DNA of 64,000 nt, from the NCBI GenBank assembly GCA_015680685.1, contig MNCI01002485.1:930439-994438 (forward strand), read 5' to 3'. The notes under the pieces were generated by a model that was not told the DNA's origin, made no database searches, and was given only the letters and a program-made list of their open reading frames with translations. The position numbers were made by a program, and so were the translations under genes. Below, one piece after another: positions 1 to 64,000 of the stretch (the first letter of the stretch is position 1; every line of letters begins with the position of its first letter). This DNA comes from Gnetum montanum. Its lineage: Eukaryota > Plantae > Gnetophyta.

Positions 1-1399
1 TATCTCTTTATCATCATTAGGAGCAAAGTAGAATTAGACAATATCATACACCTCACTTTGGACTAAACCATATGTGACAAAGCTATAACTATTCCAAGTG
101 GAAAGATAGCAAATTGTGATCAAATCATAATGATCTAGATGCCACAACTAGTTCCATCCATAGAATTTGACTGAATCATGTGTGAAAGCTTATGATTTGT
201 ATGACTGGGTGTAGGGGTGCCTCGCCGCTCATCGCATGGAGATAGTTTGATCCCCTAGTAGATAATAATGTGAATGTAGAATAAGGGTTTGAAGTGGAGT
301 TTCAGGAAGAAACTCCTACCATTAGCCACAAAATCAAAAAGCCTAAGGTATCAAAGAGGAAATGACAAACAATGATGAACCCATTGATGCACCATGGGGG
401 AAGCTCCTCTTTAACATTATTAGTGAAGGAGATGGAGAATAAAAGCTTGTGCAACATAGACCACACACATTTCCTAATATCTCAAATATTAGGAAACATC
501 TGCATAAGTGATGTGTACCCCTAGCCCTCATACCTCATGCACCTATGACCATGTAACCATATGTCCTTATAGCCTTGTAGCCTAGTTTACATGTTACCTT
601 TGCTTTATGTTAAAGTTAGATTTGGATATAGCTTAGAGTTTACTTTGGTTTTGCACTTTTAATTTTAAAGGCTTTATTTTCTTTTTATCAAAACAAAAAT
701 GTTATAAAAATTTTAGAAGTTGAAAAAACCCATAAACATTTTTTTATGTTCTCATTTATCGTAAGACCTACTAAGAACTTAAACTAGTAAAAAAATGTGA
801 GGGCCCATCATGACCTAAAATTGATAAGTCTTATGGCCTACCATGGCTTGAAACTAGCAAATAACATTATAACTTATTTATGATTTAGACTATAGCCTTA
901 TTTCCTAGATGTTTTAATCTTTTATCGTACCATAACCAAGATAGCCAACATAGCCTTAAATCATAGTTATAACACAAAACCGTAAAATTGTAGTAAAACC
1001 ATAATGCTAAAATAATATAGCCAAAATTAAAAACTTGAACTTAAAATAAAAATGTTTACAATAAAATAACCATGACCACATGATGTTGTAAAATGTTGAA
1101 ACAATAAATAATGCAAATATCCACAAATGAATATTTGGCTAACATTAGCCATAATAGCGTTAACAACAAACATGGTCAATAACAAAACAACTAAAAATAG
1201 ATAGTGGGTGATGCTAGTAGGCATCTAGTGGAGGAGCTGGAGGGTCATTCTTACCCTCACCACTAGGGCCACCAATATCACTTGGTGCCTATAACATGAC
1301 AACATAAAACCAATTAGTAATCAAATAACTTAAGCACAACTAGAATAAACCATAGTAAAGTTTAAATGAGAAAACCTGAGAGGGTTCTAGAGTAGCATA

Positions 1400-4225
1400 C
1401 TTTATGGAGAAGGTTTGAAGACCAACTTCTAGATGGTGGAGAAACTAGTCTTTAGTCATGTTAGCCTAGTTTACATCCCTAAGATTAACACCGGTGCAAA
1501 TGTTACTCTCGTTGATGTCTCTCCATGTAGGAGGCTCATCTTAGAAGGTGGCAATGGTTACCTCCCTTGAGGTAGTAGTCATCTATTGAATAGGGGAGTT
1601 TTCCATAACCACACTATTTGAAAATAGCTTGTATACTTCCTTTGCATTGATCTCCTTCATAAAGAATTCTAATTGATGTTGTTTTGTAGACTTGTCCTAC
1701 AACTAATTGAGGTAGGTGTCTTGCTAAACCTTGTATTATCTCTTGTGATCCTTTTGTTCTTAGCCCCACTCAAGAACACAAGCACAATAGTCCTTCAATT
1801 TGCCAACATTGCACTTTATTAGATCAATCTAAATCTTCTATTCTACTACCTCTCACGCATGGGCAACCTTGCCATGAATAACATTCTAGTAGTGGATCCC
1901 AAGTTATTTCCTTTGTGTGAGGAATTATTGTTGGTTGCTTGGGCCTCCACAAACTCCTCGTAGTTCTTGAAATCCTTTACCTCCTCTATTAGTTGCTTTT
2001 TCTCCCTCATATGTACCATAACTTGTTCCGATAGGAACTCATTGGAGCATCTACATTCCCACAAAGATTTTGCACATGAGAATGCACATCTAGTGAGAAT
2101 TTTGTACAACGTATGTGGAAAATTTTATATGTCAGGAGGTAAGGTAGAAAACACATCGATCTCTATGGCACAGTTAGGATTCCATCTCAACTTAGGCACT
2201 GTAAACAAAAATAAACAAACAACAAAATTAGGCATGTAAAACTAGTTAATAGCTAAAAAATGGAAAATAAGAAAAATTATATAATAGTTAATACCAAATA
2301 AAAGAAACAAAATCATGTAAGAAAAAATGAGTTATAACTCTCACCAACTTCTAGAGCTATTTGTTACAACTCATTGATCATGTCTTCGGCTATGCCTCGC
2401 ATGAACTCAATGTTATCAAGGGTGTTCATCCATGGTTGCAGCTTAGGTACTTATGATTTTTGATTTTACATATTATTATTATGCTTCCACCTCCTTCTTC
2501 CACATGAAAATCTATAAATCATATGGGCATTCATCCTTTTTCACTATGAGGAACTCTATAAATCTTTGTACATAAGCTACAATGAACATGAAATGCACAT
2601 GGCACTTTGTTGTGAGACTTTCTTGGATCTTTAGGATTTTTCTTTGTAGCCCAAAAACCAAATGAGTAGCCTAATTAAATTAGGAGCCCTTAGTTAAGAC
2701 CTTCTTCATGGTCCATGCTTGCTAAATGTCCATTATCTTTCCTTGCAAAAGCAACTTAGGAAATGCATGGGATTAGAATAGGAGATAAATCTCTCTAGCC
2801 TTTAAAACCTAGAACTAGCTTAGAGAGAATTACTTATGGTTACAATGAGTGTTTAACCATCCCTTAAATTCCTTCTAATGATCCACCTCCTTCGTTTCTT
2901 TGGTGGTAATCATCATGCTCTCATTGGAAACACCAAAGTGATCATAGAAGATGGACTCGTTAACATCCAAGGAAACAATCACACCAGGAACATGGATGAC
3001 AAACCTCTTGACTCTTTTGCTAAAGGATTAATGATGTTAATCATTTTCAAAATGGGAATGATAGAGCTTGGGATCATGAAGATATCAAGCATGCTTGCAT
3101 GGATGATCCTTGCCTAAATAGCCTTGGATGCATGATCAGCCAAAAAAATATTAGGTAGGTTCCACCTCACCAAAATTGATGATTAATTTCTTCTCAACAC
3201 ATCCTGAAGTAGTTATAGTCACTTTAGCTGATGGCACAACCCCTATGACATAATGAAAAATGGCCTATTAGTCTTGACATAGGTGCATTGTGTAAGATAA
3301 ATCATAACAAATATAGCAAAATTAAAATAAAACTAGTGTATCCACCTAACCAAATAAAGCCCAAAAAACTCAATGAAGATAGTGAAAATAAACAATCCAA
3401 TATATTAACTTCATCTATGTGATCAAGGCATCCTTGGAGCTCTAGGACATGAGTTCATTTTGACATCTTGAGATGGGTTTTTCGATCCACTATGAATTGT
3501 CCCATTTTTTAGACACCTCCTATAGGCATTAGGATGATGTTTGGTGTAATTATCAAACTCATTATTTAATTGGTCCATCACCTTAAAACTTATGATTAAA
3601 ATTTTGGTGAATAGCCCCACTGCTATTTGGGCCAAGGCTAAAAGGTTTTCATCCTTGGTCAATCCTTGATCATTTACCCTAAAACTATAGGTAAGTAAAA
3701 ACAACAAAAATTATTACAACTTAACTTTATGACAAGAAGAAAATAACAAATAAAATAGAAACAAAGATTATAATGATTATGCATACCCCTCTATATGGTA
3801 GATAGTTCTAGGGAAGTTCTGGAACAAGGTATGCACATGATGACCAACCAATAAGGTGTTGTCCATGTTGTACTACCTAAACTTTATCATCTTCCAAGTT
3901 TTTGATAATTTTTGAGTGCCCATAGTGGTTGTGTCATCATGTGCTTCGCCCTCTACATGAACCTCAAGATCATCAACTAGGAACTTGACGACTAAAGCAA
4001 AATGGTCTCAACAATGGCCATTGTTATTTCAGAAGCTAGGTGTAACTAAATCATCACATTGAAGTTCTAAAGTAGATAGATCAGGAAATCCGTTGATAAT
4101 GGGCTAATCCACAGTGAGTGATTTTCCACTCCATGTTAGGGGATGGAGTGTTGGGACTAGGCAAGTGGATGCAGCACAAGACTTCCACTAGCTCTATGAC
4201 AACCAAAATGGGCTTCAAGAATGCC
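1400..4225 (-). pseudogene. Antisense multi-exon accessory gene of element A (NIF/FCP1-like exon 3787-4225; second exon ~3424-3690; downstream exons ending in a coiled coil)
   Basis: Manual translation gives AFLKPILVVIELVEVL...STDFLIYLLxNFNVMIxLH...QKLSKTWKMIKFRxYNMDNTLLVGHHVHTLFQNFPRTIYHIE, bounded by tatag| and |gtatgc. ORF 3423-3707 (FRVNDQGL...) matches the second exon of B and C. Confidence 0.7.
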
Positions 4226-5899
4226 CTATAACATCCAACACATAACTGTTACAACCTTGTACAAATTAAAATTAAAACTTAATAATACCAAAACCATTAC
4301 AATCACCATGTCACATGAACATAACAACCTATTTCTACAACTAAATAATACTTCAACATGAAAATAACACTTAGACAAGATATTGAATAGAATAGTTAAC
4401 ACTTAATGGAAATGATAGTTTAAAATCAAAAGTGTGAAAATGATAGTTCATAACTGCAAACATGGAATTAATAGTTTAGAATCAAAATCTAATAGTGTAG
4501 AAAAACTCAAAACACAACCTAAGTTAATAAACCAAAATTCAATGAAATTGAATAACAATAACATCAAAAATAGGAACAACTGCAGTAAACAGTTAACAAA
4601 AAATATTAAATTTTTTTTAATTCTATCCAAACCACCTATAAACCCATCCCAACATCTCAATCTATCCTCAAGTTCATGGGATGTTGATAGAAAATATTTT
4701 CCAAAGTCTCAATGTTACCTATCTTCACAAGGGTAAATGCCCAATAGCCATAAAACCTTAATTTCAAGTAACTTAATGAAAAAATTTGCAAAAAATTAAC
4801 CTCTTAACAAACTTTGATGATTTCATAACCATTGGAATCATAAAACCATGAGCTATAAGCCCATAATAAATAAACATAAAAATTCTCAACCAACCCTTTA
4901 GAAAAAATTACAAAATTAACCTAACTATGGTAGTCGTAAATAAAACCCTATTTTGCACAAGCTTACAGAAACACATGCTAAGAATAAATTTTTCAAAAAA
5001 ATTTTATGATTCTACCATTGTTGGAGTTCTTGAATGATGAGTTGAATACCAATGAAATTAAAATCGAAAAATTCATAATAGTTTACTAAAAAAAATACTA
5101 AAATTATACCCAAAAATAGCCAAAAATGGAAAGCCCACTTTACATAGCCTGATGGAAAAAACCATATAAATTACCCATATGGAGAAATTGAGGGGTTAAA
5201 AAATTAAATTGACCAAAATAAAATAGAAAATAGCCATATAGCCTTAAAAAAATCAAAAAACATAATTTATTCCTTAGGAAAAAATTCATAATTAGCATTG
5301 CTTTTTTCAATGGAAAAAGCAAAAAACCCATGGAATTCATGGAAAATACCATTTATTCCAAAATGAAAACAAAACAAAACCTAAAATCCATGCAATGCCA
5401 AAAAATGACTAGACATGGCATAAACCTACAATGAGATTTTTACAAAATTCCAAAATAACTTATACACAAGCCTAGATTTGAGAAATAGAATAAACCCAAT
5501 AAATAGAATAGATGGAATAAATTCGAAAAATAGGAAGACTATGTACCTTGGATAAACTATAGTAGAACCTTTTCTAATCCTACGATGTGGAAGTTGTGAA
5601 AGATCATGAGTAGCTGCATTTGCCTCCTCTAAGGTAGGGTTCTTGGTGGAAGCCTTCCTTCACAACATGATGAATACTAGTGTAGTAAAACACTGGAAAA
5701 ACTTGGAATTCTGGCAAACCTAGGAGGATTATGCTAGCACTGGTAGTTGAATAGGTTATCACTACATTGGGACTAGTAGTAGTGGCAAGCACAAAGCTTA
5801 CAACTTGGGTGAAACTACTAAGAAGTGAGAAAAAAAATGATTTTTGCAACTTTGGAATAGTGAAAACCCACATAAACCCAAGGATCCAATGGATCCACC

Positions 5900-8170
5900 T
5901 TGTAACCTTGGTTTCCATGCACAACTCCAACTATACTTAGTGATAGAATTAGAAACTTAGACTATGTTGGATGTAAGAAAGCCATTCCATCCCAAACTTG
6001 CTAATTTCATGTGGTTCTCACTAGGTGCTAAGTAAATAAGCTAATCCCATGACTATGCTAGGATTTTGGACTACTAGGCTTGACTACACTAGGGATTAAA
6101 CTAATGAAAGCCTTTGAATAAGTGCCATATCCCATTTACCTTCACCCATGCTAAAAAACCTCATGACCAAGCCAGGTAAGAAAGTGTCAACATTCATGAC
6201 AATTGAACTACAAAAGGCCTTTTAGAATCATGTGAAAACTTGGTTTCCCATGTTACTACATTGGCCTAGAGCTAGACTACATTGGCCTAGCATAGTCGAA
6301 TGGGATCTAGTACCTTTTTCCAATTCCAAGCAATCCATACACACTGACCATTAACCCATGGAACCTTATACCCAAACTAGTAGCTAGGAGTTAGGATTAG
6401 CAATCACTGGGTAGTAGAATGACATTAAATCTTACCACAAAATCTAGCCTCCAATTGACTCCAAACATCAATTCCATCTTTTCAAACCATGGACAAATCT
6501 CTTAATAACCTAAAAAATTGGTCAAATTCATTAAATGATGCAAAAAAATGATTAAAACTCATGACTACACTGGAGGGAGGCTATGACTATGGTGACCTTG
6601 TGGAGTCACAGGGTTTGTAAATGTGACTGATCATAAAAACCATGATAAGCCTTCAAAACTTCACTTCACAGCCTTCACACCTCCCTAGGACCCCTAATGA
6701 TCTCAGACTATTGACTAAGCAGGCAAAAATCCATTAAAAGCCCATTAAAATTTAATCCCCAAGCCTAACTATGTTAAGGATTTCTTAACTATATTGTGCT
6801 AGTGTAGTTACTAATGGTGCCTAGTGTAGTCCACCTAAAAAGGTTGAAACCAATCATTTCCTAGTTAAACCCACTTCTTGAAAACCTCAAAACATAGCCA
6901 AACTAGAAACCAAGACAACACTTACCACTTTTTCCCATTTGAAACATTTTCCAACCCCAACTATGCTAGGGATTTCATGACTATGTTGGTCTAATATAGT
7001 CACTAGTCATGCCTAATGTAGTCCATGTAAACTTGACCAAAATTTGTCATAAATAACTCAAATTCACATTTGTCAAACCCTACAATCCTACTAGTGTCTA
7101 TTTTGAACATAAAACCAAGAATTTTCCATTTCTCAACCCCTAACTATGCTGCAATTTGCATGGCTACACTGGGCTAGCATAGTCATCAGTAGATTCCAAT
7201 GTAGTCTTCTTGAAAAATGCTAAAATTGGCCTTAAACAAGCCAAATTGACCTCCCAAACCCATTTGGAGCTTGCTAGGACACAAAATCATGGAAAATCAA
7301 ATCAAAAATCACCATTAATTAGTCCAAATATCTCAACTACATTGGGAATTACATGCCTACATTGGGCCAACATAATTAAGAGGTATTTGACCATTCCTAG
7401 ATCCAAGCAATCATCAAAACTAATAATTTTGATACTAAAACCCTAGCTAGTATACCAGTGACCCTAGGAGTTCATTAGCATGGTTGACAGGGCAAAGAAA
7501 CTCATCAAGATACATTTTCCATACATCACTACACAAGGGATGCCTGTGACTACATTGGGCTAGCATAGTCATAGTAGGAACATATTTTGTGGGAACATCA
7601 AAAATACTGTACCACTCATAATGGTCCAAAACTCACTCAAGAAGCCTAGAACCCTATTCCACCCCATATAGTTGCAATTCCACTTTGTTTCAACCTTGAA
7701 AAAATTCAATTTTTCATGCCTATGATGGCATCATGCATGACTACACTGGACCAACATGGTCAAATGGGAAATGCAATAAAACCCATTTTGTTGCCCAAAT
7801 TCAAGTCCAAAAATCCAATTTAGTTTTCCAATGATCTTGTGCTAACCTAGGAAGTTGATAGAGTTTGAATCCAAACCCAAAAACCTCATGAATTTATTTA
7901 TTCCATGCAACTACACTGGGGCCTACAATAACTATGTTGGCTAGCATAGTCACCAATGGAAACATGTTTTTCAACCTTCTAGGTGGTGAAAACAAAGCCA
8001 AAATTTACCAATACTCAATACCAAGCCCATGCACTAGTTTTCTAGACCATTAGAAGCCTGAAAGTGATCATACTAAGCCTAGGAAACTATCCATGAATGC
8101 TAACTACACTAGGGAATGCATGACTATGTTGGACTAGCATAGTCACTAGTAAAGCCTAGCATAGTCACAA
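5900..8170. repeat. Array of degenerate GACTACGCTGGG / CCCAGCGTAGTC motifs (CpG-decayed to ACTACAC/ACTATGC) upstream of the antisense gene of A
   Basis: Many occurrences of gactacactggg, actatgctagg, ctagcatagtc and ctagtgtagt in both orientations. Confidence 0.75.
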
Positions 8171-8824
8171 GAAAAAGTGCTAATTTTACCTCAAAAAAGC
8201 CTTGGAATAATCCCTTCATGTGTCCAAACTCCCTTGGTAACCTTGTAGCCTTATACCATGGTTCACTAAGGCCTAAAATTGGCAAAATCTAACCTTTTTT
8301 GACCAATATGAACCAGGTTTTATCACATATATTCTATTTTTATGGATTTAACCTTGTTTTAAGGTGTTTTGACTTGTTTGGATCTTGTTTTGTATTTTTG
8401 ACCTTCATTGCCATACGTTAACCTCATCTAGCCTCTACATTACTTTAGTTTCATCATATTTACCTTTTTTCTCTCTCTTATGGCCTTTTTTTATTCTTGT
8501 TTAGCCTTTGACTAATGTTAAAGTCATGTGATTTGACTATCATTTAACACCATGTAACCATGGCCAACCAATGCCTTAAACTAGCAAAAGTATAACCTTA
8601 GTTGATCATATTTGACTTTATTTTCCATATTTTTATGGTGTTCCAACTTGCTTTAACATTTATTTAACCTTATTTGGCCTTTATTCCATCTTATCTACCT
8701 TCACATACATCCTATAGCCTTGGTTGACCTTGTTCGCATTCTGTTTGACATTGAAATAACATGTGCTTGCATATTTACTAAGGTATTTTATATCATTTTA
8801 GTATTATTTACTCATTTTTACATG

Positions 8825-10520
8825 GTTCCACTTAATGTGCTTATGGTTGACATGGAGGATAGGAGTATGGATAGCTGGAAGAAAATCACTTTGCCTTTGA
8901 GTCTAAGTGAACGCCATGATGATGTTGAATAAAGTATTAATCCTAATTACCTAGATATTGAGCCTCAGGGTCTTATCAATTACATAGCCTCTATAGAGAA
9001 ACCTATAGAATGGCCTAAAAACATAGTTAAAACCCTTAACCTTGAGGCTAGGAAATTTATAGAGGACTCTCTAGTTGAGGTTCTTATCATGACACACAAT
9101 GATGAGAGGAAAACCCTAAAACTAAGTTCCTCACTAGAGCCTTAATAGGCTCAAGACATCACCAAGTTCCTACAAGATATTATTAAGGTATTTTCTAGTG
9201 ATATGAAGATATGTTAGGTTTAGAGCCACATTTAGTCTAACACAACATCATACTCGATACTAGCATTAGACTAGTTAAATAAAAGGTTCATAAGATTAGA
9301 CCTAATTTGGCCTTAGTAGTCCATGATGAAATCACAAAACTATACCTCGATGGTTTCATCAAAGTTAATTACATAGAATGGGTGTCCAACATAGTGGTAG
9401 TCCCTAGGAAAAATGGGAGTATACATATTTGCATTAATTTCTAATATTTAAATAAGGTGATCATCAAGGATGATTTTACTTTTACTAGTATTAACCAACT
9501 TATCGATACTATGGTTGGACATGCCTTATTAGCCTTTATGGATGAGTTCTTGGGTACAACTATATTTGGATTAATTCAAAGCATCAACTCAGTATGACCT
9601 TCATGACTCATTGTAGTACCTTTTGTTATACTATGATTCCCTTTAGCCTAAAGAATGCAAGAGCAACCTACCAAAGAGCAATGACATATATATTTAGTGA
9701 TTATATGATAGGTTTGATCAACGATTATGTAGATGATATAAGCTGTTAAGTCTAAAGTCATTGATGAGAATACACATGACCTTGACCTTGACCTTGACCT
9801 TGTGTTAAAATGATGTCTTAGATTATGAGCTTAGGCTTAATCCAAAGAGTGCGTATTTGGTGTTAAAACTAGTAAGATTTTTGGATTTGTAGTATTTGAA
9901 GTAGGAATATGTATTGATCCTAATAAGGTTAATGCCATATCCAACTTGGTAGCACCTACTAACCTTAATAAACTTAAGGGATTGCAAGGAAAAATACAAT
10001 TTATATGTTGGTTTATCGCTAGGCTTATAAATAAGTTACAACCCATGTAACACTTGTGTAAGAAAGTAGTTCACTATGAGTGGATGACTAAATGATAAGA
10101 AGCCTTTCAAAACCTTAAGCAAGAGTTGGCATAGCTACTAGTAGTCTATCCTCCATAAGAGTATAAACCTTTTTACATCTACCTTGCTATCTCTAATAGG
10201 TCTATTTCCTCTCTACTCTATTAAAAATGAGATGATGGAGCAAAGTCACCTGTATACTACTTAAGCCATGCATTAGTTACACATGAGATCCAATATATTG
10301 AAGTGGAGAAGTATTGTCTAGCACTAGTCATCTTATTGAAGAAGTGAAGATACTACCTCTTTAGGAGCTAGGTTAACATCATTTGCGAAGATAATGTGCT
10401 TAGAGCCATAATGATGAACATCTATGAAAGTATTTGTATAGTCCATTGGAAAGTCATAATAATAGAGTTTGACCTTCATTACATTTCTCAAGCCTCAATG
10501 AAAGGTCAAGATATCATCAC
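8825..10520 (+). pseudogene. pol: Reverse transcriptase + RNase H of element A (degenerate)
   Basis: Remnant motifs EWVSNIVVVPRKNG, FMD, PFSLKNAxATYQRAM, DYVDD, LNPKECVFG, and RH PVYYLSH...YxEVEKYCLALV; many stops and frameshifts. Confidence 0.9.
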
Positions 10521-10619
10521 AAAACTCACTGTTTCATCATTAGATGACCATGTGACTATAGATCGTGAATTCCCATATGACCACATCAACATCATTAGCC
10601 AAGAAACTGAGGGGCATGA

Positions 10620-10990
10620 GGTAATCATGCACTTTCATGGAGCTTCAACTACCCATGGGGCTAGTTTTGTTGTCATCATAACATTCCCATATGATGAAAT
10701 CCAATCCTTCACTCACTGTTTTAAATTTCCTTATACCACCAATGTAGTGAAGCATGAGGGTTTGATTAGGGAAGTGATGGTAGCTCGTGACCAAGGACTA
10801 AAACTTTTAATGATCAAATTTGATTCACAAATTGTGGTTAAACAAGTAACCAAGGTTTATGCATGTAAGCCAAACATTTGCAACCCTACTATGACCTAGC
10901 AAAGAAACTAATGCAATAATTTATAGACATTGATGTCCAACATGCCCTAAACCAAGAACACTATAGTTGATGTTGTTGCAACACAAGCCC
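10620..10990 (+). pseudogene. Additional archaeal-type RNase HI (aRH) domain of element A, diagnostic of the Tat clade
   Basis: ORF 10396-10899: MHFHGAS...TTNVVKHEGLI...FDSQIVVKQV, matching the FDGAS/TNNxAEYEAL/GDSQLVVxQV consensus. Confidence 0.85.
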
Positions 10991-11231
10991 TTAGTATGAT
11001 GGCAGATGTGTTTAGCAAGTTGCACACCTTGACTATGGACTACACTATCCCCATCACATAGAGCACTAAGGATACCTCTGTGGCCATAGTTCATACTACT
11101 CCCCAAAAGAAATGGTACGATGATATCAAATTTTACCATATGCATGGTGAACATTCACAAAGCCTAACTATTGCTCAAAAAGACATTGTACATAAATCAT
11201 CAAAATAGTATTTTATAGTAGGCAATAACAC

Positions 11232-11400
11232 AGCAACGGCGGCAACAGCAGCAACGGCAGCAGCAACGGCGGCAATGGTAGCAACGGCAGCAGCGGCAGC
11301 AACGACCGCAACAGCACCGATGGCGGCCACGGCTGCAACGGATGCTACGGCTACGGCTGTCGCGGAGCCGGCGGCAGCTACGGCCACGGCCATGGTGGCC
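11232..11400 (+). repeat. (GCAACG/GCAGCA/GCGGCA)n microsatellite-like tract at the L1 5' end, encoding an Ala/Thr-rich repeat
   Basis: agcaacggcggcaacagcagcaacggcagcagcaacgg... Confidence 0.85.
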
Positions 11401-12974
11401 GACGGTGCGGTTGGGCCTGCGGCGGCCGCCACGGGGGGCGCCGGGACCCCCACGGCTTTGGGTGTGGTGTTTCAGGGGTCGGGTGTTGGCGCGGCCGTGG
11501 GATCCCCGGAGCCCGCTGCTCCGCGCGGGGCCATCGAGGGCCACTCCCGCTCCAACCACACCTTGCGCCTTCGCATCCGAACCCCCCCAGACGGCGTGCG
11601 CACAATGGAACGGAGTCTCATTGGTCGGTTCGTCTCCAAGGGGATCTACCCCCGCTTAGATCTGATTCGGCGCTGGGTCAAGGAGCAGTGGAAGTTGGAG
11701 GGCGTGACCGTCCGGAGCCTCTCGGAGGACCTGGTTCTCTTCGTCCTCCCCTCCCTGTAGGCCCGCGACTCAGTCCTTCTCAGCAAACCTTGGTTCTACA
11801 GGGCCCGGGGCCTCGCACTGACCCCCTGGCGCACCGGGGCGCATCGAGAACCCGATTTGTTCACCCGCGCCCCCATTTGGATCCGGGTGGCCGGTATCCC
11901 GTGGGAGTTATGGGGCCTTGAGTTTTTGCGGGAGGTGGCAGGACATTTCGGCGAGTTCATCACCTTCGACCGGGTCACGCGGTCGCTGGACAGGTTGGGC
12001 TATGCCCGCTTCTGTGTTTGGCGCAGCTTGGCTGAGCACGACTTGGTCTGGGAGGTCGTTTTGGAACTCCCGGGGGGTGAGGAATCCCTCCAAGTTACCT
12101 ACGAAAACCTGGATGATGGGGACCTGTCCGTGCGCTGCCCGCCCCCCCGCACGGCCAGACCGGGGGGTGCGAGTGCTGTGGTAAGTCGGGCCACCACGAG
12201 GTAGACTGTCGCTTTCACAAGGCCCGCTCGACTAATCCTGCCCGCCAGCTCTTCGAGGAGGGCAACTAGGTCACCGTGGCCCGCAAGGGGCGTCTGCGGC
12301 CCCTGCCCTCCCACCCACCTCCCCCNNNNNNNNNNNNNNNNNNNNNNNNNNNNNNNNNNNNNNNNNNNNNNNNNNNNNNNNNNNNNNNNNNNNNNNNNNN
12401 NNNNNNNNNNNNNNNNNNNNNNNNNNNNNNNNNNNNNNNNNNNNNNNNNNNNNNNNNNNNNNNNNNNNNNNNNNNNNNNNNNNNNNNNNNNNNNNNNNNN
12501 NNNNNNNNNNNNNNNNNNNNNNNNNNNNNNNNNNNNNNNNNNNNNNNNNNNNNNNNNNNNNNNNNNNNNNNNNNNNNNNNNNNNNNNNNNNNNNNNNNNN
12601 NNNNNNNNNNNNNNNNNNNNNNNNNNNNNNNNNNNNNNNNNNNNNNNNNNNNNNNNNNNNNNNNNNNNNNNNNNNNNNNNNNNNNNNNNNNNNNNNNNNN
12701 NNNNNNNNNNNNNNNNNNNNNNNNNNNNNNNNNNNNNNNNNNNNNNNNNNNNNNNNNNNNNNNNNNNNNNNNNNNNNNCACTAGTCGTTCCCGCCTCCCC
12801 TCACGTCGACCAACTACTCCCCCACACTCTCTCTCCCTCGATACCATCTACGGGTCCCCCGCCTGGTCACCGCCTCGATCCCCATCCCCGATCCCTTCCC
12901 CCCCATCCACATCCCCCGAGCCACAACCGATGGGGGATTGGGCCAACATCGTTCGCCGGAGTACCAGGACCTGA
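11275..12974 (+). pseudogene. L1 ORF1 (DUF4283-like), broken by TAG stops at 11758 and 12202 and an assembly gap
   Basis: ERSLIGRF...RRWVKEQWKL...KPWFY...LTPW...APIWIRVAGIPWELW...GEFITFD...YARFCV...VTYENL, followed by a Pro/Ser-rich tail. Confidence 0.88.
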
Positions 12975-13158
12975 CAGTGCAATGCGCCGCCCTCCCCCAC
13001 TGGGGGGCCTGCTGCACCCCCGTGCTCCGGGATAGGGAGGGCCGCCTAGGCCGCCCGACCGCAGCCCGCTCCAGAGGCCGGCAAGCCCAGCGTAACATCG
13101 ATTTGGGTCACCAACAGACGTTACGGGAGTACTACCCGTGCCACCCCTCTGGTTGCAC

Positions 13159-14054
13159 ATGAAGGTTCTCAGCTGGAATTGTCGGGGGCAGGGTACCCCC
13201 TATAAACGAAATACCCTACGCAATATTGTCCGAGAGGAAGAGTGTGATGTGGTCTATCTCCAGGAAACCAAGCTGCAGGTTGCGGAATCCGGTCACCTCC
13301 AGTGGACGGACTGGACCACGTACCTGCACCCCTGCCAAGGCCGGGCCGGCGGCCTGGCTATTCTTGCTCGGCCGGCTTCTAGTCTGGTGGATGCCTCCTC
13401 GTGGACCATCACGGTTCGCCTTCATGACCATGGATATTGGTTGACCAATTTCTATGGGGCGCAGGCCTGGGAGCTTCGGCTCCAGGAGTTGAATCGAGTG
13501 GCCTCGCTGGTGCCGGACCACAGCTCCTGGGTGGTTTTTGGAGACTTCAATCAACGTTTGTACCCCTGGGAGAAATCCGGGGGGGTTCCCCCCCCCCGTC
13601 GGGGGCGCCTGATTTCATGGAGTTCCTAGAGCGCTCGTCTCTTGTTGATCTGCCCATTGAGAACTGCCGCTTCACTTGGAGTAAACGGCGGCTGGGGGTG
13701 CACCACGTTCTCACCTGTATCGACCGGGTGTGTGTGAGTTCCGCTCTGCTCCTTAGCGCCGCCATCACCGTGACTGGGCAGGAGAGGGCTACTTCGGATC
13801 ACCGCTCGCTCGTGGTGACAGTTGGCCCGCCCCCGCCCCGGGCCCCACGCCCTTTTCGGTTCGAACCTTCGTGGCTGGCCAAGCCGTGGCTTCGCCCGCT
13901 GGTGGAAGATGTCTGGGCCGACTACCGGCCGGGTTGGACGGACCCCCGGACCTTCCTCAAAGAGGCCCTCCATCGGCTCAAGTGGGCCATCCGGGCCCTC
14001 CCGGTGGGGGAAAGGTTTTCGTTTCGTGCGAGCCAAAGGCTGGCTCGGGCGTAG
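13159..14054 (+). pseudogene. L1 ORF2 N-terminal AP-like endonuclease (frameshift in the C-run near 13590; TAG at 14052)
   Basis: MKVLSWNCRG, LQETK, NFYG, WVVFGDFN, FTW, IDRV, SDH, PFRFEPSWL. Confidence 0.93.
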
Positions 14055-17000
14055 CTCGGACGCCTCCAGGAGCGGCAAGAGGATGGGGAGGACCTGCACA
14101 CGGAAGAGATGTGCCTCCTTCGCCTACTCCAGAGTCTCGACAGCGAGGAGGAGCTCTATTGGCGGCAGCGGTCCCGGGTTCGGTGGCTCCACGAGGGGGA
14201 CCGGCACACGAAGTTCTTCTTCGCCATGGCCAAGGCCCGGGGCGATGCCCGCATCCGCAGCCTCCGTTCCCAGGATAGGGGGGTGGTTACTGATCCGCGG
14301 GGGATCACGGGCGAGCTCTGTGGCTACTGGGGTAGGATTTGGGCCAAGCGTGCCACCCGGCCCATTTCGGTCCCTGTGGCGAAGGTGCTCACGGCTGCGG
14401 ACAATCTGCGCCTTCTGGCTCCCTTCTCCATGACCGAGTTGACCACCACCATCAACAACATGCTCGGTGGTAAAGCGCCGGGCCCGGACGGTTGGTCTCT
14501 GGAGTTCTTCAAAGCCTTTTTGGATATTGTGGGCCCCAATCTCCTTGACGCTTTTAACGTCATGCTGGCTAGACGGCAAGTGCGGCGGGAGCTCAACTGC
14601 TCGCGCATCATCTGCATCCCCAAGCAGCTGAATGCAGACCGCCTTGAGCACTTTCACCCTATTGGTGTGTGCAATGTCCTCATCCGCATTTTCTCCAAAC
14701 TTTTGGTCAACAGCCTTGGCCCCCTCCTTCCTCGGTTGGTTGGTCACAATCAGGCGGGATTCGTCCAGGGTAGGACCCTCCAGGACCAGGTCCTTCTTAT
14801 GCAGGAGGTCATTCACTCCCTCCGCACCACGGGGTTTCCGGGACTCTGTCTCAAGCTGGATATCGCGAAGGCATACGACACGCTTAGTTGGGAGGCTCTT
14901 CATGATATCATGCTTAGGAAAGGCTTCGACCATGGTTTTATCCGGCTGTGTGTGCATCTCCAGTCCTCCGCCGGGTTTTCATTTGACGTGGGGGGACGGC
15001 TTTGGGGGTTCTCCTCCCCTGGTCGTGGTCTGAGGCAGGGTGACCCCCTGTCTCCTTTGCTTTTCATCATCGCCATGGACCTCATGCAGTCCTACTGTCG
15101 CGCCTCGGGGGTGGAGGGCCTTGACATTGCGGGGGTGGCTTGCCGCGTTGAGCACTACGCGGACGACACCATGCTTCTTTGNNNNNNNNNNNNNNNNNNN
15201 NNNNNNNNNNNNNNNNNNNNNNNNNNNNNNNNNNNNNNNNNNNNNNNNNNNNNNNNNNNNNNNNNNNNNNNNNNNNNNNNNNNNNNNNNNNNNNNNNNNN
15301 NNNNNNNNNNNNNNNNNNNNNNNNNNNNNNNNNNNNNNNNNNNNNNNNNNNNNNNNNNNNNNNNNNNNNNNNNNNNNNNNNNNNNNNNNNNNNNNNNNNN
15401 NNNNNNNNNNNNNNNNNNNNNNNNNNNNNNNNNNNNNNNNNNNNNNNNNNNNNNNNNNNNNNNNNNNNNNNNNNNNNNNNNNNNNNNNNNNNNNNNNNNN
15501 NNNNNNNNNNTGGTCTATCGGCTCTCTCGGGCTCGGGGGAAGTGTAGTCAGTGGGGCCGTATCGTGCGACGGAAGTACATGCCCTGGATCTCCGGCTCGC
15601 ACATCTCGAGGCCTTGGTCGTCTCTGTGCCAGCACGTGCGGTGGATGTTGGACAGGAACTGGCTCCACCTCGAGCCTCGTGCCCTTTTGGCCCATAAATA
15701 CCCTCCTGAGGACGGTTGGATGGCGGTTTGGCGCGGGTGGCTCCCCGAAAAAGTGAAGATCTTCCTGTGGCTGTTGAAGTCTGCTGCGCTCCCCGTTCGT
15801 GTCTTCCTGCAGCAGCGCAGCGTTTTACAGGACCCCACGTGTCCGCGGTGTGGCCACGCCCCTGAAACTCTTAACCACTTTGTTTATGATTGCCCCTGCA
15901 TGTGCGCCACTTGGCGCGCATGCAGAAGACCCCCTCCGCGGCGATTTGACGGTGATTCCTGGTCGATGCTTTTACTCTGGCTCGCCTGGAAGGCGCGGAA
16001 CCGCACCATGTTCTCGCAGGTAGCTACCCCCTCCCCTCAGCAGCTAATTCAGCAGACGCGCTGGGCGTGGTGCGAGACGGTGGCCGCGATGGGGAAGATG
16101 CCACTGTTTGAGCCTGGCTGTGTGGATTTCCAGGGGGATGGGGAGCTGTGGCGGATGGTTTGCCAGTGCGGATGGGATGTGATGCTGCCGTGGTTGGTCG
16201 GGGACCCTGACCTGTCTGACAATTCCTTCTTTACCAACTGGCGCGGCGATCAAACCTTCTTCCGTGGACGAGTTATTCGCCTGACAGAGGCTGATTTGGC
16301 AAACTACCTGGGGGTCCCGGCCGCTGGGGAGACCATCTCGCCTACTTCCCGTGGCCTCCATAACTCGGCGGTTTTCTTCCATNNNNNNNNNNNNNNNNNN
16401 NNNNNNNNNNNNNNNNNNNNNNNNNNNNNNNNNNNNNNNNNNNNNNNNNNNNNNNNNNNNNNNNNNNNNNNNNNNNNNNNNNNNNNNNNNNNNNNNNNNN
16501 NNNNNNNNNNNNNNNNNNNNNNNNNNNNNNNNNNNNNNNNNNNNNNNNNNNNNNNNNNNNNNNNNNNNNNNNNNNNNNNNNNNNNNNNNNNNNNNNNNNN
16601 NNNNNNNNNNNNNNNNNNNNNNNNNNNNNNNNNNNNNNNNNNNNNNNNNNNNNNNNNNNNNNNNNNNNNNNNNNNNNNNNNNNNNNNNNNNNNNNNNNNN
16701 NNNNNNNNNNNNNNNNNNNNNNNNNNNNNNNNNNNNNNNNNNNNNNNNNNNNNNNNNNNNNNNNNNNNNNNNNNNNNNNNNNNNNNNNNNNNNNNNNNNN
16801 NNNNNNNNNNNNNNNNNNNNNNNNNNNNNNNNNNNNNNNNNNNNNNNNNNNNNNNNNNNNNNNNNNNNNNNNNNNNNNNNNNNNNNNNNNNNNNNNNNNN
16901 NNNNNNNNNNNNNNNNNNNNNNNNNNNNNNNNNNNNNNNNNNNNNNNNNNNNNNNNNNNNNNNNNNNNNNNNNNNNNNNNNNNNNNNNNNNNNNNNNNNN

Positions 17001-17323
17001 NNNNNNNNNNNNNNNNNNGGCGCCCCCCCGCAGTGGGAGGTTGCTGCCGCCAAGGCGGCGGAGCAGCGGTTGGAGGAGGCTCGGTGGGCTGTGGCGCTGG
17101 CCGAATGGCGGGCCGACCACGAAACCCAGCTCCGGGAGCAGGCGCAGCAGCTGAATAGGCAGCATACGCTTGCGATGGAGACCCTGCATGCCCAGATCAC
17201 AGATGAGCTCTGGGATCGGCTCAGGGAGGAGCTGCGGCAGGATGAGGCGGACCGGCAGGCCCGGGAGGTGGCGGCCTGGGAGGAGTAGGAGCGGTTGCAG
17301 GAGGAGGAGCTGCAGCGGCAGCG
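14055..17323 (+). CDS. L1 ORF2 reverse transcriptase + zf-RVT + unusual C-terminal PMD/Transposase_32-like domain and coiled coil (contains gaps; TAG at 17286)
   Basis: WRQRSRVRWLHEGDRHTKFF, KAPGPDG, QAGFVQGR, KLDIAKAYD, GRGLRQGDPLSPLLF, YADD; zf-RVT CPRCG...ETLNH...C; WKARN. Then GWDVML...FFTNW...FRGRVIRLTEADLANYLGVPAAGE and an E/Q/R-rich helix. Confidence 0.9.
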
Positions 17324-17795
17324 GNNNNNNNNNNNNNNNNNNNNNNNNNNNNNNNNNNNNNNNNNNNNNNNNNNNNNNNNNNNNNNNNNNNNNNNNNNNN
17401 NNNNNNNNNNNNNNNNNNNNNNNNNNNNNNNNNNNNNNNNNNNNNNNNNNNNNNNNNNNNNNNNNNNNNNNNNNNNNNNNNNNNNNNNNNNNNNNNNNNN
17501 NNNNNNNNNNNNNNNNNNNNNNNNNNNNNNNNNNNNNNNNNNNNNNNNNNNNNNNNNNNNNNNNNNNNNNNNNNNNNNNNNNNNNNNNNNNNNNNNNNNN
17601 NNNNNNNNNNNNNNNNNNNNNNNNNNNNNNNNNNNNNNNNNNNNNNNNNNNNNNNNNNNNNNNNNNNNNNNNNNNNNNNNNNNNNNNNNNNNNNNNNNNN
17701 NNNNNNNNNNNNNNNNNNNNNNNNNNNNNNNNNNNNNNNTCGTGTAACTTTCTTTCAGTAATACACTCCCGAACATTCTCTCAAAAAAAAAACAC

Positions 17796-18660
17796 TCTAT
17801 GTTGATGGTCCTACAATGGAATACTATTAGTGTGCTTGGGTAAAACCAAAGCCCACACAATCCTAGAGTAAGTTCACTAGGGTGTTTGTGGGGGACATAT
17901 AGGACCTAGAGCAATGATTGGTAAGATTAGATAGTTAGGCTATTACTGATTCTATATAGAAAGAATTTCCTATAGAAGATTAAAACTTGTGACATGTGCC
18001 AACAACATAGTAACCTTATACACGTATTGCCAACTAAGTTACACACCACTCAAATAACTTGGTTATTTCAATGATGGGGGTTGGATATCATTAGACATAT
18101 AACACCTAAGTCTTCCATATGGCATAAATTTATCATAATAGCAATTGAATACTTTACGAAGTGAACTAAAGCTATTTCCCTAAAAAGAAAAACATCTAAT
18201 TTTTTTTTAAATTTATACTTGACAACACAGTAGCTTGTTTTGAAATACCTATGATCATAGTCATTGAAAATGAGCCATAGTTTAGTAGCCAAAAAATGAA
18301 AAATTTTTGTTACAACCTAGTAATTAAGAATTCCTTCTCATCACCATATTACCCTCAAGGGAATGGACAAGCTGAAGTAAGTCATAAGGCCATCATATAC
18401 ATACTCAAGAAGATGTTGAACAATAATAAGCACAAGTGGCATGAGTAGCTTGTCCATGCACTTTGGGCCTATGGAATAACTTATTGAACTATAACCAATG
18501 TAATCTCATATAGGTTGGTTTATGATTTTGAAGCTATTTTACCTCTTGAATTGTAGGTGCCATCACTCCAAGTAGCCTTATTTAACTTTATGAATGATGA
18601 ACAAAATAAGGAGCTATGTACCATGGAACTGGACTTAGTGGAGGAGCAAGGGGAGCTACA
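17796..18660 (+). pseudogene. Integrase of element A (degenerate)
   Basis: Zinc-binding remnant (VHxGVCGGH...KTCDMCQQH), QxWGLDII, IEYFTK, SSPYYPQGNGQAEVSHK, HALWAY. Confidence 0.88.
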
Positions 18661-19738
18661 ACAATGGAGCCTTTAGTTTAGTGGATATGGATGGGAATGA
18701 GCTAGCCAATATAGTTAATCATTCCTATCTAAAGTCCTACTACATGTAGCTTGTGGAGACCAAAAATTATCATCTACAACCAATAAGAAGTGAGCCTATA
18801 GGACCTCTTTTTGCATAATGGATGAACTATGGAATTTTATAACATTGGTGACCTTAGATAGCTTGGTTTGCTGATTATCTTGTATGGAAGTATTAATTGT
18901 ATTATAATAACATGATCTTTAGTTTGGTTTCTTATTCTCTTAGAGTTGTGCTTGTAGGATGAAGCTTGGAGTCATCTAGGAGGTGCAACTCATTATGGTA
19001 GAAATTCATCATGTGACCTTGATGTGTAAGATTCATTAAGTTTGGCCTATTGTACCAAGAGTGCTTGCTCCACATCATTACCATTACCACTTCTTGAGCC
19101 CATTCTTATGGCCTAATTTAAACATTCCTTACCCTAAGCAACAATGATGATCTTTTTTGACATTCATGTATAGTGGTCACATGACATCCCTTCGTTATGC
19201 TCCACCATCAAGTTTGTTGAATGTAACATATCTCATTTAATGGAAAAACAAAATTAAAACCAACCTTGATAATGAAAATAAATGAAGGTTTGACCCTAAT
19301 AAAAAAATGAGGAAGAAAATTATCAAGAGGTCGAATGACCAATGAAAACCAAGGAAACAAACCAATGACTCCATAAATGCAAAGAGGGGAGCCTAATGAT
19401 CAGAGAAACCTTGGAGTGAGATGTTGGTTCCTCAAACACATTGTTGAGTGACCAATACTCTAAAACATGAAATGCAAAGACTTATTATCTAATCTACATG
19501 TAAGTGCCATATCATAGTTATGATGTTAACATTTGGAAGTTACTGTTAACCTTGTAACCATCTCCTTATAGCCAATGATAGCCCTTATCCTAACCTCATC
19601 CCATAATTATCACAAGCACTCTTTGACATGGTTCAATACTACTAAATCAAGTGTGAATAAGGAATGTGGGTGATGGACCTATGGTAGTGTTTTGTATGCT
19701 TTGTAAATGTCTCTCAGGTCTATTCTCCAAACATCAAC

Positions 19739-19751
19739 AAAGAGGGGCCAA
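19739..19751 (+). promoter_or_regulatory. Polypurine tract of element A
   Basis: aaagaggggccaa directly before the LTR start; same arrangement as in B (22264-22276) and C (56776-56787). Confidence 0.75.
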
Positions 19752-20500
19752 TAGAACATCACCAAAAATTCATGTTGCAAACTATAACCTATATTTCCCA
19801 ACCTAAGATAAGATTTTATTGTAAATGTAAGGTTTTTAGTCCATGGGCTACAATCTTGTATACTTTATCTTTTTGTGACTAAAAAATGCCTCAAAATTTG
19901 TTATTACCTCACTTACCAAGTTAAAAAAGTTACCTTGTGTCTATATTTGGGCTTGGGAAGGTTAAAATTGACTTTGGAATGGCCAAAATTAGCATTTTCA
20001 TGGGTTATTGTAGAAGTATAGTCTCAACTACGTTGGAACCATCTACCCCTCAATGTAGATGGAATTCATAGGATTTTTCATTTCCAACCTACCATAGTCA
20101 CCACCAAAATCCAATGTAGATGCAAGGTTGGAATTTTTGGGATTTTTCATCTCCATTTTCCCAATAGTGGCCAACATAGCCACCCCAAGTCCTCAGCAAT
20201 TACACCATGGCTAGCGTAGACAACATTTTCTATGGTTTTCAACATTTTCCATGGTTTCCAACATTTTAAATGGTTTCTAGCATTTTCCATAATTTTCAAC
20301 ATTTTCCATGGTTTCCAACATTTTCCATGATTTCTAGCATTTCCTAGCAGTTTCCACATTTTTCATAGTTTTTAACATTTTCCAACAACTTTAGTGTAGT
20401 TCACCTAGGCTAGCATAGTTGGGATGGTGTTAGTGTAGTTATAAAAAAGTCCATTTACTATTTATAGTAAATGGATGGACTTTAGTGACTATGGTGTATT
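19752..20500 (+). repeat. 3' LTR of element A (partial; end not defined), with a ~19-bp tandem repeat at 20220-20390
   Basis: Begins tagaacatcaccaaaaatt, similar to tgaaacaccaccaaattt in the C LTR. Contains ttttccatggtttccaaca repeats and actacgtt/ctagcgtag motifs. Confidence 0.6.
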
Positions 20501-20679
20501 CTAAATTTACTCTAAATGGAAACTATGCTAAAAATTGTAACTATTGTAACTTGCAATTTGACATTAATCTATCAATAATCATGACAATGATGTGAAAATC
20601 CTAAAATATGCAATCCATGACCTATATAAACCCAGCATAGAAAAATTATTCTAGTTTCATAACCTAAAAAAATGGTAGC

Positions 20680-21210
20680 AGTGTTGCAACCAAAAACCTC
20701 ATTTGCTAGAATGAAAGCCAATGATCCTTAGTGCAAGTACTTCCCCAACCTTGAATCCCTAGGGCCTTCATGATAAAAATGTGATTCAAGGTGCCTTGGT
20801 TGATCTAGAAGATCAACTAGGGACTTATGATATGCAAAACATGAAAATATCAATAGAATTTAATAATGCACAAATAATAAATTTATTTTTGAACACAAAA
20901 ATCAAAACTCAAAACTTTATCAAGAAACGAATAAAGAATAAGTTAGAGAAATGTGTACAAATGGTGCTTAGATGAGCAAAAAAGGGGCTTCACTTGTGTA
21001 AGAGTTCAAAGATCATTGAAGCTGAGGTGATTTGCTCCACACTCTAGGTGCTAAGCCACTCTTGATGTTATTTAACCTCCCTTTTCTACTACAACTTTAG
21101 ATTTTCTAATTGGGTCGTTGTTGGGGCAGGGTCCGGGGGGGTGGGTTGAGAAAGGTGAAAAATTTGGATACCAAGTTGCTCCATGTTGGGGTTTGGAAAT
21201 CCCAACAGTA
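20680..21210 (-). repeat. LTR-like (R/U5) fragment related to 34919-35555 in opposite orientation
   Basis: ttgctagaat...ccttgaatccctagggcc is the reverse complement of ggcccttgggattcaagg...attctagcaa at ~35470-35540. Confidence 0.5.
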
Positions 21211-21216
21211 TGGTGT

Positions 21217-22263
21217 TGATATAAAAAATCCACCAAATCTCAAGGCCTTCCTACTTCCATGCTGGGGTTCAAGAGAATGCAAGTATGGGAACTTACAAGA
21301 GCTCTTGAGCACCTAAAAATGCCCTAAGTATGGAATTGTGGATGTGTAAATTGTTTAATAATTTCTTAAACAAAAACTACATAAGCTATTGAAAATTGCT
21401 CAACTTTGGAACAACTTATATGTCAAAAATTTTTACACCTTGTCAAAATTTGCTGAACTTGTAAATGGTGTTGAGGCTAGCTTTTATAGGATCTTTGGGC
21501 CATGAATGGGGCTACAAATTGGCTACTAAATTTAGGTGAAATGGAAACCAATATTTGGGGGTTTATAAACATAGTAAGTGCTTCCCCCCATAGCCATTAT
21601 ATTTACTAAAAATAGCAACAAAGGTACCCCTTTCACATTGGAGATGACTCTTCCTTGCTAAGCTCTCCACCATGCTTATTGAAGTGGCTAGTCAATGTTG
21701 AAGTGCATAAATTAATGAATTTTCCATCTTGTGGCTTTCATGGTGGGCGATTGAATTTTTCACATTGGGGAGAAGGGGACTTTCTAGGTTGGAAAAAAGC
21801 TATCCAAGTTGGGGGGAAAGTTTCTAAGCTAGGGGGAAACTTTCCAAGCTGGGGAAGATACTTTTCAAAATGTTCCTTTGATCTCAATGTTAAAGGGAGG
21901 CTGAAGTTTTCAAGACCCTCATCTTTCCAAGCTAGGGGTAAGTGAGATTTACCTCCTCCATGTGTTTTTAGTGTATAAAAATATCTACCACCCACAAAAC
22001 CCATCAAATTACCTAGTTTGGAATTCCTAAAGGCATTTTGACCCCCTAGCCTAAATATAAACACTAGATGAATTTTTTCACTTGGAGAATGAGGCATTCA
22101 CCACTTATGAGACATTTATTAAATCCAAAACTATAATTCATGTGAAATTGCTCATTGTGGGTTATAATTTTCACATTTACAATGAAAATTTACCTTGGGT
22201 TTCATGGGGTGAAAGCTACATGATGAAGATTGATTATAACATGTAAAATTTTGTGGTGTTTTA
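21217..22263 (-). repeat. 3' LTR of element B
   Basis: Colinear with 33828-34918 (caaggcc..ctacttccatg.tggggttcaagagaat...gattataacatg); TATA-like cctataaaag at ~21485. Confidence 0.85.
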
Positions 22264-22559
22264 ATGGCCCCTCTTTATCGATGTTTGGAGGATTGACCCA
22301 AGAGGCATTAACAAAGAATAGAAAACATCATTACATATTATAATGCTACAATGCATAGAGGCCACATTAGAATTGGGCTATCTAGGTTATCAATGTTGCT
22401 AGGTTAAGGCCATGGTGGATCATGGTACTAGTTTGAGGTCCTAGCAGGTCATGTTGCTAGTTTAAGGTTGTAATAGACTATTGAAAGTAGGCTTGCTTAT
22501 TGATGATCTATTAGCTACATGTAGTGTGGCTTTAGATAGGAATGATTAACTGAATTGAC

Positions 22560-23640
22560 CATCTCGTTCTCATCCATGTCAGCTGTTCTAAATGCTCCAT
22601 TTCTATAGGCTTTGGTGATAAGAAAGGGCCCTTCCTAGTTGGCTAAGAATTTGTCCACATGCTCATGGATGACCTTGAGGATGAGGTTCCCCTCCTTGAT
22701 CCTGTGCATGGTCAAGTTATGATGATGTCACTTCTATCTCTTCTTATGGTGCTTAGTGTGAGCAAGCTCTTGCATACACTGCTTCTCCACTAAATTTAGG
22801 ACTACCATCCCCAACTACTTACTCTACTCATTGTTGATGAAGTTGGTCAAGGCTACTTAGAGTGATGACACCTATAATTCAAGAGGTAAAATAGCTTCAA
22901 AACCATAAACAAGGCTATAAGGCGTCATGTTGATTACTTTGAGATAGGTTATTCTATATTCCCCTAGTTTATGGATAAGCCACTCATGCCACTTCCACTT
23001 GCTATTGTTGAGCATCTTCTTGAGTAATTTGATGATGGCTTTGTTGCTTCTACTTTTTCATTGGCTTGATGGTAGTAATGCAATGAGAAAAAAAGCTTAA
23101 TGCCTAGGTTGTGACAAAAATCATTGGTTTCTTGGCTACTAAATTAGGATCCATTATTTGTGAATCTAGTCATGGGTATGCCAAAATGAGCTACAATGTT
23201 GTCTAGGATAAACTTGCAAACTTGTTTAGGTGTGTTCTTCCTTAGGAGAATAGCCTCAACCCACTTGGTAAAGTATTTGATTATGGTGATGATGAAGCTA
23301 TGTCCCATGGTAGACTTAAGCTTTATGGGTCCAATGATATCCAACCCCCACCATTGAAATGACCATGTTATTTGGGTTATATGCAACTTAGTTGGCAGTA
23401 CATGTATTAGGTTGCTATAATGTTGGCATGTGTCACATTGCTTAACCTTTTATAGGTAGTTATTTTTTATATGAGGCCAATAGTAACATGACCATCTAAT
23501 TTTATTAGCCATGGCTCTAGGTCCTATATGTCCTCAAAAAATACCCTCATGAACCTCCTCTAGGATTATTCTAGCTTCAATTTTACCTAAGCACTCTAGG
23601 AGTATTCCATCATAGGATCATCAACATAATGTGTTATCAC
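22560..23640 (-). pseudogene. Integrase of element B
   Basis: ORF 23144-23386: WSFQWWGLDIIGPI...YFTKWVEAI...HFGIPM...TNNGS. Confidence 0.92.
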
Positions 23641-23869
23641 CTATTATGACATACTACTTAATGGCATCCTTCTAAGAAGTAGTCATTCCTTGTGAGGATT
23701 CACCATGCATAAGGTAAAATTTGATATTGTCATACCACTCTTTGGAAGTAATAGTATGAATGATGGCCATAAAGGTAACCTTAGTGTTTGGTTTGATGGA
23801 AATAGTACACTCCACAATGAAGGTGGATAACTTGCTAAACACATATGGTGTCAAACAAAGCGATAATGT

Positions 23870-24240
23870 TGCAATTGCATTAGCTATGGAATTTTCATTT
23901 CTAGGTATGTGTTGGATATCAACATCTATAAATTTTGATAACAATTACTTTCCTAGGCCATAGTAAGGTTGTAAATGCTTAGCTTCACATGCATAGACTT
24001 CAGTCACTTGGTTAACCATGAGTTGTGAATTTCCTTTAATGGCTAGGCATCTAATTTTCAAGTCACAAGCTACCATTATTGCTCTAATCAAACCCTCATA
24101 TTCTATTATGTTGTTGGTACATGAGAACCAAAAATGATAGCCAAAGGGCTGGATTTCACTAGATGGAAATGTTATGATGGTAGCAGCATTAGCTTCATGG
24201 GTGGTTGAAGCTTTGTCGAAGTTCATGAATACCTCATAAC
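23870..24240 (-). pseudogene. aRH (archaeal-type RNase HI) of element B
   Basis: MNFDKAS...SCTNNIIEYEGLI...KGNSQLMVNQV...QHIPRNENSIANAIA. Confidence 0.9.
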
Positions 24241-24329
24241 CCTTGATCACTTGGCTAACTGTATTAATGTGCTCATCAAGGAACTCAGGATTTATGGCTG
24301 CTTGGTCATTAATAGGTGAAACTATGAGC

Positions 24330-26020
24330 TGTACAACTATAGCTTGACATTTTGTTGAGGATTTAGAGATGTAATTGAGGTTAAACTTTGTAGTTGTCGC
24401 TTTCCATCAAGCTATAAAACTACTTTTGTAGATGTTGGTCATTATGGATCTAAGTATGTTGTCCTTACAAATTATGTTGACTTGGCTTTTGAAGAGGTAG
24501 TATCTCCATTTCTTCAAAGAGAAGACTAGTGCAAGATAATACTTCTTCACTTTAGTGTATTGAGTCTTGTGGGCCACTAACTTATGGCTAAGATAGTGTA
24601 CAAGCATTTCTGCTCTGTCATCATGTTTGTGATAGAGTATAGAGGCAATGGATGTATTATAAATGGTCAAATAAATGTAAAATAGTATACCCTCTTACAG
24701 AGCATAGACTATTGGTAGTTGTGTCCATTCTTACTTAAGGTTTTCAAAGGCTTCTTAGCATTGAGCCATCCACTCATAGCGAACTCCTTTCTTAAGCAAG
24801 CGGTGCATGGATTGTAACTTATCTGTAAGCTTAGTGATAAATCTACAAATAAATTATAATCTATCTTGTAATCCTTGAAGCTCCTTCAGGTTGGTAGGTG
24901 CTTCCAATTTGGATATGACCTTCATCTTATTATGATCTACATGTATCCCTACTTCAAAGACTACAAAACCAAGCGTCTTACCAATCTTGACATCAAAGAA
25001 ACACTTCTTAGGATTGAGCATAAGCTCATATTTGAGGCATCATTTAAGCAAAAGATCTAGTCCATTAACATGATATTAGCTATTTTAGACTTCACGGCTA
25101 TGTCATCTACATAATCATTAAGCAAACCTAACATGTAATCATTGAAGATATAGGCCATGGATCTTTGGTATGTCACTGCATTATTATTAAGGCTAAAGGG
25201 CATCATGGTATAACAAAAGGTATCCCATGAGGTCATGAAGGTTATATTGAGGTGGTGATTTGGGTTGATCCTAATTTGGTTATATCTCAAGAACCCATCC
25301 ATAAAGGACAACAAGGGATGTTTAGCTATAGTATTGATAAGTTGATCAATACTAGGCAAAGGGAAGTCATCCTTGATAGTTTCATTATTTAGGTTTCAAA
25401 AATCAATGCAAATATGGATACTCCCATTTTCCTTTGGGACTACTACTATGTTGGATACCCATTCTGCATAACTAATAGCCCTAATGAAACTTACTTGGTA
25501 AATCTTTGAGATTTCATCACAAACTACCAAGGCTAAATTAGGTGTAATCTTGTGCACTTTTTGTTTAACTAGTCTAATGCTAGGCTCCAGTATGATGTTG
25601 TGTTGGATTAGATGTGGGTCTAGGCCTAGCATATCTTCATATGACCTAGCAAATACCTTAATATTATTTTGTAAGATTTTGGTGATGTCTTGGGCACATT
25701 GAGGCTCTAGTGAGGAACTTAGTTTAAGAGTTTTCTCCTCAGAACTATATGTTATGATTGGAACCTTAACTAGAGATTCTTCGATTATGTCTCCTACTCC
25801 TAAGTCAATGGTTTTGACTAGGTTTTCAGGCCATTTTAGAGGTTTCTCTATCGAGGCTATGTGGTCTACAAGACTCTTAGGCTCAAGATATAGGAAACTA
25901 GGGTAAATACACTATTTAATATCATCATGAGGTTCATGTAGACATAAAGGAAAATTGATTTTCTCCTAGGTACTCATACTTTGATCTTGCATATCAGCCA
26001 AAAGCATATTAAGTGGAACC
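24330..26020 (-). pseudogene. pol: RT + RNase H of element B
   Basis: MLGLDPHLIQHNI...EWVSNIVVVPKENG...CIDF; PSIDQLIN...SFMDGFLRYNQI...MPFSL...DYVDDI; HYLSHKL...YTKVKKYYLAL. Confidence 0.93.
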
Positions 26021-26184
26021 TATGTAAAAGTGAATAAATAATGTTAAAGTGCCATAAACCATATGCAAATCTAATGCAATCAAGGCCATCCAAGGTCATC
26101 AATAAGATAAGGTCAATTCATAAAGGTAAAAAAAAGGGAAATATAAGGAGTAAGACCAAAAATGATTAATAAAGGTCACAATTT

Positions 26185-26270
26185 TGCTAGTTTAAGGCCT
26201 TATCTGGCCATGATGCTAGTTTAAGGCCTTATCTGACTATGATGCTAGTTTAATGCCTTAATGGGCCATT
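26185..26270. repeat. ~28-bp tandem repeat (tgctagtttaaggccttatctggccatga) x3
   Basis: Directly visible. Confidence 0.85.
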
Positions 26271-26649
26271 GTCATATGGTATGAAATAGTGGTCAAGGAA
26301 GGTCAAAATTTACTATTTAATACCATTTAAAGGCCAAACAAAGGTAACTAGAGCTATAATAAGTTAAACAATGAACATATAAGGTTATATAAAGGCCATA
26401 GAAGGTTAACAATGTCGACAAGCCAACATAAGTCCAAAAATAAGCCAAAACATTACATAATAAGGAGAAAATCAAGCAAAATAAGTTAGATATGATATAA
26501 TTTGGTTAATATAGATAAAAAAATGGTTAGGGTTTTGCTAGTTTTAGGCCTTAATAGGCCATATCTTTAGGCTACAAGGCTATTATGTGAGTTGAAGCAT
26601 TAGTTAAACTTGTTTATGGGTTTTCTAGTCATAAAAATCAAATGTTTTC

Positions 26650-29050
26650 AGGCTTCCATAGTGGGCTCAACATGGAAACCAGGACCCTTACTATGTAGAT
26701 GAAGGAAAATATGTTTTGGAGTGCTCAAAGGTCCAAAATTGAGGTCCTAGAACCTTTGCAAGGTAGTGTAGGATCAGATCCATCAAAATTGGGCTTCCTG
26801 GAGATTTGTAAAGGCCGAAAAGCAAGTTCTAAAGTCTTTTCCCATTATTTCCACGTTTTTCAATGTGGAAAAGAGAGGGATTAGCATGGAAGATAAAGAT
26901 ATAAGTAAAAATGAGATCAAACATTGTAAAATAGGTGGTTGGAGTCTAGATCTAGAACTTGTGCATCTCCCAGCTTCATTATGAGGTAATTTGAGGTTAT
27001 GTTGAGTGTCAATATATGTTGAAATGACTTTCCCCCATTATTCCATGTTGGGCATAGTATCCGTAGTGTGGAAAAAGAGGAGGACACTTATTTAATGAAT
27101 TTATAGTGATCTTGGAGCACTTTGACTAGGTTTCTAGGCCCCTAGGGTTGCATACTTTGATTCTGCAAGTTTTTGGCTAATTTTGGGCATGGTTGAAGGT
27201 TTTTTAAGGTTACTTAAGGTCTTCCCTCCTTGTTTCCACGTTGGGGAAGTTACTCCAACATGTAGGAATTTGGGGAATAGGTTTTCGAGATTGCAATGAG
27301 ATCAAAGAAGCCAAATCTTGAGGTTGTGAGGTCTTTTCCTTCTCCGGCAAAGGTCTTTGAATTTTGGGAGTGTCATCTTACCTCCAAAAGTGGAAAAGAA
27401 ATTTTTCCCATTGCTTACATGATGGGGAAGTTACTCCAATGTGGAAGAAGTAAGAATATTATATCTAGGAAAATTTTGATCACAATCAACCATGCATGTT
27501 ACCTCCTAGGGTTGTCAGAGTCAAGGGCTATGGATCTATGTATAGATTTAGCAGTTTTGGGCATTCTTAAGTGTTTTTTTGGCTTTCACCCTTTCTTCCA
27601 TGTTGGGGATAGAGAGTTTATATTGAAAAACAAGAGTGAGTGGATTTTTGGCCATTTATGATTAGCTTTGTGAAGTTTAAGGGCCCTAATATCTGCTACC
27701 ATGGTTCTAGAGTGCATGAAAGGTTGTTTGATGTCATTCTAAGGTTTTTAGGAGCCTCAAACAAGTCCCTCCTTAAGTTTCCATGCTATGGATACCACCC
27801 TTAGTGTGGAAGGATAATGAAACTTAGATCAAGACCAATTTTAACTTCAATCAACTTTACATGTCAACCTCTAAGGCTACTGGGGTTAAGGACCAAGGTG
27901 GTATTAAGGTTAGGTAATTTTAAGTATATCTAAGTGTTTTTTGGACTTCCCCCATTCTTTCCAAACTAGGGATGGAGAACTTAGAATGGAAAATAGGGGG
28001 GAATGGATTTCTAACCTTTTGACATTAGTTTTTTTGAAGTCTAAATTCTCCAAATGATACTGATAAGGGCCTAGAGTGCATACAAGTTTGGTTAATGTTT
28101 TTCCAAGGTAGTTATGAACTTAAAATGGGTTTTCCCCTTAATTTCCATGCTAAGTAGAATGGATGAGGAAATTCCCAATTTGGAGACACCATAAAACTTA
28201 GATCTAGCCTAGTTTTGACTTCAATCAACCATGCATGTTAGCCTCTGAGGCTACCAGGGTTGAAGACTAGGGTTTGGAGTCAAAACTAGATATTTTAAAA
28301 GTTTTTAAAGTGGTTTTAAGACTTCTCCATATTTCCCCACACTATGGCTTCCATGTGTAGTGTGAAATATTTTGGGAAAGGAATTTTGGTTATTTATGCT
28401 CACTTTTGGTCATGCATGCAAGCTTCTAAGGTTATTTTTGATGGTGGTTAATGCATGGTGTTAAAATTTGGTTGTCTTGAAGGTTGATGAGTGGTTTTTT
28501 GGCTTCCCAATTTTTTTCATGTTGGGGCTTCCATGATCATCATGGATAAATGGGGGAAATATATTTTTGATCATTTTTAATTACTTTCAGTGATGCATGT
28601 AGGTTTCTAAGGTCATTGGTATCAACTGCTACTACATGATGTCAAAATTTGGTTGTTTCAAGATTGTTAAGGAATTTTTTGGACTTACCCCACTTTTTCC
28701 ATGTTGGGGCTTCCATGCTTAGAATGAAAAATTTTGGAAAAATATTTTTGATCTTCTATGATCATTTTCAGGCATGCATGTAGGCTTCCTAGGTTGCTAG
28801 CATCGACTGCTAACATATGATGTTAAAATTTCGTTATATCAAAGGGCATAAGGTATTTTTTGAACTTACCCCATTTTTTCCATGCTGGTGCCTCCATGCT
28901 CAATGTGGAAAATTTGGGGGAGGGAATTTTGATCACTATTGTTTGTTTTTGGGCATGCATGTAGGCCCCTAAGATTACCAAGGTTTCTTGCTGCCATTTG
29001 ACACTGAAATTTGATTATTTCAAGGGTTATAAGGTAGTTTGTGGGCTTCC
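26650..29050. repeat. Sub-repeated region (~370-bp and ~120-bp units) rich in TTCCAYGYTGGG / CCCARCRTGGAA motifs upstream of the antisense gene of B
   Basis: caatcaaccatgcatgtta units at ~27480, 27845, 28220; ttccatgttggggcttccatg units at ~28330-28900. Confidence 0.75.
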
Positions 29051-29184
29051 ACTTTTTTTTTGATGTATTAGGTAAACACCTTAGAACTTTTTATAGATGT
29101 TAATTTCACCTTTGACTAGATGTTTTATGTAAATTTGTTAAGAAATTCTAATTGGTCATAATGTTTTTGGTTTGTTTTGTGTAG

Positions 29185-32100
29185 ACTCTTCTTGAGGCCT
29201 ATTCTCATTATAGTTGAGTTGGTAGAAATTTTCTACTACATTGGTCATCCCAAAACCAATACTCTAGCACATGACATGTCTCTAGGGAAGCTTTCATTGT
29301 TGTTTTAGCTTGGAGAAAGGGACTTCCTTCCCTACCTACATAGTAACATCAGTGTGATGTTGTGATCACACTTGTTCACAGATGTAGTTGGGGTTGTTGT
29401 GGAGACCTTATTTCCTTAGGCATCAAGACTAATTACTAGGTATATTACTAATAAATTAGTTCCTAAGATCACAGGGGGATTTGTAGATGTTATAAGTTCA
29501 TGCTACCTTTTGGATATCAAGATGATGCCAGAGTATAGTTAGTATAATATTGAAAATACCTTGATGGTGGCATATAGATCCCACACATTATTCTAGAACC
29601 CACCTGGCACCATGTATCATCTACAGGGATAAACATAGTTATTGTAAAGTTTCTATGGTTTTGTCTTGATTACCTTACCTAACTTCATTAATCTAACTTC
29701 TTGCAAGTATAAGGTCAACGAGCAAGGCTTGATCATGAACAACCAAACCCTGGAAATGGCTAAAACTACTTTAGAAAAATTCACCAAGAGTCCTTAAATT
29801 AGAGCAGCTGTGTCTCAACAATTGAGAGGGAACTTTGATGAATATGCCACTAGGTTTAACCTTGTATACAAGAATTTTAAGGATGATAGGATGATGCATA
29901 GCTAGTGGGTAGATTCTGGTAATATAAATCAGACCCCTATAGTTGGAACCTCTACACTATAGAAGAAAAGTAAAGGTGAACATATAGCTTCTAGTGATTT
30001 ATGACTTTAAGTGTTTTATTGTTTTCCTTGATAATTGAAATTGCTCATATGGATGCTAACCTTTGGTTATTGCTTCACAGGACCTTCCACCTTAGCTATT
30101 TCACATTCATGTTATGCAGAAACCCTCATTCTAAAGTTTGGTGATGTGACATTGCCATAGGAGTGGCTAAAGGGATAGGTGCCTGGATATGTTTAAAAAA
30201 ATACCCAATATGTAGGTTTGCTATGGCGATGTTTCATGTCATCGAATCCTTTGGTGAGAAGGTTGGTTACTTTAGCACCATCATTCAAGATTTAAGGTGA
30301 GCATTGATGTAGGTGTTGGCCTCTTTCGTGATTTTTTTGGTGTCTCTACTAAGAGGGTAAAGGTTTCCACCAAGATAGGGAGGGAATCAGGCCATCACAA
30401 GGAAGTTCTAGAGTGGCTTGGTAACAACATGGGCCACTTTGGAATTTCAATGGATAGCTTCACAAACCCTAATGCAAAGGAATCATATCCATTGTTTAGG
30501 TCTCATGTGTTCCCCAAACTACTATCATAAAAGAAGGTGATCATCCTAGCACAGGGATGAACCTGTAAGAAGATCTTGATGGAGGAGATCAAATTTTATT
30601 AGGCTACTGCTTTGGCTACTAAGCTTTTAGAGGAGATACTTATACTTTGTCTCAACACCTCTATGATAATCCTTATGTACTTTGCATTTTCTACAAGTAA
30701 TCTAAAGAGTTTGGTAGAGTTTTTGGTGGTGTATAGGAATGGACGATAGGTTTTCCAAGACCCAAGCCAACTTTATAGGACTTGGATAAAGCATATTTAT
30801 CTAATAGTGTAGGCCCAAAACTAACCAGAGGGGGTGGATGAGACATTATCCATTACCACTAAGAATCTTTATGTTAAGTAGAATGAGTCTCCTAATAGTA
30901 CTAATGATGATGAGCCCCTCTCATTTCTTGCTAGTGTTTAGGATTCCAAACGACGATGCATGGAGGTTGAAGGGGTAGCTAGAGAGAAACTCAAGAGGTC
31001 TATGGAGGAGGAACCCCTAGCATTAGATCAACCTACCTTATAGAAGCTTAATCCATCATAGTAGGCAGTTGCAAGTATACTTTGTTTAAATTTGGCTATT
31101 TTCATGTTTTAAGATTTTATGGCTACTTTATGGTTTCATGTGTTAATTAGTTTTCTATGTGCTATGGTTGTATACAAGTGTCAAGTTATAGCATCCCAAG
31201 CTACTGTGGAGGCAAAACAAAGGCACATAGAAGAGGCACTTCTAAAGCAACCTATGGTTGAAGGACTTGTTGATGTCGGTATTGACAATTTAGATGCCTT
31301 GTTTGCTGAGGTGATACCAAGTACCTCTTCCATCATCATACCAAAGGAGAAGAAGGATGAGGAACCAAGTATTCTTATGCCTCACTATTTTTGTTATATC
31401 TTATTCATTATATTTGGTTGTCATCCTAAACTTTCGATGATTGTTACACTTACAGTAGTTCCTAAGATACCAGTGCAAGCTCCCATCCTTGAGTTTCACG
31501 CAAAACCATGGATAGAGATTGTAAATAAAGTGAATTTCCTCCATGGAATGTCTAAGGACATCATCGATCAATTACATTAGGTTGTGCCTGAGATAGGTAA
31601 GGATTTTGTTTTACGTGCTTTGGTCATAGGCTTTGTCTGCATTATGGATATTTAATGTTTTGTCTTACAGTTGTATTATATAATTTATGCAATAATGTCC
31701 ATGGAATGGGATTATAGAAGGGACATGAAGGTAGAATCCTTTCCTAGAATTCCCTATGACATTTCTAGTGTACCCGTGAAGCTGTATGATACTATCACTA
31801 ATTTAGCAATGTTGTGCACAAAAGCTTCATGGGAGCTAGAGAGGTCCTACAAATCCCTATGGGAGGAAGTTGTGGCATTGAGGGAAAAGGTTCAAAGGTA
31901 GGAGGATACAATTAGGGATCTTTGAGATTATCAAGCCTTTGTGAAAGCCAAAGTGGCTAACTCAAGGAAGTTACAGACTAGGGAGATCACTTAGACCTAC
32001 TACTAGCATGCTGTTTAGGACAAAGTAGTACTTCTACAAGAGATGGCAAAGCAATGTATGTAGATGGACTTCATCTTCCAAAACGTTAAGGACTGGAAGG

Positions 32101-32490
32101 ATCACTACACTTGGGTCTTGGAGTGGGGTAAGATACAAAAGGCCCACAAGCATTAGTATAAGGCAAATTATGGGGTTTACCTATAATGACTTAAGGAAGA
32201 GTTAGTTGAATAGCATAAGAGGGAGTTGTTTATTTAAGGGATCCAAGTAGAGAGTTCTTATCAACTTTTTGAAAGTAATCTCAAGATGGAGCAATCCCCT
32301 ACTCTTTAGATCACTACCATTATAGATGAGATTGCTATAGCTACTGTTACTCATGAGCCTCCTACCTGGACTTTGATAGATAGGTCCAACATTCTTTTTG
32401 GCATTGATCTTGGGAATGTTAATTAGATCAACATGATAGAGAACTATATCCTCCATTATTTGGAGGATACCTTTCCCACCTATCCTTAGA
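29185..32490 (+). pseudogene. Antisense multi-exon accessory gene of element B (predicted exons ~29185-29628, 29708-29975, 30081-31074, 31178-31368, 31456-31596, 31671-32490)
   Basis: First exon LLRPILIIVELVEIF...LFxLGERDFLPYLHSNISVMLxSHL...YNIENTLMVAYRSHTLFxNPPGTMYH. Short AT-rich introns with acceptors gtgtag, ttcacag, cttacag and donors gtgaac, gtaagg. Last exon is a coiled coil (LWEEVVALREKVQR). Confidence 0.75.
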
Positions 32491-33019
32491 AGTGGTGGAG
32501 CTAGACTCTTTGTAGGTTTGATGTATTTTATGTTTTATTTTTTGTTTTAAGTCATGATCTTGGCTACGGGTTACCAATTGGCTATATGTTGTTGCATTTC
32601 AAGTCTCAAGAGACATTGGTGGCCCCAGCAATGAGGGTGGGAATGACCCATCACCTCCTCCTCTAGATGCTACTTATTAGCCTCCTTTAGTTTAACTTAT
32701 TATCAATTTTTTTTTGTTTTCATGTTGATGGCTATGGTTAGCCAAAACTATGTTATGGATGGTTATTCTTTGGCATGACTGCTGCACATTGTGGTTATGG
32801 CTATATATTATGGACATTTAATTTTATATTTGAGTATTTGGTTTTATTTTTTAGCTATATGCATTTATAGTAGTAGTAAATGTTGTAAACCTTAAAAATG
32901 ACTATATTGATGTTTTTGGTTATGGCTAATGATTGTAATGAAAGATATGGTAATAAAAGGAACGTTTTCTAGTTTTAGGCCATCATAGGCATAGGTTATT
33001 TTGTAAAATTATGGCTACA

Positions 33020-33240
33020 TTGCTAGTTTAATGTCTTAGTGGATGATAATGCTAGTTTAAGGTCGTAGTGGACCATAGTGCCAATTTTAGGCCATATTGC
33101 CAATTTTAGGCCTTAGCAGGCCATAATGCTAGTTTTAGGCCTTAGCAGGCCATAGTGTTAGTTTTAGGCCTTAGTGTGCCATAATGCCAATTTTAGGCCT
33201 TAGCAAACCATACTACTAGTTTTAGGCCTTAGTGGGCCAT
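33020..33240. repeat. ~30-bp tandem repeat (gctagttttaggccttagcaggccata)
   Basis: About seven visible units. Confidence 0.85.
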
Positions 33241-33827
33241 GTCTAAAATGAACACTTTTCTAATGTTTAAAACATAAGTAAAAATAAAGAAAGATTAATG
33301 AAAATAAGTTTAGGCTACATGCATAGGCTATGTGCATAAAATAACAAAGATAAATTAAAAAATAAGGCTATTTGGCTATCATTGTATTTGATCATAAAAG
33401 CATGGGAAGGTTAAGGTAAATATCACTTATGCAGACTCTTCCTAATCTTTGTAAGATTAGGGAGTGAGTAAGGCCTATTCTACCAAAAATTTGTATTCAC
33501 CATCTCCTTCGCTTATGATGTTAAAAGGGAGTTCATCCCATAATGTGTCACATTTCTTCTTGTTTTCATAATTAGTTGTCTTAGGTTTTTTCTCTTCATA
33601 GTTAGGAGCTTCTTCTTGAAGTTTCACTTCAGACCCCTATTTTATGCCCACATTGTTGATAGCTAGGGGAGCCACATTGTCACCATGAGTGATGGTTTTA
33701 CTCCATCATAAGGAAGATAAATTTCTTGGATGATGGACAAGGAGACAACTCATAATTGAGCCAACCAAGGTCTTTCTAGTATCTAGTTGAACCCTGGTAT
33801 CTCTTCCACCAACAAGAAGTTTGCAGT

Positions 33828-34918
33828 TGTAGGGAAAATCCATAAATTATTAAGGCCTCACTACTTCCATGTTGGGGTTCAAGAGAATTCAAGTATGGAA
33901 AGTTGTAAGAGCTCTTGAGTGCCTAAAAATGCTCCAAGTATGGAATTGTGTGTGTGTAAATTGCTTGAACAAAAAATGCTTAAGCTCAACTTTGGAACCA
34001 CTTGTGTCTCACAAATTGCTGCACCTTGTCAAAATTTGCTGAACTTGTAAATGGTGTTGGAGGCTAGCTTTTATAGGGGTTTTAGGCCATGAATGGGGCT
34101 AAAAATTGGCTATGATTGGGCTGCAAATTGGATGTGAAATGGCTACAAATTTGATGTAATTTTGTTGCAAATTGCCTACCAAATTTAGGTGAAATGGGCA
34201 CCCAAATTTTGGGGGTTACTAAACATAGTAAGTGCTTCCTCCCATGGTCATTTTTTTTACTAAAAATAGTAACCATGGTATCCCTTCCATGCTACAAATG
34301 AATCTTCCATGCTAAGCTTTACACCATGCTTGTTGAAGTGGCTGGTCAATGTTGAAGTGCATAAATTGATGAATTTTGCTTCTTGTGGCTTCTAATATGG
34401 GGGATTGAATTTTCCATGCTAGCAAGGGAAGACTTTCTAGGCTGAGAGGAAACTTTCTACGCTAGGGGAAAATTTTCCAAGATAGGTGGAAACTTCCCAA
34501 AATGTGCCTTTGGTATCCATGTTAAAGGAAGGGAATGTTTTCAAAATGTCAATCCTTCCATGCTAGGGGTAGGTGAGATCTACCTCATTGCATGTGACTT
34601 CAGCATAGAAAAATGTCTACACCCCCCAACCCCACCCACACACACACACAGAACCTATCAAATTATCTACTTTAGCATTCCAAAAGGGACCCCTATGCCC
34701 CAAGCCCAAGTATAGATACTAGGTGACCTTTTTCATTTGGGGATTGAGGCTTTGACCACTTATGAGGCATTTTTTAGCCCCAAAAGTATAAAGGATATAC
34801 AATTGCACATTTTGGATTGAAATTTTCACATTTACAATGAACGTTTGCCTTGAGTTTCATGGGGTGGAAGCTACATGATGAAGATTGGTTATAACATGCA
34901 AAAGTTTGTGGTATTTCA
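33828..34918 (-). repeat. 5' LTR (or inserted same-family LTR) of element B
   Basis: TG...CA termini (tgtagggaaa...gtatttca); homologous to 21217-22263. Confidence 0.85.
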
Positions 34919-35555
34919 AGCATCATTTGGCATTTTGCAACCTAAAGAGCCTTGTGACATTGCAACCCTTTTGGCAAAATTGGTATCTATATTGAGCATA
35001 GATACTCTCACATAATACCACTACACCAAAGGTAGAAAATCATTTGTGATCACAATTGTTGATTTTAGTGAAAACTAGTGTGAAGATGCTAGAACTAGGG
35101 TTGGGAAGCATTTGGATCAAGTAGTTTTAAGTGTAGATCATAGGCTCAAATGGACTTCAAGCTTCCTCAATGAACTTCTTGTGCACTTAGCACAAAGTCT
35201 ATACTTTTTGAACCTGCTACTTTATTTTCCATTTTATTAAAGTCATAGTTCATTTTTGTGTAGATCTAATTTCACATTTCCATTTTTGTGTCTTTTTCTA
35301 TTCTAGATCAATAATTCCATTTCTGTTCACTTTTTCATTTTTATTTAGGTTTAGGTTTACATTTTTATTTACAATTTTATTTATGTTTCCATCTATGTTG
35401 TCATTTTACACTTCTGTAAGTCCTTGGATGATTGGCTAGATTGTATAGGTGCCTCAAATCCCATTTCTGGAGGCCCTTGGGATTCAAGGCTAAAACTATT
35501 TAGGTGCATGAAATATTCTAACTTCTATTCTAGCAACCAAATTTTCTATCCAACA
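34919..35555 (+). repeat. LTR-like R/U5 fragment ending ...ccaaca
   Basis: Similarity to 20680-21210 in reverse orientation; T-rich U5-like composition. Confidence 0.45.
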
Positions 35556-37741
35556 CTAGGTTTGAACTTGGGTAGAACCACTTGAAGAGGTTAGGCTTTC
35601 ACTCAAAAACCAATCCTCCTAGGATTTTGCTTAGTGGGATGCGCATTGTGACTCTAGGTAACAATCCTTTTTAAAGCTAGGCAATGCTTCAATGATGTAG
35701 CATGCTATAGATATATGGTTTTTTATACATAAATATATAGTATTTATCATTCATAAGTGGACTTATGATTTTGATCTTTAATTAAAAGAATATTCTAAAT
35801 TTCCATGTTTTTTGAGGTATTTAATATTCCATTAATTTTTGAAAGAGATAAAAATGAAATTATTAGTATTCTTAGTTCTATTAATCATATGGAATATATT
35901 TCTATACCATTTGGATCTTATAAATGTATTTTTTTGAAATCAATCTTCTTAATTGTAAAAAGAAATTGGTATTGCAAGTAGGTATAAAGACTTAGATTCC
36001 ACTAATCACATATTCTAAACTTTCAAATTGTTGTAATTTTTATCATTATGAAGGACATTTGTTTAATGTTTATTATTTTTTACTCATGAAAAAAGATGTT
36101 GCAAAAAAAAAAAATGTGTTGATGCTAAGAATGGAAAAAAAATATAAAGTTAAACATATAAATTATTGACATAATGTGAAGGAAAAAAATAATTAGAGAA
36201 GAGAAAAGTTTTATCAATAAAAAAAATAAGAGAGGAGAAAATTTTTATCAATAGTTTTACTTTTAATATAAGAAGTATTAATTAGTTTAGATAAATAGGA
36301 TGTAAGAAAAAATTTTCCTTATGTAAGAAGACTAATATCTACCTATATATGAAGTATTTTGTTCACAAGTGAGATTTAGAAGATGCAAAAGAGACTTGAG
36401 GTAAGGTCAATTATGATAAACATTATGTACTAAATTTTACTTTTGTACCTTTCTTTCCTACAAAAGTTGATATTTTCAAAAGTTGTCTATAGCTATATCA
36501 AATGCTTTCTCTATTTTATGTTCAAGCATAGATATTGAAAATGATGTAAATGTTATTAGGATAGGAACTATCTAGTTTAATTAATTAATTTTCCTATCTA
36601 GTTTTTTTTTGAAGTATCTATTGTAAGACTATTTACCTAGGTAAAGATTCCTAAAATGGGAAATTTATTTATTTCCATATTATCTTTAGGGTTTTCTACT
36701 CAGTGAATGGGCATGTGATGTACTTTGAATTTCTTTTATGTATCATTAATATTTTTTTAGTGTCCAAAATTCTCTAGATTAAGATTTCTCTTTCATAGAT
36801 ATTGAAAATTGTTATCAAGCTTTATTTTATAGCAATGGTAAAATAGAATAGTTTCATAAGACTCATGATACACTATTCATTTCTTCTTATTTTAGTATAA
36901 AATAAGTTCCAATTCTATAGTGGCTAAGTTACAGAAAAGAAAAACTTATTACAAATGGTAGACTTCAAGAATATTGAGGATTTCAATGGAAATGTTTTAA
37001 GAGATTCTTTTCTTTTGATGATATAATATAGGAAATAAAAAAATAGCATAAAAAAAGTCATTGATTTAAATAAATTATATAGAGAAATGATTAAATGTGA
37101 AGGACTATTAGTATAGAATGCATTCTATAAAGAGATAGATTTAGTGATGCAACTGGAGTTACAAAGGAATGGTACACCAATAAAGAAATTACACTCTTTA
37201 AAAATGAACTAAAAAATCNACAATAAAGAAATTACACTCTTTAAAAATGAACTAAAAAATCTAAATAATTATATACTAATTGTAATTAGAAATATTTTTG
37301 CAACGCTTCTAAGCATTATTCTATAATTGTACATGCAAGATGAGTTAAATGAAATAAAATACATCCAATTTCCTATGAAAAATTTAAAAGATAACATTAT
37401 ATGATACACCATTTTATTAATTTAAATCATGTTATTGATAGAGAAAAAGGTTCACAAAATAAAAAACATTTTCTTTCTTTCATATTTCTCTAAGGACTAT
37501 GAATTTTTTTTAGAGGAGCAAGATGGTATATCCTAAGACATAGTCAACAAGATATATTCGAAAAATTATAAATTAAAGAAATATAACAACATTTTAGGTA
37601 TGACTCAAACTAGAAACTTCTTTCCTAACAAGATAATGAGCTAGCCACTTAATTCACATATTACTAAAAATATCTAAGGCCTATGATTTGGTAATTCTAG
37701 AAAAGATATAGAGGTGTTTGGAAAATTTAATAGTTTCCAAT

Positions 37742-38633
37742 TGATGAGTCATGAAAAGACAAGCTATGTTGATGGACATGTGTCGACGTAGCACCATCAA
37801 TGCATCCTTGTTGACACATGGTTACATGCTTCGATGTAGATGCATTAATGCTAATGTGGGAAAAGCCTATATAAATGCAGCTACCACTCACATTTATGAC
37901 ATTGAAAGTTAGTAGCATAGCAAAGTCCTTGTAGTTTAGTTTCTTTAGAGTTAGAATATTCTCCTTTTGAATGCTCATGGTGTGAATTAAAGAGACTGTA
38001 TGGTGCTTTATTAAAATGCCATGTACCTAAATGCATTGGCATGAATGACAATAATGTTGAGATTTTTAATATTCATTGCAGTACGTGGATTAGTTTACAT
38101 TTTCTTTCTTGTACTTTAATGCATTTTACATTCATGTATTTAATTAATTAATTAACTTAACCATAAATATGTAACTAAAATCACTACAAACATAATGTAT
38201 TATGCTTGGTAATCCTAGTAGTATCCATTTGGTGTGTCCAATAATAGCCACTTGGTAACTTGGTGGTATCAATACTAGTTCGAGAAGTGTACAAAAAGAT
38301 AGGAAAGGTGATTTACATTAGCATAGTTAATTAATAGGTTAGTTAAGTTATTAAATAGTTAATCATTAAATCCTCATTTATTCATCTAGTTGTTAAAATA
38401 GAAAATATATAAAAATACTTATAAAAATAGACATCATGTGCCTTGACTCACATTTAATCATACTTAATGATAACACAGGTGTAAGTTAGGAAGATAATGA
38501 TCATACCATTTCTTGCTTCATAGTTTGAGTCTATAGGTAAACTTAGTAAGATATGTCCATAGAATTTAACTAGATTACATGTGAGCACATGTGATTTATA
38601 TGTTTGGATAAAGGGAATACTCGCTCCTCATCA
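37742..38633 (+). repeat. 5' LTR of element D (892 bp)
   Basis: Perfect 7-bp terminal inverted repeat TGATGAG/CTCATCA; TATA cctatataaat at ~37866; followed immediately by a PBS-like sequence. Confidence 0.75.
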
Positions 38634-38652
38634 TTAGCATCGTTGCGATGAA
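38634..38652 (+). promoter_or_regulatory. Degenerate tRNA-Asp primer binding site of D
   Basis: ttagcatcgttgcgatgaa versus the Athila consensus TTGGCGCCGTTGCCGGGGA; most differences are transitions. Confidence 0.65.
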
Positions 38653-38919
38653 TACTAGTTATTTAAGTGCACAAATTATTAGTAGACTATGAAATTATAC
38701 AAAGATGTTGCAAAGATAATACAAGAATTACTATTATCCAATAAGGAAAATAATCCAAGAGATAAAATATCAAAATACACACTATTTTCATGTACAAGCA
38801 ATATGAATTTTTCTTGTAGGGATGAATCTCCATCATACATAGTAGAATCCAATAAAAGATAGAGTAAACCAAAGAATTGTCAACAACAAAAGGTTGTGTA
38901 TGCTTATCCAAATCCTTAT

Positions 38920-40572
38920 TAAAAAAGCACCAAATTTTGGGTACAACGTCTTGACTAGAAATTTGTCTAAGTGTTAGCAGAAGGCCACTTTTTGCAAATT
39001 ATTCTAAGTGTTGGGATTACACTCTTCACTACCCCAGAGCATAGTCAACCCAATAGAGAGTGTAGTTAAGACAAAAGCCTAGTTTTGCAAATTTTTTGTA
39101 AGTGTCATTGCAAGGCTAGAAGTTGTAGATTTTTCTAAGTGCTAGGACTATGCTCATTCCTACTTGAGAGTGTAGTTAGCCTCTCATGGAGAGCGTAGTT
39201 AGCATGAAGGCCTAGTTTTTGCAATTTTTTCTAAATGTTGAGACTATGCTCTCCACCAGCGTAGAGCATAGTCAAGTGTAGTCAACTAGAAACTAGTTTC
39301 TGCAAGTTTTGACAAGTGCTAGAACTACACTCACCCCTAGTCAGGAGCATAGTTATCATCCTATGGAGAGTGTAGTCAGCACATAGCCATTTTTTGCAAA
39401 ATTTTTCTAAGTGTGGGACTACACTCTCCCCTAATCTAGAGTGTAGTCAAGCATAGTCAACCAGAACACCCTCCAAAGGCCTCCACAACATAGTTCTAGC
39501 ATTCAACTCAACTCCAACTCACCTCTAGTAAGTGTAGTTAGCAAAATGCACTTTTTTTGTATCCCCTTATGGCCCAAAAATTGTAACTATACTCAACCCC
39601 ATGCCTAACAATGGAGATAATAGCTCTAGAGTACAATCTCCAAGAATGCATTTTTTCAAGTACATTGCGATCTTCTCAACACACGAACATGTAGTTGGAA
39701 ACATAGTCATAGTCTCGCAAACTCTAGCAAAGCACAACACTACTAGCCTCAATGCAAAGCATAGTTGGATGATAGTGTAGTCCAAACTATCCCACTACCA
39801 TATGGTAGCCATCTCATGTTTCATGCTAAACCTAGCCCTATAAATACCCTAGCCCTCTACATTTTTGGGGTTGGAAAATTTGAGAATTAGGCAAGTTAGC
39901 AAAGTCAAAGTTGGCAAAAATCAAAGCATCAGCAAATAAAGGCATACTAGTGAACCTAAGAAAGGCAAAGTTGCATACCATCATAGCTCATTGTAGTCCA
40001 CCATAGACCATCACAGTCCACTGCATACCATGGTGGCCAACCTGACATGCACAAGCACCATAGAAGAATGTTAGTCTTCATAGCCAAACACCCTTGAGAC
40101 TGTCTTTGTTGTCTACTACACCTATTGTATACTGTATACCTTCTTACCCCTTCTAGAGTTAACTTTGTTCAACCCCATTTGGGGTGGTGTTCTATTTCTC
40201 TTTCTTCTTTTCCTTCCATTTTCAAAATTTTAATTGCATTTTTTAGCATTTTATTTGCATTTTTTGTCATTTTAATGCATAACCATGCCTGGGTAGTGGT
40301 CTCAACACACTGACACCTTTTTTTTCTCACTAAAAACTTGACTACAGTTACCCCTATTAACACCACTAACATCATTGACAATGTATAAACACTTAGCATC
40401 ACAGCTAACTATGTTACACCCTGGTTGCATTTGGTAAGTCTTCATTTGATCAACAAGACCATTTAGGGCATCCTGTCTTCACCTCTAGTAGGCCCTTGCA
40501 TGGATGCAAGGTTAGGACTATGTGTCCATGGATCCCTCAGTGTTCTAGCCATGGACGTTTTTGGTTTCCATA
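38920..40572 (+). repeat. 5' LTR of element C
   Basis: Colinear with 56788-58454; TATA ccctataaata at ~39836; many gagagcgtagt/actacactctc motifs. Confidence 0.93.
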
Positions 40573-40595
40573 GTTTTCTAGGACTAGAAGGAGGG
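40573..40595 (+). promoter_or_regulatory. Putative primer binding site of C
   Basis: gttttctaggactagaaggaggg immediately after the LTR; resembles the TGGCGCTAGAAGGAGGG PBS-type motif of Tat-clade elements. Cognate tRNA not assigned. Confidence 0.55.
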
Positions 40596-41084
40596 CCTAA
40601 ATCATTTTCTTCTTTAGTCTTCATTGCAGTTGTCTCGCATGCTCTCCACATCATTGTTGCTAGCTTTGGGCTAGCATAGATCTAACACCTCTATGGACTT
40701 ATTTCACATGCAGTAGTAGCTAGATCTTAGGCTAGTGCAGGTGTCATCTACTAATTAGTTGGTGTAGGTTGGACCCCATAGTTGGTTCCTACAAAACCCC
40801 ACGTAGCAACACCACATTTCCATAGTTAGCCAAATTTTGGGTGCTTAGTAGAGAGCGTAGTTAGTTCTCAATGTAGAGAGCATAGTCTTTAGAGTTAGCC
40901 ATTTTTTTGTAATTTTTAGAGGTAGCCATTTTCTTGTAATCACCAAACCTAGTCATTTTTCTACCACCAGCAAAGTTAGCCATTTTCTGCAACTAGCAAC
41001 CTTTGTAATCCCCTCTCACAATTTAATCTGCACACATGAATTCTGAGTAGCCTTCAAAATCAAACTCAAGTAGACTTGCTATCA

Positions 41085-43200
41085 TGCCCACCCAATAAGA
41101 AAATAGGATTGACCATCCTACCAGCCCTGCTATGGCAGAGCCTCAACAATCACTTAGGCTATGTGGCTAAGACCCCAAGTATATAGTCCTAAATGATGAA
41201 CAATGCAGCTTCATCTATGTAAATATCCAAGTAGGCCTATTCGTAGACTACTTGGACATGGAAGCCAAACAGGGCTACAAGCTCATTCACCAAAATCAAT
41301 GGGAGTATTTTCCCTTATGAGTTGACTTCATCTTTTTCATAGAACCCTACCACTAGATACTTTCCTAGCTTATCTAAAAAAATGAGTGCGAAGTAGGGAT
41401 GGATTATGAGGAGCCCTATAAGGAGAGGAAGATGAGTTTGAATCTCATTCTTATTATGAGGACTCCTTCCATATCATCTTTCAATAGACAATCCTCGATC
41501 TGGCCCTCCCATAGTCCCTTTCAACTATCTTTCTTGAGATATTCGTAGCCCTAATGTCACCTTCTAGGTCAACCCTAGTTGGAGAAATGCACCAAACATA
41601 GCATACGCATCACAACTTAGTGCCTCCTATGAACTTGTCCTTCATGGCACTATCAAAACCTACCTAGACATCTCTATTGATGGCAATAATGCCTACTCAA
41701 TCTTATGTTTATATAGTGCATGTCTCCTAGCCTCAAATGACTTAGATTCCTTATGTCTTGCCTATTTCATTAGTGCTCTCGGCAAAGGTTCAATTCATGT
41801 ATGCATGGCTTGCCCTAGTCACTAGGCCTATAGCACAACCAACATAGTAAGCACCTCACATGGTCCCACAACCTACAACTAGGTTGTAGATCATACAACC
41901 AACATAGTGGGTAGCACAACCATTGTAACCCACTGCAACATCTTAGAACTTGGATCAAGTATTACAAATGATCCAAACCTTGACAGAAGAGGTGAAGTGG
42001 CTCAAGGCCGTCTCCTTTGAAAAAATTCATGTAGTGGACTTCTACCAGGATAATTCCATAAGTCCTATAATCCCACCATTGACTCTACCAATTAGCATCC
42101 CTCTATCACAATTAACCAAGTATAATGATGAAGGGGATCCTAATTCACACCTGGTGATGTTCAAGTCTAAGTGCCTACTACTGCAAGTGTGGCCACACAT
42201 CATCATACATGTTTTTGCCATGTTACTCATTGGCAAGGCACTAGAATGGTACCACACATTACCTAGGGGCTCTATCTCCTCTTTGGAGCATCTTTTAAGC
42301 TAGTTTGTAACACACTTCAAGTACAACTTGAAGCTTGAAACTATCCTAGACCAACTGATGTAGATCAAGCAAGGCCACCTAGAGCCCACGTAAAAATTTA
42401 TCCAATGTTGGAGCACCTCATTAAACCAAATTCGAGAGCCAGTATCCAAGATGCACCTCTTGGCCATCTTCAAGGATGTAGTCAATGACTTCATTAAGTT
42501 AAAACTATACTACTACTTGGCCTTGTAGTCTCCAAGCCAAGCATTTGCCCAGACCAAAAGCATATAAGATGTAGTGGAAGCCAGCAAGGACCTAGCCTAT
42601 GTGGCCTATAAAAACATACATGCTAAAAAGGACAAGGACAAGGAGAAGTAAACTACAATCATGGTAATTATGGCCAAAGAGGGTAAAACAATCACCTTAA
42701 GGCCAATGGTCAGGCCACCCAAGGCCCAAACTAACAATCAAATTGCAAGCCCTATCCTTGTAGTAACTAACTAGCCTACATCATCAGTGGCCATCGCGTA
42801 AGCTACTCCAAGGTCCAGCTTTGAGCACAAGGGTTGATCAAAGTACACCCCCACTAAAACCTTCAAAATTACTAAAGATGTATCTAGTATAAGTAGATGT
42901 CTTAAGATGCTCACAAAAGACATGATAAATATTGCGAGCTCCTAAAGAATCCTACATTGGTAGTGCTGAATGAGACTTTGGTCCTAAAATAATCTAGGCT
43001 AGATTAGTTCTACCACTACCACCAATTTCTTGATCACAACATCGATTTTTGCATCACCCTACAAGATGACCTTTAGAGAATGATTAATAGGGGCGAAATG
43101 GTGCTTGATGATACAACCCTAGTTAGGTTACAAAACCAATCCATGAGGGTCTATAATGATCCTCTAAATGCAAACAATGTTATCTCAAAAATTTTATCAG
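41085..43200 (+). pseudogene. gag: gag of element C
   Basis: ORF 41950-42303: KYNDEGDPNSHL...FAMLLIGKALEWYHTLPRGSISS (Retrotrans_gag); degenerate zinc knuckle near 43010-43055. Confidence 0.88.
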
Positions 43201-43779
43201 CATTGATGATGATTTAGAATCGACATGGTAACCATTTGTGGTTTGTATACCCTCTAGCAGCCCAAGGTTTCCTTAAGTCCCATGAGTTCAAGGCCCCGTT
43301 TTGCTATTTAATTTTCATCTCAAGCACCCACAACATCCTTTGTGGTTAGGGGTCCAATGCATATTGCATCAACTATAATCACCCAATTGTCATTTGTGGT
43401 TAAGGTGCCCCAGTTGACTAACTCCTCACCTACCTGGAGCCCGATGGTGGCCAATGCATTAATCCCTTTTCATCCAAGGGCCAATTCTACTAGTGTCATA
43501 GGCAAACCATCTAGGTGGAAACTCAGGAGTCCCAATTAGCATCTCATAGATAGGATGATCAAGAAATGACAAGAGTAATGAGTTTTTGATCCACCGAAGC
43601 TAGTTCCTCTATTTGCAATTCCCATGGCCGAAACAACTAAAGAGGCCACCACCAGCGACTTGCAACCAAGAACTGGGATCCCTATGTAAGCCAAGGAAAC
43701 AATGTGCAAGTCACCTCCCCATGAGATTCATCTCTTAGGATGTATGGAAGAGGTCAAAGCCAGTAAAAACACAACTAAT

Positions 43780-44700
43780 GGAATAGACTTTGTAGATGCA
43801 TTAGCCCAATTTAAGTAAGCATTAAAGTAGAAGAACATAATGTTGAGCTTGTATGACCTAATTATGATCTCATCTACACACCGTGAAGCACTAGTATGGA
43901 TGTTGACCTCCATTCTTATCATGTAGGAAATCCTAGTAGATGAGCATTTCATCCATGCTATGATGTTGCCTCCTGTGCTATAGGAATTGAGCTTTGCACT
44001 CGTCACATTTCATGATGAGGTGATTAAGGTTGACCTTGAGAAGGGTGAGGTCATAACTACCCTCATGTTTATCACTATACATGTTAGGCAATGAAAGATA
44101 TAGAGGTTCATGTTGATGATGGGATGGAAAAAAACATAATACCATACCCCATTATTAACAAACTGGGCCTCACAGACCAAATCAAGCCAACACAAACCAC
44201 ATGCCTAAAGTGCTTTAGTGGGTTGTGCATTATTTTTTAGGGTACCATCATCATAGACTTCATGGTGGGAAATTAATTTCCAACCATTTTCAAATTTATC
44301 ATCATAGAGGAGATGCCATGATCCAACCAAATATTGGGTAGGCCTTGGCTAGCCCAATTATGGGCCATCTCCTCCCTGATTCATTAGGAAATCCACTTTT
44401 TGTATGAAGGTGGTGAGGTTAACATCCATGGTAATAATGCTGCCCCTTTAGCTATCAACAACATAAATATAGAGTAAGGGTTAAAGGTAAAATTCCTTGA
44501 TGATAAAACCTCGATAGACAATGAAACACAAGAGGCTGATGCACCTGAAGAGGCAATAGGAGCCACTGTCCTTCCAGAGGATACCTTCTGGATAGAATTG
44601 CCCTTCAACGTAGTGAGCGAAGGTTAGGGAGACTACCAGATAGTGCCCTGTAGGTCCTATGCACCCCTTAATCCACACTATATTAGGAAGTAGCTACATG
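43780..44700 (+). pseudogene. Aspartic protease region of element C
   Basis: RVHVDDG at ~44103; ILGRPWLAQLWAISSLIHxEIHF at ~44330-44400. Confidence 0.8.
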
Positions 44701-44969
44701 ACTAAGGTACCCCCTAGTCCAAAAGTGCACTAGGAAACTGCCTACTATTCACTTCCTCACATCTTGCATCCTACTCCCCATTCACGTTGCACTAGCACTG
44801 TAGCATATTATTTGTGCTTAGCTTACCATCTACATCACCTATGCATTCAAAAGCTTAGTTTACATTTCTATCATTATTTCTTTAACACATTTTCTTTCAT
44901 GCATAAAAAACATCAAAATGCATAAAAATCATAAAAACTAAAATTACCAAAAAAATAAGATGTAGTAAT

Positions 44970-45360
44970 GTTATGGCTTGCCATGGCCTTAAACTGGTAA
45001 TGAGTGGCCTGAAATTCCCTTAAAATAAAATTGTTAATCCTCTCTCTATGGCTTGAAATGATCTTAAACTAGCAGTATACATGGCCCACCATGGCCTTAA
45101 ACTAGTAATGGATAGCCCACCATGGCCTTAAACTAGCAATGTGTGGCCTACCATGGCCTTAAACTGGCAACTCATGGCCTAAGAAGGCCTAAAAATACCA
45201 TTCTTAATGCCCCTGTAGTGGCCCAAAAGGGCCTTAAACTATCCTCATTAATCCTACCAATGTGGCCCGAAATGGCCTTAAACTAGCATTATAGCTCAAA
45301 ATGTCCTTAAATTAGCATTGGCACTCCTGCTATGGCCTTAAACTAGCATGGGGCTTGTAA
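44970..45360. repeat. ~32-bp tandem repeat with core ATGGCCTTAAACTAGC
   Basis: Repeated ccaccatggccttaaactagc units. Confidence 0.85.
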
Positions 45361-45689
45361 TGGCCTATCCACACTATCACCACATAACCCTAACCTAGCA
45401 CTAATTCATCACATAGCAAATAACCATAAAAAGAAGAAAGTTTACACATTGCACATTAGGCATAACAAATACATGCATTAGATGTCATATGAATAGTAGT
45501 ACATAGCATCAATAGTGTCATGTGGCAAAATGACTTAGCACTAATTCATCATGTAGTAAATAATCATTAAAAAAAAGAAAGTTTGCACATTACACATTAC
45601 ACATAGCAAATACATGCATTAGATGTCATATGAATAGCAATACATAGCATGAATAGTTTCATGTGGAAAAAAACATAGCAAAAATGCCC

Positions 45690-48600
45690 AACAGTAGGGG
45701 TACATCTAGTCATACTCAACTAGAGGCACTAGGTGGAGGTGAAGGCTCTTCTTCCTCCACCACGTTGTTAGGGCCTACAACATTTTCAAGTACTTATCAC
45801 ACTAAACATAGCAAAAACACACAATTAATGAAAAGACCTATACTATACAAGCTAACTCAAAACATGCAAAAAGCAAGAAAAAAAATAACCTAAGAGGGCC
45901 TTGCATCAATGACTTCTAGAGGTAATTTTCCAAGGCCATCCTCCAAGTGCTGAAGGATCTCAACCTTGAAGAGTTGTGTCTAGTCCTCATGGCCAAAGTT
46001 AATCCTTGCAAGGGTCTTGCCTTTGTCCATGGTGGTCCATGCAAGTGGCTCCATCAAAAAGGTAGCAAAAGAAGCCTCTCTAGAAGGGTTGATGATTTTC
46101 CTCTTAGAAGAGTCACTCACCACCATGTGCTACATGAACAATTTGTATGCTTGCCTCTCACTAGTTTCCCCAAGAAATATATCAAAGTGGTGGCATTTAT
46201 AGACTCTTCCTTGTACCATCATAGGTATGCATCACACTCTCATTTATATTGGTGCTTGTGATTCTTTTGCATTTTCCCCCATTTATAGAACTTTCTGCTA
46301 TAATTCTTCTAGTCTTAGTTCTTCTAGGTGAGCAAGTCCATCTATAGCAACTACTCTATCATCTCTCATGTGGCTTCATTCTTGTCTTTAAGAGTTGTCT
46401 AGTATCTAGCATACTCTATCTCAAAGGTGCACCAAGTGCTATCTCCCTACACTCTAGCTACTAAGAAATCATATCTAGATTGAAGATCTTGGATCTTCAT
46501 ATCCTACCTAGTCACCCTCTCTTATAGCTTATGCAGATGTTTCCATAGGTGCTCATTCGAGCACTTGCAAACCCACAATGCCTTCCCATGGGAAAGCATG
46601 TACTTGTTCAATGTCTCATACATGTGATGAGACACTTAATTGACTTCATGAGGGAGGTCAACAAGGGCACCTACTTTGGCCACCTTGCTTGGATCCCACC
46701 ATAGCTTAGGACCTATAGGCATGCAATAATTAGCTAATCTTAGCCAAGGACCAAGCATCTAAGTAGTAAAGCAACATAGAGCAAAAAAACATCATGCACA
46801 TACTGAGCTCAAGATCTACCTATTGCAAGTGGTCCACCATGTTCTCAATGATATCTTCCATGAAGGTGAATTTATTAGGCATGTCTAGCCATGACTTCAT
46901 GTAGTAGGTAGATGTGGGACCACTGGCAGGGATGTCTAATTTTGTAACACAATGATGAAATTAGCATATAACCTATTAGCTAAAGACGCTAGAGTAAATA
47001 GGTAATAACACATGGCAATTCAATATTTTTACCTAGCAAGCCCTCAGGCATGAGTGCAGGAGGGTCACCTAGTTGCACATCATTGAACAAGCTATCAAAA
47101 TCACCCCCAATAGGGTGGAGTAGCCCCTCTTTCTCCAACTATAGGAGGGTCTCTACTACCTTAGGTAAATCATCCCCATGAGCCTCCCCTTCCTTAGCTT
47201 GAGGGGTCACTTCTTCTACTACTACCTCAGCCATTGCTCTGGCAACCCTCTCTCTTGTCTCTACAATTAACACACATACATACATAGCACATTAGTATGC
47301 ACTTCATTAGCTAGTTAATAGTATAACATAAAAGAAAAATATAAAAATATAAACATACATTAATACAATATATGTATTTAACAAGTTACACATACTAACT
47401 TGCAACCTTTTCATCTAAGCTTGGAAGCTTAATATAGATCCTCTTGCTGCTTACTCTTCCAACCTTAGGGGTAGCCTCCTTTGTAGATTATGGCCTCTTA
47501 ATTTTGGCCTTAGATGGTTCCACCATCTCTACAATATAGCAATATGCCTTACTTATGTCCCTGGTTCCAACTGGAGGACCCTCTCTTGTGCCATTGCATG
47601 AGTGATGTGAATGCCCAACAAGACCCTTAGTCATTACGTATAACAACTCATCAATTTTCTCTAAGGGGGTCCTATGCATGAGTAGTTATGAATAGGTTCT
47701 TAATCCATGGATTGAAGAGTTTCTCATGATCTTGCATAATCCATTATCCACCATCACACACAACCAAGAGCTCCACGAGCCTTTTCAGGTATCCTACGAA
47801 GAACATGAAGTGGATGTGGGACCTTGCCTAGAGGTTGAATAATAGTCTAGAGATCTCTGCATGCAAACTGGTGGCTATATATGTAGCCTAATTGAATCTC
47901 ATACCCTCTAGTAGCACCTCGTTCATCACCTATGCCTGCTCCACCCTAAGGATCTTTCCTTGGGAGAGCAACTTTGGAAAGGCATGAGCGTGAAAAAGAA
48001 GGTAGAGCTCCTGCATAAGCACATCTTTAATTGGTATGCCCTTGTCAGATCAAGTGGCCCTCAACTAGTCCTTGATCTCCCCTCTACTATCCACCTCTCT
48101 GTTGACCTTATGAATAATTATTTGTCCATCAATGGGGTGTCCATAGAGGTTGGCAAAGAAGTCCTTAGTAAGGTCTAGCACTATTGTCACACCACACACT
48201 TAGGTGACAAACTACCTAACATTACTGCTGAAAAAGTCAATGATAGTAACCATTTTAGCCACCAGAATACTTGGGCTAAGGGCCAAAAATAAGTCCATTA
48301 ACCCTACATGTGTGAGCCAAGTAGTCAATGCATTTGAGGCTTTGTGGCACAACCAATGTTTCACACCCTCCACATTGTCATACTTAATGATGAGGGTGGC
48401 CTCTGTGTAGCCTATCATGATCACTATCACCTCACTTGAGGCAACTACCATTCCAAAAAAGGTAAAATAATGTTAGCATCATGCAAAGAAAAACTAATAA
48501 GCACACATGAGAAACCATAGAATCCAAAATAATATATGCATATGGGATACAAATAGGATGCTAGATGAAGGTGGCACTGTAAGTGTCTCCTTGATCTTAA

Positions 48601-49354
48601 GCTCACCAGTAGCCCATCCCTCATCCAACCAACCATGAGTCCTACACCACTCATATGCCTTCAGGTATCAAGTGGGATAAGCCTCCAAGTTGGACCCCAT
48701 GTACTCAATCACTATTGCCCAAACATTCAGGTTGGATGAGAACACCTCCAGGGAAATGCAAGTTAAAGCTAGAGTGTCTACCTCATCATGTAGGCCCTCC
48801 TCATCAACTCTAAACCTAGTGTTAGTCATGAGCCATTAGAAATTGGACATGAGCAAGTAGTAAAAACCACTATGAAAGCCATTAGAGCACTTACCCTTCA
48901 ATGTAGTAGACAGTTCCAGGTGGGTTCTGGAATAAGGTGGGCACTTGTAGTGTAATGACAAGGGTGTTGCTCTTATTGTAGCAACCAAACCTAATCATGT
49001 GCCAAATCTTAGATAGGTATTGAGCACTCTTAGGGACTCTACTCTAACCACCTACCCGATCACCACTAGTAGTAGGCTCATCTAAGATGAACTTAAAGAT
49101 GCCTTAGTTAGTCCTAAGTAGCAACATCTCTATGATGGCACTAGTAGCCTCCACCACCAAGTGTGACCACATAATCACACTAAACTACTACAACAAGTGC
49201 TCCAAAAACTCATGAGCCCTTGGCCAGAACCACACTACTTGATAGCCCACTTGCATATCTGGCACAAGTGTGTTGAGAATAGGTTTGCTTATGTATCATA
49301 GGATGCCCACAAGCTCCATGCTGATCAAGATAGGTTTTAGCAACACCTTGCAAC
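45690..49354 (-). pseudogene. Antisense multi-exon accessory gene of element C (NIF/FCP1-like exon ~48895-49350)
   Basis: VLLKPILISMELVGIL...VFWPRAHEFLEHLLxxFSVIMWSHL...WHMIRFGCYNKSNTLVITLQVPTLFQNPPGTVYYIE followed by an intact GTAAGT donor. Later exons include FRVDEEGL, HAFPKLL...GMRFNxATYIATSLHAEI and a coiled coil. Confidence 0.78.
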
Positions 49355-51182
49355 CTTCAAGCAACAAAGAAAGTGTTAGTATACATACATAGATGCAAAT
49401 TTTGACATTAAATCATTAAGATAAATTAGCAAAATTGACATAATATAACATAGAATAATAAAAAATCTTAATTTTTTGAATACCCTTTGGGGCCCATGGG
49501 TGTAGGACATCAACTAATCCATTTGGCACACTTGGTACTCACTAGGGCATAGCACATTTTTATAGACTTAGCATTACATTTTGCAGGTTTAGCATCATAC
49601 ATGGTTTATGAAATTTTAGCAATTTTTTTCTAACTCCATACTACCTTAGTGGAGAGTGTAGTCTAGAAAATTATGAAAATTTTTCTAACTCTAGGCTACC
49701 TCAGTAGAGAGCATAGTCCAAAAAGAGTAAAATTTCTTTTCTAAATCTAGGGTCACCTTGACTACACCTCCATAGCCTTGGAGAGTGCAGTCTCTCACAA
49801 TGCCACACCTAGTAACCCTCTTACCCACCATTGTAGTAGGCCATGTCCCTGCCAAGACCTTGCAAAAATTTGAAAAAAAATGCAAGAAATGTGCCTTGGC
49901 ACCAAGTGCCCTCATGGCCCCTATGGCTGCCCTATAATGTGCAATCACCTCTGTAGCCCTTGCAACACTCCATAGGGCATTATAACCTTTGTAGCCCTCA
50001 CCACACACAACACACCTAACCTCTACCCATGATTTTCCTTCAAGAAAAAAGGAGATTTCTTCCAAAAAATTTCAAAAAATAGAATGCAAAACAAACCCCT
50101 ATCGTGCCCCTTGTTCTTGCAGCAGGCTGCTTCTTGACCATTGCCTACAACCCTAAGCTCTGCAATTCCAAACCCTGCACTGCATGTAGAAGAAACTAGA
50201 AACAAAAAAAATGCACACTAAGAACCCCCTATAGCACAAAACCACCATGTGAATTTTCCCTAAACCACATAGTGGTATCCATTTCCCCCATGTCATGCCA
50301 TGATAAGTAGTTTGCAACCTCCCCATGGTTCACACAAACAAAAACCCATAACCCAACAGGAAAAAAAAACAACCAAAATCCTTCCCTCACTCATGCACAC
50401 CTTTCCTACCATTGCCATAGTTGGAATGGTGCACGACAATGATGACCATTGCCTTGGTAGGGTACAATGCCAAACTATTCTTCTAAACCCTCAGCAACAA
50501 AAAAAATGAAAGATAAAAAATGAACAAAAGGGAGAGTGTAGTCGGGGTACCTAGCTAACATTAATGGCCTTCTCTCCTCCATGTGTTCCTATGGTAGGTA
50601 GCCCAGTTCTTGTTCCCCCGTGTTCACATTTTCCAGTCTGGGGTGTAGGTGTCCAGTTCAGTGCATCATTGTTCCAACTATTCTCTCCACTAGTAGTGCA
50701 CAACAATATTGACAAGACTACACTCTAGAATTCGTAGTTGAAAGTAGTAAAATGATAACTTACCCATGGTATAAAAGTGCCTATACACCATCCTAAGGTC
50801 ATTTAATGATCCACTAACCCAAGACTATGCCCCACACTAGATGCCTAGTGGAGAGCATAGTTAGGTGAGAGTGTAGTCACCCATACATAGCTAAAATTTT
50901 CAACTTTTCAACACCCTACAAACACCCAAGCCAATTCCACTTCCCAAGCATGGCTAGACTTCCATAGAATGACATCACTATTGTGTCTATGATCTACTAT
51001 GACCTTAAGCTAGCACACACATCGCCTATGAAGGCCTAAAACCTACACAAGCATGTTTACCTTTCTTAACATACCACATGCATATTTAGGAAAATTTCAT
51101 TGCATTGCTTTTTCTTCATTTGCACATATTCAATTTGTTAAAATAGATGTTGCTTAACATTTTTCTCTTTCAATTTTGCAAG

Positions 51183-52850
51183 AATATGACATGGCAATGC
51201 AAAACTAGTTTTTCTCACCTCTAGTTCTCACGAGACCTCATGGCAATATCAAGTGATGCATTGAGCCACATTGCTTAGACCTTGAGCCTACAACCTACAT
51301 TGAATACATAACATCCATAGGGACACCACTAGATTAGTTTGACCATCTAGTCAAGGCTCTTAATCCAAAGGCAAGGGATGCTACAGAGGATCCCCTTGTT
51401 GAGATCCCTATGGCAACACCTAACGACAAGGTGAGAACATTAAAATTAAGCTTCTAATTAGAGTCCTAGTGTGTCTAAGACATTACTAAGGTGCTTAATG
51501 ATAACATCAAGTCATTTGCATGCTCATATGATGACATGCTAGGCCTAGATCCTTGGATAGTCTAGCACAATATCATTCTCTATTCCTACATTAAACCAAT
51601 AAAATAGAAAGCATGCAAGGTTTAGCCTAAGGTGGTGTTGGCATTCCATGATGAGATCACCAAGATTTATAAAATTGATTTCATCCAAGCTATTAACTAT
51701 GTAGACTAGCTCTCCAACATCATAGTTGTGCCTAAGAAAAATGGAAGTATATGCATATGCATATACTTCCAAGACCTAAATAAGGTAGCCATCAAAGATG
51801 ACTTCCTATTGCCTAGTATCGATCAACTGATCAATACAATAGCTAGACATGCCTTGTTATCCTTCATGGATGGGTTGTTGGGCTATAACCAAATTAGGAT
51901 CAACCGTAAGCACCAACTCAGAATGACCTTCATGACTCCTAGGAGTATTTTTTGGTATACCATGATGTCTTTTGGACTCAAAAATGCAGGAGCAATGTAT
52001 CAATGTGTAATGACATATGTATTTAGTGATTACATGCTAAGCTTTCTCAATGAATACTTCAATGACATTGCAGTTAAGTCCAAAGTGTTGAACAATCATG
52101 CAAATGATCTAAACTTAGTGCTCAAATGTTTCTTAAAACACGATCTTAGGTTAAACCCCAAGAATTATGTTTTCAGTGTTAGAATGGGATATATGATCAA
52201 TTTTGTAGTATAAAAAGTAGGAATACATGTAGACCCTAACAAGGTTAAGGTCATAGCCAACTTAGCATCCCTGACCAACCTTAAGGAGCTATGAGGATTG
52301 CAAGGTAGGTTGTAGTTCATACATAGGTTTATCACATCGTTAACCAACAAGTTACAACCAATGCAACATCTACTTAAGAAAGGAGCCCACTTCAAGTGGA
52401 AAGTTCAATGTCAACAAGCATTTAACAACCTTAAGTAAGAGCTGGCACAACTACCTACGGTTCACCCTTCTCAAGGAGATAAACCTTTCTACATCTACCT
52501 TGCCACTTCTAACACATCCATCACTTCTATGCTTTTCCAAAAGCAAGATAATGGCACAAAGGTCCTAGTTTACTACCTGATCCATGCATTAGTAGCCCAT
52601 GAAGTGAAATACAATGATGTGGAAAATCATTTCCTTGCACTAGTCTTCTCACTAAACAAGTAGAAACATTACCTTTTCTGTAGTTAAGTTAATATCATTT
52701 GCAAAAACAACATACTCTAAGCAATCATAATGAACATCTATGAAAGTAGTAGTAATGCATGTTGGAAAGAAATCATAGTAGAGTTTGACCTACACTACAT
52801 TGTGCAATCCTCAACAAAAGGTCAAGCTATAGCTGCACAACTCATAGTGT
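51183..52850 (+). pseudogene. pol: RT + RNase H of element C
   Basis: ORF 51728-52213: PKKNG...DLNK...PSIDQLIN...SFMDGLLGYNQI...MSFGLKNAGAMYQ...LRLNPK. Confidence 0.93.
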
Positions 52851-52929
52851 TGCCTATAAATGATCAAGCAACCATAGATCTAGAATTCTTGGATGAGCAC
52901 ATCAATAGCATTATTCAAGTACCTGAAAA

Positions 52930-53310
52930 CTATGAGGCACTACTTCACTTCAACAAAGATTCAACCTCCTAAAGAGGTAGCACCACTGCCATTATCACAT
53001 TTTCCACTATGGAGATCTGATCCTTTGCATATCGTTTTGCATTTCCTTGCACTAACAATATGGCAAAGTATGAAGGTCTCCTTTGAGGTATCATTGCAAC
53101 ATGCAACCTAGGGATCTAACACATAGTAATCTGAGGTGACTCATAATTAGTGATCAACTAAGTGACAAAGGTTTACGCCTACAAGGGCCAACATTTACAA
53201 CCTTACTGTGATCTAGCAAAGCACTTACTTCAATAGTTTGTAACTGTTGATGTCCAACATATTTCCAATAATGAAAATGCCATAGTTAATGCGCTAGCAA
53301 CATTATCCCT
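52930..53310 (+). pseudogene. aRH of element C
   Basis: LHFNKDS...FPCTNNMAKYEGL...GDSxLVINxV...ENAIVNALA. Confidence 0.88.
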
Positions 53311-53539
53311 AAGCATCACACTTGACATGTTCCATGTATTATACAACTTGGTGGTAGATTGCACTATGCCTATCATGCAAATCACCGATGTTGCATCCAT
53401 AGCCACAGTAAGTACAAGCCAAGCAAGAGAGTGGTATGATAACATCAAGGCGTATCTTCTATAGGGTAATCCTCTACAACATTTAACTACTACCCAAAAA
53501 GACATAGTATAGAACTATTCATAGTAGTACATCATCATG

Positions 53540-54670
53540 GATGATAATACATGATGTCACAGATCCTATGATGGCATACTATTAACCTGTGTAAGCAACA
53601 ATGAAGTGTAAATAATTGTTGAACAAGTCCATGAGGGATTATGAAAAGGCCACATAGCACCTAGGGTAATGGTAGAAAAAATTAGATGACTAGGCTATCA
53701 TTAGACTTATATGAAGCATGATTACATCTCAAAGGTCAAAACGTGTGACATTTGTCAACAGCATGGCAATCTAATACATGTGCCAACAACTGAACTTTAC
53801 ACAATGTAGATCACATGGTTTTTCCAACATTGGGGTTTGGACATCATCAAATCCATAACACCTAAGTCCTTTGCAAGAAATAGCTTCATAATATTTGCAA
53901 TTGAGTATTTTACCAAGTCGATTAAGGCTATTTCCCTTAGAAAGACAACATTGCAATAGGTTTGAAAATTCATGCTTGATAACATAGTGACTCATTTTAG
54001 CTTACCCATGACCATAGTAATAGACAATGGACGATAGTTTAGCAATGCCGAAACTAAACCCTTTAGTGAGTTCTTTGGCATCAAACATTCCTTCTCATTG
54101 CCATACTACCCTAAGGAAAAAGGCCACAAGAAGGCCACTAACAAAGTCATTGCCAACCTTCTCAAAAAAATGCTAAGCAATAGCAAATGAAGATGCCATG
54201 AGCAACTAGTCTACACACTCTGTGCCTACAATACAACACATTGAATAGAAATAAGTAAGATCCCTTATAGCCTTGTTTATGGATTTGAAGCAATTTTGTC
54301 ACTTGAATTCTAGTTTTCATCACTTTGGGTGATCCTCTCAAACTTCATTGATAAAGCTCTGAACAACAGATTGAGAACTATAGACCTCAACTCAATAGAG
54401 GAGGAGCACACGTAGTTGCTTGATTGAATTGAAATAACAAGAAAAGAAATGGCAAAATCACCATCAAAACCAACATTAGCACCTAATCAAAAAATGAGAT
54501 CTAGTCCTCAAGGTTGTTTGTGAATCCATGGATAAATTCTTAGCCAACATGGAAGGGCCTTTCTTGGTCACTAAGGCCTATGACAATGGAGCATTTAAGC
54601 TTGCTAATCAAAATAGAAATGAAATTTCCAATCCAATAAACCATTCATACTTGAAGTTGTACAACACCTA
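53540..54670 (+). pseudogene. Integrase of element C
   Basis: VHEG...KTCDICQQH, WFFQHWGLDII, IEYFTK, IDNG, SLPYYP, WKGPF-like GPY/F remnant. Confidence 0.9.
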
Positions 54671-54714
54671 GCATGCAACACTACATATCAACAAAGCAAG
54701 TTAAGCACACATTT

Positions 54715-55170
54715 GTCATGATGCTAAACTAGCACAACATTCATCTGCTATGATGTTAAACTAGCATAGGACATTCACTACGATGTTAAAAAGGCATTCA
54801 AACCTTTCATCCCATATGACATTAAAATGGCATAGTGTGTTCACCATGATGTTAAACTAGCATACACACATAGCACTCATCAAGTATGATGCTAAACTGG
54901 CACAACACTCATCTGCTATGATGCTAAACTGGCATAACATTCATCAACTATGATGTTAAACTGGCATAACATTCATCTACTATGATGCTAAACTAGCATA
55001 ACATTCATCTGCTATGATGCTAAGCTAGTATAACATTCATCCACTATGATTCTAAATTGACACATAATAGTCTACTAGGACTATAAACTATCATAGCATG
55101 ATTTGTTAAGACTTTAAACTAGGTTCATGGTCTACTAGGACCTTAAACTAGCAAAGTCATGGTCTACTAA
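54715..55170. repeat. ~31-bp tandem array (gatgctaaactagcataacattcatctgctat) in the 3' UTR of C
   Basis: About ten visible units. Confidence 0.88.
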
Positions 55171-55266
55171 GATTTTAAATTTGATTCATTGTTAGCCATG
55201 CATAATTTTTCAAGAAAGTAAGAGAGTATAAATCTAACTCCCCTTCCTCCCCCCTTCTCACTTTTT

Positions 55267-55492
55267 CTACACCACTTGAATTAGGATACTGTAGTCCCAA
55301 AATGGAGCACCTACAATGGGTGCAACCTTTGAAGCACTTGTAGCATCTTCACCCCCTGCAATTTTGGTATTCTTTTGAGCACTTGCAACAAGTTTGGCCT
55401 TTGGAGCACTTGCATTATCTTTGACCCTCACAATTTTGCTATTATTTTGAGAACTTGCAATAGGTCTAACCTTTGGAGCATTTGCAACATCA

Positions 55493-55528
<36 letters not shown>

Positions 55529-55820
55529 ATGATTTTACTAGTTTCTCATGTTCTTGCCACTGGGCTAGCCTTTGGAGCATTTCTAGAATCATGGCCCCCA
55601 ACCATTTTACTAGCTTTTCAAGCTCTTACCATTGATCTATCCTTGGAAGAACTTGTAGCATCATTTACCCCTAGAATTTTACTAGCTTTTTGAGCACTTG
55701 TGGTCAGCATAGCCTTGGGAGCAGTTGCAATATCATTACCTCCAGGCATTTTGCTAGCTTTTTGAACACTTAAAACTAGCATAGCCTTTGGAGCACTCAT
55801 AGCATCTTTGACCCTTGAAT
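55267..55820 (-). repeat. ~60-bp repeat encoding a (D/N)AxxAPKAxxxASAQKxSKIxG peptide repeat; contains a long poly-C run at ~55495-55528
   Basis: ORFs 55267-55530 and 55618-55800 show the repeated 20-21 aa unit. Confidence 0.7.
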
Positions 55821-56787
55821 TTTATTTGCATTATGTGTTGTGATCTTTTTTCTTCTTCTTAGAGTTGTGTTTGTAGGACAAATCCCTAAGGTGGTCATGC
55901 AAAGATGCATCTCATCATAGCCGCAAGTCATTACATTGCTCCAATGTGCATGATTGGACTCGCTAAACCTCTCAAAAGTGCACATCCCTATTATCCCATT
56001 ATAGCCTAACTACACCCATCCCTAAGTCCTAATACTCTTACATAGTCAAGATTGCAAACCCCTCTGATGCATACGTGATGTGACCACATGACACCCTCTT
56101 CAAGTCAAGCCAAATCGTAGAACCTACGATGGATGTAAAACACGTCATCATTTGGGGAGCCTCTATTGGCTAGTCAAAGCCCAAGTGGATGTAACACAAG
56201 TCATCTTGGGGAGGAAACACTTGTCCTAGAGATGCAAAACTATTTCGCAAGCATCAAAGCAAAGCCCATTTAGTCGCATGTAGTCCACTTTATGGAAAGA
56301 ACCCCCACAGTTAGCATTTAGCAATGTTAAAAGCCCAAAGAAGGTTCACCCCATAGCAAAAAGGTAAAAAAGAAAAAAAAAGGAGAAAAGGGGGAAAATC
56401 ACATCTCCAAGCAACTCAATAGTGCTACAATTTCATAATTGGTCCAGCCTTGAATCCACATTGACTCTCTCATGAGCACTCTGATTAGAGATCAACATTT
56501 TTAGGGAGAAGCCACTTTGGTGACATGGTTACCATCAGCCATGCTAACCCCACATCCTACATCATGACATCTTGTTTGCACCTTGTCTCTCCTTTTATCC
56601 CTAGCACATTACCTACAGTTATTACTTCCAACATACCACTACCCATAACACTCTTGAGCATGGTGCAGTGACATTCGATCAAGTACTAAAGAGTGATGTT
56701 GATGCTAAAATTGCTATGGTGTTTTATCATTCTTTGTCGATGTCTCTCAGGCAACTCCTCTAGATGTCATCAACAAACAGGGACCAA

Positions 56788-58454
56788 TGAAACACCACCA
56801 AATTTTGGCTACAACATCTTGACTAAAAATTTGTCTAAGTGTTAGCACAAAGTTACTTTTTATAGATTTTTCTAAGTGTTGTGACTATGCTCTCCACTAC
56901 CCTAGAGTGTAGTCAACCTAGTAGAGACCATAGTCAAGACAAAAGCCAAATTTTGTATTTTTTTCTATGTGTCATTGCAAGGCCAGAAGCTATAGATTTC
57001 TTGAAGTGCTAGGACTATGCTCATCCCTAGTCAGGAGCATAGTCAGCCTCTTGTGGAGAGCGTAGTCAACATGAAGACCTAGTTTTGACAAATTTTTCTA
57101 AGTGTTGAGACTACACTCTCCACTAGCCTAGAGTGTAGTCAAGAGTAGTCAACTAGAAGCTAGTTTCTGCAAGTTTTGACAAGTGCTAAGACTACAATCA
57201 TTCCCAATTGAAAGTGTAGTAAACATCTTGTGGAGAGTGTAGTTAGCACATAGCCCTTTTTTGCAAAATTTTTCTAAGTGTAGGACTATGCTTTCCTCAA
57301 GTCCAGAGCATAGTCAAGCGTAGTCAGCTAGACCAGCCTTCAAAGGCCTTCACAACATAGCTCTGGCATTCGACTCAACTCCAACTCACCTCTGAAAAGC
57401 GTAGTTAGAAAAATGCATTTTTATTGTATCCCCTTTTATCCCCAAAATTGTAACTATGCTTGACCTCATGCCAGATAGTGTAGAGCATAGTCCTAGAGCA
57501 TATCTCCAAGATTGCATTTTTTCAAGTACATTGTGGTCTTCTTAGCACATGAACATGTAGTCAGTAGAATAGTCATAGTCTCTCAACCTCATAGACTCTA
57601 ATAGAGCATAGCAAAGCATAACACCACTAGCATTAGTGGAAAGCATAGTTGGGTGGCAATGTAGTCCCAATCATCCCACTGCCACATGGTAGCCATCCCA
57701 TGTTTCACACTAAACCTAGTCCTATAAATATCTTAGCTCTCTGTGTTTTTGGGGTTGGAAAATTTGAGAATTAGGAAAGTTAGCAAATTCAAAGTTGGTA
57801 AAAATCAAAGAATTAGCAAAAAAAGACACATTAGTAAACTGGAGAAAGACAATTGTTGCATACCACCATAACTCATCATAGTCCACTATAGACCACTACA
57901 GTCCACTACACACTGCGGTAGCTAGTCCAACAAGCACAAGAACCATGTTAAAATGTCAGTCTTCATGGCCAAAAATTCCTGAGACTATGAATATGCTATC
58001 AACTACACCTAGTGTACACTGCATACCTTCTCACCCCTTCTAGAGTTAACTACACTCAACCCCATTTGGGGTAGTTTTCTATTTCTCTCTCTTATTTTCT
58101 TTACATTTTCAACATTTTACTCACATTCTCTACCATTTTAATGCATAACTACACCTAGGTAGTGGTCCTAGCATGTTGACACCTTCATTTTCTTGCCAAA
58201 AATTTAACTATGCTGACCCCTATTGACACCATTGATCCTATTGGCACTATGCAAACACTTTGCATAATTTTACATTAGCATCAAGACTAACTATGCTACA
58301 CCTTGGTTGCATTTGCTAAGTTCTTATTCAATTGACAAGACCATTTAGGGCATCCCATCTCTACCTCTAGTAGGCCCTTACATGGATGCAGGGTTAGGAA
58401 TGTATGCCAATGGACCCTTTGATGTTCTAGCTACTGATGTTTTCAATTGCCACA
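56788..58454 (+). repeat. 3' LTR of element C
   Basis: TG...CA termini; preceded by the PPT remnant aaacagggaccaa and followed by TSD CTTAT. Confidence 0.95.
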
Positions 58455-59299
58455 CTTATAATCTAGATTTCATATTCATCCTACATTAAGATGAATAGAT
58501 GTAGTGGAGGGACATGGAAGGTAACATTGTGTTACCTCGTTATTGATATATTTCTACCATGGTAATGACCAATCTCATTAAACTAGAAATCATGACACTC
58601 AATTCAAAATATGAGATCCAAGTCCACACTTACAAGAACTATCACCCTATGGATGCCCAATGAAAGAAGGATTAATACATAGAAGCACATTATGAGACTT
58701 CTAAGAGCAAGAGGATACCAATGAAATTATTATTATAGCAACACAAGGAGGATGAGGATTCTCCTTCTTTCTTTGATGAGGAGACCCTTCACCAATAGTT
58801 ACAGTCAAGTTTGAACAACCTTGGTGATGGGAAGATTGGGTCTTAAGACCAAGGATCTTAAAGGATAGAAATCCTAGCCTTTCATCTAAGGACAAGAAGA
58901 ATGATAAAAATAAGGACAAAGTAAAATAAAAAAATTGGATTAGGAACTATAGAAGAAGGACTAGTAGACACCATTCTCTTGGTTCTCATTCTTCTTCATC
59001 CGAAACATTTTCCTTATCCTCAAACATTGATAAGATGATCCAGGACTAACATAAGAGGTAAAATAGTTGAGATTGGAATCGAGCTAAACAACATGACAGA
59101 GATAAACCAAGATCCCACCAAGATGATTAAGACTAAAGGTGGAGACAACCACAAGGGGATGACTAGCATCATTTTGAAATAAGACATAGTAGAGATCATC
59201 ATAGGGATCATGGTTATGAAAGGAACCACTGTGAATAACATGACTATAATGAGCCTCTCTTGGCTACCAGAAACATGTTTAATATTTCAAATGTAATAT

Positions 59300-61320
59300 G
59301 ATTTCCTACAAGGCATAAGAAAGATGGTATAATTAATAGGTTGGACATGAAAAATATCACTAGGTTTAAGCAAGGATATAACTTGGACCCTCAAAAGTTT
59401 CTCCAAGACTTTCATGATGCTTATGCCTTGCAAAATATAGAGAATGGATGTCAAAAGTTGAAATGATTCCCAAGGACAATCACCTAAGAAGTACAAAGTT
59501 GGTACCAGTCCTTGGAGCTAGAATTTATTCACAAATGAAGTACTATGTTGGAACTCTTTAATAATAAGTACCAAACATACTCTAGAATATCCAACTTGTG
59601 AAGGTAGAACTAAGACTTAAAACAAGAAAATCATGAATCCTTGGATACAAGACTAGGCAAGCACTACTCTTTGTTGCACCAATGCCTAGGCCATGGATAC
59701 TCATAAAGGAAATACCTCCACCATATTACAAATGGACTACAAAGAAAGATAAAGGAAATTCTTGGGGTTTATGGCCAAGGAAGACTTTTTGAAATGTGGA
59801 TCCATCAAATTTAAAGGTTGATTTAATAAGTAGCCAAATAAGAAGGGGAGCTAAAGAAATGTAAATGTGTAGAGTATAACAGGGAACCATCCATCCACAA
59901 AGGGAGGTATGTTTTTGTGATTCAAAGAGGGAGGCGCCACTTGATGATGTGGTGCAATGAAATACCTTGACAATAAGAAAATCTATTACTGAGATATCAA
60001 CTAAGGTGGATAAAATGTGGAATTCCTTAGATGAGAAGTTTCAAATAGCTTTGAAAATTGTAGAGAAAAGAGTGGACCAAGAGAGTAGTGGTCAAGATAG
60101 AATGAGAAAATACAATACAAAAAAAGAATACCATCAGAAAAATGGTAAAGCTATGTCAATTGAAGAGGTTTCAAATTTCATAACAGATGAAGATAGGTGC
60201 AAAAATTTACCAATATGAACATCCTAAATGATGTTTTCTAGTGCTATCATATCTACAAAAATCTAGCATGTATTCATTGAATTCCAAATTTTCAAAATAA
60301 AAAACACCCAAGAAGTTGCCTTATCCAAAAGGCAACTACAAGTAGTAGTTCCAAAAACCAATGTATTATCAAAGTGAAGCACCTTCTCAACCTTAAGAGT
60401 AGTACCAACAGTGGCAATGCCCACAGTTGTGGGGGATGCCACCACAATGGCAATAGTATCCTTATAGGCAGTCAAACCCTTATGGATACTATGTCCAACA
60501 ACCTATATTCCATCATGATTCATCTAGCCACACCTCCTTCCCTCACCATTAATACCCTTAAGAATATTATAGAGCACCTTCTCCAAGAGGGGAATCTCTT
60601 TTTTTCTTTTCATTCTTCATATCCCTCAGTAACTCCTACACCACCAAATATCACATCCTTGTCATCTACTCCACCTGTGTAGTGGAAAATTCCATCATCA
60701 TTATAGTAGTAAAATACCATGAGGGTAGTAGACTTATAACTAGATATTCATTAGAGTAGTTCTAAACCAAAATCTATTAAGAAATCATTTTTTAGAATAA
60801 ACAATCCTATAAAACCCTCATAAATACTCATGGTTGTGAACACTACCTTTTCTACCTCTAAAGGTAACCTTGAACTTCCTTAAAATCAAAGAACCTCCAA
60901 TGTCCATACTGTAATGTTTACCCACATGATAATAAATTAGAAAATGGTTAGTCACCTTTATAGAAAATGAATTCCTCAGTGTCCCCTCATTTATTTAAAA
61001 ATTGTAGGAAATAATTCATGTAAAGCTCTATTGGACTTAGGTTTGAGATGGACTTAATATTTCAAAAAACCTACAAAACTTGGAACCTACCTCCTCTTAA
61101 GAAGAGCAGTATCAAACTTGAGCTTATAGATTAGTCCATCATTGTTTCTTTGGGGCTAGTGGAGGACATTGTGACCACCATCTATGGGTGATCCTATCTT
61201 GTATATTTTCTTGTGATTCATGTGAAGAATTATAAGGGAGATATCCCTATCATTATGGTTAGGACATGGCTAAGTATTAAGATGCAAAAATGAGGATTCA
61301 AGATCTTTTTTTGTTTTTGA
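59300..61320 (+). pseudogene. gag and protease remnants of element D
   Basis: Weak gag signature (WYQSL...LKQENHES) and protease ALLDLG...LELIDxS...GLVEDI...IPIIMVRTWL. Confidence 0.6.
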
Positions 61321-61779
61321 AGTCTCCAATAAAAATGAATTTGGCAAAATGGAGAAGAAGAGAATTTTGTGCATTGCATACACCAACACAAGATGCCATT
61401 GCATGTAGAAAATACAGACAATAAAGGATACATCAATCCAAGCATACAATCAATTTTCTAAAACAATAATTATTTAGAAGTGCTTATATGCAGTAGCCTT
61501 AAAACAAAAAGGTACCCAATGGTCAACAATGGATCATCAAGGTAAATCAATAATATACTTGGAACCATTGAAAAGACTTGTTAGTACTTACATTGAGAAT
61601 ATGCATAGAATGGAATAACTTCATTATCAACTCTTCCACACATAAATTGAAATAGGTTGGGGAGAGTTGGAAACCCTTGATCACTTCAAGTAGTAGCCCC
61701 TTGAACTAAATTCTTTACTAGAAACTTTAGAATATGTTTTTTAATCATTAATGTCAATCTTACTTCAAAATAGAAATAG

Positions 61780-63330
61780 AAATTGCTAAAGGTGATGAAA
61801 AAATGTCCAATAGCCTTTTCTTGGTCATATCATGAACTTACTGGGATATATCCATGGACATGCCACCACTGCATCTAGATAGACTCTTCCATCAGGCCAA
61901 TGAGGTAGCCATAGTAAAGGTTAAATCCAAAACTCAAGCAAGTTGTTAAGGAGTAAGTAGAAAAATTTGTCAAGATTTTCTTCATCTATCCAATTGAAAA
62001 TAGTGAATGGGTTAGTCCAATCATTATTATACCTAAGAAAGGAGGGAATTGGAAAGTCCAAATAGATTTTTGACTGTTGAACATGACAAATTTTAAGGAT
62101 CATTTTCTATTGACATTTTTGACCATGTGTTGGACACTATAGAATAACATTTTTATTATAGCTTTGTAGATGGGTATAGTGGATATAACTGAATTCTAAT
62201 TGCACCAAAGGACCAAGACAAAACTACATTCATAAGTCCTTGGAAGACTTTTTCATATAGAAAGATGTCCTTTTGCCTGTGTAATTCTCTTGCTACCTTT
62301 CAATTTTGGTTCTCAGCATTTCTCAACAACAAATTGGTAGTGGAATTGAAGTCTTTATGGATAACTTCTCTACCAATTCTACCAAATTTGAGCAAGTTCT
62401 ACCAAAAATATGGAGGCATGACTATAAAAATGGAAGGGATTCCAATAGTGGATCCAACCACTAGAGCCTTTCAGTCTATGGGGCATTAACTTCATGAGGC
62501 TCATCAACCCCATTTCTAATAGAAAAAGATATATCATTGTAGTTGTTGACTATTATACCAAGTGGGCCAAAGTTGCAACCATCATCAATTGTTCATCCTC
62601 TACTATAACACAATTTATGTAATAAGATGTTATAAATAGGTTTGGCATGCCAAGGGCTATTGTTTTTTGAAAATGGAACTCATTTCATAGGGAATAACTT
62701 TCAAAAGTTAATGCAATTCTTAGGGTTGGAACGTCAATTAACAACCCCCTATTATCCCGAGGCTAATGTTCAAGTTAAATTTACTAATAGGAAAATAATA
62801 AAAGTACTAATATGGACCATTGGTAAATATAAGAAACACTAGAGCACAAAATTCAAGGATTCTCTATGGGCCTATTGATCCACTTGGAAACTTCCTATGG
62901 GTTATTCTCCCTATAAGTTAGTGTATAGAAAATTACCAATCCTTCTAATCAAAGCTAAGCTTCATATACTTTCAATGGCTTGTGAAGTTTACCTTAATCT
63001 AAGTTTAGCACAAAAGGAATATTTGATGACATTGAATGTTCTAGATGAAAACTAACAAGTAACCCTATTAATGAATGGGCTACAGAAGGCACATGCCAAA
63101 CAATATCATGACTTATGAATATGAAAAGTTAACTTCCAAAAAAGAGATAAGGTTCTTTACTAGAACCCCATGCACATACCACAACAAAGAAAATTTCAAA
63201 TGCTATGAAAAGGACCTTATATCATTCATACAACTTTTCTTTTTGGGGTTGTGATAGTTTACCACCCTTCAAGCCTGGACAAATGAATGTTAGTTAATAT
63301 CCAATATGTGAATCCTTTCTTAAAACCATG
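61780..63330 (+). pseudogene. pol: Truncated RT fused by deletion to the integrase core of element D
   Basis: AFSWSYHELTGI, SEWVSP, SFVDGYSGYNxILIAPKDQDKTTFISPW...MSFCLCNSLATFQ, then directly RYIIVVVDYYTKW, FENGTHF, TPYYPEANVQV, KGPY. Confidence 0.85.
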
Positions 63331-64000
63331 GATAACAAGTGATGTGAACACTTGATTAAATGGATAAGAGCATTCTATTTTTTGGATCTCCTCCTTCCAA
63401 CTCAATTGTGGGGGAGATGGCCAACCATATTGATCTCCTAAGAAGGCAATCCAATTTTTTAACTTTTTTGTTTTACACCATTTTTCATATGTTTTTCACT
63501 TTATTGACTATTTTTTTGTTTCTTTTATAAATTTTTTATATATTTTACCTTGTTTATTTTTTCTTAAGTTTTTTTTTATCTTATTTATATGAAATCTTGA
63601 GTTTTTACCATTATTGTTGCTACTTCTAGAAGCTAATTAGTGCAATATTCAATGTATTGTTAAGATTGATTGTTAAATATTCAATGTAGCAATCCATGTG
63701 CATGACTATTAAGCTATTAAATGTCTAATTTCAAAATCCTTAAGGAAGTACATGTAGTTTAATTTTTAAATAAATCCTTCAGCTAACTTTTACTTTTTTT
63801 AACTTTTAGGTCAAAAAAATATTTGTGATGATGAGATAGATGAAGAAGTTAATGCTTAGAATAGATTTGTATGAATTTTCTAGCATTTATTTAAGTCAAT
63901 AGTTGGGTGTATTTTTCTAAGATATAATGTTTAGCTTTACTTTTTATACTATTTAATTTTCTTCAGTTGGTAATGTAAACTTTATACTTACCTTTCTTTG

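Follow-up and report, generated by a model that had tools for sequence, protein, structure and literature searches.

In the sections of the literature consulted, ORF2 of plant L1 retrotransposons is described as encoding reverse transcriptase (RT), by itself or accompanied by RNase H, and PMD/Transposase_32 domains are on record solely for LTR elements, MULEs and host genes. An L1 copy in the 64,000-nucleotide stretch of DNA analysed here (the window) raises the question of what an L1 may carry at this position, as its ORF2 continues past the zf-RVT motif into an extension that the initial annotation had read as a plant mobile domain (PMD) or Transposase_32-type domain plus coiled coil, in place of RNase H.

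An L1 copy within a decayed Gypsy region

The element occupies 11232-17790 (Table 1). A DUF4283 ORF1, an APE-type endonuclease, an RT and a zf-RVT motif follow one another in this order (Pfam, all above cut-off), completed by poly-A and a 5-bp TSD; these features place the element among plant L1. Its ends are confirmed by contigs from other copies of the host repeat, in which the site is unoccupied and which connect 11232 to about 17800. The host repeat is a decayed Gypsy pol region (9000-11226 and 17796-18600) with a weak RVT_3 match at 10372-10896. GC content is 57-70% by segment in the L1 vs 35% in the flanks, and the CpG observed/expected ratio is 0.64-0.85 vs 0.06-0.15; GC3 is 0.70 in the RT, 0.68-0.72 in the extension and 0.86 in a charged segment further downstream, compared with about 0.3 in the flanks. 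Further decayed Gypsy pol pieces lie in the window at 23147-25395 (minus strand) and 51710-52660 (plus strand), the former with RT, RNase H, RVT_3 and integrase matches (Pfam), a dual RNase H layout that we take to be that of Tat-type elements; the insertion site of the L1 belongs to an element similar to this one.

Table 1. Parts of the L1 element and its insertion site, in window coordinates.
Feature	Position	Strand	Remarks
5' TSD, 5 bp	11227..11231	+	exact length ambiguous owing to A-run
ORF1, decayed	11232..13162	+	PF14111 (DUF4283) E 1.6e-16; gap 12326-12778
ORF2 start, endonuclease and reverse transcriptase	13159..15181	+	PF03372 E 6.8e-12, PF00078 E 4.8e-20
ORF2 zf-RVT, WKARN block, linker	15513..16088	+	PF13966 E 7.7e-14; stop-free into extension
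Extension (extra domain), first 98 aa	16089..16382	+	Met-initial; cut by N gap; likely Transposase_32/ATHILA-type, lead only
N gap, 636 N	16383..17018	.	would contain remainder of extra domain
E/A/Q/R-rich segment, probably helical (coiled coil or single helix)	17019..17324	+	TAG at 17286
Element 3' end with 8-nt poly-A (17783-17790)	17740..17790	+	contig-covered in three runs
3' TSD, 5 bp	17791..17795	+	

ORF1 consists of an Ala/Thr-rich N-terminus encoded by 9-bp repeats, DUF4283, a Cys/His knuckle-like motif and a Pro-rich tail. It opens directly at the 5' TSD within the Ala/Thr-coding repeat (11232-11400), with no visible 5' UTR; contig joints indicate that the length of this repeat differs between copies, and the present copy may be 5'-truncated inside it. 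At 13159-13162, the sequence ATGA overlaps the ORF2 start codon with a stop of the upstream frame, an arrangement that suggests coupled termination and re-initiation.

This copy is dead: stops interrupt it at five sites (11758, 12267 and 12782 in ORF1, 14052 in ORF2, 17286 in the charged segment), and the frame shifts at least twice (near 12140 and near 13600, the second time within 13590-13626), always outside the extension. Four N gaps interrupt it, none of them spanned by any listed contig. The YADD and W..I.R.KY blocks stand 132 aa apart across a 329-N gap (15156-15552), whereas their spacing in plant L1 is roughly 190 aa, and we therefore doubt the gap sizes: either these are underestimated, or the L1 family has a short thumb region.

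The reading frame beyond zf-RVT

The claim that zf-RVT and the WKARN block run without a stop into the extension in gap-free sequence is borne out: 15513-16382 is a single stop-free frame of 290 codons, in which zf-RVT takes up residues 61-134, the WKARN block lies at 15987, and a Met at 16089 is followed by 98 codons up to the gap at 16383. The remaining two forward frames of 16056-16382 contain 2 and 5 stops. Since 482 of 20,000 Markov shuffles of 16009-16382 also leave a fixed frame open, the open frame by itself is only modest evidence.

The extension has a distant homologue. An exhaustive search of 1.84 billion proteins returned two matches, one of them P0004 (E 7.4e-6), a 91-aa ORF from a Welwitschia mirabilis transcript that is 36% identical to the extension over about 90 aa, end to end; the alignment score of 129 compares with 24.8 +/- 4.3 (maximum 55) for 5000 shuffles. 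On sequence grounds, the extension is a real protein domain. As a lone match, P0004 suggests a gymnosperm host but does not prove it. The top match of this search, P0003, was dropped as spurious (a 2788-aa tandem repeat without a relevant family). Word-index protein searches with the extension retained 0 of 89 longer-protein candidates and 0 of 2 of near length, and those with the two-sequence alignment 0 of 640, all of them weak negatives; locus scans of metagenome and viral contigs detected no relative.

The main rival reading treats the accessory module as a third ORF in its own right, or as a product of internal initiation at Met 16089, which would act in trans, as the additional ORFs in LTR elements do, and whose join to ORF2 is incidental or confined to some copies. 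We regard this as unlikely. P0004 begins at the residue aligned with Met 16089, and the sequence upstream of that Met, including zf-RVT, is unmatched by it (score 25 against the first 192 aa); this start may, however, be a gene-caller choice. A purine precedes the Met at -3 and a G follows it at +4, and the PF20167 ORFs of Athila are free-standing. Eleven codons between the WKARN Trp (15987) and the Met are one substitution short of a stop, but none of those changes occurs among the variants listed. The seven majority variants listed in 16021-16121 (shares 0.54-1.0) make no stop, five of them being synonymous when taken singly, and no indel is listed there, none of the nine recorded falling between 14277 and 17034. 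Because the variants were drawn from 40 of 768 records, and loose ends from 24 of 2033, a family stop is possible outside those listed.

The Met itself is crossed by a contig spanning 16056-16217, which starts 33 letters before it and, having 17 other letters and 7 gap letters in 155, derives from another copy; this contig, with its 7 gap letters, is the one piece among the 32 listed that bridges the Met by at least 31 letters on each side. A fusion of the extension to ORF2 across the family is probable, and we rate it as rather likely that active copies of this L1 family make one fused protein.

The extra domain and its occurrence in the family

The assignment to PMD or Transposase_32 gained no profile match. 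Pfam returned 0 families at E<=10 both for 16089-16382, where the domain is seen only in part, and for P0004; NCBIfam returned nothing for either, and no member of PF20167 was found at E<=0.001 among the 1.84 billion proteins. In the ESM Atlas, the three top clusters for the extension (0.92-0.93) are without a common family, and the nearest clusters that have one are PF20167 at 0.90 (161 of 256 features; 16% of members) and ATHILA (PF03078) at 0.87. P0004 leads to the same families (PF20167 at 0.89, with 49% of members, and 0.88; ATHILA at 0.88, with 87%), and 7 of the 10 best family matches agree. These scores are at the level of leads, with 138-161 of 256 features in common vs 170 typical of same-family matches. 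It is mainly because the leads of the extension and P0004 agree that we favour the PF20167/ATHILA reading.

Of the names originally proposed, PF20167 thus retains weak support, alongside PF03078, from two Atlas searches (0.87-0.90), whereas PMD (PF10536), like the DUF1985 of VANC, has no Pfam match and is absent among the Atlas families listed. The extension displays a GW..L / F..N.W / RG..I.L....A..LG.P pattern, which we take to resemble the PF20167/PF03078 families. We do not file it as a member of PF20167 or PMD; its sequence suggests a likely Transposase_32/ATHILA link, and we lean towards placing it with PF20167/PF03078.

Structure searches and a search for a donor yielded no match within their scope. 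PDB sequence searches gave no match for the extension or the alignment (P0001 gave only noise, at E>0.6). AlphaFold2 models reached a mean pLDDT of 39.7 from a single sequence and 48.4 from two, too poor for fold comparison, and Foldseek searches with these models against PDB and BFVD gave no match at E<=0.001 (VIA: best Z 2.6). Among 125 stop-free flank ORFs of at least 62 aa in the window, none matched PF20167, PF03078 or PF10536, and the A1 profile, searched in the window, found only itself.

A second rival reading accepts that the extension is family-wide and fused, and takes it to be a novel domain without relationship to Transposase_32, ATHILA or PMD, its Gly/Trp/hydrophobic pattern having arisen by chance. 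We put this on the same low footing as a separate ORF: the missing profile matches, the absence of PF20167 members at the threshold given and the lack of a common family in the best Atlas clusters all speak for it, but the same two related families come out top among named clusters, independently, for two proteins with no more than 36% identity, and every score is lowered by the fact that just the first 98 aa of a domain of roughly 180 aa can be seen.

The preferred reading, a Transposase_32/ATHILA-type domain joined to ORF2, supposes that the extension belongs to the L1 family and not to this copy alone. Nine runs containing the stretch were listed of 22, under five organism labels and none with half of its words, and four of them were compared (X1, X3, X7 and X9). 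X9 yielded 9 contigs only, all on the RT; X1, X3 and X7, from three differently labelled organisms, yielded 5,743-9,928 contigs each, mostly 80-95% alike. Median summed contig depth per non-N base in these three runs (X1/X3/X7) was 2868/2302/721 for ORF1, 6604/6073/2157 for endonuclease-RT, 2934/3356/510 for zf-RVT, 5038/5402/1232 for the extension and 4833/4325/841 for the charged segment; summed contig depth does not measure copy number, and one of the runs could be the source of the window itself. Single contigs are mostly at depth 3-10, and the L1 family is therefore high-copy. Only 1-2% of the aligned contigs continue into unlike sequence. Transitions predominate among the differences between copies, which therefore do decay. 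Separately, a depth peak of about 12,500 in X1, with many loose ends, marks the endonuclease start (13174-13217), where other, more distant L1 families have only this motif in common.

These data leave little room for a one-off 3' transduction, nested insertion or mis-scaffold that placed an unrelated repeat on a single copy. Its proponents could point to the four N gaps, which no listed contig crosses, and to listed depth in X1, which over 16062-16121 drops from about 1100 to about 300. The junction nevertheless lies in gap-free sequence and is crossed by the diverged contig, the TSD brackets the whole element, and composition resembles the L1 and not the flanks. With depth like that of the L1 core (in three of the four runs), no stop among the listed variants and L1-like GC3, we consider such a chimera highly improbable; the codon bias of the L1 and the distant homologue likewise uphold the original view that the extension is no accident of one copy, and it is very probably real and family-wide.

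The charged segment at 17019-17324 is family-wide like the extension. E, A, Q and R make up 63 of its 102 residues, but the heptad pattern is weak (6 of 22 a/d positions hydrophobic in the best register). The initial annotation had placed an E/Q/R-rich coiled coil in the same ORF, upstream of poly-A and TSD: the segment, the poly-A and the TSD are all present, whereas membership of the same ORF would require the 636-N gap to be exact. Because the length of that gap is unreliable and this copy has a stop at 17286, fusion of the segment to ORF2 is unproven.

Related accessory domains and a possible function

The extension starts with a Pro-Gly...Asp-Gly spacing that we take to be like an RNase H N-terminus. 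A highly diverged RNase H, the usual occupant of this position in Ta11-type L1 (PMC5348765, in the parts consulted), is nonetheless the least credible reading of all and already largely refuted, as the candidate Asp is absent in P0004, the visible 98 aa have no RVT_3 or RNase H match in Pfam, though decayed RVT_3 pieces elsewhere in the window do match, and hhalign against two of those pieces gave 0.05% probability (E 0.79), a weak test with two sequences in both profiles; within the visible 98 aa, RNase H is thus unsupported, in line with the initial annotation.

Plant L1 elements with an extra C-terminal domain are known, in the same source, for RNase H (Ta11-type, archaeal-like). The present element resembles Ta11-type L1 in its DUF4283 ORF1 and in an endonuclease-RT-CCHC ORF2 that carries a further domain C-terminal to the cysteine motif; it differs in that the added domain is not RNase H (Pfam, profile test) and is followed by a charged helical segment. 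Its likeness to the additional ORFs of Athila (PF20167/PF03078) lies in the nearest named Atlas clusters and in an Athila protein with predicted coiled-coil oligomers (PMC11728184, PMC13547354). The sections consulted describe PF20167 as a relative of Athila ORF1, found in a sunflower ORF of 487 aa with a predicted nuclear location (PMC11728184); for comparison, the sequence from Met 16089 through the last gap here offers about 550 codons. Models of the Athila and VANC proteins show pentamers formed by coiled coils, and VANC is said to resemble MAIN (PMC13547354). Unlike the Athila ORFs, which are free in LTR elements, the extension sits in a non-LTR element, in frame with RT and with no HMM match.

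PMD (PF10536; MAIN/MAIL1) and VANC (DUF1985) are TE-borne accessory domains tied to silencing or anti-silencing, and provide a functional analogy only, as neither is among the Pfam or listed Atlas matches here. In the parts consulted, the PMD of MAIL1 is reported to resemble DUF1985 of VANC, with DNA binding predicted (bioRxiv 2024.09.27.615353), PMD is described from Gypsy, MULE/VANDAL and angiosperm host genes (PMC5418596, PMC9289625, PMC8616336), and additional ORFs are reviewed for LTR elements (PMC7264820). Insect R1/TRAS LINEs also bear a foreign domain at the ORF2 C-terminus, in their case a viral SF1 helicase for which silencing suppression has been proposed (PMC4686597, as far as consulted), but differ in clade, host kingdom and domain.

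A LINE with a PMD/Transposase_32-type domain was not found in the portions of the literature searched; these exclude Repbase, Dfam and subscription papers, so that prior annotation is possible. A survey of L1 domains in 503 genomes mentions no PMD in the main text consulted, and two of its supplementary files lack PMD, ATHILA and DUF1985 alike (PMC5203782); the parts consulted of PMC8275611, PMC6338049 and bioRxiv 2026.08.24.746577 contain nothing on such a domain in LINEs. An L1 with a probable LTR-type accessory tail is therefore probably new by architecture, the pairing of L1 with this domain being absent from the literature searched.

We propose that the extra domain would be a diverged Transposase_32/ATHILA-type accessory module, possibly from a Gypsy-type accessory ORF, placed in frame after the zf-RVT end of ORF2. 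The C-terminus of ORF2p would then be a module of up to about 550 aa, in which a globular domain of this type is succeeded by the charged helix, which would end the same protein and might oligomerise it. By analogy, the module would act in the nucleus, where it would attach to DNA or chromatin and help the L1 family escape silencing. Taken as a whole, that is, as a conserved in-frame extra domain in a high-copy L1, likely of Transposase_32/ATHILA type, that binds DNA or chromatin and aids silencing escape, we would give this proposal an even chance.

Function is its weakest step and proceeds by analogy with VANC, MAIN and the Athila protein. Anti-silencing is a tentative possibility, favoured over tethering to insertion sites, which we think unlikely; the kept CpGs of the L1 fit anti-silencing and a young family equally. 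That PF20167 might have the PMD fold is a step of the present analysis, and in the parts of the literature consulted we found no statement that connects PF20167/ATHILA with PMD/VANC. The fullest version would have a gymnosperm L1 lineage, old enough for a Welwitschia relative, fuse a Gypsy Athila/Transposase_32 protein and a coiled coil to its RT, gaining a VANC-like module for anti-silencing or chromatin targeting, to which it owes its high copy number; this we hold to be doubtful.

If true, a fixed fusion of this kind in a LINE would amount to an exchange of accessory modules across retroelement orders, and would extend the PMD/Transposase_32 domain group to a likely gymnosperm host. The fusion would also offer a clean test of the role of the domain, with silencing, the rate of transposition and the choice of target scored after removal of the tail. 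Should the domain have been misnamed, there is still a conserved new domain on a high-copy L1.
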